Assembly (NCBI GenBank): GCA_046296495.1
Contig: JBKBLB010000002.1
Span: forward strand, 22,590-86,589
Source: Bacteroidia bacterium
GTDB taxonomy: Bacteria; Bacteroidota; Bacteroidia; UKL13-3
Length of the DNA: 64,000 nucleotides
Direction of reading: 5' to 3'
Below the pieces are notes generated by a model that did not search any database, was not told where the DNA came from, and saw only the letters and a list, made by a program, of their open reading frames with translations. Within the stretch, counting starts at the first letter, position 1, and every line of letters begins with the position of its first letter. Positions 1 to 64,000 of the stretch are shown in pieces. Made by a program: the position numbers and the translations under genes.

Positions 1-96
1 GATTACCAAATTCTTCGGCCATTACCTTATACATTACATCAACTACCTGCGGATGAATAGGTGTAGTGGCTGCATTATCAAAATAAACATTCATAG
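1..96 (-). CDS. Cysteine desulfurase-like (aminotransferase class V), N-terminal 32 codons only; the gene runs off the window start
   Basis: The reverse complement translates MNVYFDNAATTPIHPQVVDVMYKVMAEEFGN with no stop. This resembles the N-terminus of NifS/IscS-type cysteine desulfurases. It is not in the ORF track because no stop codon falls inside the window. Confidence 0.4.
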
Positions 97-987
97 TTAT
101 TTACTTTTAAGCGTTTGAAAACCTATTAATTTATAAACTAATTTTGCCATATTGTATTCGGTTAATATGCTTCCTTTTACAGGTGCACATTCCACAACAT
201 CAAATCCAACAACATTTTTGGTTGCAAAAACATCTTTTAAAAACATAATTGTTTCGTGCCAGTATAAGCCGTTTGGTTCAGCCGTACCAACCGCAGGTGC
301 AATACTTGGGTCAAAACCATCTGTATCAATGGTTATGTAAACATTGTTGCCAAGGGTTTTTAGTGCTTCTAAAGCCCATTGATCGTTTTGCCTTATTTGA
401 TGGGCATAATAAGTTTGTATGTTTTTACTTTCTTTAATGAGTGTTGCTTCTTCTATACATTGAGCTCTAATACCAATTTGTGTTATGGGTGCATCTGCTT
501 GATGTATGCGTGCCATAACACTTGCATGAGAATATATATTTCCTTGATATGCTTCTCTTAAATCGCTATGTGCATCAAATTGTAATACATGAACATCTGG
601 GTATTTTTGTTTTATTGCCTTAAATACCCCAAAAGTAATTGAATGTTCGGCACCAAGTGTTATAGGAAATTTATCATGTTCTAATAATTTAGCGGTTTCT
701 TTTTCAATAAGTTTTATGGCTTTTTCGTTTACTTTACCGGTAAAATCCATTGGTTCAAGTGTACATATACCACCAAGTTTATAACTTTCCTGGTCCAATT
801 CTTCATCGTACAACTCTACATAATGCGATGCTTTTATAATTGCACCAGGCCCTTTGCTTGAACCTAACAAATAAGAAGATGTGTATTCATAAGGTGCTGA
901 TTGAATAACAAACTTGCTCTCTTTAAAACTATAAAGAGGCTTTTCTTGAATAGCCAAAAAGTTTTTTTTGTGATTATAAAATTTCAT
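97..987 (-). CDS. speB: Agmatinase / arginase-family ureohydrolase
   Basis: 296 aa with the ureohydrolase Mn-binding motifs (DAHSD, TIDTDGFDP, GAEHS). Confidence 0.75.
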   Translation of the reverse strand: MKFYNHKKNFLAIQEKPLYSFKESKFVIQSAPYEYTSSYLLGSSKGPGAIIKASHYVELYDEELDQESYKLGGICTLEPMDFTGKVNEKAIKLIEKETAKLLEHDKFPITLGAEHSITFGVFKAIKQKYPDVHVLQFDAHSDLREAYQGNIYSHASVMARIHQADAPITQIGIRAQCIEEATLIKESKNIQTYYAHQIRQNDQWALEALKTLGNNVYITIDTDGFDPSIAPAVGTAEPNGLYWHETIMFLKDVFATKNVVGFDVVECAPVKGSILTEYNMAKLVYKLIGFQTLKSK

Positions 988-989
988 AA

Positions 990-1835
990 TTAGAAAATTT
1001 CTGGTGGTATGGGAAATTCATTGTCAATATCTGTTAAAACATAAGGTATAGTTTTGGTAATACAAACGGTATGTTCAAATTGTGCCGAGAGTTTTCCGTC
1101 AATGGTACGTGCCGTCCATCCGTCTTTCTTATCAACTTTAGCCCTTGCTTTACCTGCATTTATCATTGGTTCAATGGTAAAAGTCATACCGGGTTGCAAA
1201 ATTGGGCCTGTGCCTGCATCGGCAATATGGCTTACTTCGGGTTCTTCGTGAAATTTAAGACCAATTCCGTGTCCGCAAAATTCATATACAACGCTATATC
1301 TAAATTTATGAGCATGTCTGGCTATGGCAGCTCCAATATTGTTTAAATGTGCTCCTGCAATACATTCTTTAATGCCTAAGTGAAGGCATTCTTTTGTAAC
1401 CTGAATAAGTTTTTTTGCATAATCGGTTACATTTCCAACCGTAAACATTGAAGATGTATCGCCATAATAACCATTTAAGATAGTTGTTACATCTATATTC
1501 AAAATATCGCCATCTCGTAATGTGTAATTGCTCGGAATTCCATGGCAAATGGTATCATTAACGCTAATACAAGTTTCTTTTGGGTATCCGTAATAACCCA
1601 AAGTTGCTGGTATTGCATTATGGTCGCGCATAAATTCTGAGCAAATTTTATTAAGGTAATCGGTTGTTACACCGGCTTTTACAAATGGAGCAACGGCTTT
1701 AAGCGTTTTAGCTGCAATAATACTGCTTTGCCTCATTCCTTCTATTTGTTCGGGAGTTTTTATAATGATTTTGCTTTTTGTATCTCTAAAGGCCAATTTT
1801 TTAAAATAAAGTTGCGAAAATAATACAAATAGCAT
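990..1835 (-). CDS. map: Methionine aminopeptidase type I
   Basis: Colinear with E. coli MAP (IKTPEQIEGMR...CHGIP...DGDILNIDVT...EYCGHGIG...FTIEPM...EHT). The tracked ATG gives a ~20-aa N-terminal extension; the real start may be the TTG at LAFRDTKSKIIIKT. Confidence 0.9.
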   Translation of the reverse strand: MLFVLFSQLYFKKLAFRDTKSKIIIKTPEQIEGMRQSSIIAAKTLKAVAPFVKAGVTTDYLNKICSEFMRDHNAIPATLGYYGYPKETCISVNDTICHGIPSNYTLRDGDILNIDVTTILNGYYGDTSSMFTVGNVTDYAKKLIQVTKECLHLGIKECIAGAHLNNIGAAIARHAHKFRYSVVYEFCGHGIGLKFHEEPEVSHIADAGTGPILQPGMTFTIEPMINAGKARAKVDKKDGWTARTIDGKLSAQFEHTVCITKTIPYVLTDIDNEFPIPPEIF

Positions 1836-1917
1836 ACGTAATATGATGTATTTTTTAATATTTTTTTAATTTTAAAAAAAACAATTTTTTATTTGTATAA
1901 CCAAACAATCAAAAAAC

Positions 1918-3063
1918 ATGAAAAAGATTACTTTCAAAATTTCTGTATTAGCACTAATTGGAATGTTTAGTATTAATCTAACTTTTGCACAAGGCGATGC
2001 TGCTCAGTTTTTAAGAACAGGTGTTAGCGATGGAAACAAATTAATGAACGGTTATTTAAGTCCATTGATGATGGGATTTGCCAGCGGACTAAACAATGGA
2101 TGGTATCAAACAGCCAAAGCACACGGTACAGGAGGTTTTGATATTACCGTAAATCTTGGTTTGTTTAACGTTCCAACAAAATATCAAAGTTTTGATATTG
2201 CAGGTTTGGGCTTGAATACAAATCCAAGCGGACCCAGAATGGTTCCTCGTTCAGGCTCATTAGGAACTTCACCGACCATTTTTGGAGAGAATAAAGAAGG
2301 TGGTACCGTAGATGTAGTACAAAGATTTACAGTACCCGGAGTTGGCGATGTTGATACTGTTTTAACAAGTTTTAATTTACCACCGGGCTTAGGTGTAAAC
2401 TCTTTTATTTATTTACCAAATGCTCAATTTTGTGTGGGTATTGTTAAAAAAACAGATTTAATTGTTCGTTTTATTCCGCAAATAAATAATGGTGATTTTA
2501 AGGCCGGAGCTTTTGGAATAGGTATTAAACACGATTTTAAACAATGGATTCCAGGTATTGCAGATGCACCTTTTGATTTAAGTGCAATTGCTGTTTACAA
2601 TAGAGCCAATGCATCGTATGGTTTAGGTGAAAATTATGTAAAACCAGATTCGGGTGTAACTTTAGGTGTGTTAACTCCAGATCAATATAAAACACAGGGT
2701 TTTGATTTTACATTAAACGGATTTATGGTAGGTGCAATTATCAGTAAAAAATTAGGTCCGTTAACTCCATTTATTGGCGTTCAATACAACAACGCTAAAG
2801 CAACCTTAAAAGCCAGTGGAGTTTATCCAATAACTTTTATTGAAGATGATCCAAGCAGTCCAAATTTTGGTGAAAAGAAAGCCGTAAATCTTAAAGACCC
2901 ACTTGAAATTACAGGAAATGCCAATGGATTAAGAGCAAATATTGGTTTAAGATTTAAATTAGGCCCAATTACTTTTCATGGCGATTATACTTTAGGAAAA
3001 TTAAATACCATTAATTTTGGATTTGGTATTAATATACAAAGTATTGCGCCATTTAAACTATAA
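1918..3063 (+). CDS. Hypothetical secreted or outer-membrane protein
   Basis: 381 aa with an N-terminal signal peptide (MKKITFKISVLALIGMFSINLTFAQ). It is Gly/Asn-rich with alternating beta-strand-like pattern. I do not recognise the family. Confidence 0.5.
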   Translation: MKKITFKISVLALIGMFSINLTFAQGDAAQFLRTGVSDGNKLMNGYLSPLMMGFASGLNNGWYQTAKAHGTGGFDITVNLGLFNVPTKYQSFDIAGLGLNTNPSGPRMVPRSGSLGTSPTIFGENKEGGTVDVVQRFTVPGVGDVDTVLTSFNLPPGLGVNSFIYLPNAQFCVGIVKKTDLIVRFIPQINNGDFKAGAFGIGIKHDFKQWIPGIADAPFDLSAIAVYNRANASYGLGENYVKPDSGVTLGVLTPDQYKTQGFDFTLNGFMVGAIISKKLGPLTPFIGVQYNNAKATLKASGVYPITFIEDDPSSPNFGEKKAVNLKDPLEITGNANGLRANIGLRFKLGPITFHGDYTLGKLNTINFGFGINIQSIAPFKL

Positions 3064-3405
3064 AGTTGGTATTACTTCGTTTATTTCATTGGTTAAGGTA
3101 TCAATGAGTTCTTTAACTCTTGTTACAGCAATCGGAATATTTTGAGTATTAATACCTTCTTTACCCCATTGTTCAATATTTCTAACTAAATCAAACAACT
3201 CATTAGCGCCCAGCATTTGTATGGGCGCTTTTAGTTTGTGTGCCAAACTGCCAGCAGCCTGCCAATTTTGTGAAGCTACAAACTCATTAAATTGGTTTGC
3301 TTCTAAAGCAGTTGTATTTACAAACAATTGAAGCATTTCTTTTACAAATCCTACATCTCCGCCACTTATTTCATTTAGATAGGTTAAATCGAGTACTTTT
3401 TCCAT
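3058..3405 (-). CDS. Standalone Hpt (histidine phosphotransfer) domain protein
   Basis: 115 aa with an Hpt-like helix bundle and an HKLKAPIQMLGA motif. It is convergent with and slightly overlaps the preceding gene. Confidence 0.6.
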   Translation of the reverse strand: MEKVLDLTYLNEISGGDVGFVKEMLQLFVNTTALEANQFNEFVASQNWQAAGSLAHKLKAPIQMLGANELFDLVRNIEQWGKEGINTQNIPIAVTRVKELIDTLTNEINEVIPTL

Positions 3406-3475
3406 ACAGCAACATTATAAACTTTATAAAACATTACAAACAAACAAAAAAAATTATCAATTTGCAGAGCAAATA

Positions 3476-4177
3476 ATGTATGGTATAGTAGATATAAGCT
3501 TGGTTCAAGTAAGGGCTGAACCTAGTGGCAAAAGTGAATTGACAACTCAGTTGCTATTTGGCGAAACTTATGAAGTTATTAAAAAACAGGGAGAATGGCT
3601 ATATATAAAATCTTTTTTTGATAATTATGAAGGTTGGATTAACGAAAATCAACATACTGAACACTCTTATTCAGAACACGGTGATATTATTTCAGATGTA
3701 TTTCCATTTCAAAAAATCAGAAAAAATAATATTGATATTTATGTGTTGCCTGGTAGCCATTTAAATTTATTAGAAAAATTTCAAACAAAAGCGAATGATT
3801 TATCAATTACAGACTTTGCAAAACAGTTTTTAGGCACACCTTATTTATGGGGTGGAAAAAGTTTTTTGGGAATTGATTGTTCAGGTTTGGTTCAGGTTGT
3901 TTATAAATGCTACGGTATAAACCTGCCACGAGATGCATACCAACAGGCACGATTTGGTTTAACCATTGATTTTTTGAGTGAAGCCAAAGCAAACGATTTG
4001 GCTTTTTTTGAAAACCAGGATGGCAATATTACTCATGTTGGTATTTTACTGAGTAACGAAGAAATAATACACGCAAGTGGTTTTGTAAGAATTGATAGTA
4101 TAGACAGTTTTGGAATTTTTAATAAAACATTGCAAAAACATACACATAAACTAAAATTTATTAAAAGGTTGATGTAA
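3476..4177 (+). CDS. NlpC/P60 family cell-wall peptidase with N-terminal SH3-like domain
   Basis: GTPYLWGGKSFLGIDCSGLVQVVY contains the catalytic Cys, and a downstream His is present (ITHVGILL). Confidence 0.8.
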   Translation: MYGIVDISLVQVRAEPSGKSELTTQLLFGETYEVIKKQGEWLYIKSFFDNYEGWINENQHTEHSYSEHGDIISDVFPFQKIRKNNIDIYVLPGSHLNLLEKFQTKANDLSITDFAKQFLGTPYLWGGKSFLGIDCSGLVQVVYKCYGINLPRDAYQQARFGLTIDFLSEAKANDLAFFENQDGNITHVGILLSNEEIIHASGFVRIDSIDSFGIFNKTLQKHTHKLKFIKRLM

Positions 4178-4226
4178 AACAAAAAAGCTTTAAATTCCTT
4201 TTATTTGAACCAAATATTTTACAAAC

Positions 4227-4706
4227 ATGACAACTTTAAAAAAAGGCGACAAAGCACCCCACTTTAAATTATTTAACAGCGATAAAAAAGAAGTTTCGCT
4301 TGATGATTTTAAAGGAAAAAATTTAATTATTCATTTTTTTCCATTGGCATTTACAGGAGTTTGTACTACACAGTTATGTACAGTTAGAGACGCTATAGGC
4401 TTATACAAAAACGAAAATGCAGATGTTGTTGGAATTAGTATTGATTCGCCACCGGTTTTAGCTAAGTTTAAAGAAGAGCAAAAATTACAATTTGATTTAT
4501 TAAGTGATTTTAACAGAGAAGTTTGCACAGCTTATGGAGCTATTCATGATGTTTTTCCGGCCTGGGGCTTAAAAGGGGTTGCAAAACGTGCAGCATTTGT
4601 TGTTGATGGTAACGGAATTATTCAATATGCGCAGGTGTTAGACAGCCCCGGAGATTTGCCTGATTTTAATGCAATTAACCAAGCTTTGGGTCAGGCAACG
4701 GCTTAA
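4227..4706 (+). CDS. Peroxiredoxin (AhpC/TSA-redoxin family, AhpE/Bcp-like)
   Basis: 159 aa with FPLAFTGVCTTQ peroxidatic-Cys context and a thioredoxin fold. Confidence 0.8.
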   Translation: MTTLKKGDKAPHFKLFNSDKKEVSLDDFKGKNLIIHFFPLAFTGVCTTQLCTVRDAIGLYKNENADVVGISIDSPPVLAKFKEEQKLQFDLLSDFNREVCTAYGAIHDVFPAWGLKGVAKRAAFVVDGNGIIQYAQVLDSPGDLPDFNAINQALGQATA

Positions 4707-4766
4707 TTTATTAAAAAAGGGTTGCACAAACAAAGATAATTTGTAGTTTTGCAATTCTTTTTTAAT

Positions 4767-4840
4767 GGTCTCGTAGCTTAATTGAATAGAGCATCTGACT
4801 ACGGATCAGAAGGTTACAGGTTTGAGTCCTGTCGAGACCA
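4767..4840 (+). tRNA. tRNA-Arg (anticodon ACG)
   Basis: 74-nt cloverleaf: acceptor GGTCTCG/CGAGACC, D-stem GCTT/GAGC, anticodon stem TCTGA/TCAGA with loop CTACGGA (anticodon ACG), T-stem ACAGG/CCTGT and discriminator A. The 3' CCA is not encoded (genomic CAA follows). Confidence 0.85.
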
Positions 4841-4849
4841 CAATAAAAT

Positions 4850-4881
4850 AAAAATCAGCTACTTAAAGCTGATTTTTTTTG
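4850..4881. terminator. Rho-independent terminator hairpin (bidirectional)
   Basis: aaaATCAGCT-acttaa-AGCTGATttttttt. A T-run follows on the + strand (tRNA) and an A/T run follows on the - strand (end of the histidine kinase gene at 4884). Confidence 0.6.
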
Positions 4882-4883
4882 TT

Positions 4884-5930
4884 TTAACCCTTTTTAAGTG
4901 TAAAACCAAAGGTTGTTCCTTTGCCAATTGTGCTTCTGGCGTTAATGGTTTGTCCGTGTGCCTCAATTATATGCTTAACAATTGCCAAGCCTAATCCAGT
5001 GCCTCCTTCATCGCCATCGGTTCTTGCTCGACTTTTTTCAACCCTGTAAAAACGTTCAAATATTCTGGGCAAATGTTCTTGTTCTATGCCATTGCCATTG
5101 TCGGCTATTTCAATTAAAATATTTTCATCCATATCATAATACGAAGCAATAACGTGTCCGTTTTTATTGCCATATTTTATAGCGTTTTGTATTAAGTTTA
5201 CCAAAACTTGCCTAATACGGTATTTATCGGCAAAAACATAAAAGGGTTTATTGCATCCGTCTTTAATTTCAAGCGAAATTTGCTTGCTTTTAGCTTTAAT
5301 TTCAAGTTGTTCAAAAATCTCTTTAACCAAGCTGTTTACATCAAACTTTTCAAACTCCATTTCAAGTTCACCGCTTTCGAGTTGCGATATAGCCAATAAA
5401 TCAGCAACCAAATCGCTTAGCCTGTCGGCACTTGATGCAGCTTTTTGCAAAAACCTCATATTAACATTTGGGTCATTTAAAGCGCCATCAATTAATGTAT
5501 GTATATATCCCTGAATATTAAAAATAGGTGTTTTTAACTCATGAGAAACATTGCCAAGAAATTCTTTTCTAAAGTTTGCCAATCTTTTTAATTCTAAAAT
5601 TTCTTGCCTGTTATCTCTTGCCCATTGAATTACTTCTTTATTCATAATGGCAATGGGGTCTTTATCCCAATCAAAGTTTTTTAAAATAGCATCGTATTTC
5701 TCGGTTTTTAAACTATGTATGGTTTTGTATATAAGTTTTATTTTACGATATATAAAAAATTCAAGGGTATAAAAAAACAAAAAGAAAGATAAGCCAAAAC
5801 TTAGGGTAAAAATTATAACTCCGTTAATCCAATTAAAATCGGTTATAAAAAGTGTAACAAAACCAAGTATAAACGACAAAACCAGCGATACAAAAACCGC
5901 TATATTAATCGGTTTTGGGTTTCTTATCAT
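4884..5930 (-). CDS. Two-component sensor histidine kinase (2 TM, HisKA + HATPase_c)
   Basis: H-box VSHELKTPIFNIQGY, N/G1/G2 boxes (NLIQNAIKYG, DNGNGI, GGTGLGLAIV) and two N-terminal TM helices. It overlaps the response-regulator gene upstream by 4 nt. Confidence 0.85.
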   Translation of the reverse strand: MIRNPKPINIAVFVSLVLSFILGFVTLFITDFNWINGVIIFTLSFGLSFFLFFYTLEFFIYRKIKLIYKTIHSLKTEKYDAILKNFDWDKDPIAIMNKEVIQWARDNRQEILELKRLANFRKEFLGNVSHELKTPIFNIQGYIHTLIDGALNDPNVNMRFLQKAASSADRLSDLVADLLAISQLESGELEMEFEKFDVNSLVKEIFEQLEIKAKSKQISLEIKDGCNKPFYVFADKYRIRQVLVNLIQNAIKYGNKNGHVIASYYDMDENILIEIADNGNGIEQEHLPRIFERFYRVEKSRARTDGDEGGTGLGLAIVKHIIEAHGQTINARSTIGKGTTFGFTLKKG

Positions 5931-6604
5931 GCTTCAAATTTATACCCAACACCTTTAACGGTGCCAATATATTTATCGCCTATTTTTTCTCTTAGTTTTC
6001 GAATATGAACATCTATGGTTCTGTCAACCACTAAAACCTCGTCTCCCCAAACTTTTTCAAGAATAAATTCGCGTGTAAATACTTTTCCGGGTTTAGTTGC
6101 CAATAAAAACAGTAATTCAAACTCTTTTCGTGCCAATTGAATTTTTTGGCCATTTCTGTAAACCAAAAAAGTTTCTCTGTCAATTTCAATATCGCCTACA
6201 TGTAGCTTTGTATTTTCTTCTTGTTTTGATAATCTTCTTAAAATTGCCGAAATACGGGTAAGTAAAACTTTTGGTTTGATAGGTTTTGCTATATAATCAT
6301 CGGCACCGGCTTCAAATCCTGCAATTTCGCTGTATTCTTCTGCGCGTGCTGTTAAAAAAACAATAAATGTTTTCTTAAAATCAGGATCGGCTTTAAGTTG
6401 CCTGCAAGTTTCAATACCATCAAGCACTGGCATCATTACGTCAAGTAATACTAAATCGGGTTTTTCTGCTTTGGCAATCTCTATAGCTTCTTTCCCATTA
6501 AATGCAGTTAAAACCTGATAGCCCTCTTTAGTTAGGTTATATGCAATAAATTCAACAATGTCTTGTTCGTCATCAACTACCAATATTTTGTAATTGTTTT
6601 CCAT
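5927..6604 (-). CDS. OmpR-family response regulator (REC + winged-helix), RprY-like
   Basis: KILVVDDEQDIV...DLVLLDVMMP receiver domain plus a C-terminal winged-helix trans_reg_C domain. Confidence 0.9.
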   Translation of the reverse strand: MENNYKILVVDDEQDIVEFIAYNLTKEGYQVLTAFNGKEAIEIAKAEKPDLVLLDVMMPVLDGIETCRQLKADPDFKKTFIVFLTARAEEYSEIAGFEAGADDYIAKPIKPKVLLTRISAILRRLSKQEENTKLHVGDIEIDRETFLVYRNGQKIQLARKEFELLFLLATKPGKVFTREFILEKVWGDEVLVVDRTIDVHIRKLREKIGDKYIGTVKGVGYKFEA

Positions 6605-6618
6605 TTATAATTTTTTTG

Positions 6619-6651
6619 TAACATTCGGCTCAACAGTTAACTCGAATGTTA
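6619..6651. promoter_or_regulatory. Perfect 9-bp inverted repeat TAACATTCG-N15-CGAATGTTA between the tlpA-like gene and the RR-HK operon
   Basis: Read directly from the sequence. It lies 15 nt upstream of the RR start codon on the - strand. On the - strand an A-run follows, so it is not a classic terminator there. Confidence 0.3.
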
Positions 6652-6700
6652 ATTTTATATTAATTTAATGTTAATGACTTCTTGGTTCAAAATAAATCAA

Positions 6701-7813
6701 CTACTTCGAAAATATTTCGGCTAATTTTTTATCCAACGCTTCTCCACGTAGGTTTTTATCAATAATTTTTCCATCTCTATCAACCAATACGGTTAAAGGT
6801 ATTCCTTCAATATTATAAAGTTTAACAACACTGCTGTTCCATTTCATTAAATCGCTTACATGGTTCCATAAAAGTTTATCATCGTTTATGGCTTTTATCC
6901 AAGCATCACGGTTGTCATCAAGGCTTACGCCAAGTATATCAAAACCTTTGTTTTTGTATTTATTATAAACTTTAACAACATTAGGGTTTTCTCTTCGGCA
7001 GGGGCCGCACCAACTTGCCCAAAAATCAATTAAAACAACCTTACCTCTTAACGATGATAATGAAACCATTTTTCCAAACGGATCGCTTAAAACAATTTCA
7101 GGGGCTTCTTCGCCTATGGCAGTTTTCTTTAAATCTAATACCCTGGTGTGTAAAGCCGATGCATATTTTGAGTTATTGAAAGTTGGATACAACATATCAT
7201 CAATAAGTTTTAAATATGCATAATCAGACTCAGGCAATAGAAAATTTGTAGCAAAATAAGGAACCAAAGATGATGTAATAGATTTAGCAAAATCTTTAAT
7301 AGCTGTTTGGTGAGCTTGTTGTAAACTATCAAAAGCTTCTCTAATTTTGTTTTGAACCTCAATAGATGGAACTTCATCTTGATTGATGCTAAATCGGTTT
7401 TCAATATTTTGTGCAGCTTTCATAAAGCCGGTGTTCAAAACAAAAAGTCTTCTTAAATCTTCATTTTCCTGAGAGCCTGCAACTGTATATTCTTGTAGGT
7501 TTGATGCATCTGCTTCAATGGTTAATCGGCTGGCAGTATCAACTAATAAAACAATATCTCCTTGCGGAAGTCTGATGGTGCAAAAAGTTTTTTCGGTTAA
7601 TGTGCCATTTAATTTAAAGCTACCGTCAGCAGCTATGGTTGTTGTATCGAGCAATATTAATCCTGTAGTTGTTATTTCTTGTAAGCTTATTTGGGTATTA
7701 GAAGCATTTTTTATTGTTCCGTTAACTACAAAACCACTTTCATCTTTAGTGTTTTTATTTTGGCATGAACCTAAAATGATGATGGAACTTAATAAATAGA
7801 ATAATTTTTTCAT
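6701..7813 (-). CDS. TlpA/ResA-like thiol-disulfide oxidoreductase lipoprotein with N-terminal extension
   Basis: Lipobox ILGSCQ; a C-terminal thioredoxin fold with WASWCGPCRRENP active site. Confidence 0.75.
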   Translation of the reverse strand: MKKLFYLLSSIIILGSCQNKNTKDESGFVVNGTIKNASNTQISLQEITTTGLILLDTTTIAADGSFKLNGTLTEKTFCTIRLPQGDIVLLVDTASRLTIEADASNLQEYTVAGSQENEDLRRLFVLNTGFMKAAQNIENRFSINQDEVPSIEVQNKIREAFDSLQQAHQTAIKDFAKSITSSLVPYFATNFLLPESDYAYLKLIDDMLYPTFNNSKYASALHTRVLDLKKTAIGEEAPEIVLSDPFGKMVSLSSLRGKVVLIDFWASWCGPCRRENPNVVKVYNKYKNKGFDILGVSLDDNRDAWIKAINDDKLLWNHVSDLMKWNSSVVKLYNIEGIPLTVLVDRDGKIIDKNLRGEALDKKLAEIFSK

Positions 7814-7817
7814 GTTT

Positions 7818-9287
7818 TTATTTATTGTCTAATGTTTCTTTAAGCAATTTATTGGCAATTTTAGGGTCAGCTTTTCCTTTACTTTTTTTCATTACTTCGC
7901 CCATAAATAATCCTATTAAAGATTGTTTACCGTTTTTGTATTCGGTAACTTTTTCCGGGAAAGCATCAATAGCTTCATCAATCCATTGTTGTAATTGGCT
8001 TAAATCGCTTTCCTGTATCAAATTTAATTTTTCGGCAATTTGTGCTGCCGATAAATGATGCTCTTGCAGCATAACAGGAAAAAGTTTTTGCGAAGCAGCC
8101 GAATGGCTTATTTTCCCCGAATCTATTAAATCTATTATTTCAGCAATTTTAGCAGGTTGTAATTCAAAATCTTTAATATCAATTGCCTGCTCATTTAAAT
8201 AGCCTTTAATATTTACCATAAGCCAATTAGCAGCAGCTTTAATATTTGATGTGTGTTTTAAAATGCTTTCAAAATATTCGGCTATATCTTTGTTTTCGGT
8301 AAGTACTCCGGTATCGTATTCACTAAGTTTGTAAAGTTGAGTAAATTTTTGGTGTAACTCTTTAGGTAAAGCAGGCATTTGTGCTTTTACCCTTTCAATA
8401 TGCTCGTTTGTAATGTGTATGGGTGGTAAATCAGGTTCAGGAAAATATCTGTAATCGCTTGCACCTTCTTTTGTTCGCATGCTTATGGTAATGCCTTTTA
8501 ATGCATCAAAAGTTCTTGTTTCCATTACTATACTTTCACCATTAAGTATGGCTTGTGTTTGTCTGTGTATTTCGTAATCAATGGCTTTTTGAACATTTCG
8601 CATCGAGTTCATGTTTTTAACTTCTACTTTGGTGCCAAACTTTTTACTGCCTTTGGGTCTTACCGAAATGTTTGCATCGCAACGAAGGCTGCCTTCTTCC
8701 ATGTTGCCGTCACATATATCGAGGTAGCGAACCAATTTTCTAATTTCAGTTAAGTATTGGTAGGCTTCTTCACCACTTCTTAAATCAGGTTCAGAAACAA
8801 TTTCAATAAGTGGAACTCCTGCACGGTTCAAATCAATCAACGAGTCATAAACATCCTGATCGTGCATGCTTTTACCGGCATCTTCTTCCATGTGAATGCG
8901 GGTAAGTCCGATTTTTTTGGATTTATTATCCGAAGTTTTAATTTCTATAAATCCACCGGTACATATTGGTGTTTTATCTTGCGTTATCTGATAACCTTTT
9001 GGTAAATCGGCATAAAAGTAGTTTTTACGTGCATAATACTGAAATGGGGCAATATTGCAATTACAGGCAATGCCCATTCTAATAGCAAAATTTATTACCT
9101 CTTTATTGTGTTTTGGTAAAGTTCCCGGGTGGCCTAAACTTATGGGGCTAACCATGCTGTTTGGGTCAGCACCATAATCATACATTTCGCTGCTGTATGC
9201 TTTACTCTTTGTATTCATTTGTGCATGAACCTCAAGCCCAATAACAGCTTCAAATTCATTTGCAATCTCTGTATTTGGTTCAGACAT
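7818..9287 (-). CDS. gatB: Asp-tRNA(Asn)/Glu-tRNA(Gln) amidotransferase subunit B
   Basis: 489 aa; EAVIGLEVHAQMNTKSK at the N-terminus and a C-terminal GatB/YqeY domain. Confidence 0.9.
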   Translation of the reverse strand: MSEPNTEIANEFEAVIGLEVHAQMNTKSKAYSSEMYDYGADPNSMVSPISLGHPGTLPKHNKEVINFAIRMGIACNCNIAPFQYYARKNYFYADLPKGYQITQDKTPICTGGFIEIKTSDNKSKKIGLTRIHMEEDAGKSMHDQDVYDSLIDLNRAGVPLIEIVSEPDLRSGEEAYQYLTEIRKLVRYLDICDGNMEEGSLRCDANISVRPKGSKKFGTKVEVKNMNSMRNVQKAIDYEIHRQTQAILNGESIVMETRTFDALKGITISMRTKEGASDYRYFPEPDLPPIHITNEHIERVKAQMPALPKELHQKFTQLYKLSEYDTGVLTENKDIAEYFESILKHTSNIKAAANWLMVNIKGYLNEQAIDIKDFELQPAKIAEIIDLIDSGKISHSAASQKLFPVMLQEHHLSAAQIAEKLNLIQESDLSQLQQWIDEAIDAFPEKVTEYKNGKQSLIGLFMGEVMKKSKGKADPKIANKLLKETLDNK

Positions 9288-9367
9288 ATATAAAATGCAA
9301 TAATAACTTCAAATCTAAAATTTATTTAGATACCTAAATTTAAAACAAATAAATTACGATTAATGTG

Positions 9368-12300
9368 TTAATGGGCAATTGTAATTTTTTGTTTGCTTGA
9401 ACCAAAAGGTGTTTGAATTTCTAAAAAGTAAATACCATTTTTCAAATCGCTTACATCAATATTGTTTTGGTTGGATTGTTTAATCAGTTTTCCTGATATA
9501 TCAAACATCAGCAGGTTATTTACTGTAAAATCTCCCGCTACGTTTATAACAGTATTAGCCGGATTTGGATATATAACAAAAGTATTATTAGATAATTTTT
9601 TATCTAAACCAATTGTTAAAGTTCCGGCAACCAATGGCATATTATAGGTTTGCGTTGACACCCTTTCGTAATTACCAAGTTTTGCCACCACACGCCAGCG
9701 GGTTTGAAGGGTTTGTCCATTTACCAAATTTAATCTGTTATAAAGTTGCTGAAATGATATAAAATAAGATGTATCAGTTCCATTTAAGTTGCTTAAATCA
9801 TTTATTTTTGGATTAGAAAAATTGCCTGTACTTAAATCAATCTGAAATCTGTATGCTACAGTACCAGGGTAGTTTTTACTTTTTTTAGCCTCATTCCACG
9901 AAAAAGCAAGTGCATTGTTTGTGTCTCCTGCAATGGTTTGAGATACATTGTCAGGTGGAGAAAGCAAAGAAAATGGCCTTAAAGTATCGCCATCGGGGTT
10001 AGCAATAATATCTGTCTCAAAACGAGGCAATATTTGATACCCGTTAAAAGCAAATGGTGCATTAAAACTACTGCTTGTTTGAGAGCCAAAACCAATAATA
10101 TCAAAATATGTAACAGTAGGAACGGGCTTTCCTGCTAATTCACTGGTATTTGGTACTCTAATTAAAATGGTATCATTTAATGGAGATAAAGCATTTACTA
10201 CACTATTATTTGTTGGCCATATTCCATTTGTAGGAGGGGTTATAAATTTTAAATTCTTTATTAGTATTAATTTATTTTCTGCTTCTTCATTTGGTTTCAA
10301 AAATTCAATTGGTAGCTTTAAGTTATTACCGCTTGAAATAAATCTTAATGAATCAGGATTATTGAGAACAGCCAAACCTCTGTTTGATTGAACAGTACCA
10401 CTAATCATAATGCTATCTCCGTTTTTAACGGTATATCCAAAGTTTTGTGTGTTACTTAATACAGTTATTCCACCGGTTGCATCCATTAGTACAAACTGTA
10501 ATCCAATAGTTCTTTGATTTGGTTCGTACACAATACCGTAAAAAGTAACTCTTACATTATTAGAGTCGGGTAAACCGGTTGTTGTGTTTGTTTTAACACA
10601 TGGCCCAATAGGATAGTGTGGTGGCAAACCCAAACCAGAACCTGATGCATAATTAGGTAACGAATAAACACTGTCAATATCGTTTACAACCTGTATTACA
10701 AAATAGTATTTTTTAAATGGAACAAGACCTGAAAGGTTAACAAAATTTGTATCGCCTTTAAATACGCAACGTGCAGCAGTATCAGCAAAAAATCTGGTAC
10801 CGTTTCCGCTTACATTGGCATTAGCATTATATCGGGCAGGCGATAATGTTGCCGAACCCGGTAAAATGGGTGCATCAGGTTTAGCAAATACCAAGGTAGT
10901 GTATCTTGCGTTTACGTAACCTGTAGGTTTAATCCAACTAACGCGAGCAGTTGTAGAAGTTAGTGGAGAAACAATTATATTGGTAACACTATCAAGCGGA
11001 GCGGAAAGTGTGGTTGCATTGCCGGTTGCACCAACTGAGTATGCAGAATCAGCATTTCTTACAACGTAAGCTAAAATATGATATGTTGTTGAACCATTAA
11101 GTCCATTTACTGTTACCGATAAACTATCACTATTCATAACACATCTTGCAAGCGAATCATTCTCGAAACGGCTTACAGCAAGTGTAAAATTATTATTTGC
11201 AATATATTTATTGGGGTTTGCTAATGGATTGCCCTGCACAACAGATGTTGAGGGTTTAACAAAAACCAAGGTAGTCATTGTATTAGCATCATAAGAGCTG
11301 TTTCTTGTCATATTAATTCTAATACTGTTTGAACCTAGTGTTGATGTTGTAAGAGATGATAAAGGCAGGGGAGGAACAACTCCGCTAGTTAATGTAATTG
11401 TGCTGCTAATTCCGGTTGAGTAGGATGTATCAAATTCTCTTACTGATACAACAAAAAAGCTATAAGATGTAAGGGGTTGTAAACCGTCAACATTTACTGA
11501 TGTTAAATCGCCTTTGTAAACGCACTTTGCGGCAGTATCGTTTGGCCATGCCGATCCTAATCCAAAAGTTGTATTGGCATTAAAAATGTTTAAACTAAAT
11601 TTATTATTTGAGCCAATATTTACGGTTGAGCCTTGTTTAGCAAAAACCAATGTAGTAAAGCTATCATTTACATAAAGAGAAGGTTTTTGCCAACTAGCTG
11701 TAAGGGTATTGGCAGACGTTTGGTTCAAAATAAAATTTAACACATTTTGAGGTGGGGATGTTCCTACGCTGTAAAAAACTATTGTTAAACTATCTATTGA
11801 TAGTCCATCATCGCTTCCTGTAACATCAACATCGCTCCATCTAATATATAATGTATCACCGGGTGCTAAAAGTAAATTATCAATTTGTTGATTATATCTA
11901 ATTTGGTTAGCTGTATCGTTGCCAACAAGTGCTCTTGCCGTTCCTCCCAAAACTTTGCTAATTAAGTTTAAGTTACTTTGTTTAATCCAGGTTCCTCTTG
12001 CCGGATTTAACCCAGCGGTGTTAACACCATAAAAAAACTCACTCGAATCAATAGAAGTTCGGCCTCCGGCACGCCATTGTTCCATGGTAAAAGCCAATTG
12101 AACGGCAGTAATAAAACCAGTAGTAGCATTTACAAAATAGCCACCAATATTGCTTCTTAAAGCACCGCTTGCCAAACTTCCCATTGCGCGGTCAGTATTA
12201 TTTGCAACACCAAAACTGTATGTATCACCGGTATTTGCAGAGCCTGGATTTGCTGTATAAATGGCATTAGCTGCGTTTCCTGTTTCAAAAAATAAATAAC

Positions 12301-12442
12301 CTTGCGGCATACGGCTTGAAGTACCTGTTAGTGCCATCGAATCAAAGTTTTCATAGTATGGCACCCCTGTTGATGAAATTATTAGAGGCTGGGCTGAAAG
12401 TTTTAAACTTAGTAGAACCAGAGCAAATGTTAATTTTTTCAT
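9368..12442 (-). CDS. Large T9SS-sorted cell-surface protein with three Fn3-like tandem repeats
   Basis: 1024 aa with a signal peptide. Three ~100-aa repeats (TTLVFAK/VKP...ARCV.KGD...VNLSGL...Y.F). The C-terminal Por-secretion sorting domain reads NGIYFLEIQTPFGSSKQKITI. Confidence 0.75.
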   Translation of the reverse strand: MKKLTFALVLLSLKLSAQPLIISSTGVPYYENFDSMALTGTSSRMPQGYLFFETGNAANAIYTANPGSANTGDTYSFGVANNTDRAMGSLASGALRSNIGGYFVNATTGFITAVQLAFTMEQWRAGGRTSIDSSEFFYGVNTAGLNPARGTWIKQSNLNLISKVLGGTARALVGNDTANQIRYNQQIDNLLLAPGDTLYIRWSDVDVTGSDDGLSIDSLTIVFYSVGTSPPQNVLNFILNQTSANTLTASWQKPSLYVNDSFTTLVFAKQGSTVNIGSNNKFSLNIFNANTTFGLGSAWPNDTAAKCVYKGDLTSVNVDGLQPLTSYSFFVVSVREFDTSYSTGISSTITLTSGVVPPLPLSSLTTSTLGSNSIRINMTRNSSYDANTMTTLVFVKPSTSVVQGNPLANPNKYIANNNFTLAVSRFENDSLARCVMNSDSLSVTVNGLNGSTTYHILAYVVRNADSAYSVGATGNATTLSAPLDSVTNIIVSPLTSTTARVSWIKPTGYVNARYTTLVFAKPDAPILPGSATLSPARYNANANVSGNGTRFFADTAARCVFKGDTNFVNLSGLVPFKKYYFVIQVVNDIDSVYSLPNYASGSGLGLPPHYPIGPCVKTNTTTGLPDSNNVRVTFYGIVYEPNQRTIGLQFVLMDATGGITVLSNTQNFGYTVKNGDSIMISGTVQSNRGLAVLNNPDSLRFISSGNNLKLPIEFLKPNEEAENKLILIKNLKFITPPTNGIWPTNNSVVNALSPLNDTILIRVPNTSELAGKPVPTVTYFDIIGFGSQTSSSFNAPFAFNGYQILPRFETDIIANPDGDTLRPFSLLSPPDNVSQTIAGDTNNALAFSWNEAKKSKNYPGTVAYRFQIDLSTGNFSNPKINDLSNLNGTDTSYFISFQQLYNRLNLVNGQTLQTRWRVVAKLGNYERVSTQTYNMPLVAGTLTIGLDKKLSNNTFVIYPNPANTVINVAGDFTVNNLLMFDISGKLIKQSNQNNIDVSDLKNGIYFLEIQTPFGSSKQKITIAH
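10645..11695 (-). repeat. Three tandem ~300-nt coding repeats (Fn3-like modules) inside the T9SS surface-protein gene
   Basis: The protein-level repeat TTLVF(A/V)K...(A/T)A(K/R)CV(Y/F/M)(K/N)(G/S)D... occurs three times. Coordinates are approximate. Confidence 0.45.
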
Positions 12443-12504
12443 TTTTGTAAAATTTTCGACAAATTTTATTTAAAATTTTGATATTATTTAAAATACTTTC
12501 AAAC

Positions 12505-12537
12505 AAAAAAGCTGACCTTTAGAGTCAGCTTTTTGTT
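12505..12537 (-). terminator. Rho-independent terminator for the MaoC-like gene
   Basis: aaaaGCTGAC-ctttaga-GTCAGCtttt, with a T-run on the - strand (aaacaaaaaa on +). Confidence 0.55.
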
Positions 12538-12540
12538 TAT

Positions 12541-12957
12541 TTACCAAACGTATTGTTTTTTATTCATTAGCAATGCTTCACCGGTAATTGTTTCAGCACC
12601 GCTTTCCACATCAATTACTTTTGTTTCATACAACACCCTGTTTTTTTCTGGGAAAATTTCTTTAACTGTTATTACAGCTTCATATTTGGTTTCAACAAAC
12701 ATTGGTTTTAAAAAAGTTGTATTTTGTTTCATGTAAATATGACCATCTGCGTAAAGCAAAGTGCCGAATATTTTTGTAAAAACACTTGCACTAAAATGTC
12801 CATGAATAATGCATCTTCCGAATATACTTGCTTTTCCGGCTTCTTCGTTTACATGCAATGGGTTGGTGTCTCCGCTTATTTGTGCATATAGGTTTACTTG
12901 CTCTTGAGTGTAACTAAATTGATGTTTAAAAACATCTCCAATTTTTGGTGCGTTCAT
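12541..12957 (-). CDS. MaoC-like (R)-specific enoyl-CoA hydratase / hotdog-fold dehydratase (PhaJ-like)
   Basis: 138 aa; the DTNPLHVNEEAGKASIFGRCIIHG motif is typical of MaoC dehydratases. Confidence 0.8.
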   Translation of the reverse strand: MNAPKIGDVFKHQFSYTQEQVNLYAQISGDTNPLHVNEEAGKASIFGRCIIHGHFSASVFTKIFGTLLYADGHIYMKQNTTFLKPMFVETKYEAVITVKEIFPEKNRVLYETKVIDVESGAETITGEALLMNKKQYVW

Positions 12958-13110
12958 TTTTTGTTAATTTTTTTGTGCGAAATTGAAATTTTATGACGGA
13001 AAAACAAGATAAAATTATTTTTACTGATGCGAAAAAATCACTTTACAGTTTTTTAACAATTGATTTTTGTTAGAATTATCAAGGGTTTTGGCGAATTAAT
13101 AATTAAATAA

Positions 13111-13152
13111 TGCAAAGGTGTTTGGAAATATAAAAATATTGCTACCTTTGCA
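13111..13152 (+). promoter_or_regulatory. 9-bp inverted repeat TGCAAAGGT-N24-ACCTTTGCA with a nested AATAT-N4-ATATT palindrome, ~58 nt upstream of the PhaE-like gene
   Basis: Read directly from the sequence, in the 252-nt divergent intergenic region between the MaoC-like and PhaE-like genes. Confidence 0.3.
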
Positions 13153-13209
13153 GCCGCTTTTGGAGAGGTAAATTCTTTGAAAGTTTAAAACACAAAAATA
13201 AAAACCTTT

Positions 13210-14514
13210 ATGGAAAACAAAAACATCTTTACAAATTTTGCTGAAATGCAAAAACAAGCAATTGAAACTTTTACCACTGCTGCCGAAAACATGCAAAAAA
13301 CTTTTATGAACAACAATGTAAATGTTGATTCGGAGTTTTTTAAAAAATGGTACGATAGCCAAATGGAATGGTTCAACAAAAATAATAGTGGAGAAAATTC
13401 AGCAGCTAATTTCTTTAACAACTGGATGAATGCTCAAATGAATGTGGCTAAACAATGGATGGAAATGGGCTCAAACATGATGAACAATATGAAAGGCAAC
13501 AGCATGAATGCTGATATGAACCATGCTTACAACAACATGATGTCGTTGTTTAACAATTGGATGAGCACCATGACGAATACATATAATGAAATGTTGAAAA
13601 ACATGAGTAATGGTCAGGGTAAATCGGCATTTGAAGGTATGTTTAACAATGCAGAAATGTACATGAAAGCATTTGAATTGTGGATGCCATTAATGAAAGC
13701 CATGAACGATAAAACTTATACACCTGAAAGTTTTAAAAATATGTTCAACGCTGAAATGTTTAAAGATATGATGGATAAAATGTTTGGCATGCAACCTGAA
13801 ATGATGCAAAACATGATGAAGCAAATGATGGATAACATGAAAATGAACATGGGTGGCATGATGGACAACAATAAAATGATGTTTGACAACATGAAAAATA
13901 TGATGGAAAACATGATGCCAAACGGACAGCATATTACATCAAACATGTTGGAAATGTATAATAACTGGTACAACACCATGCACAATGCATCAGCTCCAAT
14001 AATGAAGTTAATGCCAAATGGTAGTGCCAAGCATAATATGGAAACAATGCAGGAAATTGCAAACCAAATGATGGTTTACAATTTAAAAAATTCTCAATTG
14101 CAATACATCATGTACAACACCGGTTTAAAAGCTACCGAAGAAATGGCTAATGAAATGTATGCAAAAATGAGAAATGGTGAAAGCATTGAAAACTTCATTA
14201 AAGTATATCAAAATTGGTTAAACAAAATTGATACTCATTTTGTAAAATTATTCGAAACTGAAGAATATTCTAAAATGATGGCTGAAACAAGCGCCATGCA
14301 GTTGAGACTAAAAAAACAAATTGAAGGTATGATGGAAAAAGCAATGAGCCATCTTCCATTAATTAACAGAACTGAAATGGATGAATTGTATAAAACCATT
14401 CACGAACTAAAAAGCAGAATTCATTCGTTAGAAAAACAATTAGATAACGAAGAAATAGTTGAAGAGGTTAAAGAACCAAAAGCAACATCTAAAAAAACTG
14501 CTAAAACAGCATAG
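13210..14514 (+). CDS. PhaE-like protein (class III PHA synthase subunit E homolog) with an extreme Met/Asn-rich low-complexity expansion
   Basis: 434 aa. The N-terminus (FFKKWYDSQMEWF) and C-terminal ~120 aa align with Allochromatium-type PhaE; the C-terminal match reads SIENFIKVYQNWL...EYSKMM...NRTEMDELYKTIHELKSRIHSLEKQL. The central ~250 aa are ~20% Met, with motifs such as (F/Y)NNWM, NMM and MMDNMKMNMGGMM. There is no signal peptide. Confidence 0.55.
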   Translation: MENKNIFTNFAEMQKQAIETFTTAAENMQKTFMNNNVNVDSEFFKKWYDSQMEWFNKNNSGENSAANFFNNWMNAQMNVAKQWMEMGSNMMNNMKGNSMNADMNHAYNNMMSLFNNWMSTMTNTYNEMLKNMSNGQGKSAFEGMFNNAEMYMKAFELWMPLMKAMNDKTYTPESFKNMFNAEMFKDMMDKMFGMQPEMMQNMMKQMMDNMKMNMGGMMDNNKMMFDNMKNMMENMMPNGQHITSNMLEMYNNWYNTMHNASAPIMKLMPNGSAKHNMETMQEIANQMMVYNLKNSQLQYIMYNTGLKATEEMANEMYAKMRNGESIENFIKVYQNWLNKIDTHFVKLFETEEYSKMMAETSAMQLRLKKQIEGMMEKAMSHLPLINRTEMDELYKTIHELKSRIHSLEKQLDNEEIVEEVKEPKATSKKTAKTA

Positions 14515-14542
14515 TTTATAAAATAATAAAACTTACTAACAG

Positions 14543-14590
14543 CCGCAGACCCGCTTGTTTTTCATAGTTGGGTTTGCGGTTTGTTTTTTT
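14543..14590 (+). terminator. Rho-independent terminator after the PhaE-like gene
   Basis: CCGCAGACCC-N17-GGGTTTGCGG (one G·U pair) followed by tttgttttttttt. Confidence 0.5.
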
Positions 14591-14604
14591 TATGCCTTTG
14601 GTAA

Positions 14605-16320
14605 TTGATTAAAATGAGCATTTTTGTAACAATGAATTATTCTGGAAAACTTAGTTTACTTTTTATTTCTTATTTATTTTTAACAAACCTAAATGCTCAA
14701 AACAATTATATACCGCTTGGAACATTAAGTGAACATTTCCTCGACAGGTTTGAAATTTTAAGTGGTAAACTTCAACAAGAGTATCATACAACTTTAAAAA
14801 GCTACCGAAGATATGCAATAGCCGGTTTTGTTGATAGTTTTCAGGTTGGTTTAATACCTTTGAGTAAAAGAGATTATTTTAATCTTGATTATTTACAGAA
14901 CGATAATTTTGAGTTTTCAAAAAGTGAACAAACTTTTTCAAAATATAAAATATCAAAAAACTTTTACGAAAGAAAAGCCGCCATGTTTAGCGTACAAATA
15001 CCTGATTTTAATTTGGTGGTAAATCCGGTTTTGTACTATGAATTTAATACTGATAAATCAATTGGAGATTACAGCTTAATTAATAATCGTGGGGTTGAAA
15101 TAAGAGGTAATATTACCCGTAAAATTGGTTTTTATACTCAGGTTAGCGATGAAATTTTAATGCCTACCAGTTGGGTTGAGGAAAACTATAGGCAATTTGG
15201 TTATCACCCCGGAGTAAATTTTAGAAAAGGTTATGGTAATTATTACGGATATTTTTTAGCTAACGGTTATGTTACAGCAGCGCTAAATAAATACATGGAT
15301 TTGCAATTTGGTCATTACAGAAATTTTATTGGTGATGGTTACAGAAGTTTTATACTTGGCAATCAGGTACCAGAGTATATGAATATGCGATTAAACACCC
15401 GAATTTGGAAAATGAATTATACAAATATTTGGGCAGAGTTAAGAGAATTTCCGATTACCAATACAACAGGAAGAGAAACACAGCCAAGAAAATACACAGC
15501 AACCCATCACCTTAGTGTTAATGTTACAAAAAATTTAAATGTAGGAATTTTTGAAACCATTATTTTTCAAAGAGACAGCGGTCATAATGTTTCTGGTTTT
15601 GATTTAAATTATTTAAATCCGGTAATATTTTACAAAGCACTTGAGAATGGCTTAAATAGCGTAGATAAAGCCATTATTGGTATGAATTATAAATATAATT
15701 TCTTAAAGCATTTTTCATTATACGGTCAAGTTGTATTAAGTGAGTTTATTTTAGAAAATATAGTTGAACGCAATGGCTGGTGGGGTAATAAATATGCATT
15801 TCAAACAGGGTTAAAATATATAGATATATTTGGCATCAAAAACCTTGACGGGCAATCAGAAATTAACTATTGCAGGCCATATATGTACACTTCGTACAGC
15901 AATCAGCAAACGTTTACACATTTCAGGCAACCCATGGCACATCCGCTAGGTGCAAATTTTAAAGAGTACATTGGAATTTTAAGGTATCAACCAATAAATA
16001 GAATGTTTATTACTGCTAAACTAATTGTTGCCCGATATGGAAACGACACAAACAATAGTAATTGGGGCAGAAACATAACAATTGGTTATTCTCAAAATCC
16101 GGGATTAAATGAGTTTGGAAACTATATATCTCAAGGAGTATTAACAAACCTTTATTTTGGCGAACTTTTATTTAGTTACATGCTTAAACACAATTTATTT
16201 ATTGATACACGATTTGGTTACAGAAAAACAACATCGGCTTTACCTATATTTGAAAGTGATGCACCGTACTTTGCTTTTGGAGTAAGACTAAATATTGCAC
16301 AAAGGTTTTACGATTTTTAA
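14605..16320 (+). CDS. Putative outer-membrane beta-barrel protein (possibly Wzi-like); function unknown
   Basis: 571 aa with a signal peptide (likely start at MNYSGKLSLLFISYLFLTNLNAQ, nt 14632). It is Tyr/Asn/Gly-rich and ends in ...RFYDF, the terminal aromatic typical of OM beta-barrels. Confidence 0.5.
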   Translation: MIKMSIFVTMNYSGKLSLLFISYLFLTNLNAQNNYIPLGTLSEHFLDRFEILSGKLQQEYHTTLKSYRRYAIAGFVDSFQVGLIPLSKRDYFNLDYLQNDNFEFSKSEQTFSKYKISKNFYERKAAMFSVQIPDFNLVVNPVLYYEFNTDKSIGDYSLINNRGVEIRGNITRKIGFYTQVSDEILMPTSWVEENYRQFGYHPGVNFRKGYGNYYGYFLANGYVTAALNKYMDLQFGHYRNFIGDGYRSFILGNQVPEYMNMRLNTRIWKMNYTNIWAELREFPITNTTGRETQPRKYTATHHLSVNVTKNLNVGIFETIIFQRDSGHNVSGFDLNYLNPVIFYKALENGLNSVDKAIIGMNYKYNFLKHFSLYGQVVLSEFILENIVERNGWWGNKYAFQTGLKYIDIFGIKNLDGQSEINYCRPYMYTSYSNQQTFTHFRQPMAHPLGANFKEYIGILRYQPINRMFITAKLIVARYGNDTNNSNWGRNITIGYSQNPGLNEFGNYISQGVLTNLYFGELLFSYMLKHNLFIDTRFGYRKTTSALPIFESDAPYFAFGVRLNIAQRFYDF

Positions 16321-16342
16321 TTTTTTATTGAACCTATAGCAA

Positions 16343-17638
16343 ATGGAATTTAAAGATAATTATACAACAGCAGAAGAAGCAATAAGCTTAATTAAATCGG
16401 GGCAAAGGGTTTACTTGCATGGAAGTGCTGCAACACCAATTTGTTTAATAAATGAACTTATTAAACAAAAAGACAGATTAAAAGATGTTGAACTGGTAAA
16501 TATTACTTTACAAGGAACCAATTTAAACAAACCAGAACTTGAAGGACATTTTTATATTAATTCCTTATTTGTATCAGAAAGTAATAGAGAGGCTGTAAAT
16601 TCAAGCATTGGAGCTTATGTACCGGTTTTTTTAAGCGAAATTCCGGGGTTATTTAAAAAAAACATACTTCCAGTAGATGTTGCCATTATTCAGGTATCAC
16701 CACCTGATAAGCATGGTTATTGCTCATTAGGAACTTCTGTAGATATTGCAAAAGCAGCTTTTAACAGTGCAAAACAAGTAATTGCTCAGGTAAATCCTAA
16801 AATGCCTCGTGTACATGGCGATGCTTTTATACCATTTAATAAAATTACAAAAGCTGTTTGGGTTGAAGACGATTTGCCTGAAGTAAGTTTTAGCAGTAAA
16901 GCTAACGAAGCAACTGATAAAATCGGTAAAATAATAGCCGAATTAATTGAAGATGGTTCAACACTACAAATGGGTATTGGCACCATTCCTGATTCTGTTT
17001 TAAAAAACTTAACAAACCATAAAGATTTGGGAATACATACAGAAATGTTTTCTGATGGTGCAATTCCGCTTATTAAAAACGGAACGATTAATAACAGCAA
17101 AAAGAAAATTGTAAAAGGTTACAATGTTACATCGTTTTTAATTGGTTCACGAGAATTATATGATTTTGTTGACGACAATCCAATAGTAAAAGCACTTGAT
17201 ATTGATTTTGTTAATGATCCGGTTGTTATAAAACAAAACCCTAAAGTAGTTGCCATAAACAGTGCTATTGAAATAGATTTTACCGGTCAGGTTTGTGCAG
17301 ATTCAATAGGCACTTATCAATACTCTGGAATTGGAGGGCAAATGGATTTTATTAGAGGTGCTTCACTTTCTGAGGGTGGAAAACCAATAATTGCTTTGCC
17401 AAGTTGCACCGGTAAAGGTGTTTCGAGAATTGTTCCTACGCTAAAGCAAGGTGCAGGAGTTGTTACAACCAGAGGTCATGTACATTGGGTAGTTACTGAG
17501 TTTGGTGCTGTAAACTTATATGGTTTAAATCTTCAACAAAGGGCAAAAGCACTAATTAGTTTAGCTCATCCGCAATATAGAGAATACTTAGAAAAATCTT
17601 ATTTCGAGCGTTTCGTAAAACAAAGTCATAATAAATAA
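16343..17638 (+). CDS. Acetyl-CoA hydrolase/transferase family protein (4-hydroxybutyrate CoA-transferase-like)
   Basis: 431 aa with the typical family architecture, including LHGSAATP in the N-terminal domain and GIGGQMDF and GGKPIIALPS in the C-terminal domain. Confidence 0.8.
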   Translation: MEFKDNYTTAEEAISLIKSGQRVYLHGSAATPICLINELIKQKDRLKDVELVNITLQGTNLNKPELEGHFYINSLFVSESNREAVNSSIGAYVPVFLSEIPGLFKKNILPVDVAIIQVSPPDKHGYCSLGTSVDIAKAAFNSAKQVIAQVNPKMPRVHGDAFIPFNKITKAVWVEDDLPEVSFSSKANEATDKIGKIIAELIEDGSTLQMGIGTIPDSVLKNLTNHKDLGIHTEMFSDGAIPLIKNGTINNSKKKIVKGYNVTSFLIGSRELYDFVDDNPIVKALDIDFVNDPVVIKQNPKVVAINSAIEIDFTGQVCADSIGTYQYSGIGGQMDFIRGASLSEGGKPIIALPSCTGKGVSRIVPTLKQGAGVVTTRGHVHWVVTEFGAVNLYGLNLQQRAKALISLAHPQYREYLEKSYFERFVKQSHNK

Positions 17639-17676
17639 AAAAACCGCTTCTATTATAAAATGAAGCGGTTTTTTTG
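17638..17676. terminator. Bidirectional rho-independent terminator between convergent genes
   Basis: aaaaaaaCCGCTTC-tattataaaat-GAAGCGGttttttt, with an A-run before and a T-run after. Confidence 0.6.
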
Positions 17677-17693
17677 TACTAGGTACAAGAATT

Positions 17694-18134
17694 CTATTCT
17701 TCTACAACATCAAGTCCTATTTCTACTGATACATCTCTGTGTAGGTTTAATGTAGCTTTGTATGAACCAAGGGTTTTTATATCATCCAATTCAATTTTTC
17801 TTCTGTCAATATCAAATCCTTTGGTTTTTAAAACTTGCGAAACCTGTAAAGGAGTAACCGAGCCAAATATTTTACCGTTTGAACCGGCTTTGGTGGCAAT
17901 GCTTACATTTAAATCTTTCAACTGATTGGCTAATTCCAAAGCATCGTTTTTCAATTTTTCGCGTTTTAATGCTCCTTGACGGTTGTTTTCTTCAAGCATT
18001 CTTAAGTTTCCCGGAGTAGCCATAATGGCGTATCCTTTTGGAAATAAAAAGTTATTTGCATAACCGTTTTTTACTTCCACAACATCACCTTGATGACCAA
18101 GATTTTTAAGATTTTCTTTTAATATTACTTTCAT
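17694..18134 (-). CDS. rplI: 50S ribosomal protein L9
   Basis: MKVILKENLKNLGHQGDVVEVKNGYANNFLFPKG. Confidence 0.9.
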   Translation of the reverse strand: MKVILKENLKNLGHQGDVVEVKNGYANNFLFPKGYAIMATPGNLRMLEENNRQGALKREKLKNDALELANQLKDLNVSIATKAGSNGKIFGSVTPLQVSQVLKTKGFDIDRRKIELDDIKTLGSYKATLNLHRDVSVEIGLDVVEE

Positions 18135-18147
18135 TTCGTGGTCTCCT

Positions 18148-18429
18148 TTATTTTAATGAATCGCCTGAAAATGGAATAATTGCAAGATGTCGGGCGCGTT
18201 TAATTGCTCTTGATAACTGACGTTGATATTTTAATGAGGTGCCTGTTAACCTGCGAGGAAGAATTTTTCCCTGCTCGTTTACAAACTTCATTAAAAAGTT
18301 AGGGTCTTTGTAATCAATGTAAAATATGCCGTGTTTTTTAAATCGGCAATATTTTTTCTTTAACGGTGTTTCAGGAGTTGTGTTAAAAACCGTTAGCGGA
18401 TTTTGTTGTGTTGTTGTTGCTTTACTCAT
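18148..18429 (-). CDS. rpsR: 30S ribosomal protein S18
   Basis: [16 protein letters not shown]...[32 protein letters not shown]. Confidence 0.9.
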
Positions 18430-18431
18430 GA

Positions 18432-18842
18432 TTACTTAGCTCCTTCCTGTTTAACGTCTTTTTTTGATTGATTAAATTCACCGTTGCGTTTACGTTGGTT
18501 GTAAACTACGGCATGTTTGTTTAAGGAAACAGTTAAATAGCGCATAATGCGTTCGTCTCTTCTAAAAGCAAGTTCAAATTTCGAAATAAACTCTGCAGGT
18601 GCTTTAAACTCGTACACATGGTAAAAACCGGTGGTTTTTTTCTGTATTGGGTATGCAAGTTTAGTTAAGCCCCAGTTTTCTTCATGAACCAGCTCTCCAG
18701 AATTTTCCGTTATCATATTACGGTATTTGCTAACTGCATCCTTCAGTTGCTCTTCGGAGAGTACGGGAGTGAAAATGATCACTGACTCATAATCATTTAA
18801 AACAACCGACTCATTTTTTTTGGTCTTTGTTTTTGTTGCCAT
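18432..18842 (-). CDS. rpsF: 30S ribosomal protein S6
   Basis: YESVIIFTP...[24 protein letters not shown]; first gene of the rpsF-rpsR-rplI operon. Confidence 0.9.
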
Positions 18843-19083
18843 TACTGAGGAAATTTTGTTTTAAAGGGTTGCGAATATAGTAGTATTTAACTCAAATTCA
18901 AAACATATTAATAAAATTTGATAACTTTAATTTAATAAGTGATTTATAAATTGTTAATTATCAATCTAATGAATAATAATTAAATTGAGTTTATTTTGGT
19001 AACTGTTTTCTGTTTTTATTTAAATTATTTACGAATGATATATTTAGCAACTTTCAGAAACGTGAAAAATCAAATTTCAATAA

Positions 19084-21126
19084 ATGAATAAACTTAATAT
19101 TCTATTATTTTTAATTATACCAATATTTTATTCATTCAGTAAATATAAGTTATCAGATAAAGATAAATTAAATATTGATTTTGAAAAAAGTTTAAATTTA
19201 ACTGCACAATGCTTACATAAATTATATGCTTTTGACACAATAAACACTTTAAAGCTATTTGATAAAATAATAGAATACGATGCTTTAAAACAAAATTATA
19301 TTACAAATTGGTTTGTTTATTACACTAAAGCCGCAATTCAAAGTGATTTATTTTTTAATACCGACTCAGGAATATTTTACGCTGATAAAGCATTAGATTT
19401 AGCATTAAAAAATTATGACAGAGAGTTGATGATTAGAAGCTATATAAAGAAAATTGATTTATTGGAAAGAATAAAAGATGATGAAATGATTTTAGAATAT
19501 TCGTATAGAATAAGTGATTTGCTAAAAGAAAATAAAGGTGAAATTAACCATATAGATATTTTTCATTATTTTAACAGAATTGGAACTGTTTATTTTAGAG
19601 AAGGATATACAGAACTTGCATTATACAATTTTAAAATAGCACTACTAAAAGTAATTAATTCATCAAAAATTTATTCAGATTACGAATATTGGATTCAAAA
19701 CATATTAAACAATATTGGGATGTGTTATGAAGAGCAAGGAAATTACCAAAAAGCAGAAAAATATTATAAACTGGCAATCATAAATTCAAAAAAATCTAAA
19801 AATATTGAAAGGGCTTTAGGCGTAAATTACGCTAGCCTTGCCGCTTTATACCACAAACAAAAAAAGTATGCAGATGCCGAAAAATTCTACCGAAAAGCAT
19901 TAAATTTTGCTTTGAAATTTGAAAACAGAGAAATAGAGCATGGAATAGGTTCATTATTGCGTTTTTCGGATTTGTTGATTGAATTAAATAGGTTGAATGA
20001 GGCAGATTCTGCTTTATCAAACGCTTTTGTTTTAATTAATAATTATAATGTTAAACATCATCTTAAAGTTTATAATTATACAAAATCAAAAATTGAAAGT
20101 AAAAAAGGTAATTACAAGTTATCAAATAATTATTTGATAAATTATATTAAGTTGTTGGATGAAGAAAATATAGAAAAAAGAAAATTTTCTGCAGCTAAGA
20201 TATTAATGACTAAAAATCTGAGAAACATTGAAAATGAAAACAGAAATCTAGAGGCTAAACTTGCCATAGAAAAATCAACATCTTTTGTTTACAGAATATT
20301 TAGCATAACGGTTTTTATATTCTTTTTGATAATATTTATCATTTTGTACAGGCAACATCAAAACAATAAAAAACTTGCAGAGTTAAATTATCAAATAGAA
20401 GAATCAAATACCAATTTAAAACAAATAAACAGAAAGCTTGAAAGCTTAAATAAGCAAAAAACATATTTAATTAATACAGTAGCACATGATTTAAGAAATC
20501 CAATAAGAAATATAAATGTATTATGTGATTTTATAGATAAAGTAAATTTAAATAAAGAGGATTTAGATGTATTAAAAATGATTAAAACCAGCAGTGTAAA
20601 TGCTTCAATTATTGTTGAAGATATTTTGGATCAAGCATTAATTGAAAATGCAACCATTAAACTTACTAAAAAGAAAATTGACTTAGCTGTTGTTGTAAAA
20701 GAAACAATTGACTTGGTTTATTATATGTCTCGAAACAAAAATATTGATATAAATTTTGAGCATGTAGGTGATTTTTGGGTTTTAGTTGATGAAAGTCGAA
20801 TAAGCAGGGTAATACAGAATTTATTAACCAATGCAATTAAATATAGCGAAGCAAATTCGAAAGTATATATTGAATTAAAAAAAGTGGATAAGCATGTTTT
20901 GCTAACTGTTAAAGATTATGGTGTAGGAATTCCTCGTGAGAAATTAACAAAAATATTTGAACCATTTACAAAATATAATTCTACAGGAACAGCATCCGAA
21001 AGATCTTATGGTTTGGGTCTTTCAATAACCAAAAAAATTGTTGAATTGCACAATGGTAAAATTGATGTTGAAAGTGAACCGGGAAAAGGAGCTAAATTTA
21101 TGGTTACCATACCTATAACAACATAA
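19084..21126 (+). CDS. TPR-repeat-containing sensor histidine kinase (orphan)
   Basis: 680 aa. An N-terminal signal/TM is followed by multiple TPR-like repeats, a TM helix (IFSITVFIFFLIIFIILY), an H-box (VAHDLRNPIRN) and a HATPase_c domain (NLLTNAIKYS, DYGVGI, GLGLSITKKIV). Confidence 0.8.
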   Translation: MNKLNILLFLIIPIFYSFSKYKLSDKDKLNIDFEKSLNLTAQCLHKLYAFDTINTLKLFDKIIEYDALKQNYITNWFVYYTKAAIQSDLFFNTDSGIFYADKALDLALKNYDRELMIRSYIKKIDLLERIKDDEMILEYSYRISDLLKENKGEINHIDIFHYFNRIGTVYFREGYTELALYNFKIALLKVINSSKIYSDYEYWIQNILNNIGMCYEEQGNYQKAEKYYKLAIINSKKSKNIERALGVNYASLAALYHKQKKYADAEKFYRKALNFALKFENREIEHGIGSLLRFSDLLIELNRLNEADSALSNAFVLINNYNVKHHLKVYNYTKSKIESKKGNYKLSNNYLINYIKLLDEENIEKRKFSAAKILMTKNLRNIENENRNLEAKLAIEKSTSFVYRIFSITVFIFFLIIFIILYRQHQNNKKLAELNYQIEESNTNLKQINRKLESLNKQKTYLINTVAHDLRNPIRNINVLCDFIDKVNLNKEDLDVLKMIKTSSVNASIIVEDILDQALIENATIKLTKKKIDLAVVVKETIDLVYYMSRNKNIDINFEHVGDFWVLVDESRISRVIQNLLTNAIKYSEANSKVYIELKKVDKHVLLTVKDYGVGIPREKLTKIFEPFTKYNSTGTASERSYGLGLSITKKIVELHNGKIDVESEPGKGAKFMVTIPITT

Positions 21127-21174
21127 TTTGTTAACAACACCCAAAAGTACTTTTTAAAATAATAATTTAGTGGC

Positions 21175-22917
21175 ATGGAAAATTTTGTGGTAAGCGCACG
21201 TAAGTATCGTCCTGCCAGGTTTGATACTGTGATAGGGCAAGAGCATGTTGTAAATACACTTAAAAATGCCATTAAAAATCATCATTTGGCTCATGCTTTT
21301 TTATTTTGTGGTCCCAGAGGTGTTGGAAAAACAACCAGTGCCCGCTTACTTGCTAAAACTATTAATTGTACGAATTTAACAGATGAAATAGAAGCTTGCA
21401 ACGAATGCGAAAGTTGTAAATCGTTTAATAATAATTCCAGTTTTAATGTTTACGAGCTTGATGCAGCCTCTAACAACTCGGTTGAAGATATTAGGGCATT
21501 GGTTGATCAGGTACGTTATGCACCACAGGGTTCAAAATATAAAATATATATAATTGATGAGGTACACATGTTGTCATCTCAGGCTTTTAATGCATTTTTA
21601 AAAACTTTGGAAGAACCGCCATCGTATGCGAAATTTATATTGGCAACAACCGAAAAACATAAAATATTACCAACTATTTTAAGTCGCTGTCAGATTTTCG
21701 ATTTTCACAGAATTGGTGTAAACGATGCGGTAAAACAACTTAAAGAAATTTGCAAAAAAGAAAATATTGAAGCTGAAACCGAAGCCTTACACACCATTGC
21801 ACTTAAAGCAGATGGTGCTATGCGCGATGCCCTTTCGATATTTGATAGAATTGTTAGCTTTTCGGGTAATAAAATTACTTATAACGATGTAATTTCAAAT
21901 CTTAATATTCTTGATTATGAATATTATTTTAAATCAACTAACCTGTTGTTGGCCAATAATATGGCAGGAATGATTTTATTGTTTGATGAAATTTTAACTA
22001 ATGGATTCGATGGATTACAATACATAACAGGATTTGAAGAACACATTAGAAATTTAATGGTATGCAAATTTCCAGATACCAATAAATTATTACAAGTTTC
22101 TGAATCGGTTGCAATAAAGTACAAACAACAAGCTAACTCTTGCAGTGCAGGATTTTTAATTAATGCACTAAATATTTTAAGCAACTGCGAGTTAAATTAT
22201 AAACAAAGCAACAACCAACGATTATATGTTGAATTAACACTCTTAAAACTCTGTAATTTACTTCAGGTTATTAACCCATCAGCTCAGCAACCAATGGTTG
22301 ATGAGAAAAAAAAAATGATTGACAGTTCTGAAAATGAAAATGCTACTATAAATATTCAAAAAAATCAAAACGAAGAAGATTTAAGTAATAATCAATCAAT
22401 ACATCAAAGACCTGTTGCCGATATTCCGCAAGGGAGTGCAAGTAATAGACTTGAAAAATTAAAACAAAAGCTTAAAGAACAACTTCAAAATAAATCTCAG
22501 GATGATTTTAATGGCGAAAATATTGAAAATGAAATAGAAGAAATTAACAACAATATAACTGAAGATGACTTTGCCAATGTTTGGAACAGTTATATTGAGC
22601 ATCTGATGAAAAGCAATAAAACACGTATAAGCAGTTTTTTAAATCAGGCAAAAAAAACATTAAACAACCACACGGTATTGATAGAATTAAGGAGTAAACT
22701 TGAAGCAGACTTGTTTAATGAAGAAAGAATTGAAATGATTCCCTTTTTTAGAAATAGGCTTCAAAATACTTTGTTTGAATTTGAAGTTATAGTTAACGAA
22801 CAATTAATAGAAACAACTAAAGCACTTACCAAGCAGGAACAGCTTAAAATTATAACTGATAAAAATCCGGCAATAGCAACATTAATACAAAAACTTGGAC
22901 TCGAAATTGATTACTAA
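21175..22917 (+). CDS. dnaX: DNA polymerase III subunit tau/gamma
   Basis: Walker A CGPRGVGKTTSAR, a Zn module CNECESCKSF, an SRC motif and a tau-specific C-terminal region. Confidence 0.9.
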   Translation: MENFVVSARKYRPARFDTVIGQEHVVNTLKNAIKNHHLAHAFLFCGPRGVGKTTSARLLAKTINCTNLTDEIEACNECESCKSFNNNSSFNVYELDAASNNSVEDIRALVDQVRYAPQGSKYKIYIIDEVHMLSSQAFNAFLKTLEEPPSYAKFILATTEKHKILPTILSRCQIFDFHRIGVNDAVKQLKEICKKENIEAETEALHTIALKADGAMRDALSIFDRIVSFSGNKITYNDVISNLNILDYEYYFKSTNLLLANNMAGMILLFDEILTNGFDGLQYITGFEEHIRNLMVCKFPDTNKLLQVSESVAIKYKQQANSCSAGFLINALNILSNCELNYKQSNNQRLYVELTLLKLCNLLQVINPSAQQPMVDEKKKMIDSSENENATINIQKNQNEEDLSNNQSIHQRPVADIPQGSASNRLEKLKQKLKEQLQNKSQDDFNGENIENEIEEINNNITEDDFANVWNSYIEHLMKSNKTRISSFLNQAKKTLNNHTVLIELRSKLEADLFNEERIEMIPFFRNRLQNTLFEFEVIVNEQLIETTKALTKQEQLKIITDKNPAIATLIQKLGLEIDY

Positions 22918-22924
22918 ATAAAAC

Positions 22925-23521
22925 ATGCAAAAAATAAAACAAGGTATTGTTTGGCAAATTAGGCGAATAATAAATTATTTTTTAAAAGGCTTATTAATAA
23001 GCTTGCCCGTAATTGTTACTTATAAAATAATAAAAACACTTGTTATTACCTTAGATGAGTTTTTGGAATTGGAGACACCGGGTTTAGGAATTTTAATAGT
23101 AATTACGTCTCTCATATTTATTGGCATAGTTGGTTCAAGCTTTATTATACAACCATTGCTTGATGTGCTTGACGATATATTTTCTAAAATACCTTTTGTA
23201 AAAATAATTTACACTTCGGTAAAAGATTTAATTGAAGCATTTGTTGGCGAGAAAAAGAAGTTTAATAAACCTGTTTTGGTTGAGTTTACAAGTGGTGTTT
23301 ATAAACCCGGATTTGTAACACAAGATGATTGTAACGAGTTTAACCTTCCTGAAATTACCGCAGTTTATTTTCCGCATTCGTATGCATTTAGCGGTAATGT
23401 TTTTTTAGTTGAATGCAATAAAATAAAACCATACAAAGGCAATCAGGCCGATTTTATGAAGTATATTATTTCTGGTGCTGTAACAAAAATTGGCTCAACC
23501 GCAAATGAAAATAATAATTGA
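22925..23521 (+). CDS. DUF502 family membrane protein
   Basis: 198 aa, two TM helices, DUF502-like sequence. Confidence 0.7.
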   Translation: MQKIKQGIVWQIRRIINYFLKGLLISLPVIVTYKIIKTLVITLDEFLELETPGLGILIVITSLIFIGIVGSSFIIQPLLDVLDDIFSKIPFVKIIYTSVKDLIEAFVGEKKKFNKPVLVEFTSGVYKPGFVTQDDCNEFNLPEITAVYFPHSYAFSGNVFLVECNKIKPYKGNQADFMKYIISGAVTKIGSTANENNN

Positions 23522-24386
23522 TTTTTTAAGGCTTATTAGGCTTTCTAACCTGTTAATGGTTGCACTTACACAGTTTTTTGCACTTTACTTTTTAAATAAA
23601 TACACTTATTTTTTTGAATTACTTTCCGGTGATTTGATTTTGTTGGTATTAAGTACTGTACTATCTGCAGCAGCAGGCTATATAATTAATGATTATATGG
23701 ATGTAAAACTAGATTTGATTAATAAACCGCATAGGGTAATTATTGGAAATACCATTAGTAGAAGATGGGCCATGTTGCTTCATTTTATTTTAAATTTATT
23801 GGCAGTAAGTTTTGCATACTTAGTAAACTTAAAAGTTTTTGTATTGGTTTTTTTTTCAACCATCATACTTTGGCTATATTCTCAGTTTTTAAAAAAAACA
23901 TATTTGGCAGGAAATATTATGGTAGCTCTGCTTACCGCCCTTACACTTATTATACTTTTATTTTACGATGAAAGTATTAGTAAGGCAGGTATTTTTACAT
24001 ACAGCATTTTTGCTTTTTTTACTACTTTATTTCGCGAAATAATTAAGGATACAGAAGACATGAAGGGCGATGAAAAGTTTAAAGCATCTACCTACCCGAT
24101 TGTTAAAGGCGTAAGAAAAACAAAAAATCTGCTTATAGCGTTACAAATAATAATTTTAATTCTGGTTTTTACATTTACATCGTTATTTGGCGCTTTAAGT
24201 ATGGCAAAGCCTAAAACATCGTTTTTGTTTATTATTTATTCGTTGTTTTTAGTTTGTGTGCCAATGGTTATAAATTTATGGCTTTTAAAAACAGCAGATG
24301 TAAAAAGTGATTTTTCGAGATTAAGTTTTTTGAGTAAAATAAATATGCTTACCGGAATATTTAGCATGGTTTTTTGGAAATACTAA
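23505..24386 (+). CDS. UbiA-family prenyltransferase
   Basis: Multi-TM; the Asp-rich motif AAAGYIINDYMDVKLD. The ATG at 23505 is preferred over the tracked TTG at 23490, and the gene overlaps the previous one. Confidence 0.7.
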   Translation: MKIIIDFLRLIRLSNLLMVALTQFFALYFLNKYTYFFELLSGDLILLVLSTVLSAAAGYIINDYMDVKLDLINKPHRVIIGNTISRRWAMLLHFILNLLAVSFAYLVNLKVFVLVFFSTIILWLYSQFLKKTYLAGNIMVALLTALTLIILLFYDESISKAGIFTYSIFAFFTTLFREIIKDTEDMKGDEKFKASTYPIVKGVRKTKNLLIALQIIILILVFTFTSLFGALSMAKPKTSFLFIIYSLFLVCVPMVINLWLLKTADVKSDFSRLSFLSKINMLTGIFSMVFWKY

Positions 24387-24652
24387 ACTATTTTAAAATC
24401 GCTGAAAATCTCAGTTGGTTCAATTGCTTCAACAATTAAATTTTCAACTTTACTTAAAGGAGAACCCTTCCAAAGTCGCTTTTCAAATTCCTGTAAAGCC
24501 TCAGTAGTTCCGGTTGCAACACATTGTACCGATTTGTCAGGTAAATTTTTAACCCATCCTTTAATACCAAGTTCTTTAGCATTTTCTAAAGTGTATTGCC
24601 TAAAATATACTTGCTGAACACGGCCTTTAATGGTAAATTTTAATGTTTTCAT
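24383..24652 (-). CDS. acyP: Acylphosphatase
   Basis: 89 aa; the GRVQQVYFRQYT...GWVKNLPD signature. Confidence 0.8.
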   Translation of the reverse strand: MKTLKFTIKGRVQQVYFRQYTLENAKELGIKGWVKNLPDKSVQCVATGTTEALQEFEKRLWKGSPLSKVENLIVEAIEPTEIFSDFKIV

Positions 24653-25116
24653 ATAACATCATTTTCGAGTTTGTGTATTAAATTTTCGCAACAGGTTTTT
24701 AAAATTTCATAAACTTCGTTAAAGTCATTCATATTGCCATAGTAGGGGTCTGGCACATCCATTTGTTCTAATTGGTTATCAAAATTTCTCATCAATTTAA
24801 CTTTAGCTTTTACACCATAGGGCTTAAGCATATCAATATCTCGTAAATTGTTTCTATCCATTGCAATTATCAAATCAAAGTTGTTAAAATCAGTTTTGGT
24901 AAATTGTCTTGCTCGGTGATTAATTGGTACATTGTTTTTTTCTGCTACCTCTATGGTTCTGTTGTCGGGTTGTTTGCCAATATGGTACGATGCTGTGCCG
25001 GCACTATCGCATAAATATTTTTCAGTAAGTCCTTTTTTTTCAAGCAAATCATTGAATATAGCTTCGGCAAGCGGACTGCGACAAATGTTTCCAAGGCATA
25101 CAAATAATATTTTCAT
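24649..25116 (-). CDS. Low-molecular-weight protein-tyrosine phosphatase
   Basis: P-loop LFVCLGNICRSPLAEA; a DPYY motif near the C-terminus. Confidence 0.85.
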   Translation of the reverse strand: MKILFVCLGNICRSPLAEAIFNDLLEKKGLTEKYLCDSAGTASYHIGKQPDNRTIEVAEKNNVPINHRARQFTKTDFNNFDLIIAMDRNNLRDIDMLKPYGVKAKVKLMRNFDNQLEQMDVPDPYYGNMNDFNEVYEILKTCCENLIHKLENDVI

Positions 25117-25164
25117 TCAATGTCAATTTTATGTAATTTGCAATAAAATCAATATATTTTTTAT

Positions 25165-26355
25165 TTGAACCAAATCTTGAGGTATTTATTTTCAATAATA
25201 TTCATCATACTAATTGTTGATGTATTGGCACAGCAAAAAAAAAACCATTATGGTTTTGGATTAAAATTTCTTTTTGGCTATCATGCAGCAGCCAATAGGC
25301 AATCTCTTTATCTTCCTGTTTACGATGCAAACGGTAATATTGTTGGACGTACCTGGGATTATGGCCCATCAATGGATGGTTTTCCATTGGCAATTGATTT
25401 AAGTTTGTTAAGAATCAATAAACAACAAACAAAATTTAATCAATATTTCGGCAATCCGCTTACCGGAATTACATATACAGCCATGATGGTAAATAATACA
25501 GATACATTTGGCTTTAATCATGCTGTTGTTCCATTTGCTGAAGTTAGGCTCAAGCAAACTAATAAATACCAATTAAATGCGCATGTAGGATACGGCTTAA
25601 GCTATGTAACAAAATTATATGATTTTGAGAAAAATTTCGATAACAGAGCAATTGCAACACCAATAAATTTTGCATTAAATTTTGGTTTGAGCTATCATAT
25701 TAAACTAGCCGAAAAAAGAGAATTAAGTACTATAATTAAATATCACCACGTAAGTAACGGCAGTACCAAAATGCCAAACGGAGGTTTTAATATGTTATTG
25801 GTTGGAATTGGTTTAAATTTTACTGAATCGGATTTTTTTAACCTGGCTGAGCCTAATAATTTGAAAACAGACGAAAGATATTTTTATATAATGAGTCATA
25901 TTGCAGGAAGTTATCGCGAAATTGGGTACTTTAGAGATACTAAGGGTTTTTATGTATTGGCAAATAGCAATACGTTATTTTACAAAATAAACCAATTGCT
26001 TTCTTTGGGTGCCGGTGTAGATTTTTTTTATGACCCAAGTCCTTACTTATCAAAAAATATAAGTTTACCACTAAGTAAAGTTTATGAAAGTAATAAAAAG
26101 TATGCGGGTGCAGGTTTTGCTTCAAATTTTAGGTTTAGCAGGTTTTTTATACCTGTTGGCTTTTATACTTATTTAAATAACAGAAATAATATGCTAAACC
26201 AAAACTATATTAGGTTTGGTTTAGGTTTTCAATTAACCGAAAAATTTTATTGTGGCAGTTTTTTTAAAGGCACATTAAAAGGAGGCACTAAATTAGAATC
26301 TGATTTTATGGAGTGGAGTTTGGGTTTTAAATTGCCTTTTAAAAGAAATAAGTAG
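25165..26355 (+). CDS. Acyloxyacyl hydrolase / lipid A deacylase PagL-like outer-membrane protein (tandem-domain)
   Basis: 396 aa with a signal peptide. The first half carries a PagL-type HxSNG motif (HHVSNGSTKMPNGGFN). The second ~180 aa look like a degenerate repeat of the barrel. Confidence 0.5.
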   Translation: MNQILRYLFSIIFIILIVDVLAQQKKNHYGFGLKFLFGYHAAANRQSLYLPVYDANGNIVGRTWDYGPSMDGFPLAIDLSLLRINKQQTKFNQYFGNPLTGITYTAMMVNNTDTFGFNHAVVPFAEVRLKQTNKYQLNAHVGYGLSYVTKLYDFEKNFDNRAIATPINFALNFGLSYHIKLAEKRELSTIIKYHHVSNGSTKMPNGGFNMLLVGIGLNFTESDFFNLAEPNNLKTDERYFYIMSHIAGSYREIGYFRDTKGFYVLANSNTLFYKINQLLSLGAGVDFFYDPSPYLSKNISLPLSKVYESNKKYAGAGFASNFRFSRFFIPVGFYTYLNNRNNMLNQNYIRFGLGFQLTEKFYCGSFFKGTLKGGTKLESDFMEWSLGFKLPFKRNK

Positions 26356-26357
26356 TA

Positions 26358-27833
26358 TTACCTGTTGTTGCTATAGCCCGAAAACTCAAGCGTATTAAAA
26401 ATTACGAAGCTTGTATTTCCTTTTATTGGTTTTATTTCAGTTGTAAAATTTCGTTTAGCACCACCGCTGCCAGTGGCTGTAAATTCTAATTTTTGAGAAC
26501 CCTCGTGTAATGGAATTCTGGTGTAAAAAATACTATGTGGTAAAAGTTGCCAATTGCGTGTATCGGCCTGTTCGCTCACTGCGCCATATATTTGTGCAGC
26601 TAGTCCTAATCCGCTGCCTTGGTTTTGTTGTTTTAGTTGGTGAGCCAGTAATTGCTTAAGTGCTACACGCATAATACCCTTGCTTAGTTCGGCCAGTTCT
26701 CGGTCTTCTAAACTTTTGTAAGCAATGGCATTTACGTTTTGAGCCAATTGAAATTGATAATTTTGATTGTTAACTTTAATTGTAGCAGATTGGTAAACCG
26801 GATTTCTGGTTTGATATTGAGGCAAAGCCATTCTAATTATTTTCAAATCAAGTAAACTTTTGCGTTGGTTGTCGTCATCTAACTTTATGGGTATTGATAT
26901 ACCTAAATCCCAATTGGTAAATTCAACCCAGCCGGGATGATTGGCATAAGGAATAACGGTAAAGTTTATGCTTTTTTGAGTTTTTATTGGCCCAAAACCG
27001 TTGTTCCAAAATACAACAGCATTTGTTTTATTAGATAATGAAGATGGATTAAATTTTATATTGAATTCTTTTTCGTAAAAAGCTACTTCGTCATTAAATC
27101 CGGTTTGGTATGCAGTTCTTATGATGTCAATTTTTAATTGCTCAGGCACATCGGTATTAAATTTTTTTGAATAGTCATCTTTATATATTTTATATGCATT
27201 TCGGTAAGCTATAAATGCATTGTTAGGGTCATTATTGGCATCATAAACTATTCCGGCTAGCAAATGTGCAAAAGCATCAACTTTATACTTATTGTTATTT
27301 TTGTATTTATCGGTTATACGCTGCATTTTGCTCAACATTCGTTTGGTTTCAATTAGGGCACTTTCTTTATCGTTTATCATTAGATAATTTAAAGCACCAT
27401 AATAGTGAATCATAACCTGTTCAAACGATTCTCCGGCATAAGTTGTAATATTGGGGTTTGAAATTAATGCTAATGCTTCGTTGCCAACATTTTTATGATA
27501 GTCTTCAACAAAATAGTCGGCATGCCTAAAATAATTAATGCTTTCGCTAAAATTATTGTTTAAAAATAAAACGGTACCTTTATTAAGATAAAACAAAAGC
27601 CTGTTACGTGCAGGTTTTTGCATTTTCTTGTCGTCTTTTAGTATTTGGGCTGCAAGAGAAAAGTTACCCTTATAAACAGCATTCATCATTTTGCTGTTTT
27701 TTTGATAATAACTTGAGCAGCCTGAAAATACTACAATAAACAAAACCAAGGCATATTGTAGCCCTGAAAATTTCATTATTATAGTTTTTATGAATTTAGT
27801 TTTTAATGTATTTTTTAATTTGCTTTTCGCCAA
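26358..27833 (-). CDS. Large uncharacterised lipoprotein (TPR-like helical), co-transcribed with the LpoB-like gene
   Basis: 491 aa; probable start at MKFSGLQYALVLFIVVFSGCSS (lipobox). It overlaps the upstream LpoB-like gene by 38 nt. Confidence 0.5.
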   Translation of the reverse strand: MAKSKLKNTLKTKFIKTIIMKFSGLQYALVLFIVVFSGCSSYYQKNSKMMNAVYKGNFSLAAQILKDDKKMQKPARNRLLFYLNKGTVLFLNNNFSESINYFRHADYFVEDYHKNVGNEALALISNPNITTYAGESFEQVMIHYYGALNYLMINDKESALIETKRMLSKMQRITDKYKNNNKYKVDAFAHLLAGIVYDANNDPNNAFIAYRNAYKIYKDDYSKKFNTDVPEQLKIDIIRTAYQTGFNDEVAFYEKEFNIKFNPSSLSNKTNAVVFWNNGFGPIKTQKSINFTVIPYANHPGWVEFTNWDLGISIPIKLDDDNQRKSLLDLKIIRMALPQYQTRNPVYQSATIKVNNQNYQFQLAQNVNAIAYKSLEDRELAELSKGIMRVALKQLLAHQLKQQNQGSGLGLAAQIYGAVSEQADTRNWQLLPHSIFYTRIPLHEGSQKLEFTATGSGGAKRNFTTEIKPIKGNTSFVIFNTLEFSGYSNNR

Positions 27834-28386
27834 TCCACACTTTTTCGTTGGTTTCTATGTTGGTAAGCTCAAGATTTACCTGATACAGAACTGTTTTTTC
27901 TTTTTTGTATTGATCTTCAATAGAACTAATTACACCGGTTAGCATAAAATCAGCACCTTTTTCTTTGGCCCAGCGTTTTGCAGTTGCCGGGTCTGCAAAA
28001 ATCTTTTGGTCGCTGCGCTCATCTCTAACCTGATTGCGGTCTTCGCCACTTTGAACCACGGTTACTGTTTGGTCGTTTACCATGGCTCGTTCCATATTTT
28101 TTATAAATGTAGTGGCATCAATATGCTCGCTTGTTCTGTTGCGTATTTGCCCAACAATTAAAACAGGTTTTTTACCACCATTCTCATTTCTAAAATTATT
28201 TAACCATGGCCTCGTTAAAACATCTTTCATCATTTCTTCTGCAACCAAACGGCTGTCGGTAGCATTCCATCTGCCGCTTAAATCAATAACTTCATTCGTG
28301 CTAACACGCTCTACTCTTCTGTTGGTTCCGCATGATGATAGAATTAATGTAGCGGTTAAACTTGCTGCTAAAATCAGGTTTTTCAT
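27796..28386 (-). CDS. Penicillin-binding protein activator LpoB-like lipoprotein
   Basis: Lipobox LSSCG. The region VLIVGQIRNRTSEHIDATTFIKNMERAM...ADFMLTGVISSIE...LYQVNLELTNIETNEKVWIGE parallels E. coli LpoB (VLLVDSVNNRTNGSLNAAEATETLRNAL...AHYVLYSSASGNV...LQMQLMLVQTGEIIWSGK). Confidence 0.55.
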   Translation of the reverse strand: MKNLILAASLTATLILSSCGTNRRVERVSTNEVIDLSGRWNATDSRLVAEEMMKDVLTRPWLNNFRNENGGKKPVLIVGQIRNRTSEHIDATTFIKNMERAMVNDQTVTVVQSGEDRNQVRDERSDQKIFADPATAKRWAKEKGADFMLTGVISSIEDQYKKEKTVLYQVNLELTNIETNEKVWIGEKQIKKYIKN

Positions 28387-28439
28387 TTTTTATATTGTTA
28401 TATTTTATTGTTTACAAATAACGTTCCAAAATTAATTTA

Positions 28440-28970
28440 TTGCCAAATAAAACCTTTATGAGATTTGCCCATAACCTTAAATTTCTATTAGTCTTGGTTC
28501 TCTTAAGTTATGCTTGTGTTCAACAAAAAACATTTAACGCCTATCACAAAAAAGGCGAATACATTTTAAATGGTAAAATAGATTTGGCGTTTTTACATAA
28601 AACAGAGAAATTAAAATGGTTTAATGAGGGATACAAAAGATACAAGCCTAATGACATCGTTTTGATAAAGTTAAAACCATAGTGCCAAAATTTGGGTGTA
28701 TTGATTGTTGCAGGTTCTTGGTGTAGCGATACCAAACTGCATTTACCTGCATTAATTAAAGTTTTAAATGAGTGTAATGTTACAAATGAAAAAGTGCTTT
28801 TATATTTTGTTGATTTTAATAAAAAAACAGATGTTTTTGATGCAAAAGCATTGCAAATAGAGTTAATACCTACTTTTATTTTTTATAAAAATGGTAAAGA
28901 AATTGGAAGAATTATAGAAACGCCTAAAGTATCAATTGAAGATGATTTACTGAAAATACTGAATAATTAA
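28440..28970 (+). pseudogene. Thioredoxin-fold lipoprotein interrupted by a single in-frame TAG (28680..28682)
   Basis: ORFs 28440..28682 and 28692..28970 are in the same frame. The upstream part has a lipoprotein signal (LLSYAC). The stop falls just before the thioredoxin beta1 strand and active-site motif (K-P-*-CQNLGVLIVAGSWCSDT). Confidence 0.4.
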
Positions 28971-28979
28971 TGATGTAAT

Positions 28980-29696
28980 TTAATTTTCGCGCATATTGTG
29001 CCAAATATTGGTTACATCATCATCGTCTTCTAACTTTTCAATTAATTTATTAACGTCTGCTTCTTGTTCTTCGGTTACATCTACGTAAGTTGTAGGTATT
29101 CGCTGAAGTTCGGCATTTAATATTTCTATATTTTTATCTTCCAATGCTTTTTGCATAGCACCGAAATCGCTAAAGGGAACATAAATAATAAAGTTACCTT
29201 CTCCGTCATCAACCAATTCTTCCAAACCAAAATCAATTAATTCAAGTTCGAGTTCTTCTATATTTAAGTTTGTGTTAGCTATTCTAAAAACACCCTTGCG
29301 CTCAAACATAAAATCTAAACTTCCGTTGGTTAGCATTGTGCCATTTGTTTTGTTAAAGTAGCTTCTAATGTTTGCAACGGTTCTTGTAGGATTATCGGTA
29401 GCAGTTTCAATAACAAAAGCAACGCCATGTGGACCTTTTCCTTCGTAGGCCAATTCCTCCATATCTTTATCCTGCTTGCTGCTTGCACGATTTATGGCTG
29501 CTTCTATATTGGCTTTTGGCATATTAGCAGCTTTGGCATTGGCAATTATGGCTCTAAGTCTTGAATTACTTTCGGGGTTTGGGCCTCCGGCTTTAACGGC
29601 TATATGTATTTCTTTGCCAATTTTAGTAAAAGTTTTACTCATTTTTGCCGCTCTGGCAAATATTTTATGTTTACGTTTCTCAAAAATTCTTCCCAT
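28980..29696 (-). CDS. YebC/PmpR-family transcriptional regulator
   Basis: 238 aa, colinear with YebC (KRKHKIFARAAKMSK...GGPNPESNSRLR). Confidence 0.9.
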   Translation of the reverse strand: MGRIFEKRKHKIFARAAKMSKTFTKIGKEIHIAVKAGGPNPESNSRLRAIIANAKAANMPKANIEAAINRASSKQDKDMEELAYEGKGPHGVAFVIETATDNPTRTVANIRSYFNKTNGTMLTNGSLDFMFERKGVFRIANTNLNIEELELELIDFGLEELVDDGEGNFIIYVPFSDFGAMQKALEDKNIEILNAELQRIPTTYVDVTEEQEADVNKLIEKLEDDDDVTNIWHNMREN

Positions 29697-29751
29697 TTTT
29701 TATTTATATTTTGGTTCAAAAATGTTGCTTAATAATTAAACATACAAATTT

Positions 29752-30702
29752 TTAAATGTTTGGTGTTTTTAGTTTTGAATGAGTAGCTAAACTCAGTAAC
29801 ATAACAGGGTATAGTTGCCATAATAATCTTCCATCGGCAATTGTAGTTATAAAACTGTATGCCCATAAAAGTATGCTACAAATGCTTGTAAAAATTATTG
29901 AATAATAAATTCTTATTGGAATTTTTTTTCTGTAAATAAAAAATATTACAAAAACCGGCAGCATGGTAGCAATACTTGCAAACCATGTGTTGAACCGAAA
30001 AAAATTTACCCAAAAACTTTGATAACTTATTTGCCAAAATAACTTATTGCTGTATCCATGCGTAACAGGTGCATACTTTACCAAAATAAATCTTAAAAGT
30101 ATTACCAGTATGGGTGATAATATTGCAACTAAAAATGCACTTTTTTTGCTGTGAAAATATTGATAAACAGATGCAAAAGGTATTAATAATACAGCACTTT
30201 CTTTGCTTAAAAAGCCAAAAAATAATGCTAAAAAATAAAGCAATAGTTTATTTGATACTGTTGCATATACTCCTAATGATATAAACATTAAACATAAAGT
30301 GTCGGCATAACCTATGCAGGTGTAGTAAAACGCAGGGAAACTATACTGCATTATCAACATTACATTTATCTTTAGCTGTTTATTCTCTGTTAAAAATTCA
30401 ACTGTTTTTCCGGTTATTAATAACGATAGGATAAATGCAATGTAATTTACAATGTTTAAACTTGTTTTTGGGTCAAAAGGAAGTATTGATGCAATTGCTG
30501 GCAGTAAAATACGCCAGTTTGTTGCAGGTTTTATTGGTTCTTTAGGCTTAATACCTCTTAAATATTCAACATAAGCAGCAAAATACTTTTGGTCGTACGA
30601 TTGTTGTTTAATTAAATAAGTATTGCTGTTGAACCTAATCAAAGGAATTAGCAACCCAACCGCCAAAAGCCATATTTTTGCACTATTCGAAATTTTAAAC
30701 AT
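29752..30702 (-). CDS. Hypothetical polytopic integral membrane protein
   Basis: 316 aa with ~8 predicted TM helices; no recognisable catalytic motif. Confidence 0.5.
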   Translation of the reverse strand: MFKISNSAKIWLLAVGLLIPLIRFNSNTYLIKQQSYDQKYFAAYVEYLRGIKPKEPIKPATNWRILLPAIASILPFDPKTSLNIVNYIAFILSLLITGKTVEFLTENKQLKINVMLIMQYSFPAFYYTCIGYADTLCLMFISLGVYATVSNKLLLYFLALFFGFLSKESAVLLIPFASVYQYFHSKKSAFLVAILSPILVILLRFILVKYAPVTHGYSNKLFWQISYQSFWVNFFRFNTWFASIATMLPVFVIFFIYRKKIPIRIYYSIIFTSICSILLWAYSFITTIADGRLLWQLYPVMLLSLATHSKLKTPNI

Positions 30703-30727
30703 TTAAAACAAACATAAACTAAATTGA

Positions 30728-31519
30728 ATGAATACAACAAGAATAGTAGTTGATATGATTGGCAGAAAAGTAAATGTGCCGGTTAAGCCAAATAGAATAA
30801 TTTCTTTGGTGCCATCTCAAACAGAATTGTTGTACGATTTAGGATTAACAGATGAAATTGTAGGCCAAACTATTTTTTGTGTTCACCCTGATGATATGCA
30901 CCAAACAAAGCCGAGGGTAGGGGGTACAAAAAAATTAAACTTCGAAAAAATTAAAGCATTAAAACCTGATTTAATAATTGCTAATAAAGAAGAAAACAAC
31001 AAACAAGATATCGAAATGCTTGAAAAAGATTATCCGGTTTGGGTTAGCAATATTGTTGATTTGCCTTCGGCACTAGAAATGATTTTGCAAGTTGGTGTTT
31101 TGGTAAATAAAACAAAAAAATCGGTTCAAATTACAACCGAAATAAGCAATACGTTTAAAGATTTAAAAAGCTTACCTAATTACCCCAAAACATTATACCT
31201 AATTTGGAAAAACCCATACATGGCAGCAGGAAAAGATACGTTTATTAATTATTTGCTAAAAATTTCGGGATTTGAAAATATTGTATTAAACCATCAAAGT
31301 CGTTATCCCGAAATTGATGAAGAAGTTATAAAACAAGCGGATGTTATTTTATTATCGTCTGAACCATATCCTTTCAAGGATAAGCATATTGAGGAACTTA
31401 AAAGGATAAATCCAAAAAGTGTAGTTAAACTTGTTGATGGAGAATTGTTTAGTTGGTATGGAAGCCGACTGCTTTATACTGCAAAATATATAAACAGCCT
31501 TGTTGACGAATTAGCCTAA
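30728..31519 (+). CDS. Periplasmic-binding-protein-like (BtuF/TroA 'helical backbone') cobalamin/metal-binding protein
   Basis: 263 aa; [17 protein letters not shown]...DLIIAN pattern of class III PBPs. There is no obvious signal peptide. Confidence 0.55.
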
Positions 31520-32611
31520 AACTTCTTTAAAAATTATATCTGCTGCTTTTTTGGCTGCTCCTCCGGTATTGTATAAGTTTTTTAATTCAAAATAATCTTT
31601 TTTCATGTTGGTTAATCGAGCTGATGGTTCAAGCAATTGCCTTAGTTCTTCTTGCATGTTTTGTGCATTAAAATCATCTTGAATGAACTCGGCAATGGCA
31701 GGTTTATTAAGGCATAGGTTTACAAGACTTATATATTTTATTTTTACAAACATTTTAGCAATTGCCACACTTAAAGGGTTAGCAATATAGCCACATACTT
31801 GCGGCACTCCAAATAAAGCTGTTTCTAAGGTGGCTGTTCCGCTGCAAACTATAGCGGCATCTGCAATGCTTAATACGTTATACGTTTGGTTGAACACGAT
31901 TTTTACATTTTCGTTTAAATATTTATTATAAAATTCTTTTCCAATACCCGGTGCGCCACAAATCATACATTCATAATTATTATATGTTTGAATTGCTTTT
32001 AACATTACAGGCAATGTTTTGGCAATTTCCTGTATACGGCTTCCCGGAAGTAATGCAATTACCGGTTTAGTAATATTTTGCTTTTGCTTAAAATTTGTAT
32101 CGGGTTTAAATTCAAAAATGGCCTCTGCCATTGGGTTTCCAACATAAGTATGATTAGTTTTAAATTTATTAAAATAAGCTTCTTCAAACGGAAAAATTAA
32201 TATCAGTTTATCAATATATTTTTCTAAAATCTTTACACGGCTTTCTTTCCAAGCCCAAACTTTGGGAGCTATGTAATATACTGTTTTAAAACCTGCCTTT
32301 TTGCAAAACTTAGCCATTCTTAGGTTAAAGCCCGGGTAATCAATAAAAATTACCACATCAGGTTTGTAATTGATAATATCGTTTTTGCACTGATTTAATT
32401 GTCCAAGTATTGTAGGAATATTTTTTATAATTTCAACAAATCCCATAAAGCTGTTTTTTTTGTAATGCATCAATAATTTGCCGTATGGCTGCATTAAATC
32501 GCCACCCCAAAAGGCAAATTCGGCATTTTTATCGGTTTCTTTTATGGCTTTCATAAGCAGGCTTCCGTGCATATCGCCACTTGGTTCGCCAGCTATTAAA
32601 AAATATTTCAT
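31511..32611 (-). CDS. lpxB: Lipid-A-disaccharide synthase
   Basis: [25 protein letters not shown] at the N-terminus; GT19 family length. Confidence 0.85.
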
Positions 32612-32634
32612 TTTGTTGCAAATTACATGTTTAA

Positions 32635-33585
32635 ATGTTTTCCTTTGTTAAAAAATCAATTTTTATGGTTGACTCAAACGAAACTAATAACGAAAACAAA
32701 TTAAAATCTTATAAAGCTGCATTACTTTTTTTAATGCTTTTATTGGCAGGTAGTGTCGCATATAATGTTTATCAGTATAAAAGCGAAAAGCAAGTTGTAA
32801 TAACACATGCAACCGAGGTTGACAGCCTTATAAATGCGCGAATTGCTGTAGAGCGTGAGTTGGTAAGTATTGAAATGGAACTTGAAAAATTTAGAGGCAT
32901 TGCTGCAAATTTGGATAGTTTGTTACTTGATGCTAATGATAAAATTGCACAACAGGAAAAACGTATAAGGCAGTTAATTGCAAACGAAAAAAATTATGTT
33001 ACACTTAACAATAACCTTAAAAAAGAACTTGAAAGCCTGAGAAAACTCAGAGATGAATACCTTGAAAAAGTTGACAACCTGATTGCAGAAAATAATAAAC
33101 TAAAATCAGAAAATGAAAAACTTACCGGTGTTGTAAACAACTTAAATGAACAAAAAAATCAGTTGCAAAACAAAGTAACCATTGCTTCACAACTATCCGT
33201 TGAATATGTTAAAGTTAATGCTTACAAAAAAAGAAATAGCGGCAAATTGGTTGAAAGCGTTATTGCAAAACGTACCAATAAAATTGAGGCCTGCTTTACC
33301 ATTTTAGAAAACAAAATTGCCGAACAAGGCGAAAAGTTGGTTTACCTTAAAATTTCTGCACCAAACGGTAAAACGCTTGCAGGTATTAGTAAATCATCTT
33401 TTACTGATGTTGATGGAAACGAAATAGATGCAACTGCTGTTCAAAGAATAATTTATAATGGCGACAAACAAAATTTATGTTTAAGCTACGATAATGATGA
33501 ACGAATACTTGAAAGCGGCACTTACTCAATTCAACTATATATAGAAGGCAGGTTGGTTCATCAAAGCAATTATGTTTTAAGATAA
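32635..33585 (+). CDS. Hypothetical membrane-anchored coiled-coil protein with C-terminal beta-rich domain
   Basis: 316 aa: a TM helix ([18 protein letters not shown]), then ~150 aa of heptad-like coiled coil, then a ~110-aa globular C-terminus. Confidence 0.5.
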
Positions 33586-33586
33586 A

Positions 33587-34690
33587 TTATACATCGAAAC
33601 TACTTTTTATCCAACCACCGCCAAGTAAGTCGTTTCCTTCATAAAAAACAGCACTTTGCCCTGGAGCAATAGCTTTTACTTGATTATTAAAAATCACTTT
33701 CATTTCATTTCTATGTTGCTCTATGGTAGCCATGCTGCCTTGGTCTTTATACCTTATTTTTGTTAATACTTCCATAGGTTTTGTCAACTGCTCGTATTTT
33801 TGAAGGTTTAGATTTCTAACCCACATGCCTTTTCGCTGTAATTCGCCTTCTTTACCTAAAACCACAGTATTTGTTTCGGGTCTTATTTCTAAAACATATA
33901 GTGGTTCTCCAACAGCAATTTCAAGGCCTTTGCGTTGACCTACCGTGTAAAAGGGGTAACCTTTGTGTTTGCCAATAACCTCACCGTTATTAAGAATAAA
34001 ATTTCCGCCATTAACTCGCTCTTCCAAACCATTAACTTTACGTTTTAAAAATCCGCGATAATCGTTATCAGGAACAAAGCAAATCTCATAGCTTTCGGGT
34101 TTTGCAGCCAATTCGTTATAACCCCAATCTAAAGCCATTTGCTTAATCTCGGCTTTGCGAAATTTACCAAGAGGAAATTTTGTTCGTGCCAAACTTTGTT
34201 GGCTCAAACCCCATAAAACGTAGCTTTGATCTTTATTTTCATCAAGGCCTTTACTTACAACATATCTACCGTTTTCCTGAAGCCTAACACTAGCATAGTG
34301 CCCTGTAGCTATAAATTCACAATCAAGTTGATTGGCTCGTTTAAGCAAGGCTTCCCATTTAATATGTGTATTGCACAAAACACATGGGTTAGGGGTTCTT
34401 CCGGCAAGGTATTCTTCAACGAAATTATCAATAACAAAATCGCCAAATTCGTCTCTTATATCAAGAATTATGTGGTGAATTCCGTGTTGAACCGCAATTG
34501 CTCTGGCATCGTTTATCGAATCTAGGCTACAGCACCCTGTTTCTTTTTTACCGCCTCCACTGCTTTCATAGTCCCAGGTTTTCATGGTAATGCCTATTAC
34601 TTCGTAGCCTTCTTGTGCAAGCATTACCGCAGTAACGGTACTATCAATACCGCCACTCATGGCTACCAAAATTTTTCCGTGTTTACTCAT
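33587..34690 (-). CDS. mnmA: tRNA-specific 2-thiouridylase
   Basis: PP-loop VAMSGGIDSTV; catalytic Cys residues present. Confidence 0.9.
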   Translation of the reverse strand: MSKHGKILVAMSGGIDSTVTAVMLAQEGYEVIGITMKTWDYESSGGGKKETGCCSLDSINDARAIAVQHGIHHIILDIRDEFGDFVIDNFVEEYLAGRTPNPCVLCNTHIKWEALLKRANQLDCEFIATGHYASVRLQENGRYVVSKGLDENKDQSYVLWGLSQQSLARTKFPLGKFRKAEIKQMALDWGYNELAAKPESYEICFVPDNDYRGFLKRKVNGLEERVNGGNFILNNGEVIGKHKGYPFYTVGQRKGLEIAVGEPLYVLEIRPETNTVVLGKEGELQRKGMWVRNLNLQKYEQLTKPMEVLTKIRYKDQGSMATIEQHRNEMKVIFNNQVKAIAPGQSAVFYEGNDLLGGGWIKSSFDV

Positions 34691-34871
34691 ATTTCAAAAC
34701 ATTGTCGGATTCAAAGTCCGAATGATTGATATTTTAAAGCAGCAAATGTAATGATTTGTTTTAGTATGAAGTTATTGCTTGTTTGAAGATAATTAGTTTA
34801 AAAATTTCTTAAAATGTGTAAAAATCCTTGTCTTATTAAAAATAGGCATTACATTTGTATATACATTAACT

Positions 34872-35594
34872 ATGAAAAAATTATTTACACTTTGCTTATT
34901 TGTTGTTATTTCAGCAATTTCATTTGCACAACCATGTACACCTCTGCCAAATTGGAACAACCCCGGAATTTCACCGGCACGTCTTGCAGATGCCGAGGTT
35001 GGCGTACCATACAATCAAACAATAACATTTGTTGTTCCTATTGATACAAGTGTTGTTTTTAGTGGTACTTTGTATAATGTAAAAATTGATTCTGCCAGAA
35101 TTTTATCAATTACCGGTTACCCTAATGGTTTTAGCTATCAGGCCGACAAACCTTCGTTAACTTGGCCCGGTGGCAGCAAAGGTTGTGCCAGGCTTTCCGG
35201 AACAGCAACCGAATCACAGGTTGGAGATTACAGCATTTATGTTAAAGTTCAAACTTGGTTTAAAATTGTTGGATTATCAAACCAATTTGAGCAAATAGAC
35301 AGCAGCCAGATAGATTTTAAAGTTAAAGGCACTACAGGAATAAAACATTTTGCGGTAAAGCAACAAATAAAAACTTATCCAAACCCTGCAAAAAATATTT
35401 TAAATGTTGATTTAAGTTCTTACAGCAATAGTATTGAAGCCAAAGTTTTTGATATTTTAGGTAATATTGTATCAGTTGAACCTATTAATGGTTCAGGTCT
35501 AAAATATAACATAAGCAATCTTAAATCGGGTATATATTTTATTGAGTTAAAAGACGGAAGAAACATTTATGTAAGCAGATTTATTAAAGAGTAG
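34872..35594 (+). CDS. T9SS C-terminal-sorting-domain secreted protein
   Basis: Signal peptide MKKLFTLCLFVVISAISFAQ; C-terminal Por-sorting domain (IKTYPNPAKNILNVDL...SGIYFIELKDGRNIYVSRFIKE). Confidence 0.7.
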   Translation: MKKLFTLCLFVVISAISFAQPCTPLPNWNNPGISPARLADAEVGVPYNQTITFVVPIDTSVVFSGTLYNVKIDSARILSITGYPNGFSYQADKPSLTWPGGSKGCARLSGTATESQVGDYSIYVKVQTWFKIVGLSNQFEQIDSSQIDFKVKGTTGIKHFAVKQQIKTYPNPAKNILNVDLSSYSNSIEAKVFDILGNIVSVEPINGSGLKYNISNLKSGIYFIELKDGRNIYVSRFIKE

Positions 35595-35595
35595 T

Positions 35596-37803
35596 TTATC
35601 TTCGTCTTTTTCTTTTTGTATTATTTTTAGCTTCTATTTGCTTTTTCTTTTTATTTGGTTTTAACCAATCGTTTACAAAACTTTTAGCTTTGGTTTCAGA
35701 TACCATTGCCAAATCAATTTGGCGTTTAAAAATGTCGGTTCTAAGAACTAAAACCCTAATAATATCACCTAACTGATATTTTTTTCGGGTTCTGCGACCA
35801 ACAATCCATTGATTTTGTTCATCGTATTCGTAATAATCTTCATCTAAATCGGCCAAACGCAGCATTCCTTCGCATTTAAACTGGGTCATCTCGGCATAAA
35901 TTCCCCAATCGGTTATACCGCTAATAATGGCATCAAACTCGTGTCCAACAAAATCCTGCATGTATTCAACTTGTTTGTAGCGAATACTCGCTCTTTCTGC
36001 TTCGGCAGCTTTTACCTCCATAGCCGATGAATGTTTGCAGTAATCCTCATATTCATCTTGCGAAGCGCTTTTTTCACCATTCAAGTAATCAAACAACAGC
36101 CTATGAACCATTAAATCAGGGTATCGCCTTATTGGAGAAGTGAAATGTGTGTAATGCGAGAATCCTAAACCATAGTGCCCTGTTTTTTTTGTGCCGTAAA
36201 AAGCTTTAGACATGGTTCGTATAGCCTGACTTTGAATAATGTTTTGTTCGGGTTTACCCTCAACGGCTTCCGAAATTTGGTTCAAACTAAATGCAACCGA
36301 TTTTGCACTATCGGTTTTTAAATGATAGCCAAAACGTGCAGCAAAGGTTTTAAAAAGGTTTAGTTTTTCTTCACTTGGGTCGTCATGTACTCGGTAAACA
36401 AATGTTTTTGCTTTGCCCTGCTTGTTTTTGGTTGACCCAAACTCGGCTACCAAGCGATTGGCTAGCAGCATAAATTCTTCTATAAGCTTATGGGCATCTT
36501 TTCTTACCTTAAGGTAAACATCAATGGGTTTAAAATTTTCATCAAGCCTAAATTTTACTTCATTACTTTCAAAGCTAATGGCGCCATTTTTAAAACGTCT
36601 TTCTCTAATTTGTTTAGCAATATTGTTAAGCGTTATTAATTCGTTGGCAAAATCGCCTTCCCCTTTTTCAATTCGCTGTTGGGCTTCTTCGTAGGTAAAA
36701 CGTCTTTGCGAATGAATAATGGTTTTTGCTATTCTGTGTTTTAATACTTTGGCTTCGTTGTTTATTTCAACAATTACCGAAAATGTAAGTTTATCTTCAT
36801 TTGGTCTTAACGAGCATAAATTGTTGCTTAATTTTTCAGGAAGCATAGGAATGGTTCTGTCAACCAAATAAACCGATGTGCCCCTTTGGTAAGCCTCTTT
36901 ATCAATAACAGAGTTTTTTGTTACATAATGCGACACATCGGCAATATGTATGCCAACTTCTATATTTCCATTATCAAGCAATTTGTAGCTTATTGCATCA
37001 TCAAAATCTTTGGCATCTTCAGGGTCAATAGTAAAAGTTAATGTATTTCTAAAATCTTCGCGTTTGGCTATTTCTTCTTTTGGTATTTTGTCTGATATTT
37101 TTTTTGCAGCATTTTCAACTTGTTCAGGAAATTTTGAAGCAAATCCAAACTCGGCTACAATGGCATTCATCTCGGTATTATGTTCTCCGGGTTTTCCAAG
37201 CACTTCAACTATTTTTCCAAATGGGTTATGTTCGGCAATATGCCATTCGGTTATTTCGGCTATGGCTTTATATCCGTCTTTTACACCATTGATAAATTCT
37301 TTTGGAATGAAAATATCAACATACATTTTTTTATCATCGGGTATCAAAAATGCATAGTTAAAGTGTAGTTTTACGGTTCCCACAAATTGTTTTTTTGCTC
37401 TGCTTATTACTTCTACTACTTCACCTGCCGGCTTGCTTCCGCTTCGGGTTGCTAGTAATTGTATTTTTACGGTATCGCCATGAAGTGCTCTATTTAAAAA
37501 CTCGGGTGCAATAAAAACATCTTCGCTGCCATCTTCCGGTATTACGTAGGCGCTACCATGCTGGGTCATATCAACGCGGCCCTCGATAAAACGATGTTTA
37601 AAAACGCTTATATATTTTCCCGGACTAACTTCTTCAATTAGATTTTCGGAAGCCATTTGCTTTAATACTTTAATAATTAGGTTTTTTTCTTCAGTACTTG
37701 TTATTTCGAGTTTGGCTGCAATTTGTTTAGGATTTAAAATTTTTCTCCCTGCTTCACTAAAAACTTTATTAATTTTATGTTTTAACGATTTTGAGGATGC
37801 CAT
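35596..37803 (-). CDS. rnr: Ribonuclease R
   Basis: 735 aa with an N-terminal HTH/cold-shock domain, an RNB catalytic domain (DPEDAKDFDDAIS), a C-terminal S1 domain and a basic tail. Confidence 0.9.
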   Translation of the reverse strand: MASSKSLKHKINKVFSEAGRKILNPKQIAAKLEITSTEEKNLIIKVLKQMASENLIEEVSPGKYISVFKHRFIEGRVDMTQHGSAYVIPEDGSEDVFIAPEFLNRALHGDTVKIQLLATRSGSKPAGEVVEVISRAKKQFVGTVKLHFNYAFLIPDDKKMYVDIFIPKEFINGVKDGYKAIAEITEWHIAEHNPFGKIVEVLGKPGEHNTEMNAIVAEFGFASKFPEQVENAAKKISDKIPKEEIAKREDFRNTLTFTIDPEDAKDFDDAISYKLLDNGNIEVGIHIADVSHYVTKNSVIDKEAYQRGTSVYLVDRTIPMLPEKLSNNLCSLRPNEDKLTFSVIVEINNEAKVLKHRIAKTIIHSQRRFTYEEAQQRIEKGEGDFANELITLNNIAKQIRERRFKNGAISFESNEVKFRLDENFKPIDVYLKVRKDAHKLIEEFMLLANRLVAEFGSTKNKQGKAKTFVYRVHDDPSEEKLNLFKTFAARFGYHLKTDSAKSVAFSLNQISEAVEGKPEQNIIQSQAIRTMSKAFYGTKKTGHYGLGFSHYTHFTSPIRRYPDLMVHRLLFDYLNGEKSASQDEYEDYCKHSSAMEVKAAEAERASIRYKQVEYMQDFVGHEFDAIISGITDWGIYAEMTQFKCEGMLRLADLDEDYYEYDEQNQWIVGRRTRKKYQLGDIIRVLVLRTDIFKRQIDLAMVSETKAKSFVNDWLKPNKKKKQIEAKNNTKRKRRR

Positions 37804-37816
37804 TTTTTATTAATGT

Positions 37817-38239
37817 TTAAATAAATAAATTTTTAAATGCTTCAGGTACTTCAACTGTTTTGCGGGTTTGGTAGTTATAGCAAACCATACCAGTTTTTGC
37901 TTCGCAAACAACAGCTTCATCTTGTATTCGTTTAAACCTATATACCAAATCGAAACTGCGAACACCAAAATCGGTTGCAGTTACCCATATTTCAAGCAAA
38001 TCGCCATAAAAACACTCTTTTTTATAAACAATGGCTGTATCGCCCATTATTACACCAACTCCTGCAAGATTTTTTTCGCTGTATCCAAAACTCATAAAAA
38101 ATTGCATACGAGCTTCTTGCATCATTTCAAGATATACATGATTAGCCAAATGGTTTCCGTAGTTAATATCTGAAATGCGAACTGCAATAGTGGTTTTAAA
38201 TTTAAAAGTATCGGGCAGGTGTAGTTTTATGCGTGCCAT
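37817..38239 (-). CDS. Acyl-CoA thioesterase (4HBT/YbgC-like hotdog fold)
   Basis: 140 aa, 4HBT-like sequence. Confidence 0.75.
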   Translation of the reverse strand: MARIKLHLPDTFKFKTTIAVRISDINYGNHLANHVYLEMMQEARMQFFMSFGYSEKNLAGVGVIMGDTAIVYKKECFYGDLLEIWVTATDFGVRSFDLVYRFKRIQDEAVVCEAKTGMVCYNYQTRKTVEVPEAFKNLFI

Positions 38240-38274
38240 ATTGTTTATACTTGTGGCAATATACTATTATAACC

Positions 38275-39336
38275 ATGCATAGGATTTTATTCTTATTCAC
38301 AATTGTGTTAGTGTCTAAATATGTTTTGGCTCAACCTAAAGTGCAATTTGTTGATAAAAAGCAAATTAAAAACGAAACAGAAATTGATATAACAAAAATT
38401 AACTGGCGTGGTTTATGTGTTTTAAACAATAAAACGGTTTGGATTAGCGGAACTAATGGAATAGTTGCAATAAGCAATGATGGTGGCAATAATTTTATAT
38501 TGAAACAAATTGCAGCTTGCACCAAATGCGACTTAAGAGATATTGAAGTATTTGATGAAAAAACTGCCTTAGTAATAAATAGCGGCTATCCGGCAGTAAT
38601 TTTTAAAACAACTGATGGTGGAAATACTTGGATTGAAACTTTTAGAAAAAATGATTCTTCGTACTTTTTAGATGCTATGGATTTTTGGGACAATAAGCGC
38701 GGTATGCTTCTGGCTGACCCAATTGACGGAAAATTTGTATTACTTTCAACATTTGATGGTGGCAGTAGTTGGTCACCGGTGCCAGTTGAAAATTGCCCAG
38801 TTGCTTACGATAATGAAGCAGCGTTTGCAGCAAGTGGTACAGCAATTAGGTGTTGGGGCAAAAATGCTTTTGCTTTTGTTAGCGGTGGCTCACAAACCAA
38901 ATTGTTTGTATTTTCAAATGGAATTGCTAAGCACGAAGTTACAAATGTGCCCTTGGTTTCAGGAAAATCTTCGCAGGGAAGTTTTAGTTTATCAAAGCCA
39001 TTTGGAAGCAATCTAATTGCTGTATCTGGTGGCGATTATAAAGATGATATGGCAGAAAATTCGGCATTTGCGGTGTATAGAACTAAAAATCCAATTTGGC
39101 TTAGAAGTAATTTTATTGAACCACTTACAGGCTATAAAAGTTGCATAGAATTTATTGGCAGCAACACTTTAATTACATGTGGCACACAAGGGGTGGATCT
39201 TATTACAATGAAAAATCAATTTTTTGAAAACACTGAACTAAGCAATAAAAGTTTTAATACCGTAAAAGTTGCCAAAAAAGGAAATGCAGTATTTTTAGTT
39301 GGTAATAAAGGGGTAATTGCAAAACTTGTCAGATAA
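38275..39336 (+). CDS. BNR/Ycf48-like beta-propeller protein (secreted)
   Basis: Signal peptide MHRILFLFTIVLVSKYVLAQ. Repeated S-x-D-G-G-x-x-W motifs (SNDGGNNF, TTDGGNTW, TFDGGSSW). Confidence 0.55.
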   Translation: MHRILFLFTIVLVSKYVLAQPKVQFVDKKQIKNETEIDITKINWRGLCVLNNKTVWISGTNGIVAISNDGGNNFILKQIAACTKCDLRDIEVFDEKTALVINSGYPAVIFKTTDGGNTWIETFRKNDSSYFLDAMDFWDNKRGMLLADPIDGKFVLLSTFDGGSSWSPVPVENCPVAYDNEAAFAASGTAIRCWGKNAFAFVSGGSQTKLFVFSNGIAKHEVTNVPLVSGKSSQGSFSLSKPFGSNLIAVSGGDYKDDMAENSAFAVYRTKNPIWLRSNFIEPLTGYKSCIEFIGSNTLITCGTQGVDLITMKNQFFENTELSNKSFNTVKVAKKGNAVFLVGNKGVIAKLVR

Positions 39337-39434
39337 ATTTTAAATATTAAGGTAAATAATCAAAACTCAATCAGTAAATTTTTATAGCCATTTAAATTCT
39401 TTTTTATTTGCGCTAACTAATTAATATACAAAAA

Positions 39435-40313
39435 ATGAAAACAGCATATGTATTTCCGGGGCAGGGCTCTCAATTTTCAGGAATGGGAAAGGATTTATTT
39501 GAACAAAGTGAAAAAGCCCGCGAATTATTTGAACAAGCAAATTCAATTTTAGGCTTTAATATTTCAAATATCATGTTTAATGGAAGCGATGAAGATTTAA
39601 AACAAACCAAAGTTACACAACCGGCTGTTTTTCTTCACTCGGTTATAAAAGCGTTAACAACCGACAACTTTATGCCCGATATGCTTGCTGGGCATAGCCT
39701 TGGAGAATTTAGTGCATTAGTTGCAAACAAAACTTTAAGTTTTGAAGACGGATTAAAACTGGTATATGCACGTGCCATGGCCATGCAAAAAGCCTGCGAA
39801 TTAAAATCCAGTACCATGGCGGCCGTATTAGGTTTAGAAGATAATAAAGTAGAAGAAATTTGCAACAATATTAATGTAGGTGTTGTAGTTGCAGCAAATT
39901 ATAATTGTCCTGGTCAGTTGGTAATTTCAGGTGATATAGAAGCAGTAAATGAAGCTTGCATAAAACTAAAAGAAGCAGGTGCAAAAAGAGCATTGTTATT
40001 ACCGGTAGGAGGAGCTTTTCATTCACCCTTAATGGAACCTGCACAAATTGAACTGAAACAAGCTATTGAAAATACTAAATTCAATAATCCTATTTGTCCG
40101 ATATATCAAAATGTTGCAGCAAAAGCTGTTTATGATATTGAAGCCATAAAAGAAAACTTAATTTTGCAATTAACCGCTCCTGTAAAATGGACTCAAAGCA
40201 TTATGGCTATGGTGGCTGATGGAGCCAGCAAATTTATTGAATGCGGCCCGGGCAATGTTTTGCAAGGTTTGATAAAGAAAATACACAAAGAAGCCGAAAC
40301 CTCAGCGTTGTAA
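39435..40313 (+). CDS. fabD: Malonyl CoA-ACP transacylase
   Basis: FPGQGSQ and GHSLGEFSAL active-site motifs. Confidence 0.9.
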   Translation: MKTAYVFPGQGSQFSGMGKDLFEQSEKARELFEQANSILGFNISNIMFNGSDEDLKQTKVTQPAVFLHSVIKALTTDNFMPDMLAGHSLGEFSALVANKTLSFEDGLKLVYARAMAMQKACELKSSTMAAVLGLEDNKVEEICNNINVGVVVAANYNCPGQLVISGDIEAVNEACIKLKEAGAKRALLLPVGGAFHSPLMEPAQIELKQAIENTKFNNPICPIYQNVAAKAVYDIEAIKENLILQLTAPVKWTQSIMAMVADGASKFIECGPGNVLQGLIKKIHKEAETSAL

Positions 40314-40407
40314 GTGTTTTTGAACACTAAAAGCTAAAATTAATTATTTGTAGAATTTTTATTGCAAATACTTAATTTTCACTTATTTTTGCCCGCTTTT
40401 TAAGCGA

Positions 40408-40413
40408 AAGGAG
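40408..40413 (+). promoter_or_regulatory. Shine-Dalgarno-like AAGGAG 10 nt upstream of the rpsA TTG start
   Basis: gcgAAAGGAGacaaaatcaaTTG. Such motifs are rare in Bacteroidota genes, so it stands out. Confidence 0.35.
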
Positions 40414-40423
40414 ACAAAATCAA

Positions 40424-42229
40424 TTGACAGAAAACAACCAAACTAACGAAAACACCGAGACAGCAGAATTTGACTGGAGTATGGACAAAGCCGGCTTTGG
40501 AGGCTATTCTAGCGATGAATACCAAAGATTATCTAACCTTTACGAACAAACTCTTAGTGCTTTTAACGAAAAAGAAATTGTAAAAGGCACTGTTGTTGGT
40601 TTTACAGAAAAAGAAGTGGTACTAAACATTGGTTTTAAATCAGATGGCTTAATACCTCGTACCGAATTTAGGGATATGCCCGATTTAAAAGTTGGCGATA
40701 CTGTAGAAGTATTGCTTGAAACCAAAGAAGATGCCAACGGACAGCTTATACTAAGCCGTAAAAAAGCCGTAGGCGAGCGTGCTTGGGAAAACATAATGGC
40801 CGCTTATGAAAATGATGAAGTGATTAACGGTTACGTAAAAACCCGTACAAAAGGCGGACTTGTAGTTGAAATAATGGGTATTGATACCTTTTTACCGGGA
40901 AGCCAAATTGATACTAAAACTATAAAAGATTATGATATTTATGTTGGTCAAACAATGCCATTTAAAGTGGTAAAAGTTAATCATGCATTTAAAAATATTG
41001 TAATTTCTCATAAAGTATTAATTGAAGAAGATATAGAAAAACAAAAATCTGATATCCTGTCAAAACTCGAAAAAGGTCAGGTGCTTGAAGGAACTGTTAA
41101 AAACATGACTTCATTTGGTGTTTTTATAGATTTGGGTGGAGTTGACGGATTATTACACATTACCGATATTAGCTGGGGTAGAATAAACCACCCAGAAGAA
41201 GTTCTTCAATTAGAACAAAAAATAAATGTGGTTGTACTTGATTTTGATGATGAGAAAAAACGCATTAGCTTAGGCTTAAAACAATTACAACCTCATCCTT
41301 GGGATAGCATGACCCAAGAACTTACCGTTGGTTCAAAAGTAAAAGGTAAAATTGTAAATATTGCCGATTACGGTGCATTCCTTGAGCTTGCTCCGGGTGT
41401 AGAGGGGCTAATTCACGTAAGTGAAATGAGCTGGAGCCAACACTTACGCAGCCCTTCTGATTTCTTAAAATTAGGTGATGAAGTAGAAGCAGTTGTTTTA
41501 ACCCTTGAAAAAGAAGAGCGAAAAATGAGTCTTGGTATTAAGCAATTAAAGCCAGATCCATGGGTAGCAATTGCAGAAAAATATCCTGTTGGTTCAAGAC
41601 ACAAAGGCATTGTGCGTAACATGACCAACTATGGCTTATTTGTTGAGCTTGAAGAAGGTGTTGACGGTCTTGTTCACGTAAGCGATTTAAGCTGGACAAA
41701 GAAAATTAAACACCCTAACGAATACGTAAAAACCGGACAGGAACTAGAGGTTGTGGTACTTGAAATGGATTTAGAAAACCGCAGATTGAGCCTTGGCCAT
41801 AAACAAGTTGACGAAAATCCATGGGAAGCATTTGAAGGAATTTTTGCAGTTGGTTCAATACACGAAGGAACTGTATTGAAAATTGAAGGAAATAGCTCTA
41901 CAATAGCATTGCCTTACGGTGTTGAAGCTTATGCTCCTTTAAAACAATTACAAAAAGAAGACAAGAAAACTGCCAAAGAAGATGAAACTTTGCTGGTTAA
42001 AGTTACCGAGTTTAATAAAGAAACAAAACGTATAGTTGTATCTCACGTAGCAGTGTGGAAACAAGAAGTTGAAGAGAAAAAAGCTGCCGAAGAAAAACGT
42101 AAAGAAAACGAAAAAGAAAAAGCAAGTAAAACAGCTAAAAAGATTAACGAAAGCAATGAGAAATCTACATTTGCCGAAGTTGAAGGCTTGGCTGAATTGA
42201 AAGCTAAACTTGAAGGTAACAAAAATTAA
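40424..42229 (+). CDS. rpsA: 30S ribosomal protein S1 (TTG start)
   Basis: 601 aa with six S1 repeats and a Lys/Glu-rich C-terminal tail. Confidence 0.9.
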   Translation: MTENNQTNENTETAEFDWSMDKAGFGGYSSDEYQRLSNLYEQTLSAFNEKEIVKGTVVGFTEKEVVLNIGFKSDGLIPRTEFRDMPDLKVGDTVEVLLETKEDANGQLILSRKKAVGERAWENIMAAYENDEVINGYVKTRTKGGLVVEIMGIDTFLPGSQIDTKTIKDYDIYVGQTMPFKVVKVNHAFKNIVISHKVLIEEDIEKQKSDILSKLEKGQVLEGTVKNMTSFGVFIDLGGVDGLLHITDISWGRINHPEEVLQLEQKINVVVLDFDDEKKRISLGLKQLQPHPWDSMTQELTVGSKVKGKIVNIADYGAFLELAPGVEGLIHVSEMSWSQHLRSPSDFLKLGDEVEAVVLTLEKEERKMSLGIKQLKPDPWVAIAEKYPVGSRHKGIVRNMTNYGLFVELEEGVDGLVHVSDLSWTKKIKHPNEYVKTGQELEVVVLEMDLENRRLSLGHKQVDENPWEAFEGIFAVGSIHEGTVLKIEGNSSTIALPYGVEAYAPLKQLQKEDKKTAKEDETLLVKVTEFNKETKRIVVSHVAVWKQEVEEKKAAEEKRKENEKEKASKTAKKINESNEKSTFAEVEGLAELKAKLEGNKN

Positions 42230-42244
42230 GCATCATAAAAAAAT

Positions 42245-42279
42245 TAAAAATCCCGGACATTAAAATCCGGGATTTTTTT
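42245..42279 (+). terminator. Rho-independent terminator after rpsA
   Basis: aaaATCCCGG-acattaaaat-CCGGGATtttttttt. Confidence 0.6.
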
Positions 42280-42308
42280 TGCCTGTTTGTGTATGTTTGA
42301 ACCAAAAA

Positions 42309-42716
42309 ATGAATTACTGGCTCGTAAAATCTGAACCTTTTAAATACAGTTGGGATCAATTTGTAAAAGATAAACAAACCTTTTGGGATGGAGTGAGAAA
42401 TTATCAGGCCCGAAATAATTTAAAAGCCATGAAAAAAGGCGATTTGGTGCTTTGGTATCATAGCAACGAAGGCAAAGAGGTGGTTGGCATTGCAAAGGTT
42501 GTTAAAGAATTTTATCAAGATCCCACAACAAATGATACAAATTGGGTAGTTGTAGATTTAAAGCCATTTAAAAAATTAAAAAATCCCGTATCATTAGAGA
42601 AGATAAAAGCTGATAAGATGCTACAAAATATTGCATTGGTAAAACAAGGTCGCTTAAGTGTAATGCCTTTAAAACCTGAAGAATTTAATGCCATTATTCA
42701 ATTAAGCGAAGAATAA
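42309..42716 (+). CDS. EVE (PUA-like) domain protein
   Basis: MNYWLVKSEP...WDGVRNYQARNNLKAMKKGDLVLWYHS; start taken at the ATG at 42309. Confidence 0.75.
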   Translation: MNYWLVKSEPFKYSWDQFVKDKQTFWDGVRNYQARNNLKAMKKGDLVLWYHSNEGKEVVGIAKVVKEFYQDPTTNDTNWVVVDLKPFKKLKNPVSLEKIKADKMLQNIALVKQGRLSVMPLKPEEFNAIIQLSEE

Positions 42717-42758
42717 AATATAAAAGCACTACTTTTGAAATTGCTGAAGCGGATTTAA

Positions 42759-43304
42759 ATGAATAAAAAAACCATTCTTGAGAAAAAGCAATTTGCTATA
42801 ACCATTGATAGGCTATGCTTTCAAATATTAGAGCGCCACAATAATCTTGAAAATACTGCTATTGTAGGTTTGCAACCTCGAGGTGTTTATCTTTCAAGAA
42901 GAATTAAAACCAGACTATCAGAAATTACAGGTAAAACACTAATAACCTATGGCGAAATTGATGCATCGTTTTACAGAGATGATTTTAGAAGAAACGAAGA
43001 ACCAATTTTACCCCATACCATAGCAATAAATTTTGATGTTGAGGGTAAAAAAATAATTTTGATTGATGATGTACTTTATACGGGTCGTACAGTTCGTTCT
43101 GCATTAGAGGCCTTGCTTGATTTTGGTCGCCCTGTTTTGGTAGAGTTGCTTGTATTAATAGATAGGAGATACAGCCGCCACGTTCCCATTCAACCCGATT
43201 ATGTTGGTCTTACTGTTGATACACGCACTAGCGATAAAGTAGTGGTAGAGTGGAAGGAAACCTCAAAAAACGATATGGCAACCATTGTAAATAAAAACAA
43301 CTAA
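42759..43304 (+). CDS. pyrR: Bifunctional pyr operon regulator / uracil phosphoribosyltransferase
   Basis: 181 aa; PRTase motif ILIDDVLYTGRTVRSA. Confidence 0.9.
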   Translation: MNKKTILEKKQFAITIDRLCFQILERHNNLENTAIVGLQPRGVYLSRRIKTRLSEITGKTLITYGEIDASFYRDDFRRNEEPILPHTIAINFDVEGKKIILIDDVLYTGRTVRSALEALLDFGRPVLVELLVLIDRRYSRHVPIQPDYVGLTVDTRTSDKVVVEWKETSKNDMATIVNKNN

Positions 43305-43306
43305 GC

Positions 43307-44242
43307 ATGAGAAAATTTTCGCAAAAGCATTTGTTGGGCATAAAAGACTTATCGGTAAGCGATATTGAACTAATATTTGAAACAGCAGATAACTTCAAAG
43401 CCGTTATAAACCGACCTATAAAAAAAGTACCAAGTTTACGCGATATTACGGTAGCCAATATTTTTTTCGAAAACTCAACAAGAACCCGAATAAGTTTTGA
43501 GCTTGCACAAAAAAGATTAAGTGCCGATGTTATAAATTTTTCATCATCATCATCTTCAGTTTCAAAAGGCGAAACGCTAATTGATACTGTTAACAACATA
43601 CTTGCCATGAAAGTAGATATTGTGGTAATGCGTCATCCGGCTCCGGGAGCATGTGTTTTTCTGGCAAATCATGTAAATGCAAAAATTATAAATGCCGGAG
43701 ACGGTACCCACGAGCATCCAACACAAGCATTGCTCGATGCTTATTCCATTAAAGAAAAACTTGGTTCGGTAAAAAATAAAAAAGTGGTTATTGTTGGCGA
43801 TATTATGCACTCACGTGTTGCATTAAGCAATATTTTTTGCCTAAAAAAACTAGGTGTAGAAGTTATGGTTTGTGGCCCAACAACCTTAATTCCAAAGAAT
43901 ATTCAGTCGCTTGGTGTTTTGGTTGAACACGATTTAACCAAAGCACTTGAATGGTGCGATGTTGCCAATATGCTGCGCATACAACTTGAAAGGCAGGATA
44001 TAAAATATTTTCCGAGTTTAAGAGAATACAGTATGCTTTACGGTCTTGATAAGAAAAAATTAGATTCCTTAAAAAAACAAATAGTAATAATGCATCCCGG
44101 TCCAATTAATCGAGGCGTTGAAATAACTAGCGATGTAGCCGATAGCAAACACAGCATCATTTTAAATCAGGTTGAAAATGGCGTTGCTATAAGAATGGCT
44201 GTAATGTATTTATTAGCCGGTCAAAAAGGGCAGGTTCAATAG
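43307..44242 (+). CDS. pyrB: Aspartate carbamoyltransferase catalytic subunit
   Basis: STRTRISFE carbamoyl-phosphate-binding motif, an HPTQ motif and a 3-nt spacing after pyrR. Confidence 0.9.
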   Translation: MRKFSQKHLLGIKDLSVSDIELIFETADNFKAVINRPIKKVPSLRDITVANIFFENSTRTRISFELAQKRLSADVINFSSSSSSVSKGETLIDTVNNILAMKVDIVVMRHPAPGACVFLANHVNAKIINAGDGTHEHPTQALLDAYSIKEKLGSVKNKKVVIVGDIMHSRVALSNIFCLKKLGVEVMVCGPTTLIPKNIQSLGVLVEHDLTKALEWCDVANMLRIQLERQDIKYFPSLREYSMLYGLDKKKLDSLKKQIVIMHPGPINRGVEITSDVADSKHSIILNQVENGVAIRMAVMYLLAGQKGQVQ

Positions 44243-44281
44243 TATTTTTTGAACCTTAGTTAAAATAAAACTTTAAAAATT

Positions 44282-45289
44282 ATGATTAACAAAGAAATAG
44301 TGGTTAGCGGAATAAGGCCAACTGGAAACCTGCATTTGGGCAATTACATTGGAGCTGTACAAAATTTTGTAAAAATGCAGCATCAATACAATTGCTACTT
44401 TTTTATTGCCGATTATCACTCACTAACAACTCACCCAAATCCGGCAAGTTTGCATCAAAACGTAAAAACAATTTTAGCCGAATATATTGCCTGCGGCTTA
44501 GATCCTGATGCCTGTACACTATATATTCAAAGCGATTTGCCTCAAATTCCCGAATTGTATTTGCTTTTAAATATGCATGCTTATAGAGGAGAATTAGAAA
44601 GGGTGGCAAGTTTTAAAGAAAAAATAAAATCTCAACCCAATAATGTTAATGCTGGCTTGCTTACATACCCTGTATTAATGGCTGCTGATATTATTATTCA
44701 CAAGGCACTAAAAGTTCCAGTTGGCAAAGACCAAGAGCAACACCTTGAAATGGCCAGAACTTTTGCAAACCGTTTTAACAGAATTTACAATTGCGAGGTT
44801 TTTCCGGAACCTATGGCATTTAATTTTGGAACCCAGTTGGTAAAAATACCGGGATTGAACGGTGGAGGCAAAATGAGCAAAAGCGATGGAGATGCCAATG
44901 TGATAAATCTTATTGATTCTCCTGAAATAATTACAAAAAAAATAAAACGTGCTGTTACCGACAGTGGTCCGACAGAGCCAAACTCAACGCCTCCCCAGTC
45001 GGTTCAAAACCTTTTTGATTTGATGTCTGCTGTATCAGAAACTGAAACACTTAATTTTTTTAAGGAAAGTTATGCAAATTGCACCATTCGCTATGGCGAT
45101 TTAAAAAAGCAGTTGGCAGAAGACATGGTAAGATTCATAAATCCTATTAGGGAAAGAATTTTAGAAATAAGCAATAACGATGAATTAATTGCTAAAGCCG
45201 CAAAACTTGGTTCTGAAAAAGCTTACTTAAGTGCAGAAAATACTTTAAAGGAAGTAAGAAGTGCAATTGGTATTAGAAAATTGTACTAA
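44282..45289 (+). CDS. trpS: Tryptophan--tRNA ligase
   Basis: HIGH-like TGNLHLGNYIGA and KMSKS motifs. Confidence 0.9.
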   Translation: MINKEIVVSGIRPTGNLHLGNYIGAVQNFVKMQHQYNCYFFIADYHSLTTHPNPASLHQNVKTILAEYIACGLDPDACTLYIQSDLPQIPELYLLLNMHAYRGELERVASFKEKIKSQPNNVNAGLLTYPVLMAADIIIHKALKVPVGKDQEQHLEMARTFANRFNRIYNCEVFPEPMAFNFGTQLVKIPGLNGGGKMSKSDGDANVINLIDSPEIITKKIKRAVTDSGPTEPNSTPPQSVQNLFDLMSAVSETETLNFFKESYANCTIRYGDLKKQLAEDMVRFINPIRERILEISNNDELIAKAAKLGSEKAYLSAENTLKEVRSAIGIRKLY

Positions 45290-45525
45290 CCAAGGTTGCC
45301 AAATAAATGATAAAAAGTACGAATGCATTTTTGGCATTGATTTTTCTTAATGAACAAGAAAAAGAACACGTACTTTGTTATAAAACTTCGTTTTTGTCGC
45401 TTTACATCCTTTGCGCTTTTACATTGTGGGCATATATCAGAGAAGGTCGCGTTTTTTATAACCCACCATATCGCTACAATTGAAATTAAAATTGCAATAA
45501 AAATGTAAACCTCAGTTGGAAACAT
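45286..45525 (-). CDS. Small hypothetical membrane protein with two CxxC pairs (doubtful)
   Basis: 79 aa with one TM helix and a CPQC...CQKC motif. Codon usage is unremarkable and it may be spurious. Confidence 0.2.
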   Translation of the reverse strand: MFPTEVYIFIAILISIVAIWWVIKNATFSDICPQCKSAKDVKRQKRSFITKYVFFFLFIKKNQCQKCIRTFYHLFGNLG

Positions 45526-45571
45526 AGGGCAAATATATTTTTAATATAAATTAAACCTAATTAATTTAATA

Positions 45572-48217
45572 TTATGATTTAAATAAGTTTTTTAATTCAT
45601 CTATTGCAATGTATAAATTACTAGCGTCATTACCACCTGCGGTAGCATAAAAAGGTTGTCCACCGCCACCACCTTTAATATGTTTGGCAGCCTGTTTTAC
45701 AAGGTTTCCGGCATGTAAATTTCTATATTTAACTAAATTATCGCTTATAATTAAGCTAATAAGTGGTTTATCGTTAAAAGTTGCACCTAAAGCACAAAAT
45801 AAGTTATCAATTTCATTTTTTAGCTCAAAGCTCAGGTTTTTTAGCTGTTCGGCATTAGGAATATCAATAATTGTTGCAATTACATTCACACCATCTAAAA
45901 CCTCAATATTGTTTTTAAGTGTTAGTTTTATTTGTTTGGTGTTTTCTGCTTCAAAAACACTGATTCTTTTTTGTAAATCATTTTTTTCTGCTAACAATTG
46001 CTCAACTGATTTTATAATGTTGTTTGATTTAAGCAATTGTTTTAACTCGGTATTTGTTTTTTGTAGTTCATAAACATAATTCTCGGCAGTTGTGGCTGTT
46101 ATGGCTTCAATTCTTCTTATGCCGGCTGCCACGGCTGTTTCGGCAACAATTTTAAAAAGACCAATTTGCCCAGTTGCCTTTACGTGAGTTCCGCCACATA
46201 GTTCTATGCTGTAATTTGAATCAAAAGTTATTACCCTTACTTTTTCTCCATATTTTTCACCAAACAGCATCATTGCTCCAAGTTTTTCTGCATCTGAAAT
46301 TGGAATATTTCTTTGCTCGTGTAACGGAATATTTTCCCTTATTTTTTGGTTTACCATTTTTTCTACTTCCAAAATTTCAGTATCGCTCAATGCAGCAAAA
46401 TGAGAAAAATCAAACCGAAGGTAATCGGCAGTTACAAGGCTTCCTTTTTGTGCAACATGTTTACCTAAAACTTTTCTTAGCGCTGCATGTAATAAATGAG
46501 TTGCCGAGTGATTGTTTTGGGTTAGAAGTCTTTTTTCTGCATCAACTTTAGCAGTAAAAGTTTGATTTAATTTTTCGGGTAATTTATCAGCAAAATGTAT
46601 TATCAGGTTGTTTTCTTTTATGGTGTTTTGAACCAATATAATTTCATTAACACTCAAAAGTTTTCCCGTATCACCAACCTGTCCGCCACCTTCGGGGTAA
46701 AATGGGGTTTGGTTCAACACAATTTGAAAAAGCTCTTTTCCTTTAGCTTTTACTTTTCTGCATTTTACTATTTTTACTTCTGCTTCAAGTCTATCATATC
46801 CAATAAATTCGGGTTGAATATCTTTGCCTACCAACAACCAATCATCTGTGGTTATTTCGGTTGCTTTTCTGGCTCTTTGTTTTTGTTCGTTTAAAAGTTT
46901 GTCGAATTCTGCTAAATCAATATCAATATTGTTTTCTCTGGCAATTAATAAGGTTAAATCTATCGGGAAACCGTAAGTATCATATAACTCAAAAGCAACA
47001 GAGCCACTGAGAATTTTGGTATCGTTTTTTAAATTTATTTCTAATCTTTTCAAGCCATTCTCTAGTGTTCTTAAAAAGCCAAGTTCTTCTTCTTTTATTA
47101 TGCGGCTAACTATATCAATTTGTTGATGTAATTCGGGAAATACATTTTTAAAGTTATCGGCTACAACTTTTACAAGTTCGCATAAAAAAGGTTGTTTAAC
47201 AAGTAAGAATTGATATTGATAACGTACTGCTCTTCTTAAAATTCTGCGTATTACATATCCTGCACCGTTATTTGATGGCAACTGACCATCAGCAATGGCA
47301 AAGCCAATGGTTCTTACATGATCAGCAACCACTCGCATGGCAATATCTTTATTGCGAAGCTCTTTGCTTTTAGTTTCATCATCAGCATTGGTAAAACCGT
47401 AAGTTAAGTTGCTCTTTAACTCAATTTGCATTATTAATGGTATAAAAACATCTGTATCGTAATTTGATGACTTGCCTTCAATGGCTCTAACCAATCGTTC
47501 AAAACCCATACCGGTATCAACATGTTGGGCCGGAAGCTTTTCCAGCGTTCCATCGGCTTTGCGGTTAAACTCCATAAATACATTGTTCCACAATTCAATT
47601 ACCTGCGGATGATCTTTATTTACCAATAAAGCACCATCAGTTTTTTTTCTTTCATCGTCAGGTCTTAGGTCTATATGTATTTCTGAGCAAGGGCCACATG
47701 GGCCTGTATCGCCCATTTCCCAAAAATTATCTTTTTTATTGCCCTTTAGTATTCGGTTAGGTTCAACCCAACGCAACCATTGGTTATAACTATCGCTATC
47801 AAATTCTAAACCTTCTTTTTCATCTCCTTCAAAAACTGTAACGTATAATCTGTCCTTATCAAGTTTATAAACTTTGGTTAAAAGTTCCCATGCCCATTCA
47901 ATGGCTTCTGCTTTAAAATAATCACCAAAACTCCAATTGCCAAGCATTTCAAACATGGTATGGTGGTAGGTATCAACGCCAACTTCTTCTAAATCGTTGT
48001 GTTTGCCGCTTACACGTAAACATTTCTGGCTATTTGCTACACGTTTATATTTAGGTTTTTCGTTTCCAAGAAACCAGTCTTTAAACTGGTTCATACCGGC
48101 ATTGGTAAACATTAATGTTGGATCGTTTTTTACAACTATTGGAGCACTTGGAACTATTTTATGTTCTTTGGTTTCAAAAAAATCTAAAAATTGTTTACGA
48201 ATATAATTGGCATTCAT
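45572..48217 (-). CDS. alaS: Alanine--tRNA ligase
   Basis: 881 aa; class II core, editing domain HxxxH...CGGTH and a C-terminal DHHA1-like domain. Confidence 0.9.
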   Translation of the reverse strand: MNANYIRKQFLDFFETKEHKIVPSAPIVVKNDPTLMFTNAGMNQFKDWFLGNEKPKYKRVANSQKCLRVSGKHNDLEEVGVDTYHHTMFEMLGNWSFGDYFKAEAIEWAWELLTKVYKLDKDRLYVTVFEGDEKEGLEFDSDSYNQWLRWVEPNRILKGNKKDNFWEMGDTGPCGPCSEIHIDLRPDDERKKTDGALLVNKDHPQVIELWNNVFMEFNRKADGTLEKLPAQHVDTGMGFERLVRAIEGKSSNYDTDVFIPLIMQIELKSNLTYGFTNADDETKSKELRNKDIAMRVVADHVRTIGFAIADGQLPSNNGAGYVIRRILRRAVRYQYQFLLVKQPFLCELVKVVADNFKNVFPELHQQIDIVSRIIKEEELGFLRTLENGLKRLEINLKNDTKILSGSVAFELYDTYGFPIDLTLLIARENNIDIDLAEFDKLLNEQKQRARKATEITTDDWLLVGKDIQPEFIGYDRLEAEVKIVKCRKVKAKGKELFQIVLNQTPFYPEGGGQVGDTGKLLSVNEIILVQNTIKENNLIIHFADKLPEKLNQTFTAKVDAEKRLLTQNNHSATHLLHAALRKVLGKHVAQKGSLVTADYLRFDFSHFAALSDTEILEVEKMVNQKIRENIPLHEQRNIPISDAEKLGAMMLFGEKYGEKVRVITFDSNYSIELCGGTHVKATGQIGLFKIVAETAVAAGIRRIEAITATTAENYVYELQKTNTELKQLLKSNNIIKSVEQLLAEKNDLQKRISVFEAENTKQIKLTLKNNIEVLDGVNVIATIIDIPNAEQLKNLSFELKNEIDNLFCALGATFNDKPLISLIISDNLVKYRNLHAGNLVKQAAKHIKGGGGGQPFYATAGGNDASNLYIAIDELKNLFKS

Positions 48218-48317
48218 TTATTTGATATTGTGTATATTGTGTTGTTTTTGTGTTACAAAAATTTTATTTACTTTCGCACCTCGCAAATTATAAAACTGTT
48301 TAAGCAACGGAATAAGC

Positions 48318-49277
48318 GTGGCAAAAATAAAATACTTTTACAATCCGCATAAGTTAGATTTTGAGAAAGTACGAACCAGCGTTACTTCGATTGTACTTCG
48401 TATTTTTGGATTTCTATCTGCCAGTGTTGTTGCAGGGGCCATATTGGTTGTAGCATTGTATAATTTTATTGATTCTCCAAAAGAAAGAATTTTAAAACGC
48501 GAAAACGAGGTTTATAAACAACAATTAAAAACATTAGAGCAAAGGCTGAACCAATTGAATAAAGTAATGGCTGAATTGCAAGACCGAGATGCCAATATTT
48601 ACCGTGCAATTTTTGAAGCTGACCCAATTGATATAAATATTAGAAAAGGTGCTTTTGGAGGAACCTACGATTACACTTCGACTGAAAACAATGAAGATTT
48701 ACTGGCACTTGCTAAGAAGGTTGATGAATTATCGGCACAGGTTTATATTCAATCAAAATCGTTTGATGAACTAAATAAACTTGCTGAAAACAAGTCTGAG
48801 TTTTTGGCATGTATTCCTGCCATTCAACCCATAAGCAATAAAGATTTAAAGCGTGTTGCATCGGGCTACGGTTATCGCATACACCCGGTTTTTAAAACAC
48901 ATAAATTTCATAGTGGCATAGATTTTACTGCACCTGTAGGAACTCCCATTTACTCAACCGGAAATGGAACGGTTGTTACAGCCGAAAATGGAGCCGGCTA
49001 TGGAAATCATGTGGTAGTTAATCATGGTTTTGGTTATCAAAGCCTTTACGGACACATGAGTAAAATTAAAGTAAGGCAAGGACAAAAAGTTAAACGAGGC
49101 GAATTGTTAGGTTATGTTGGTTCAAGCGGAATAAGTACCGCACCACATGTGCATTATGAGGTTGTTAAAAACGGAAACAAAATAAACCCGATAAATTACT
49201 TCTTTAACGACCTGACAGAGGAAGAATATCAGGCCATAAAAGAACTTGCATCAAGAGAAGGACAATCGTTTGACTAA
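48318..49277 (+). CDS. M23 family metallopeptidase (membrane-anchored)
   Basis: TM helix; M23 motifs HSGIDFTAPVGTPIYSTGNG and VHYEV. Confidence 0.8.
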   Translation: MAKIKYFYNPHKLDFEKVRTSVTSIVLRIFGFLSASVVAGAILVVALYNFIDSPKERILKRENEVYKQQLKTLEQRLNQLNKVMAELQDRDANIYRAIFEADPIDINIRKGAFGGTYDYTSTENNEDLLALAKKVDELSAQVYIQSKSFDELNKLAENKSEFLACIPAIQPISNKDLKRVASGYGYRIHPVFKTHKFHSGIDFTAPVGTPIYSTGNGTVVTAENGAGYGNHVVVNHGFGYQSLYGHMSKIKVRQGQKVKRGELLGYVGSSGISTAPHVHYEVVKNGNKINPINYFFNDLTEEEYQAIKELASREGQSFD

Positions 49278-49284
49278 TATTTAA

Positions 49285-49614
49285 ATGGCAAACGAAGACG
49301 AAATTACACCTCTTTTTTATACCATTGGTCAGGTTAGTCGAATGTTGCAACTTCCAGAAAGTTTATTAAGGTTTTGGGAAAAAGAATTTACACAATTAAA
49401 ACCAAGAAAAACTTCGAGAGGAACTAGAAAATATTCAATCGAAGATATTGAAACCATTAAAGCCATCCATCAGCTTGTAAAAATAGAAGGATATACACTT
49501 GATGGGGCAAAAGAAAAGCTTAAAAAAAGCAATTCAATAAAAACAAAAACAAGAATTGCCGAGGAGTTAATGGATTTAAAGGAATTTCTAATAAATTTAA
49601 AAAATCAATTATAA
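49285..49614 (+). CDS. MerR-family transcriptional regulator
   Basis: 109 aa with an N-terminal MerR HTH (YTIGQVSRMLQLPESLLRFWEKEF). Confidence 0.75.
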   Translation: MANEDEITPLFYTIGQVSRMLQLPESLLRFWEKEFTQLKPRKTSRGTRKYSIEDIETIKAIHQLVKIEGYTLDGAKEKLKKSNSIKTKTRIAEELMDLKEFLINLKNQL

Positions 49615-49620
49615 AATATC

Positions 49621-49989
49621 ATGAGTGAACAAACGCCAGAAATTGTAAAAACATCTCAAATTAGGGTAGATGTAAAATTAGATAAAGAAAATTTGCCTAT
49701 TGCTATAGAATGGGATGCGGATGATGCTGATTTTGATGGAAAAATACCGGCAAAGGGATTGATGTTGAGTTTGTATGACGGCCTTGAGCAAAATGCCATG
49801 CGTATTGATTTATGGACCAGTGAAATGACTGTAGAAGAAATGAATCATTTTGTTTTTCAAACTTTGGCAACCATGGCCGATACTTTAGAGCGAGCAACCG
49901 GTAATAAAGAAGTATGTGACGAAATGAGAGATTTTGTTCATCACTTTGGTCATAGAGTTGGCATTTTTGGAGAAGACCATAAGCACTAA
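49621..49989 (+). CDS. gldC: Gliding motility protein GldC
   Basis: 122 aa, colinear with Flavobacterium johnsoniae GldC as I recall it (…ENLTW…; …LSLWD…LRLDLWTKDM…MADTFERAT…MRDF). Confidence 0.8.
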   Translation: MSEQTPEIVKTSQIRVDVKLDKENLPIAIEWDADDADFDGKIPAKGLMLSLYDGLEQNAMRIDLWTSEMTVEEMNHFVFQTLATMADTLERATGNKEVCDEMRDFVHHFGHRVGIFGEDHKH

Positions 49990-49993
49990 CCAT

Positions 49994-50494
49994 ATGAATG
50001 CCGAGTATTATATAAATAAGCTTGGTTTAACAAAACATATCGAAGGTGGGAGTTTTAAAGAAACTTACCGAAGCAAAATGTTGTTACCAAACAATATTAT
50101 TGATAGTAATTTTGCCGGTACTCGAAGTATTAGTACAGCTATTTACTTTTTGCTTGAACACAATCAATTCTCAGCTTTTCATAAAATTGCAAGTGATGAA
50201 ATGTGGCACTTTTATGCAGGTAATACCCTAACAGTATATGAGATTGAACCCAATGGAAATTTAAAAAAACATTTATTAGGTTCAAACCTTGATGCTGGTG
50301 AAACATTTCAGTGTGTTATAAAAGCAGGCAATTGGTTTGCAAGCCGATGCGAAGTTATAAATGGTTTTAGTCTTGTTGGTTGTACCGTTGCTCCGGGCTT
50401 TGATTTTGAAGACTTTTTGCTAGCCGATAGAAATGAACTATTGGCATTATACCCACAGCATAAACAAATAATAACAGAACTTACATACTCATGA
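49994..50494 (+). CDS. Cupin-fold protein (DUF985-like)
   Basis: LTKHIEGGSFKETYRS...AIYFLLE...FSAFHKI...EMWHFYAG; starts 4 nt after the gldC stop. Confidence 0.65.
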   Translation: MNAEYYINKLGLTKHIEGGSFKETYRSKMLLPNNIIDSNFAGTRSISTAIYFLLEHNQFSAFHKIASDEMWHFYAGNTLTVYEIEPNGNLKKHLLGSNLDAGETFQCVIKAGNWFASRCEVINGFSLVGCTVAPGFDFEDFLLADRNELLALYPQHKQIITELTYS

Positions 50495-51036
50495 ATTTTG
50501 CCGTTTATTGCGGTTCAAGCAAAGGACATTTGCCTATTTATACAAAATCTGCCAAAGAGTTGGCAAAAGTTATGGTTGATAACAATATCAATATGGTTTA
50601 TGGAGGAGGCAATATAGGTTTGATGGGTGTTATGGCTGATGAAGTTATGAATTTGGGTGGAAAAGTTTATGGAGTAATACCAAAAATATTGGCCGAAAAA
50701 GAGGTAGCACACTATGGTATTACCGAATTGTTTATTGTTAACAATATGCACGAACGAAAAGCCAAAATGTTTGAATTAAGTAATGCAATTATTGCTCTAC
50801 CTGGTGGTATTGGCACTATGGAAGAACTTTTTGAAGCGCTTACATGGAACCAAATCGGCATTCACCACAAACCATGCGGAATACTAGATACAAACAATTA
50901 TTACAAATACTTTGAAATATTCTTAGAACACATGGTAAACGAAGGATTTCTTAGAACCACTCATAAGAACTTATTAAAATTTAGCACAAATGCAAGCGAA
51001 TTGGTTGAAATGTTGATTAAAAAAATTTCAAAATAA
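50491..51036 (+). CDS. LOG-family cytokinin riboside 5'-monophosphate phosphoribohydrolase-like protein
   Basis: VYCGSS...VYGGGNIGLMG...LPGGIGTMEELFE signature; ATGA overlap with the cupin gene. Confidence 0.85.
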   Translation: MNFAVYCGSSKGHLPIYTKSAKELAKVMVDNNINMVYGGGNIGLMGVMADEVMNLGGKVYGVIPKILAEKEVAHYGITELFIVNNMHERKAKMFELSNAIIALPGGIGTMEELFEALTWNQIGIHHKPCGILDTNNYYKYFEIFLEHMVNEGFLRTTHKNLLKFSTNASELVEMLIKKISK

Positions 51037-51109
51037 ATCTTTCAAAATGATAGATTCTTTTAAAAATCTTGTTTCGGGCAATTAAAGAAAAGAAGTTTAT
51101 GAAATACTT

Positions 51110-51580
51110 TTACTTTTTGGTGTAGTATTTCTTTTTCATGTCCTCAAGTATTGGTTTAAGCTGTTCAGCGTTTTTGTAACCAACAACAATTTCAGATTTT
51201 TTCTCTTTTGGATATAAAAATATGGTAGTTGGATAGCCCGAAATTTGGTAGTTACTTATAACGCCTGCCAGTTGCTCTCCGGTGTACTCTTTGCCTTCAA
51301 ATTTATATACAACACCTGTAATTTCAGGATTAAATTTTACGGGTATAAAATCGCTGTTTACTATTTTGCTAATTTCTTCTTTAGCATAAGCATCTCTATC
51401 CATTTTTTTGCACCAGCCACACCAATCGGTATAAACATCAACTATCATTATTTTACCTTTTTTTTGAGCCAAATTATATCCTGTATTAAAATCAAGCCAT
51501 TTAATTTCATCGTTGGCAGGCTTAAAACCGAAAACAATTAATGCAAGTAGTGCAGTTGTTAATATTGAAATTCTTTTCAT
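51110..51580 (-). CDS. Secreted thioredoxin-fold protein
   Basis: Signal peptide; TDWCGWCKKM active-site motif. Confidence 0.7.
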   Translation of the reverse strand: MKRISILTTALLALIVFGFKPANDEIKWLDFNTGYNLAQKKGKIMIVDVYTDWCGWCKKMDRDAYAKEEISKIVNSDFIPVKFNPEITGVVYKFEGKEYTGEQLAGVISNYQISGYPTTIFLYPKEKKSEIVVGYKNAEQLKPILEDMKKKYYTKK

Positions 51581-51639
51581 GTTAATTATTTAGTTATTGG
51601 TTCAAATATAAAAATTATTGACATAAACCATGCCAAATA

Positions 51640-52893
51640 TTAAATGGCTTCTGCCATATTTATTACACGGTCTTTCACATAAACGCCATCGGCTAATTTT
51701 TTCCTTACTTCGGTAAAAGCCTTAATGGTATAATTTACATCGTCTAATGTATGAACAGCCGTAGGAATTAACCTTAACAAAATCATACCTTTGGGTATAA
51801 CAGGGTAAACCACAACCGAACAGAATATATTATAATTTTCTCTTAAATCATGTACTACCGATGTGCTCTCCGGTACTGAACCATGCATCATTACAGGTGT
51901 TACGCAACTATTGGTTTTTCCTAAGTCGAAACCTGCTTCTCTAAGCCCGTTTTGCAGACCATTTACAATTTTCCATAAATTTTCTTTATATTCAGGATGT
52001 TTGCGAATTAAATCCAATCGCTTTAATGCCCCTAAAACTATTGGCATTGGCAAAGATTTAGCGTAAATTTGAGAGCGAAGATTGTAACGTAAATATTTTA
52101 CAACGTGTTTGTCGGCAGCAATAAAACCACCAATTAAAGCCATACTTTTTGCAAATGTACCAAAGTAAATATCAATTTCGTTTTGGCATCCTTGCTCTTC
52201 ACCTGCTCCGGCACCAGTTTTGCCAAGGGTACCAAATCCATGAGCATCATCAACAAATAATCTGAAATTATATTTTTCCTTGAGTGCTGCAATTTCTTTT
52301 AATTTACCTTGAGCTCCGGTCATTCCAAAAACACCTTCAGTTATTACTAATATGGCTCCACCTGTTTCATTGGTAATTTTGTTTGCTCTTATCAGTTGTT
52401 TTTCAAGGCTGCTAATATTATTGTGTTCAAAAATAAAACGCTTACCCAGGTGCAATCTAACTCCATCAACAATACATGCATGACTTTCGGCATCATATAC
52501 AATTACATCATGGCGATCTACCAATGCATCAATGGCACTAACCATTCCCTGATAACCGTAATTTACTAGTACAGCATCTTGTTTTCCAACAAATGCAGCT
52601 AATTCAGCATCAAGTTGTTCGTGATAGATGCTGTTTCCACTCATCATTCTGGCGCCCATTGGTGCAGCAAGACCATAGTCGGCAGCAGCTTTAGCATCGG
52701 TTGCCCTAACTTCGGGGTGATTGGCCAAACCTAAATAATTATTTAAGCTCCAATTTAGCATTCTTTTACCTCTAAAGTTCATGTAAGGACCAATTTCACC
52801 TTCTAATTTAGGAAACATATAATATCCGTAGGCATCATCAGCATATTGTCCTAACGGACCTGCTTTGTGTTTTAGTTTTTCAAATAAATCCAT
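51640..52893 (-). CDS. Alpha-oxoamine synthase family PLP enzyme (serine palmitoyltransferase / cysteate-fatty-acyltransferase-like)
   Basis: 417 aa, colinear with Kbl/BioF/SPT. The PLP-lysine context GTFAKSMA is closer to the SPT-type (TFSKS) than the Kbl-type (TLGKA). Confidence 0.75.
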   Translation of the reverse strand: MDLFEKLKHKAGPLGQYADDAYGYYMFPKLEGEIGPYMNFRGKRMLNWSLNNYLGLANHPEVRATDAKAAADYGLAAPMGARMMSGNSIYHEQLDAELAAFVGKQDAVLVNYGYQGMVSAIDALVDRHDVIVYDAESHACIVDGVRLHLGKRFIFEHNNISSLEKQLIRANKITNETGGAILVITEGVFGMTGAQGKLKEIAALKEKYNFRLFVDDAHGFGTLGKTGAGAGEEQGCQNEIDIYFGTFAKSMALIGGFIAADKHVVKYLRYNLRSQIYAKSLPMPIVLGALKRLDLIRKHPEYKENLWKIVNGLQNGLREAGFDLGKTNSCVTPVMMHGSVPESTSVVHDLRENYNIFCSVVVYPVIPKGMILLRLIPTAVHTLDDVNYTIKAFTEVRKKLADGVYVKDRVINMAEAI

Positions 52894-53034
52894 ACTTTAA
52901 AATTGAGCAAAAATAGTTTATTGGGGTATTATGTCAATTATTTGTTGTGTACATTTTTATGAAACCATAATGAATCTTGAAATTGTTAAATTATTTGTTA
53001 ATTTTATTAATATAGGTTCAACTATAATTGCCTC

Positions 53035-54150
53035 ATGAGATATTTGTTATTTATTTTAAAATTTTCAATTTCAATTCAATCATTTGCACAAAACTTATAC
53101 CCTGTTGAGAAAAAACGTAAATGGGGTTATATGAATAGCGAAGGTAAAATGGTGATTGATTTTAAATACGACTTAGCCATGCCTTTTAATAACGGCTATG
53201 CAATGGTTGCGCTAAACAGAATGCCATGCCTTATAAACAAAAACGAAAAAAGAGTTATAGATACCGGTTTATATCAATTTATAGGAAAATACAATGAAGG
53301 ATTAATTAGTGTAATGGACTATAAATTTAGAAGATTTTATCTTGATACAACAGGAAAAGTAAAAATAACGCTTGATAAAGAAATATACGATGCCGGTACA
53401 TTTTATAAAGGTGTAGCAAGAGTAAGTAAAAAGGTAATAAGTGTTGAAAATAAATATGGTTTCGATATTAGTAATTTAGAATACAAATTTGCTTATATTA
53501 AAAAAGATGGCAGCTATATAACAGATTTTATTTTTGATGATTGTGATGAGTTTAGCAACTACCCTGCAAGGTACATGCAAGGAACAAAATTTGGCTTGGT
53601 TGATACAAATGGAACTATAATTACTAAAGCAATTTACACAAATATCAGCGAGTTTAATGAAGATTTAGCTGTTGTGAATTTAAATGGAAAGTTTGGCTTT
53701 GTAAATAAAAAAGGTGTTGATGTAATAAAGCCTACATATGAATTTGCACGAATGTTTAATAACGGACTTGCTGCCGTTGAAGTAAACGGGAAAAAGGGAT
53801 ATATTAATAAACAAGGTGCCATTGTAGTTGAACCAATTTATGAAGAGGTTCGTCCATGTGCAGAAAATCGTTGTGCAGTAAAAACCATGAATAAATGGGG
53901 GTTTATTGATTTTAACGGAAAAACAATTTACAATGCTCAATTTGATGATGCAGGAACTTTTAGCGAAGGTATTTGTGCAATTAAACGAAATGGCAAATGG
54001 GGAGCATTTGATAAAGAAGGCAGAGTTGTAGTGCCTTTTGAATTTGATTATATAGGAACATTTGAAAACGGAATTGCGGAGGTGGTTTTTAGAGGAATTA
54101 ATCTTTATGTTAACAGAAGAGGAGAATTATTGCCAAAAACAAGTGATTAA
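53035..54150 (+). CDS. Secreted WG-repeat (KWG) protein
   Basis: Signal peptide. About eight repeats of the K(W/Y)G(F/Y)(I/M)(N/D)..G pattern (KWGYMNSEGK, KYGFDISN, KFGLVDTNG, KFGFVNKKG, KKGYINKQG, KWGFIDFNG, KWGAFDKEG). Confidence 0.7.
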   Translation: MRYLLFILKFSISIQSFAQNLYPVEKKRKWGYMNSEGKMVIDFKYDLAMPFNNGYAMVALNRMPCLINKNEKRVIDTGLYQFIGKYNEGLISVMDYKFRRFYLDTTGKVKITLDKEIYDAGTFYKGVARVSKKVISVENKYGFDISNLEYKFAYIKKDGSYITDFIFDDCDEFSNYPARYMQGTKFGLVDTNGTIITKAIYTNISEFNEDLAVVNLNGKFGFVNKKGVDVIKPTYEFARMFNNGLAAVEVNGKKGYINKQGAIVVEPIYEEVRPCAENRCAVKTMNKWGFIDFNGKTIYNAQFDDAGTFSEGICAIKRNGKWGAFDKEGRVVVPFEFDYIGTFENGIAEVVFRGINLYVNRRGELLPKTSD

Positions 54151-54310
54151 TTAACTTCAATTGCATTTTCGGGTATTTTTAATGTAATACTAATAATAAA
54201 CTTATTACGTTTTAGTTTAAAATTTATGTTGTATAAACTTTACATAGTTGATTTTTCTATTGTTTATTGGTTAATAAATAAAAAATTATCAGAGAAAATG
54301 GCTGTTTAAC

Positions 54311-55198
54311 TTGCGACAATATACATCAATGGAAAAATCAACATATTACATAGATAATTCAGATAACAAGCACAAAATATTTGGTGCAGCAGGTTCTTTT
54401 TTACTACATGCAATGCTTGTTTTGGGTTTAATGTTTTTTATACTATATCCACCTAATCCTCCTTTAGAAGAAGCCGGAATGACCATGAGCCTTGGTGAAG
54501 AAAATATGGGTGGACCTGCTGATTACCCTGTTGAAAATCCTCAACCCAACGAAAGATATACAGAAATAACTCAACAGGTAGAAGAGCAACCACCGGTAAC
54601 ACAAGATGTGGAGGAAAGTGTTGAAATAAACAATTCGCCTAAAAAAGAAAAAGATAAACCTAAAAAAGAAATACCTGTACCGGTTGAAAAACCTAAACCA
54701 ACCGAAGAAGAAAAACCAAAATTAGAGCTACCTGCAAAAGTAGATATGCGCGCAATGTTTACTAAATCGAATAAAAACATTGGAGAAGGTGGGCGTGGCG
54801 ATGGGGATATACCAGGTAACGAAGGAAGGCCTGATGGCGATCCAAATGGAGACCCTGATGGAAGAGGTTTAGGAAATTACGGAACCGGTACTGGAAGAGA
54901 AGGTAGCGGCACAGGCCGAGATGGAGTAAGCTACGAATTAGCCGGTAGAAGCATAAAAAAACTACCTCAAATTGAAGACAACAGCCGCGAAACAGGTAAG
55001 GTAGTAGTAAGTATTGTTGTTAATAGAAATGGCGAAGTTATAAAAGCCGTACCCGGACAAAAAGGCACCACCACTTTAAGTCCGGCTTTGCTTGAAAAAG
55101 CTAAACAAGGTGCTTTGCAAGCTAAATTTTCATCAAGAGATGATGGACCTGATGAGCAATTTGGTTCAATGACTTTTATATTCAGGTTTAAACCTTAG
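54311..55198 (+). CDS. TonB-like energy transducer with Pro/Glu/Lys-rich and Gly/Asp-rich linkers
   Basis: An N-terminal TM anchor (FGAAGSFLLHAMLVLGLMFFILY), a PEK-rich spacer (EKPKPTEEEKPKLELP), a GD-rich tract (GRGDGDIPGNEGRPDGDPNGDPDGRG) and a C-terminal TonB-C-like domain (GKVVVSIVVNRNGEV). Confidence 0.65.
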   Translation: MRQYTSMEKSTYYIDNSDNKHKIFGAAGSFLLHAMLVLGLMFFILYPPNPPLEEAGMTMSLGEENMGGPADYPVENPQPNERYTEITQQVEEQPPVTQDVEESVEINNSPKKEKDKPKKEIPVPVEKPKPTEEEKPKLELPAKVDMRAMFTKSNKNIGEGGRGDGDIPGNEGRPDGDPNGDPDGRGLGNYGTGTGREGSGTGRDGVSYELAGRSIKKLPQIEDNSRETGKVVVSIVVNRNGEVIKAVPGQKGTTTLSPALLEKAKQGALQAKFSSRDDGPDEQFGSMTFIFRFKP

Positions 55199-55211
55199 TG
55201 TGTTTTATTAA

Positions 55212-56507
55212 GTGAATTACAAAGAAACTGTTGACTATTTGTACAGCATGTTGCCAATGTTTACACGTATTGGGGCTGCTGCAATTAAAAAAGATTTAAC
55301 TAATACCATTGCTATTTGTAATGCATTAAATAACCCTCAACAGCATTATAAAACCATTCATATTGCAGGTACAAACGGCAAAGGATCAACAAGCCACATG
55401 CTTGCTGCTATTTTGCAACAAGCAGGATATAAAACAGGCCTTTATACTTCGCCACACTTAATTGATTTTAGAGAAAGAATAAGAGTAAATGGCAAACCTG
55501 TTAGCGAAGTGGATGTTGTATTATTTGTTGAGCGAAATAAAACGTTAATTGAGCAAATAAAACCAAGTTTTTTTGAGTGTACTGTTGCAATGGCATTTTG
55601 GTATTTTTCCATTCAAGAAGTTGATATTGCAGTAGTGGAAACCGGCCTTGGAGGCAGGTTGGATTCAACCAATGTGGTAAAACCCGAATTAAGCATTATA
55701 ACTAATATCGGCTTTGATCATATGGATTTATTAGGTGATACACTTGATAAAATTGCATTTGAAAAAGCCGGAATTATTAAAAAAAATACTCCGGTTGTTG
55801 TAGGCGAATATCTTAGTATTACAGAACCTGTTTTTACAGAAAAAGCAAGTAAAGAAAATGCTAAAATAGTTTTTGTTCAAGACGAAGTGAAGATAAATGA
55901 CTTTTGTTTAACCAATAACGGTTGTAGCATTTCGGTTCAAACGCAACAAAATAAATACGATAATGTTACCTGCGATTTGGGTGGATTGTATCAAAAACAA
56001 AATATTGCAACCGTTATCAAATCGGTAGAAGAATTAAATGGTTTGAGATTTAAAATAACTAAACAAGACCTGTTTAACGGATTGGCTCAAACAAAAAAAC
56101 TAACTGGGTTACTTGGTCGTTGGCAAATATTAAGTAATCATCCGCTTACAATAACTGATGTTGGTCATAATGTTGATGGAATTTCATTTATAGTAAAACA
56201 GCTTGAGCTTTATAATTTTAATAAATTACACATGGTTTTTGGCATGGTAAAAGATAAAGATATTACCAAAGTTTTGGCATTATTACCTAAACATGCAATA
56301 TTTTACTTTACCAAAGCTAATTTGCCTAGAGCCTTAAACGAAAAAGATTTAAAGCAACTAGCATTGCAATTTAATTTACAAGGCATTGCTTTTGAAACAG
56401 TAAAAGATGCTATTAAAGAAGCTAAGAAAAATGCAAGCGAAAATGATTTAATTTTTATTGGAGGAAGTACATTTGTAGTTGCCGAGGCATTACCTTATTA
56501 CATGTAA
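55212..56507 (+). CDS. folC: Bifunctional folylpolyglutamate synthase / dihydrofolate synthase
   Basis: P-loop HIAGTNGKGSTS; Mur-ligase family architecture. Confidence 0.85.
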   Translation: MNYKETVDYLYSMLPMFTRIGAAAIKKDLTNTIAICNALNNPQQHYKTIHIAGTNGKGSTSHMLAAILQQAGYKTGLYTSPHLIDFRERIRVNGKPVSEVDVVLFVERNKTLIEQIKPSFFECTVAMAFWYFSIQEVDIAVVETGLGGRLDSTNVVKPELSIITNIGFDHMDLLGDTLDKIAFEKAGIIKKNTPVVVGEYLSITEPVFTEKASKENAKIVFVQDEVKINDFCLTNNGCSISVQTQQNKYDNVTCDLGGLYQKQNIATVIKSVEELNGLRFKITKQDLFNGLAQTKKLTGLLGRWQILSNHPLTITDVGHNVDGISFIVKQLELYNFNKLHMVFGMVKDKDITKVLALLPKHAIFYFTKANLPRALNEKDLKQLALQFNLQGIAFETVKDAIKEAKKNASENDLIFIGGSTFVVAEALPYYM

Positions 56508-56557
56508 GCTAATTGTTTAAAATGTTTTATTGTTAAAGTAAAGCAATAAATCTTCAT

Positions 56558-58480
56558 TCAATTGCTTTCAAGTTCCATTAGTTCTATAAACAAAGCTTCG
56601 TATTCTTTTTCCATAAATACCAAAGCCTTTTTTTCGGCATCATACTCGTTTTTAAGGTCTTTTAATTTGGCCGAATCGTTTATGTTTTCTGGTAAAGTAA
56701 AAGCATTCTCTATTTCATTAATTTTGCTTTTTGTGTATTCTATTTTTTGTTCAAAATCTTCAAACTTCTTTCTAAGTTGTTGTATGTAATTGTTATTGGT
56801 TTTTTTGTCTTTTAAATCATCATGTTTATGCAATTTTTGTGTTTGCTTTGTCTTTTCGGTTTTAATTTCTGCTTTTGTTTGTTCTAGTTTGCTAAGCCAA
56901 TAATTATATTCTTCGTAATTTCCAGGATATTCTTTAATTAATCCATCTTCAATATACCAAATTTTATTGGCAATTTCCGAAACAAAATACCTGTCGTGAC
57001 TTACAACAATAAAAGTTCCGGTGTATTGCTGTAAAGCTTGAATAAGGATGTTAATACTTCGCATATCAAGGTGGTTTGTAGGCTCGTCAAGCAATAAAAA
57101 ATTTGCTTCAGCCAGTAAAGTTTTTGCCAATGCAACCCTTGCTTTTTCGCCACCGCTCAACACTTTAATTTTTTTAAACACTTCATCACCTTCAAATAAA
57201 AAACAACCAAGCAAAGTTCTTAATTCGGTTTCAGTGCTGTCTGACCCAAACTGTTGCAGTTCCTGTAAAATTTCATTATTCAGGTTTAAACTTTCTAATT
57301 GATGCTGAGCATAAAATGCAGTTTTTACATTATAACCTATTTGCACTTCACCTTCGTCAGGCATTTCTGTTTGAGCCAATAATCGAAGCATTGTAGATTT
57401 TCCCTTTCCATTAGCCCCAATCAAAGCAATTTTATCTCCACGTTCAATTCTTGCTTCGGTATTTTTTACAATAGGCACCCCCGGATATTCTTTGGTTATT
57501 TTATGCAATTCGGCTACATTTCTACCGGGCTGTTGAGCAATTTTAAAACGAATATTTATTTGACGATTATCATCTTCCGGAGCTTCTACTTTTTCTAGTC
57601 TATCGAGCATTTTTATACGGCTTTGGGCCATGCTTGCCTTACTTGCTTTGGCTTTAAATCTATTAATTAGTTGTTCTTGTTGTTTTATATATTGTTGTTG
57701 GTTTGCAAATGCACGTTGTTGCAACTCTACGCGTTCCTGCCTTGCTTCAAGATAAAAAGAATAATTGCCCGGGTATTCGGTAATTTTTTGCATGCTTACT
57801 TCCACAATTTTGTTCACCATTCTATTTAAAAAATAGCGGTCGTGGCTCACTACTATTACCGTTCCATTGTATCCTTTCAGGTATTCTTCAAGCCAAATAA
57901 TACTAGGTAAATCAAGGTGGTTGGTTGGCTCATCAAGCATAAGTAAATTTGGCTGTTGCAATAAAATTTTAGCAAGCATTACACGCATACGCCAACCACC
58001 GCTAAAATGGTTGTATGGTTGAGAAAGTTGAGCGGTTGAAAAACCAAGTCCTTCAAGAACTTTTTCGCATTTATGACGAATATTATAGCCGTCTAATTGT
58101 TCAAATTCCTCTTGTTTTTCGCTAAGTGCATTTAAAATTTCATCGCTGTGGTCGGTTTCTAGTTTTGCAATTATATCTTCAATTTCTTTTTCAAGTTGCA
58201 AAGCTCTTTCAAAAGCGCCCATAGCAACATCAATAATAGGGGAGTTGCTGCTAAAGCTTAGCTGATCTTGATTTAAAAAGCCAATGGTTAAATCTTTGGG
58301 TTTGCTTATGCTGCCTTCGGTAAGGCTAAATTCGCCATTTATAATTCTAAGCAGGGTAGATTTTCCGGTTCCGTTTAATCCAATTAAACCAATTCTTTCG
58401 TTTGGTTTTATGTGCCAATTTGCATTTCGGTATAAAAACCTTCCGCCAAATTCAAATCCAATATCGTTTAAAGCTATCAT
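56558..58480 (-). CDS. ABC-F family ATPase (two ABC domains, no TMD)
   Basis: 640 aa; two Walker A sites (GLNGTGKST and GANGKGKST), two LSGG signature motifs, an inter-domain linker and a C-terminal coiled-coil extension. Confidence 0.85.
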   Translation of the reverse strand: MIALNDIGFEFGGRFLYRNANWHIKPNERIGLIGLNGTGKSTLLRIINGEFSLTEGSISKPKDLTIGFLNQDQLSFSSNSPIIDVAMGAFERALQLEKEIEDIIAKLETDHSDEILNALSEKQEEFEQLDGYNIRHKCEKVLEGLGFSTAQLSQPYNHFSGGWRMRVMLAKILLQQPNLLMLDEPTNHLDLPSIIWLEEYLKGYNGTVIVVSHDRYFLNRMVNKIVEVSMQKITEYPGNYSFYLEARQERVELQQRAFANQQQYIKQQEQLINRFKAKASKASMAQSRIKMLDRLEKVEAPEDDNRQINIRFKIAQQPGRNVAELHKITKEYPGVPIVKNTEARIERGDKIALIGANGKGKSTMLRLLAQTEMPDEGEVQIGYNVKTAFYAQHQLESLNLNNEILQELQQFGSDSTETELRTLLGCFLFEGDEVFKKIKVLSGGEKARVALAKTLLAEANFLLLDEPTNHLDMRSINILIQALQQYTGTFIVVSHDRYFVSEIANKIWYIEDGLIKEYPGNYEEYNYWLSKLEQTKAEIKTEKTKQTQKLHKHDDLKDKKTNNNYIQQLRKKFEDFEQKIEYTKSKINEIENAFTLPENINDSAKLKDLKNEYDAEKKALVFMEKEYEALFIELMELESN

Positions 58481-58547
58481 TTTTGCGCGGCAAAGGTAAT
58501 TTATTCAACTTTATATACTATTATAAAATCAATATTATCAACAAATA

Positions 58548-59951
58548 TCACTTAATGGGTTCAACCAAAATTACTTCTTCTTTATCTACCAAAACTTGTC
58601 CGGGCAATGAGCCTTTTGGTTTTCTTACATATTTTTTTAATGTATAACTTACAGGAACCAACGAACTGTGTTTGGCCTTGCTATATGCAGCTGCTATTGA
58701 TGCGGCATAAGCAATTACCTCTTTTGTAAAAGGTTTATTGCCTAGTTGTTTTATAACCACATGGCTGCCTGTAACATCTTTAGCATGTAGCCACATATCG
58801 TTTTTGTGTGCATGTTTTAGGGTAAGTTCATCATTATTAGCTGCACTTTTTCCAACCCAAATGGTAAAGCCGTTATATGTAAATGTTTTAAATTTTTCAG
58901 TTTTATTTTCAGATTTTTTTTCTTGTTTTTCAAACAGGGGTTTTAAGTCTTTTAAGTTTGCTGCTTTTTCAATTTGCTTGAGTATTTCATTAGCAAATAC
59001 TTGTTGCTGTTGGTATTGAGTCAGTTTTTGCTCTAGCGTTTTTATTTGGGTTGAAATACTTTTTGCTTTTTTGTAATAGTACGAAGCATTTTCTTGGGGA
59101 CTTAAGTCTTTTTTTAACTTGATTTCAACTTCACAATTGTTATAAAAATCGAAAAGTTTTGCAGTAGTAGTACCTTTTTGTAATTGGTGCAAATTTGCCA
59201 TTATTATATGCCCCAATTGTTCGAGAGTTGTTTGTGTCGGCAGGTTATTTAAGGCAATTTTTGTAGAGAGTATTCCGGCTTCTGACTTTTTTAAAAGTGA
59301 TGTATATTTTTCAATAAGACTAAGTTTTGTACTGATAAATTTAGTTTGAGCCAAAAATAATTTGGCAAAAAAATTACTTGCCTGTAAGGCATTTTCGCCT
59401 TTGTATAATAAATCTTCACAACCTTTATTTTCGGTAATTATTGCTACTTGCGGTTTACCGCATACCATGAAGGTTTGTAGTAAATTTTTGCTTGCATCGG
59501 ATAATTCTTCATTATTAATCTCAAATTCGTTATCACTTTCAATCTCCGGTTTGAATAGTGAAATTACCTGATTGTTTGGGTTCAATAATAAAATATTAGC
59601 CAGCGGGCCATATAGTTTAAAAACCAAATTAAATTGGTTTGTAAAAGTTAATAAAAACAACCTATCGTTTGCATTGATTTGTATTTTAAAAGTAACATTC
59701 AGTACATCCTTAAATAAAGGATAAACACCATCTGTTCTTGCATGAAGAAATTCATCAAAAAATAAAAAAAATGTATTGTGTTGAACCATAAGTCTTATAC
59801 TTAAGCAATTGCCATTGGTATCAGCAAAATTTAAAACACATTCGCTTTTATTTTTCCTGAATGCATCAACCAATACAAAACCAAATAAAGTTTGTTGCAA
59901 ACAGGCAGCAACAGCATGTATAAAATTTTTATGCTGGTGTAGCGATTGCAT
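58548..59951 (-). CDS. NFACT-R (DUF814) domain protein (RqcH/FbpA-related)
   Basis: 467 aa. The C-terminus WVGKSAANNDELTLKHAHKNDMWLHAKDVTGSHVVIK matches the NFACT-R/DUF814 signature. The N-terminal half is divergent. Confidence 0.6.
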   Translation of the reverse strand: MQSLHQHKNFIHAVAACLQQTLFGFVLVDAFRKNKSECVLNFADTNGNCLSIRLMVQHNTFFLFFDEFLHARTDGVYPLFKDVLNVTFKIQINANDRLFLLTFTNQFNLVFKLYGPLANILLLNPNNQVISLFKPEIESDNEFEINNEELSDASKNLLQTFMVCGKPQVAIITENKGCEDLLYKGENALQASNFFAKLFLAQTKFISTKLSLIEKYTSLLKKSEAGILSTKIALNNLPTQTTLEQLGHIIMANLHQLQKGTTTAKLFDFYNNCEVEIKLKKDLSPQENASYYYKKAKSISTQIKTLEQKLTQYQQQQVFANEILKQIEKAANLKDLKPLFEKQEKKSENKTEKFKTFTYNGFTIWVGKSAANNDELTLKHAHKNDMWLHAKDVTGSHVVIKQLGNKPFTKEVIAYAASIAAAYSKAKHSSLVPVSYTLKKYVRKPKGSLPGQVLVDKEEVILVEPIK

Positions 59952-60724
59952 TAAAAAACAAGTTGTAAACCATCGAATGCAAGGTGTATGTTGGGCGGCA
60001 GGCTTGCTTCAACTTCATTATACAAACCCAACTGGTGACTGATATGGGTAAAGTATGCTTTTTTAGGTTGTATGCGATTTACAATTTCAATGGCTTCTTT
60101 TAAAGTAAAATGCGAAATATGGTATTCGTGTCGCAAAGCGTTTAATACCAAAACATCGCAGCCTTTTATTTTTTCAAATTCTTCTTCGGGAATAAGATTT
60201 GCATCGGTTATATAAACAAATTTATTTACCCTAAAGCCCAAAACAGGTAATTTGTGGTGAAAAACCCTAATGGGAATAATATCCGTATCGAATAAAGAAA
60301 ATTTATTTTCATCAATTTGGTGAATAATCATCTCTGGAACTCCCGGATATTTAGGTTCTTGAAAAGCATAGTAAAACTCTCTGCGAATGGCATTTTCTAC
60401 AATTGGTTCGCAATAAACATCAATAGCTTTTTTCATTACATAGTTAAAGCCGCGTATATCATCTAAGCCGGCAACATGGTCGCGGTGCGAGTGTGTAAAT
60501 AAAATAGCATCAAGTTGTGATACCTTGTATGTAAGCATTTGCTGCCTAAAATCAGGCCCTGTATCAACAACTATGTTTTTGCCATTAATTTCAATTAATA
60601 TGCTTGAACGAAGCCGCTTGTCTTTTTCATTGTCAGAGCGACAAATCTTACAACTACATGCAATTATGGGTACACCTTGCGATGTACCGGTTCCTAAAAA
60701 AGTTACTTTCATCAATGGCAACAA
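59951..60724 (-). CDS. MBL-fold metallo-hydrolase (PhnP-like)
   Basis: FLGTGTSQGVP...CSCKIC, then the HSHRDH Zn motif. Confidence 0.7.
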   Translation of the reverse strand: MLPLMKVTFLGTGTSQGVPIIACSCKICRSDNEKDKRLRSSILIEINGKNIVVDTGPDFRQQMLTYKVSQLDAILFTHSHRDHVAGLDDIRGFNYVMKKAIDVYCEPIVENAIRREFYYAFQEPKYPGVPEMIIHQIDENKFSLFDTDIIPIRVFHHKLPVLGFRVNKFVYITDANLIPEEEFEKIKGCDVLVLNALRHEYHISHFTLKEAIEIVNRIQPKKAYFTHISHQLGLYNEVEASLPPNIHLAFDGLQLVF

Positions 60725-60760
60725 ATTACTTATTTTTGAAACAAATAAATCTTAAAAAAT

Positions 60761-61198
60761 ATGAAGCTCAAATTATTTTACTTGCCTTTAATAGCTGTTT
60801 TATTGATGAACCTAAATGCGTGCTCGCAAAATAATAATAAACAAAACAAATCGGTTCAAACAAGTGTAACCGGAATTTCGGAACTGCTTAGCCCCGCAGA
60901 TTTTGCAGCTAAAATGAAAGAAAACCCGGGTATTTTAATTGATGTTCGTACACCACAAGAAACCAAAAAAGGTGTAATACCCAATGCACGTTTACTTAAT
61001 ATGTTTGATGATAATTTTGAAAATGAAATAAATAAACTTGACAAAAGCCAAACATATTATGTGTATTGTGCTTCGGGCGGTAGAAGTTCAGAAACAGCTG
61101 AAATGATGATAAAAAAAGGTTTTAAACATGTTGTTGACCTTGAAGGTGGCTACACTCGCTGGGTTAAGGAATCATTACCTACTACTTTGCCAAACTAA
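60761..61198 (+). CDS. Rhodanese-domain lipoprotein
   Basis: Signal peptide and lipobox (LMNLNACSQ); rhodanese active site YCASGGRS. Confidence 0.75.
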   Translation: MKLKLFYLPLIAVLLMNLNACSQNNNKQNKSVQTSVTGISELLSPADFAAKMKENPGILIDVRTPQETKKGVIPNARLLNMFDDNFENEINKLDKSQTYYVYCASGGRSSETAEMMIKKGFKHVVDLEGGYTRWVKESLPTTLPN

Positions 61199-62007
61199 AC
61201 AGCAACATCATACTCTCTTAAAGCTTGATTTAGTGAAGTTTTTTTATCGGTACTTTCTTTGCGTTGGCCAATTATAAGTGCACATGGTACCTGGTAGGTT
61301 CCTGCACTAAAAGTTTTATTGTAAGTTCCGGGTATTACTACGCTTTTGGGCGGTACGTATCCTTTATATTCAACCGGGTTATTGCCTGTAACATCAATTA
61401 TTTTTGTACTTTGTGTTATGGTTACACCTGCACCTAAAACAGCTTCAGCGCCTATTCTTACACCTTCTACTACAATACATCTTGAACCAATAAAACAATT
61501 ATCTTCAATAATAACTGGTGCTGCCTGAACCGGCTCAAGCACACCGCCAATACCAACACCACCGCTTAAATGAACGTTTTTGCCAATTTGTGCGCAACTG
61601 CCAACTGTTGCCCATGTGTCAACCATTGTTCTTTCATCAACATAAGCCCCAATATTAACATAACTTGGCATTAATATTACGCCTTTGTTTATAAAACTTC
61701 CATAACGCGCAATGGCATGTGGTACAACACGAACTCCCAGAGTTTCGTAGTTATTTTTTAGTGGAATTTTATCATAAAATTCAAGTGGGCCTACGTTGTA
61801 AGTTTCCATTTTTCGTAACGGAAAATAAAGAATAACGGCTTTTTTCACCCATTCATTTACCTTCCAACCATCGGTAGTGGGTTCAGCCACACGCAAAATA
61901 CCTTCATCTAATTTTTTTATGGTTTGGTTAATGGCTTCAATGGTTTCAGGGCTATTTAATAAACTTCGGTTTTCCCATGCTTTTTCAATTAAATGTTTAT
62001 TTTCCAT
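61195..62007 (-). CDS. dapD: 2,3,4,5-tetrahydropyridine-2,6-dicarboxylate N-succinyltransferase
   Basis: 270 aa; hexapeptide-repeat LbH domain and DapD-type N-terminus. Confidence 0.85.
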   Translation of the reverse strand: MENKHLIEKAWENRSLLNSPETIEAINQTIKKLDEGILRVAEPTTDGWKVNEWVKKAVILYFPLRKMETYNVGPLEFYDKIPLKNNYETLGVRVVPHAIARYGSFINKGVILMPSYVNIGAYVDERTMVDTWATVGSCAQIGKNVHLSGGVGIGGVLEPVQAAPVIIEDNCFIGSRCIVVEGVRIGAEAVLGAGVTITQSTKIIDVTGNNPVEYKGYVPPKSVVIPGTYNKTFSAGTYQVPCALIIGQRKESTDKKTSLNQALREYDVAV

Positions 62008-62046
62008 TGTTGCAAAAAACCTAACATTGCACCACTTTTACAAATA

Positions 62047-62724
62047 ATGATTGAAGTAAATATTGAACCAAGTTGGAAATTACTTTTAAAAGAAGAATTT
62101 GAAAAGCCATACTTTTCGGCACTTGTGCAATTTGTAAAAAGCGAAAAACAACAAAGAAAAATTATTTATCCGCCAGGAAATAAAATATTCGAAGCCTTTG
62201 CCCAAACTTCGGTTGATGATTGTAAGGTTGTAATTTTAGGGCAAGACCCATATCATGGTCCAAATCAGGCTCATGGGCTTTGTTTTTCGGTTAATAATGG
62301 AATTGCATTTCCGCCTTCTTTGCAAAATATTTTTAAAGAACTAAGTAATGATATAGAGGGTTTTAAAATTCCGCAAAGCGGCAACTTAACAAACTGGGCA
62401 AAGCAAGGTGTTTTATTGTTGAACGCAACATTAACTGTTAGAGCCGGAGAGGCGGGTAGCCACCAAAACAAAGGCTGGGAAATATTTACCGATGCAGCTA
62501 TTGCAAAATTAGCTCAACAAAAAAATAACCTAGTATTTATGCTCTGGGGTAAGTATGCTCAAAGCAAAGAAAAATTGATACCTGTCCAAAAACATTTGAT
62601 ATTAAAAGCGCCACATCCTTCGCCATTGTCGGCACACAACGGATTTTTTGGATGCAGGCACTTTAGTTTATGCAATCAGTATTTAAAACAACACAACAAA
62701 ACAACCATTATTTGGCAATTGTAA
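62047..62724 (+). CDS. ung: Uracil-DNA glycosylase (family 1)
   Basis: GQDPYH, LLLN and HPSPLS motifs; start taken at MIEVNIEPSWK. Confidence 0.85.
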   Translation: MIEVNIEPSWKLLLKEEFEKPYFSALVQFVKSEKQQRKIIYPPGNKIFEAFAQTSVDDCKVVILGQDPYHGPNQAHGLCFSVNNGIAFPPSLQNIFKELSNDIEGFKIPQSGNLTNWAKQGVLLLNATLTVRAGEAGSHQNKGWEIFTDAAIAKLAQQKNNLVFMLWGKYAQSKEKLIPVQKHLILKAPHPSPLSAHNGFFGCRHFSLCNQYLKQHNKTTIIWQL

Positions 62725-62758
62725 TTAATGGTATTTTTTACTTAAAGTTGTACAATAA

Positions 62759-64000
62759 ATGAATGTAGTTTTAGCCACTCTAACACAAATAACCGAAAGC
62801 ATAAAAAGCGCTTTAAGTTCGTTGCAAAACAATAAACTAAGAAGTTTTTTAAGTACGCTTGGAATAACTATTGGCATATTTAGCATTATAATGGTGTTAA
62901 GTATTGTAAACTCTTTACAGAAAAACCTCGAAAACAGTGTTAATAGTCTTGGTAAAGATGTTGCATTTGTTGATAAATGGCCGTGGGAGTTTGGTTCAGA
63001 TTATAAATGGTGGAAATACATGAACCGCCCAAACCCAACCATATCAGAACTTAAAAAAATTGAAGAGAGAAGCGTTTTGGCAAAAGCAAGCGCATTAACT
63101 GTTGATATAAATCGCAAAACATTAAAATTTTTAAACCGTATTGCCGAAAATGCTTCAGGAGTTGGAGTTACCTATCAATACAATCAAATTAGAGAGTTGA
63201 ATTTTGGATTTGGAAGATATTTTACTGAAGATGAAGCCGCAAAAGGCGATTTTGTTGTAATTTTAGGTTATAATATTGCAGAAAATTTATTTCAGGCATT
63301 AAATCCAATTGACAGGTTTGTTATGATTAGTGGAAATAAGTTTAAGGTAATTGGTGTTCTTGCAAAAGAAGGTGAAAGCTTAATCAATAACAGCCTAGAT
63401 AACAGCTTTCTAATTCCGGCAAAAACGGCAGGAATGTTTTTAAGATTAAACAATCAGTTTGTAAATGCTCGCATACAAGTTAAAGCAAAAGACAATGTAA
63501 GCATAAACATGCTTTCGAACGAGCTTACAGGTATTATGAGAAGCATAAGAAAATTAGGACCTGCCGAAGAAGCTGATTTTTCAATTAACAAAACTACATT
63601 ACTTATAAAACCATTAAAATCGTTATTTAGTGTTGTAAATATGGCAGGTTGGGTAATAGGCGGTTTTGCCATGCTGGTAGGTGGATTTGGCATTGCCAAT
63701 ATTATGTTTGTAAGTGTAAAAGAACGAACACAACAAATTGGTATCCAAAAAAGCCTTGGCGCAAAGAATTATTTTATTTTAATTGAGTTTTTAACTGAGG
63801 CTGTTTTGCTTTGCCTTGTTGGTGGTATTATTGGTATTTGTATGGTTTATGGTATTACTGTTGCAGTAAAAAATGCCCTTGAAGTAAATTTGTTTTTAAG
63901 TAATCATAATATTATTATAGGTATTCTGGTTTCAGTTATAATTGGTATAATATCCGGTTTTATTCCGGCCTATACAGCAGCAAACCTAAACCCGGTAGAT
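62759..64000 (+). CDS. ABC transporter permease, FtsX/MacB-like (3' end beyond window)
   Basis: Open frame from the ATG at 62759 to the window end. It has an N-terminal TM helix, a large periplasmic domain and C-terminal FtsX-type TM helices (GGFGIANIMFVSVKERTQQIGIQKSLGA). Confidence 0.7.
   Translation, partial: MNVVLATLTQITESIKSALSSLQNNKLRSFLSTLGITIGIFSIIMVLSIVNSLQKNLENSVNSLGKDVAFVDKWPWEFGSDYKWWKYMNRPNPTISELKKIEERSVLAKASALTVDINRKTLKFLNRIAENASGVGVTYQYNQIRELNFGFGRYFTEDEAAKGDFVVILGYNIAENLFQALNPIDRFVMISGNKFKVIGVLAKEGESLINNSLDNSFLIPAKTAGMFLRLNNQFVNARIQVKAKDNVSINMLSNELTGIMRSIRKLGPAEEADFSINKTTLLIKPLKSLFSVVNMAGWVIGGFAMLVGGFGIANIMFVSVKERTQQIGIQKSLGAKNYFILIEFLTEAVLLCLVGGIIGICMVYGITVAVKNALEVNLFLSNHNIIIGILVSVIIGIISGFIPAYTAANLNPVD

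Follow-up and report, generated by a model that had tools for sequence, protein, structure and literature searches.

PhaE is the non-catalytic subunit of the two-subunit class III PHA synthase, with type examples in Allochromatium vinosum and Synechocystis. It is the least understood part of these synthases, and a sequence search found no solved PhaE structure. In the enzymes that have been characterised, the class III PhaC needs PhaE for activity, and bacterial PhaE is described as associating with granules through its hydrophobic and amphiphilic residues (PMC3191746).

The PhaE described here, which is unusually rich in methionine, is encoded in a 64,000-nucleotide stretch of DNA (termed the window) from a Bacteroidia bacterium of the UKL13-3 lineage, and it can be compared with several other kinds of protein. 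Like phasins (PhaP; PF05597, TIGR01837), which are helical, amphipathic and granule-associated, it is helical in prediction, and it resembles them weakly over residues 352–409; however, its length is 2–4 times that of a typical phasin, and its relatives share an operon with phaC. Phasin membership can be rejected because both profiles score below their cutoffs (PF05597, 12.3 against 28.8 bits; TIGR01837, 16.8 against 94.7 bits), matching residues 352–409 only. The Mets-motif proteins CusF, PcoC/CopC, Ctr1 (in its ectodomain) and CueO (in its insert), which work in the periplasm or extracellularly, share with it a high methionine content and strings of MxxxM and MxxM. Unlike them, the window PhaE is cytoplasmic in prediction, is not homologous, is depleted in MxM and has methionines that exchange across homologues with Leu, Phe, Ile and Val. 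By analogy, the M domain of SRP54/Ffh also has methionine-rich amphipathic helices, whose “methionine bristles” are thought to form a flexible hydrophobic surface for varied ligands (PMC2288941). No sequence or fold relation to it was found, however, and in place of a signal peptide, PhaE would have PhaC or the surface of the polyester as its ligand. Finally, yeast Pbp1 (ataxin-2) and TDP-43 have a methionine-dense low-complexity region, and their self-assembly is under the control of reversible methionine oxidation (PMC8394241). These are eukaryotic RNA-binding proteins without homology to PhaE, whereas the methionine region of the window is predicted to be helical and aligns position by position to an ordinary domain.

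The phaE gene and its domain layout

The gene and its parts are as follows.

13210..14514, + strand: phaE coding sequence, ATG to TAG, 434 aa; non-catalytic subunit of class III PHA synthase, without cysteine
13210..13395, + strand, aa 1–62: N-terminal extension, missing in PhaE of 340–370 aa; the hhalign alignment begins at residue 63, which pairs with residue 1 of a 339-aa PhaE
13390..14109, + strand, aa 61–300: methionine-dense core, 54 Met in 240 residues (22.5%)
13396..14457, + strand, aa 63–416: PhaE domain proper, colinear with canonical-length PhaE (hhalign; PF09712)
13528..13626, + strand, aa 107–139: internal repeat copy 1, YNNMMSLFNNWMSTMTNTYNEMLKNMSNGQGKS, from hhalign of sub-alignments
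13796..13923, + strand, within aa 181–240: degenerate tandem array of 12-nt and 21-nt units (4 and 7 residues, e.g., MMxN and MMDNMKK)
13936..14034, + strand, aa 243–275: internal repeat copy 2, TSNMLEMYNNWYNTMHNASAPIMKLMPNGSAKH, from hhalign of sub-alignments
14368..14445, + strand, aa 387–412: C-terminal long helix, RTEMDELYKTIHELKSRIHSLEKQLD, the most conserved segment, common to canonical-length PhaE

The start codon at 13210 is backed by M1 and E2, which are at least 90% conserved in 56 homologues; the NCBI record (MFN4082198.1), which already carries the name PhaE, begins 12 codons downstream. The product contains 70 Met (16.1%), 63 Asn (14.5%), 8 His and no Cys. Methionine makes up 2.3% of the 42 long ORFs of the window taken together, and the next richest ORF reaches 3.7%. 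Residues 181–240 are the most methionine-dense 60 residues (23 of 60, or 38%), while the last 44 residues have none. A preliminary description, made from the sequence alone, had given roughly 70 methionines and a central stretch of about 250 residues that is one-fifth methionine. The count is exactly 70, the composition of aa 61–300 agrees, and the motifs named there are present in the translation (FFNNWM, LFNNWM, YNNWY and MMDNMKMNMGGMM). The His-rich antisense ORFs (e.g., 13690–13932, minus strand) are, as that description held, the CAT mirror of the ATG codons. A frameshift artefact is ruled out by 218 homologues of the same length, by position-specific conservation of methionine and by a low pN/pS (~0.20 against the closest relatives). 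Rfam and tRNA scans found nothing relevant close to phaE.

The assignment to PhaE made in the preliminary description holds. PF09712 (PHA_synth_III_E) scores 77.3 bits against a gathering cutoff of 25.7, with residues 82–407 covering profile positions 1–310 of 311 in a single stretch, and phaC adjoins phaE in most relatives (see below). The profile search proposed as a check thus succeeds with PF09712 and fails with TIGR01834 (NCBIfam), which gives 52.8 bits, under its curated cutoff of 154.95. The latter cutoff is also missed by all ten other PhaE-family proteins scored (29–97 bits), including proteins of 339–369 aa from a cluster that JGI names PhaE; the TIGR01834 model is narrower than the PhaE family. 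Canonical-length PhaE were represented in an hhalign comparison by 12 proteins of 320–396 aa, with a reference member whose cluster-mates bear the JGI name “class III PhaE subunit”. This alignment (probability 100, E 4e-65, 354 columns) pairs window residues 63–416 with residues 1–339 without a large gap.

Because the Pfam match is unbroken over residues 82–407, and residues 63–416 match the 339-aa PhaE column for column, the methionine-rich core is the PhaE domain itself and not the insertion that the preliminary description had taken it for. By alignment, the only segment that is extra relative to canonical-length PhaE is the 62-aa N-terminal extension. This extension carries the invariant motif FKKWY..QM..F (columns F44, K45, K46, W47, Y48, Q51, M52 and F55), and its residues 42–54 have a weak similarity to residues 67–79 (hhalign probability 33%). 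Within the domain, the two internal repeat copies align over 33 columns (hhalign probability 95.9, E 5.5e-9). The C-terminal helix has the motif (E/S)EMD(E/D)LYKT(I/V)(Y/H)ELKK.(V/I)..LEK in common with canonical PhaE, and it weakly resembles BMFP (E 9e-4) and phasins (Phasin, E 0.18; TIGR01837, E 0.0055).

Methionine in the PhaE family and in the predicted helices

The methionine-rich core, first described as unusual, is not peculiar to this protein but common to a whole family in the Bacteroidia. Methionine makes up 10–20% of 115 full-length homologues (median 14.5%) and Asn 9–16.5% of the methionine-rich family, compared to 3.5–5% Met in most canonical-length homologues. Of the 70 methionines of the window PhaE, 27 sit in columns where 80% or more of the 115 have Met. 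The gene is therefore a real, conserved PhaE with an odd composition that extends throughout its lineage, rather than the bearer of a metal-binding insertion. The protein is a compositional variant of a known family; no description of the trait was found in the literature on methionine-rich PhaE or phasins, on Bacteroidetes PhaE, or in connection with a UKL13-3 genome paper, and the literature searched held no experimental work on any member of the window's PhaE clade.

Across homologues, methionine forms a continuum from 0.8% to 20%, and homologues with 1–5% Met are unchanged in length and domain and also, where seen, in their neighbours. Methionine reaches 70% or more in 50 columns of the 40 closest homologues of the window, and these columns are ~66% L/F/M/I/V/A/Y/W in 25 homologues whose Met content is below 5%. 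Over 246 homologues the total of MFLIVWY is steady at 0.32–0.35 while the non-Met hydrophobic fraction drops from 0.285 to 0.18 (r = -0.91, slope -0.75). In closely related pairs, methionine exchanges with L (30%), F (13%), I (12.5%) and V (10%), and the Asn columns correspond to generic polar positions in Asn-poor homologues. In these alignments, then, methionine takes most of the hydrophobic positions of an ordinary PhaE domain, which are occupied elsewhere by Leu, Phe, Ile or Val, and Asn takes many of the polar ones. The enrichment belongs to PhaE, as compared with PhaC at 5.9% Met and MaoC at 3.7% Met. AT bias can be dismissed as its cause, since methionine is not correlated with GC (rho = -0.17, p = 0.15) and 10–11% Met is kept in genomes of 50–54% GC. 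Methionine content also shifts fast: two close relatives that are 75% identical contain 11.1% and 16.1% Met. Such change fits near-neutral exchange as well as adaptation.

The spacing of the methionines is helical. Pairs are enriched at i+4 (z = +2.7) and i+8 (z = +2.9) and depleted at i+2 (z = -2.9), without enrichment at i+3, and 10 of 13 helices have a one-sided hydrophobic face at p < 0.05. Taken together with the steady hydrophobic content, this periodicity indicates that methionine lines the hydrophobic faces, and Asn the polar faces, of amphipathic helices. The AF2 model of the window PhaE is all-helical. This model and a second one, of a Met-poor 339-aa PhaE, are of low confidence (mean pLDDT 52 and 58), and the second is equally poor over its N-terminal two-thirds. 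Because the Met-poor protein predicts equally poorly, low confidence is a trait of PhaE and not of methionine-richness. At this confidence in both models, methionine faces that are buried in a bundle, touch PhaC or are exposed to the granule are indistinguishable. Sequence search for solved structures and Foldseek of the AF2 model gave chance helical matches only, model confidence being too low for fold comparison. Hydropathy, from which export was judged in place of a dedicated signal-peptide predictor, points to neither a signal peptide nor a membrane-spanning segment (highest Kyte-Doolittle value in a 19-residue stretch 0.24, GRAVY -0.76). PhaE is thus predicted to be a soluble, all-helical cytoplasmic protein.

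Comparison of coding sequences indicates that phaE is under purifying selection. Its pN/pS is ~0.20 against the closest relatives and 0.229 ± 0.036 in clades with a linked phaC, so that constraint, by this measure, is the same in both. The core evolves ~1.5 times faster than the flanks (pN 0.16–0.19 compared to 0.105–0.14).

Genomic neighbourhood and a probable partner PhaC

The following features surround phaE in the window.

12541..12957, - strand: PhaJ-like (R)-specific enoyl-CoA hydratase with a MaoC domain (PF01575), 138 aa, divergent from phaE
13143..13161, + strand: conserved intergenic block TACCTTTGCAGCCGCTTTT, ~60 nt 5′ of the start codon, containing TAccTTTG
14538..14591, + strand: intrinsic terminator, a long GC-rich hairpin followed by a U run
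16343..17638, + strand: 4-hydroxybutyrate CoA-transferase-like gene, 431 aa, two genes downstream of phaE

The PhaJ-like gene, whose product has as its best solved relative the (R)-specific enoyl-CoA hydratase 1IQ6 (E 2e-13), is the most constant neighbour of phaE. It lies ~0.2–2.2 kb away in nearly all loci, and is usually divergent and within ~0.7 kb. The 4-hydroxybutyrate CoA-transferase-like gene, which matches structures of that enzyme at E 1.6e-140, is tied to phaE only in the window's clade; its product is a possible supplier of PHA monomers.

The Bacteroidetes -7 promoter consensus is TAnnTTTG. The block TACCTTTGCAGCCGCTTTT is invariant save for one base in the window and in three further loci (L005, L006 and L007), the remaining spacer having diverged, and we take its TAccTTTG to be a match to this consensus. 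A sigma-70 promoter scan and a simple terminator scan were uninformative, and the terminator came from folding (dG -23.7 kcal/mol, z = -5.4, none of 200 shuffles as stable). Because this terminator stands directly 3′ of phaE, the gene is probably monocistronic in the window.

In 45 of 63 species-representative genome loci (49 of 70 fetched), phaE is followed by a phaC of ~350 aa, 100–700 bp downstream in the same orientation, and these loci mostly have a divergent MaoC gene upstream. Two PhaC that adjoin phaE in relatives pass the class III cutoff of TIGR01836 (412 and 391 bits against 365). The window differs from this arrangement in that its clade has phaE apart from phaC, with a terminator of its own and the divergent PhaJ-like gene as constant neighbour. 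As the preliminary description had noted, no phaC is found in the window, either by tblastn with two Bacteroidia PhaC or by an NCBIfam scan of ten ORFs of 335–431 aa. The same gene order without phaC recurs in L005–L007, and three separate clades keep the MaoC–phaE pair together without linkage to phaC.

The search for PhaC elsewhere in the genome, which that description had recommended, led to a class III PhaC, MFN4083529.1, under the same organism label. It is encoded on a 74.7-kb contig, and its accession is 1331 numbers from that of PhaE, which is on a 196-kb contig; by this accession proximity, the class III PhaC is probably on another contig of the same MAG. In a sister species, PhaE and a 90% cluster-mate of MFN4083529.1 occur in the same JGI sample, unlinked.

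Interpretation of the methionine-rich composition

The account that we favour, and consider likely, is that the protein serves as PhaE in the two-subunit class III PHA synthase of a low-GC freshwater Bacteroidia lineage, and that Met and Asn have replaced other residues within an ordinary PhaE domain. The hydrophobic face of its amphipathic helices would be lined with flexible thioether side chains. PhaE would bind and activate the catalytic PhaC encoded on the other contig, and its methionine-lined faces may anchor the synthase to the growing polyester granule, whose surface is hydrophobic, with hydroxyacyl-CoA monomers fed by the PhaJ-like hydratase and the 4-hydroxybutyrate CoA-transferase-like enzyme. 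The analysis demonstrates family membership, colinearity with canonical-length PhaE, residue replacement, helical periodicity, purifying selection and synteny, whereas we infer PhaC binding, granule association and any benefit of methionine over leucine.

The preliminary description had instead suggested a protein that binds or buffers Cu(I) or Ag(I) through methionine thioethers, in the manner of CusF, PcoC/CopC, Ctr1 and the CueO insert. Beyond the high methionine content, with its 22 MxxxM and 15 MxxM motifs, nothing was found in favour of this idea, which is extremely improbable. The named Mets-motif proteins act outside the cytoplasm, where PhaE, without signal peptide or membrane segment, is not expected; the significant depletion of MxM at i+2 and the lack of enrichment at i+3 give the periodicity of a helix face; there are 8 His, no Cys and only two (M/H)xx(M/H)xx(M/H) motifs; and in homologues with the same neighbours, Leu, Phe, Ile or Val stands in the methionine columns. 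In addition, no copper-binding family in Pfam or NCBIfam matches at E <= 1, and the conserved neighbours are PHA genes, with no copper genes nearby. Near-neutral drift, in which any residue will do for the helices if it is flexible and either hydrophobic or polar, slippage-type expansion adds short ATG-rich repeats and methionine serves only as a hydrophobic residue, has more in its favour but is still unlikely. It suits the methionine continuum, the quick change between close relatives, the faster core and the placement of the densest segment in the degenerate 12-nt and 21-nt tandem array. On the other hand, the columns of conserved methionine (27 query Met at 80% or more among 115 homologues, and 50 columns at 70% or more in the closest 40), the independence from GC with high Met at 50–54% GC and the pN/pS of ~0.2 speak against it, and methionine, with its single codon and metabolic cost, would not be expected from a mutational push.

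A redox-responsive PhaE, in which the methionine-lined helices would serve either as a sacrificial sink or as a switch thrown reversibly by oxidation, is unlikely. Sulfoxide formation would in that case turn the hydrophobic faces polar, and PHA synthesis or granule coating would be coupled to oxidative stress. The methionine density is very high, conserved and confined to PhaE, the family is essentially Cys-free, which leaves methionine as essentially the sole sulphur residue for redox change, and the M/N-rich, poorly predicted region looks like a low-complexity domain, of which the methionine-rich examples in ataxin-2/Pbp1 and TDP-43 are documented redox sensors of self-assembly (PMC8394241). 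However, homologues with 1–5% Met retain length, domain and, where seen, neighbours, which indicates a family function independent of methionine, and no msrA/msrB or other redox gene has a consistent link to phaE; near some loci there are thioredoxin-like genes, several genes away. The narrower form of this idea, a reversible switch on the PHA granule that works by oxidation of the ~50 core methionines, is by analogy conceivable but quite unlikely. If it were true, the hydrophobic faces would be lost on conversion to methionine sulfoxide, the PhaE–PhaC scaffold would detach or dissolve, and methionine sulfoxide reductases would bring it back; this would link carbon storage to oxidative stress, in a bacterial counterpart of the yeast Pbp1 and TDP-43 redox sensors. 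It is very unlikely that phaE in the window's clade is independent of PhaC, as a phasin-like granule coat or scaffold or as a partner of the PhaJ-like enzyme alone. The unlinking from phaC in three clades with the MaoC–phaE pair intact, the strong terminator behind phaE and the weak phasin-like matches of the C-terminal helix would agree with such a role, but a class III PhaC is probably present in the same MAG and also in the sister species' sample, constraint on phaE equals that in linked clades, and a requirement of class III PhaC for PhaE is established (PMC3191746).

The class III subunit with a methionine-lined hydrophobic face thus remains the reading that we prefer, and extreme methionine content alone, when met in genome scanning, is not a sign of metal binding. 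The series of PhaE from 1% to 20% Met, at constant length and domain and, where examined, constant neighbourhood, is a natural experiment on hydrophobic faces and side-chain flexibility. A complete class III PHA synthase and a PhaJ-like gene dedicated to it are present in many Bacteroidia of fresh water, which are represented here almost wholly by MAGs; this bears on carbon storage in lakes.

Composition and surroundings of phaE

The phaE product of the window contains 70 Met (16.1%), 63 Asn (14.5%), 8 His and no Cys. Met averages 2.3% over 42 long window ORFs, and the second-richest ORF reaches 3.7%. The preliminary description of a Met-rich, PhaE-like ORF (70 Met in 434 aa, 13210-14514) therefore stands as written. 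Neither a hydrophobic N-terminus nor a membrane segment is present (Kyte-Doolittle maximum over 19 residues 0.24; GRAVY -0.76).

Features of phaE and its flanks
13143-13161, upstream of phaE: conserved block TACCTTTGCA(G/C)CCGCTTTT, kept across the clade in an otherwise divergent phaJ-phaE spacer
13210-14514 (+): phaE ORF, ATG to TAG, 434 aa
13796-13923: degenerate tandem array of 12-nt and 21-nt units (4 and 7 residues), the densest Met part
14605-16320 (+): ORF of 571 aa with a signal-peptide-like N-terminus, C-terminal ...RFYDF and outer-membrane beta-barrel resemblance

Met share of the window PhaE by segment
Residues 1-60: 8%
Residues 61-300 (core): 22.5%
Residues 181-240: 38%
Last 44 residues: none

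NCBI protein MFN4082198.1 (422 aa, on a 196-kb contig), already annotated as PhaE, is identical to the window protein from residue 13 on. Given that M1 and E2 show at least 90% conservation across the family, the true start is probably 13210 and the NCBI start at Met13 12 codons too short; the upstream MENKN.F..FA.MQKQ (13210-13245) is also kept. Two antisense ORFs, 13690-13932 (-) and 13716-14030 (-), of 80 and 104 aa, are His-rich and Ile/Phe-rich; they are not genes and mirror the ATG/AAC-rich codons of phaE.

Within the conserved upstream block, TAccTTTG is presumably a Bacteroidetes-type -7 box, and the CCGCTTTT part is a possible operator. The gene upstream of phaE has as its best solved relative 1IQ6, an (R)-specific enoyl-CoA hydratase, and a strong terminator hairpin (dG -23.7 kcal/mol, z = -5.4) directly follows phaE. 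The 571-aa ORF, which has no Pfam or NCBIfam match, precedes a gene closely related to 4-hydroxybutyrate CoA-transferases (solved structures matched at E 1.6e-140). This ORF is kept between phaE and the CoA-transferase in the window's own clade (loci L005-L007, 73-75% identity), while other clades have phaC there. Further downstream, GC falls to 0.24 at 19001-21000 (window mean ~0.33), over a TPR-containing histidine kinase gene (19084-21126).

Family assignment and what the methionines replace

Pfam PF09712 matches the protein at 77.3 bits (cutoff 25.7) in one stretch, residues 82-407 covering profile positions 1-310 of 311. Searched exhaustively with a profile, 1.84 billion representatives yielded 1218 relatives at E <= 1e-3, including proteins of 340-370 aa whose cluster-mates carry the JGI label "class III PhaE subunit". 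When the window family was compared with twelve such PhaE by profile-profile alignment (probability 100, E 4e-65, 354 columns), window residues 63-416 paired with 1-339 of a canonical-length PhaE without a large gap. On these profiles, the protein is assigned as PhaE, as the preliminary description had held, and the Met-rich core as the PhaE domain proper; the insertion proposed there is contradicted by the gapless PF09712 stretch and by colinearity with a 339-aa PhaE. Because the alignment is colinear from residue 63, a 62-aa N-terminal extension is the sole extra piece. The protein scores 52.8 bits against NCBIfam TIGR01834, under its cutoff of 154.95, which every other PhaE-family protein tested also misses; this model is narrower. 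One clear internal repeat was found, pairing residues 107-139 with 243-275 (hhalign probability 95.9, E 5.5e-9).

A search of ~5.8 billion proteins found 218 homologues. In the 115 full-length ones, Met makes up 10-20% (median 14.5%) and Asn 9-16.5%, and 27 of the 70 query Met lie in columns at least 80% Met, 44 in columns at least 50% Met. Compared with its two nearest relatives (75-76% identity), the gene shows saturated pS (0.71-0.75) and a pN of 0.14-0.15, with the core evolving somewhat faster (pN 0.16-0.19) than the flanks (0.105-0.14). The homologues, the Met column conservation and a pN far below pS exclude a frameshift artefact, which had been considered.

Fifty columns have a Met share of 70% or more in the window's clade; there, 25 full-length homologues containing under 5% Met carry Leu (13%), Phe (13%), Met (12%), Ile, Val and Ala (7% each), Tyr and Trp (4% each). 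In pairs sharing 65% identity or more, the residues exchanged for Met are Leu (30%), Phe (13%), Ile (12.5%), Val (10%), Ala (9%) and Thr (8%). The total share of hydrophobic residues (MFLIVWY) is steady at 0.32-0.35 over 246 homologues, the non-Met part dropping from 0.285 to 0.18 with increasing Met (r = -0.91, slope -0.75); in the window PhaE, 45% of all hydrophobic residues are Met. Where the window's clade has Asn columns, Asn-poor homologues show mixed polar residues. Within the core, Met pairs are over-represented at spacings i+4 (z = +2.7) and i+8 (z = +2.9) and under-represented at i+2 (z = -2.9), and 10 of 13 predicted helices have their hydrophobic residues gathered on one face (p < 0.05). 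Most simply, the protein can be read as amphipathic and helical with a reduced alphabet, in which Met serves as the hydrophobic and Asn as the polar residue. AlphaFold2 predicts 15 helices at low confidence (mean pLDDT 52; best at residues 250-380); since a Met-poor 339-aa PhaE gives the same picture (mean pLDDT 58), poor prediction is a general PhaE property. Met-richness is specific to PhaE, because PhaC has only 5.9% Met and MaoC 3.7%.

phaE loci and the location of phaC

One genome per species gave 63 loci (70 fetched in all), which appear to be Bacteroidota by gene order and neighbours, a few with implausible taxon labels. Eight (L011, L028, L029, L035, L040, L041, L043, L054) were deposited as Bifidobacterium, Vulcanococcus, Comamonas or Methylacidiphilales; these contigs carry the Bacteroidia-type PhaJ-like/phaE cluster, most with phaC, and are probably mislabelled MAGs. 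Titles of many records indicate lake or pond origin, and two loci lie on complete chromosomes, CP012155.1 (Bacteroidetes bacterium UKL13-3) and OZ257140.1.

In 45 of the 63 loci (49 of the 70 fetched), phaE has a PhaJ-like MaoC gene on its upstream side, mostly divergent, and a ~350-aa phaC downstream, and PhaC from such loci pass the class III model TIGR01836 (391 and 412 bits vs 365). In L002-L004 the PhaJ-like gene is co-oriented, and a ParD/ParE toxin-antitoxin pair (~9030-9570) separates it from phaE. In some loci an alpha/beta hydrolase follows phaC; the one at L001 12522-13394 partially matches NF050089 (intracellular short-chain PHA depolymerase; 105 bits vs cutoff 300), and by this resemblance the hydrolase may be a depolymerase completing the cluster. 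PhaC Met is 5-7% in L001-L058, compared with ~2.3% in window ORFs and 3.5% in the PhaC of the Ignavibacteria locus L067.

Adjacent phaC is missing in three clades, where the MaoC-phaE pair is mostly retained:
the window's own clade, L005-L007
L028, L029, L033, L035
a Chitinophagaceae-like clade with PhaE of ~500 aa

Adjacency of phaE and phaC was lost independently in at least three clades, and PhaJ-like/phaE pairing is more widespread than phaE/phaC pairing (L005-L007, L028/L029/L033/L035, L059-L065, L069). As the preliminary description noted, phaC is absent throughout the 64-kb window. An NCBI-named class III PhaC, MFN4083529.1 (74.7-kb contig), shares its organism label with the window PhaE, its accession 1331 numbers away, and a 90% cluster-mate without phaE beside it comes from the same JGI sample as a sister PhaE locus. 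Therefore, judging from accession numbering, phaE and phaC in the window's clade are very probably unlinked, not lost. Unlinked clades (pN/pS 0.10-0.21) and linked ones (0.229 +/- 0.036) do not differ in how strongly phaE is constrained.

Function of the Met-rich PhaE

The best-supported role of the window PhaE is that of partner to a class III PhaC. In bacteria, PhaE and PhaC are ~40 kDa each and synthesis needs both; bacterial PhaE is described as having hydrophobic and amphiphilic residues through which it associates with granules (PMC3191746). The Met-lined helix faces would touch PhaC and/or the polyester surface. A "methionine bristle" has been envisaged for the M domain of SRP54. This domain, also Met-rich, is the closest functional analogy and binds signal sequences (PMC2288941).

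Near-neutral drift as the source of Met-richness would fit a Met content that is continuous across homologues (0.8% to 20%), its fast shifts between close relatives and the repeat array at the Met-densest part, but Met is costly and conserved position by position, and Met-richness is independent of GC content (rho = -0.17, p = 0.15); drift is unlikely. That the helices act as a redox switch or sink, by analogy with the Met-rich low-complexity domains of Pbp1 and TDP-43 (PMC8394241), seems rather improbable. The Cu(I)/Ag(I) binding once suggested finds nothing in its support and is very improbable indeed: the protein is cytoplasmic, MxM spacing is depleted, there are few His and no Cys, Met swaps with aliphatic residues in homologues, and there is neither a copper-family match nor a copper-gene neighbour.

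A literature search found no paper describing a Met-rich PhaE or PHA synthesis in the window's lineage. The Met-rich PhaE is a real feature. It constitutes no new system and is no metal-binding module, and its Met-graded homologues form a natural series useful for studies of what PhaE does.

Follow-up and report, generated by a model that had tools for sequence, protein, structure and literature searches.

The question raised by this locus is whether a single dnaX gene in a member of the Bacteroidia supplies both forms of the clamp-loader subunit of DNA polymerase III, full-length tau and the shorter gamma, and if so, by which route. The need of bacteria for gamma has been debated for thirty years. 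In Escherichia coli, gamma arises from dnaX through a -1 programmed ribosomal frameshift at A_AAA_AAG, which is flanked by an SD sequence upstream and a stem-loop downstream. In the window, by which we mean the whole stretch of 64,000 nucleotides analysed in the present study, dnaX is a single open reading frame that contains a run of ten A residues (A10) close to the point at which gamma should end. Based on comparisons of this gene with its relatives, we consider programmed transcriptional slippage at the A10 run, of the type found in Thermus thermophilus dnaX, to be the likely source of a gamma made beside tau.

Regarding the identity of the gene, its product scored 726 bits against the NCBIfam model NF011531 'DNA polymerase III subunit gamma/tau' (cut-off 685) and 437 bits against TIGR02397 dnaX_nterm (cut-off 250, E = 5e-131), and it matched E. 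coli gamma/tau structures at E = 4e-64. The protein carries the AAA+ clamp-loader module (PF13177, aa 21-179), the lid (PF22608, aa 186-231), and the collar domain III (PF12169, aa 245-369), all of which would be common to tau and gamma (Table 1). In the linker that follows, the alignment columns were without conservation in both alignments examined (A1 and A3), and AlphaFold2 returned pLDDT values of approximately 47-61 (residues 1-80 of the modelled fragment). The C-terminal domain is confidently modelled with a KH-like type-II fold resembling that of tau domain V, and gamma is predicted to lack it. Among the sequence and fold approaches applied to this C-terminus, fold comparison alone was informative: Pfam gave sub-threshold matches only (PolC N-II, E = 0.006), and a profile search of PDB sequences gave no meaningful match.

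Table 1. Features of the dnaX locus, in coordinates of the window.
Feature	Position	Strand	Basis or product
dnaX open reading frame, zero frame, full-length tau	21175..22917	+	List of open reading frames; 580 aa, 66.2 kDa
Clamp-loader domains I-III (aa 1-369), common to tau and predicted gamma	21175..22281	+	Pfam
Predicted nascent-RNA hairpin adjoining the 5' edge of the A run	22277..22305	+	Folding, enrichment, covariation
A10 run, putatively slippery (K378-K380 and first base of M381)	22306..22315	+	Sequence
Tau-only linker (aa 381-460), variable, predicted to be mostly disordered	22315..22554	+	AlphaFold2, alignments
TGA stop reached by transcripts after loss of one A or gain of two	22316..22318	+	Products ...DEKKK, 380 aa, and ...DEKKKK, 381 aa
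TGA stop for one extra A or a -1 ribosomal shift	22320..22322	+	Product ...DEKKKND, 382 aa, 43.2 kDa
Tau-only folded C-terminal domain, core aa 461-540 followed by terminal helices	22555..22914	+	

The local sequence reads ...GAT GAG AAA AAA AAA ATG ATT GAC..., in which the A run is exactly ten bases long, lies on the sense strand, and is situated 9 residues past the end of the collar domain, and the zero frame continues for 200 codons beyond it. The sequence-only reading had placed the run at three lysine codons at the expected end of domain III and had stated that a one-base slip in either direction leads to an immediate stop; the sequence and its translation, the Pfam boundary, and the two TGA codons listed in Table 1 agree with it on each of these points. 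The frame entered after one extra A, which is also that of a -1 ribosomal shift, reads AAT GAT TGA. When the length of the run was varied in silico, A9, A10, A11, and A12 yielded products of 380, 580, 382, and 381 aa, respectively, with computed sizes of 66.2 kDa for tau and 43.0-43.2 kDa for the predicted gamma.

The run is not improbable by chance at this base composition, as the same reading had warned. The window has a GC content of 33.1% and contains two A or T runs of at least 10 bases, against 1.4 expected from mononucleotide shuffles and 11 from a first-order Markov model. An argument from the window alone was therefore dropped, and the significance of the run rests only on comparisons with other genomes. 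A second coding A10 run is present in the window at 25235-25244, and long A runs are thus tolerated here.

The check that had been proposed, namely, whether the run and its flanking stops are conserved in the dnaX genes of related genomes, was performed on 161 loci. Of these loci, 128 (approximately 80%) had a run of A8-A12 where domain III ends; the loci are phylogenetically related and in many cases derived from metagenome bins, in which homopolymer lengths can be miscalled. Most of the runs were A10 (74 loci) or A9 (41 loci), with A11 at 9 loci. The metagenome scan contributed mostly distant loci (37-50% identity) and thus provides breadth rather than fine-scale evolution, and eight contigs of close relatives were added by exact protein look-up. 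In 110 of the run-bearing loci, as in the window, tau is in frame, and the stops in the alternative frames of these genes were far more frequent than the null. The frame with one additional A stopped within 2 codons in 95 of 110 (null 23%), and its stop was TGA in 82 of 110, while the frame with one A fewer stopped within 8 codons in 104 of 110 (null 44%); both frames were closed within 8 codons in 104 of 110 (null 23%). Cultured organisms with tau in frame are represented by, for example, Ginsengibacter hankyongi and Terrimonas pollutisoli (L071 and L075), with A8 and A9 runs; among the loci recovered, none with A10 in this layout came from a culture. The run was missing from the remaining 33 of the 161 loci, mainly those of gut and rumen Bacteroidales, and the device is accordingly dispensable or has been replaced in some lineages.

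The other 18 run-bearing loci have the reversed layout, in which gamma is in frame and tau needs a shift. In these alleles, a zero-frame stop lies 0-6 codons past the end of the run, and one extra A restores tau in 17 of 18. The layout differs even between near relatives: one relative, represented by L081 and L082 from two independent samples, is reversed, although its first 372 aa are 77% identical to those of the window protein and its genes are arranged in the same order. Tau is essential, and the shift must therefore be efficient in organisms with reversed alleles. The claim that this is a programmed gamma-generating slippage site has thus gained strong comparative support from the 128 of 161 loci, the closed frames, and the reversed alleles, while for the mechanism itself transcription would be the probable step. 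A contig from a sister species (L083) carries A21 in place of A10; a real expansion, an RNA-derived contig, and an assembly artefact are indistinguishable in this case, and the contig was not used as evidence.

A further element was predicted immediately upstream of the run. The window RNA folds into a hairpin of -10.9 kcal/mol (z = -2.28) that ends 0-2 nt before the run, either in its minimum free energy (MFE) form, with 22277-22283 paired with 22297-22303 plus two inner pairs, or in the form homologous to that of close relatives, with 22283-22292 paired with 22296-22305 around the loop AAT. Across the 128 loci, the mean MFE of the 32-nt segment ending at the start of the run was -6.0, against -3.9 for a segment of equal GC ending 6 nt further upstream. 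This enrichment was retained when the loci were grouped into 78 clusters whose upstream sequences are dissimilar (Wilcoxon test; p = 8e-9 against control positions, p = 1.6e-4 against the -6 offset). Within the clade of the window, covariation in 11 sequences concerned essentially one pair, which was AU in 5, GC in 5, and GU in 1, was never unpaired, and joins a synonymous Gln site to the second codon position of a Val/Ala codon. In parts of a Chitinophagaceae-like group with A9, the hairpin is weak or missing, and its mean MFE was -4.8 in A9 loci versus -6.8 in A10 loci; loci with tau in frame and loci with the reversed layout did not differ significantly in hairpin strength (p = 0.24). No intrinsic terminator was found at the site when both strands of 21900-22700 were scanned, and a hairpin followed by an A run forms no terminator on either strand. 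At gathering thresholds, the only Rfam match in the whole window was one tRNA.

These features suggest the following mechanism. In an A run, the RNA:DNA hybrid of 9-10 bp would consist of rA:dT pairs only, so that the nascent RNA could realign on the template, and a fraction of the mRNAs would acquire extra As (A11, A12, and so on) or, more rarely, lose some. Messages with A10 or A13 would be translated into tau of 580 or 581 aa and 66 kDa, with its linker and C-terminal KH-like domain; those with A11 would terminate at the second TGA in Table 1 (...KKKND) and those with A9 or A12 at the first. All of the short products would be gamma-like proteins of approximately 43 kDa that consist solely of the complete ATPase, lid, and collar domains. 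The hairpin probably tunes or stimulates slippage, and its geometry together with the run would be that of an intrinsic terminator with an A-tract in place of the U-tract.

The closest precedent is dnaX of T. thermophilus, in which transcriptional slippage at A9 has been experimentally proven (Larsen et al., 2000, as reported in PMC1088944 and PMC5009743) and in which, according to these accounts, gamma comes from mRNAs whose run deviates from its templated length by a number of As not divisible by three. The two genes share a tau encoded in one open reading frame, a sense-strand run of at least nine As where gamma should end, and close stops in both other frames. The present gene differs in belonging to another phylum and to an AT-rich, mesophilic organism, and its run is A10 rather than A9 and directly follows domain III, such that the predicted gamma of approximately 43 kDa would have almost no linker. 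The comparison with Thermus concerns the run and the stops; in the window gene, the predicted hairpin additionally adjoins the run on its 5' side. Whereas slippage is proven for Thermus, we infer for the window gene that it takes place during transcription and that gamma is produced. A caution from the literature is that the polymerases of AT-rich bacteria may be less prone to slip on A9/T9 (Baranov et al., 2005; PMC1088944), and this bears on the present organism because its genome is AT-rich (33% GC).

The same two proteins may also be obtained at the ribosome. A -1 programmed frameshift on A_AAA_AAA, as in E. coli dnaX, would generate gamma from a faithful mRNA by termination at the second TGA, and the two genes are alike in that gamma, predicted in the case of the window, lacks the C-terminal domains of tau and that the stop directly follows a slippery site of lysine codons. 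Two observations count against the transcriptional reading here: the heptamer A_AAA_AAA is in the correct phase in the window and at every other locus with a run, and the best-conserved stop, the one within 2 codons described above, is that of the -1 frame. Moreover, the -1 frame is exactly what 17 of the 18 reversed alleles need for tau. However, the elements that stimulate the E. coli event were not found. The 60 nt downstream of the run in the window fold at only -1.2 kcal/mol (z = +0.87), the 50 nt downstream at the 128 loci gave a mean z of -0.21, and neither value indicates a stem-loop. SD-like 4-mers within 18 nt upstream occurred inconsistently, at 31 of 128 loci, with GAUGAG as the only such sequence upstream of the run in the window, and the ribosomes of Bacteroidia are described in PMC9976891 as not recognising SD sequences, which leaves no usable SD. 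The AAG codon, shifty in E. coli, is never found at the end of the run, and in the window a T follows the run, such that A_AAA_AAA is the only heptamer available. The absence of such stimulators favours slippage by RNA polymerase, as does the correspondence between a run length of 9-10 and the length of the RNA:DNA hybrid; for a ribosomal shift, 7 bases would suffice, and yet the run is longer than the heptamer and is held at 9-11. A -1 ribosomal shift would also need only one alternative frame to be closed, whereas both are, with the +1 frame closed far beyond expectation. From its position upstream of the run, the conserved structure may act on RNA polymerase, whereas the ribosome would already have unwound it. 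Ribosomal frameshifting is thus an unlikely source of gamma at this locus, although it has some evidence in its favour.

The absence of any recoding role is a much less probable explanation. Tau alone would then be made, and the run would reflect either AT-bias or a Lys-rich patch after domain III that is useful to the protein. Besides the chance expectation and the other coding A10 described above, this explanation has in its favour that KKK is invariant in the best 120 homologues (52-100% identity) within an otherwise variable linker. However, the other A10 is not conserved in a close relative, being A6 in L081. Furthermore, the conservation of the dnaX run is independent of the encoded peptide, as expected for a Thermus-type site: the run persists at locus GC contents of 27-59% and occurs in each of the three codon phases, and the encoded peptide therefore differs, while the sequences flanking the run no longer align across related loci. 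Outside the run, 26% of the Lys codons of these genes are AAG, and yet this codon never interrupts the run, and selection on the protein cannot account for stops in both other frames or for the reversed alleles. Least probable of all, and only barely credible, is a DNA-level contingency locus at which reversible replication slippage would turn cells or lineages that make only tau into ones that make only gamma, and back. This would accommodate the occurrence of both layouts among close relatives (the window and L081) and the A21 of the L083 contig. However, because tau is essential, cells that inherited a gamma-only state would die unless slippage occurred at the level of expression. Moreover, the reversed alleles still have A10, and what sets them apart is the frame downstream and not the length of the run, and layouts are stable within clades such as the Flavobacterium-like group L141-L149.

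Transcriptional slippage at poly-A tracts of dnaX has been considered in this phylum before. Antonov et al. (2013; PMC3711429, text and Supplementary Figure S3) aligned poly-A dnaX motifs with the A9 of Thermus and listed A10 in Flavobacterium johnsoniae, F. psychrophilum, and Cytophaga hutchinsonii and a poly-A run, nine As in the figure, in Capnocytophaga ochracea, with further two-ORF dnaX genes in Chlorobium and Coraliomargarita; they proposed transcriptional realignment for this two-ORF layout, where a shift is required to make tau. The gene, the position, the poly-A run (A10 in most cases), partly the phylum, and the proposed mechanism are the same as in the present study, and L145, L147, and L149 show nearly the published F. 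johnsoniae context (TTTGATGGAG-A10-GTTGA...). The difference lies in the frame: a zero-frame stop right after the run is found in 18 of the relatives, including L081, whereas in the window gene the zero frame encodes tau and the shift would lead to gamma. Since GeneTack, as applied by Antonov et al. (2013), detects only frameshifted genes, the single-ORF layout, the majority here (110 versus 18), was invisible to it. The earlier statement that such a site is undocumented in Bacteroidota consequently does not apply to the reversed layout, while for the Thermus-like single-ORF layout, and for the hairpin, we found no description in Bacteroidota in the open-access literature searched. The production of tau and gamma from one gene by poly-A slippage, which is the likely event here, is an established device, and earlier work had already pointed to it in this phylum.

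The position of the hairpin, in turn, resembles that in the IS630 transposase gene of Roseiflexus, where a nascent-RNA stem-loop stimulates slippage (Penno et al., 2015, as summarised in PMC5009743). The predicted window hairpin would likewise adjoin the slippage motif on its 5' side, an arrangement resembling that of a terminator. According to the same summary, the Roseiflexus motif is T5C5, which does not slip without the hairpin and yields a one-base deletion; in contrast, a long A run such as that in the window should slip unaided, insertion is apparently favoured, and the role of the hairpin is putative. In Caulobacter crescentus, the same two DnaX forms are obtained by a different, post-translational route without a slippery sequence, in which gamma is processed from tau by ClpXP (Vass and Chien; bioRxiv 10.1101/2022.11.10.516041).

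A broader interpretation may be offered tentatively, as somewhat short of an even chance: a terminator-like module, consisting of a nascent-RNA hairpin adjoining an A9-A11 tract that fills the hybrid, may, in a large part of the Bacteroidota, set the ratio of tau to gamma. By shearing or destabilising the hybrid, the hairpin would promote a one-base realignment, mostly the addition of one A, without termination, and lineages would flip freely between the tau-in-frame and gamma-in-frame layouts because the efficiency of slippage would be approximately one half.

The presence of a gamma-making nucleotide device in approximately 80% of 161 diverse Bacteroidota loci, together with the swaps of layout, argues for selection on both forms and for efficient slippage. 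For annotation, a Bacteroidota dnaX of approximately 380 aa followed by a small 'DUF8439' ORF should be regarded as an intact gene with a programmed shift rather than a pseudogene, and a single-ORF dnaX with A9-A11 should be expected to yield two products. If functional, the hairpin-plus-A-tract arrangement ties slippage mechanistically to intrinsic termination. If the terminator-like module exists as envisaged above, dnaX would be the first core cellular gene with a hairpin-assisted slippage cassette, and the phylum would constitute a natural experiment showing that gamma is under selection.

The ORF carrying the A10 run was identified as dnaX by its match to NCBIfam NF011531 (726 bits, cut-off 685); it also matched TIGR02397 (E = 5e-131) and the E. 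coli gamma/tau structures (E = 4e-64). The run encodes K378-K380, nine residues past the end of domain III. One added A leads to AAT GAT TGA, and the loss of one A or the addition of two leads to an immediate TGA; the simulated short products comprised 382 aa (one extra A), 380 aa (one fewer), and 381 aa (two more) at 43.0-43.2 kDa, and the templated length gave the product of 580 aa and 66.2 kDa. A sequence-only reading had proposed a gamma-producing slippage site here from the run and the stops in both shifted frames, and its coordinates and frames all proved right on re-reading of the sequence, the ORF, and the simulated products. Its caution about chance was also justified: the window (33% GC) holds two A/T runs of at least 10, against a mononucleotide-shuffle expectation of 1.4.

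Features of the dnaX site, the second A10 run, and the separate 'DUF8439' ORFs
Feature	Position	Strand	Remarks
dnaX ORF	21175-22917	+	580 codons; tau, 66.2 kDa
ATPase module of DnaX	residues 21-179		Pfam
Lid of DnaX	residues 186-231		Pfam
Collar (domain III) of DnaX	residues 245-369		Pfam
Predicted hairpin	22277-22305	+	-10.9 kcal/mol, z = -2.28
A10 run	22306-22315	+	context GAT GAG AAA AAA AAA ATG ATT GAC
Second A10 run	25235-25244		coding, in 396-aa ORF 25165-26355 (+), just past predicted signal peptide
'DUF8439' (Pfam PF28557) ORF, ~150 aa	L081 3769-4236; L083 1570-2019		reversed-layout genomes, called separately from a ~383-aa protein

The second A10 run lies among the residues ...VLAQQKKNHYGFG..., and its shifted frames reach stops only after ~9 and ~20 codons. 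Conservation is not apparent, since the apparent homologue of the 396-aa ORF at the related locus L081 (start 5731, called PagL-family) has only an A6 at this place; the second run, unlike that of dnaX, looks not to be conserved. The only further A/T run of at least 9 in the window is a T9 at 23848-23856, on the sense strand of a UbiA-family prenyltransferase ORF (23490-24386, +).

Related dnaX loci were taken from 80 species-representative genomes, 80 metagenome contigs, and 9 loci obtained by exact look-up of 8 proteins, and were anchored by tblastn with the N-terminal 372 residues of the window DnaX. The run and frame counts refer to 161 analysable sequences, window included, out of 164 anchored; six look-up loci were outside these counts and used only for the analysis of slippage machinery and structure. 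Conservation in relatives, which the sequence-only reading had named as a check, was found in 128 of the 161 loci: 110 carry A8-A12 with tau in the zero frame, and 18 carry A10, A11, or A21 in a reversed layout, in which the zero frame gives gamma and a shift is needed for tau. No run was present in 26 loci, and 7 had an unrelated A7 only. A10 was the commonest length (74 of 128), followed by A9 (41) and A11 (9). The 120 best protein homologues (52-100% identity), every one from uncultured Bacteroidia/Bacteroidota, all have KKK at this position in a linker that is otherwise unalignable, and the next codon is nearly always A-initial. Since AAG makes up 26% of Lys codons outside the run and never occurs inside it, and the run is found in all three codon phases, at a locus GC of 27-59%, and between flanks without mutual similarity, selection acts at the nucleotide level and not for a lysine patch. 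Bacteroidales-like sequences from gut or rumen make up most of the run-less loci (L033, L060, L080, L091-L099, L103, and L107). Two others, L012 and L050, look like carriers of decayed remnants, e.g. AAAAAGAAACAA, with gagaaaaagaaacaa (encoding EKKKQ) at the run position in L050 and aataagaaacaa (encoding NKKQ) in L012. The gene order of window 19084-24386 (TPR/HisKA sensor kinase, dnaX, DUF502, and UbiA-family prenyltransferase) recurs in L081, L082, and L164-L168, which marks these as true orthologous loci.

The flanking stops are likewise conserved. Against a null of random codon boundaries within the same genes, both alternative frames are shut within 8 codons in 104 of the 110 tau-in-frame loci (null 23%). 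The frame after one added A is closed within 2 codons in 95 (null 23%), with the stop starting 0-6 nt past the run in 95 and being TGA in 82, and the frame after the loss of one A is closed within 8 codons in 104 (null 44%). In the 18 reversed loci, the zero-frame stop lies 0-6 codons past the run, and one extra A reaches a tau C-terminus of 190-230 codons in 17. The clearest case is L081/L082, an allele found in two independent samples. It has 77% identity to the window DnaX (N-terminal 372 aa) and shares its neighbours, a sensor kinase upstream and DUF502 and UbiA downstream. Since tau is essential, these alleles imply that the shift would be frequent in vivo. At L081/L082, dnaX was called as two ORFs, one of 383 aa and a 'DUF8439' one of 155 aa, and PF28557 looks like nothing more than the C-terminal, domain V-like part of tau in Bacteroidota DnaX. 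A separate observation concerns L083 (Logan contig SRR31637354_185616, protein P0051), a contig of a sister species of the window organism, which has A21 at the dnaX site (1378-1398) with tau out of frame; other samples of that species carry A10 (proteins P0002-P0004), and the sequence downstream of A21 is identical. The A21 could reflect true lengthening of the run, slippage products in a contig derived from RNA, or faulty assembly.

Programmed transcriptional slippage at the window A10 probably yields gamma. The observation itself is real, and the sequence-only reading was very probably right in kind on this mechanism. Gamma is unlikely to come mainly from a ribosomal -1 shift: a ribosome would need only a heptamer, yet the run stays at 9-11 bases, matching the RNA:DNA hybrid in length, and both alternative frames are shut. 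A9 is the proven slippage site of Thermus (PMC5009743; PMC1088944). Among the 128 run-bearing loci, the 50 nt downstream of the run showed no excess structure (mean z -0.21; only -1.2 kcal/mol in the window), and SD-like motifs upstream were not enriched (31/128). Bacteroidia ribosomes make no use of SD sequences (PMC9976891). Run length, shut frames, and the lack of downstream structure and SD enrichment thus point to RNA polymerase over the ribosome. The small remaining probability is shared jointly by the absence of any recoding role and by DNA-level switching.

An unexpected result was an enrichment of structure upstream of the run. A 32-nt segment with its 3' end at the first A had a mean MFE of -6.0 kcal/mol, against -2.5 to -4.0 at all other offsets from -90 to +90 (-3.9 at offset -6, with equal GC). 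For 36 nt, the MFE was -6.7 at the run and -4.1 at random positions in the same genes (p = 9e-13), with shuffle z of -0.86 and -0.05. The effect held on repetition with 78 clusters of dissimilar upstream sequences (p = 8e-9 relative to controls; p = 1.6e-4 relative to offset -6). Of these clusters, 31 had an MFE of at most -7 kcal/mol, and 2 did so among the controls. Stems of 8-10 bp end 0-3 nt before the run in unrelated sequences (e.g. L011, L118, and L025), including CCTCTATCA-CTTT-TGATGGAG in a Flavobacterium-like group. In an alignment of 11 window-clade sequences, the partners pair in 84.5% of cells, and in no more than 57% once they are slid; 6/500 shuffles reached the observed score. 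One pair covaries (AU 5, GC 5, GU 1, never unpaired), joining a synonymous third position in a Gln codon with the middle base of a Val/Ala codon. This covariation lends modest support to the predicted hairpin. Its layout, a stem directly followed by a homopolymer filling the hybrid, is that of an intrinsic terminator whose U-tract has been exchanged for As, and no terminator was predicted at the run on either strand (scan of 21900-22700). It also recalls the stem-loop-dependent slippage of a Roseiflexus IS630 element (PMC5009743). The hairpin may act on slippage. Elsewhere, inside the domain III coding sequence and ~150 nt before the run, a terminator-like stem (TCTTGCAGTGCAGGA) precedes TTTTTAATTA (22138-22161, +); this is a single consensus match with 0.3 expected, probably by chance.

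The known routes for dnaX are a -1 ribosomal frameshift in E. coli, transcriptional slippage in Thermus, where the A9 has stops in both frames (PMC5009743; PMC1088944), and proteolysis in Caulobacter (bioRxiv 10.1101/2022.11.10.516041). Antonov et al. (2013) reported 17 dnaX genes from 12 genera in which a poly-A run divides the gene into two ORFs. They aligned the Thermus site with those of Flavobacterium johnsoniae, F. psychrophilum, Cytophaga hutchinsonii, and Capnocytophaga ochracea, besides several Chlorobi and Coraliomargarita (their Supplementary Figure S3), and suggested that transcriptional realignment gives tau as the product of the shift (PMC3711429). The earlier suggestion that such a site is undocumented in Bacteroidota therefore fails for poly-A dnaX recoding and, within the open-access library searched, stands for the layout of the window, which is the mirror image, with tau in a single ORF. 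Their method could detect frameshifted genes only. In the present sample, the single-ORF layout is six times commoner than the reversed one (110 vs 18 loci). A single-nucleotide change is enough to switch the product that depends on the shift (Atkins, 2016; PMC5009743). In the open-access library searched, neither the single-ORF layout nor an upstream hairpin was found described for Bacteroidota. The window site is probably a Thermus-type dnaX slippage site, in a phylum with a 2013 report of the mirror-image layout. The present analysis adds breadth, with the run in ~80% of 161 loci, and both layouts side by side among close relatives, and the predicted hairpin abutting the run is the one element of the site that may be new.
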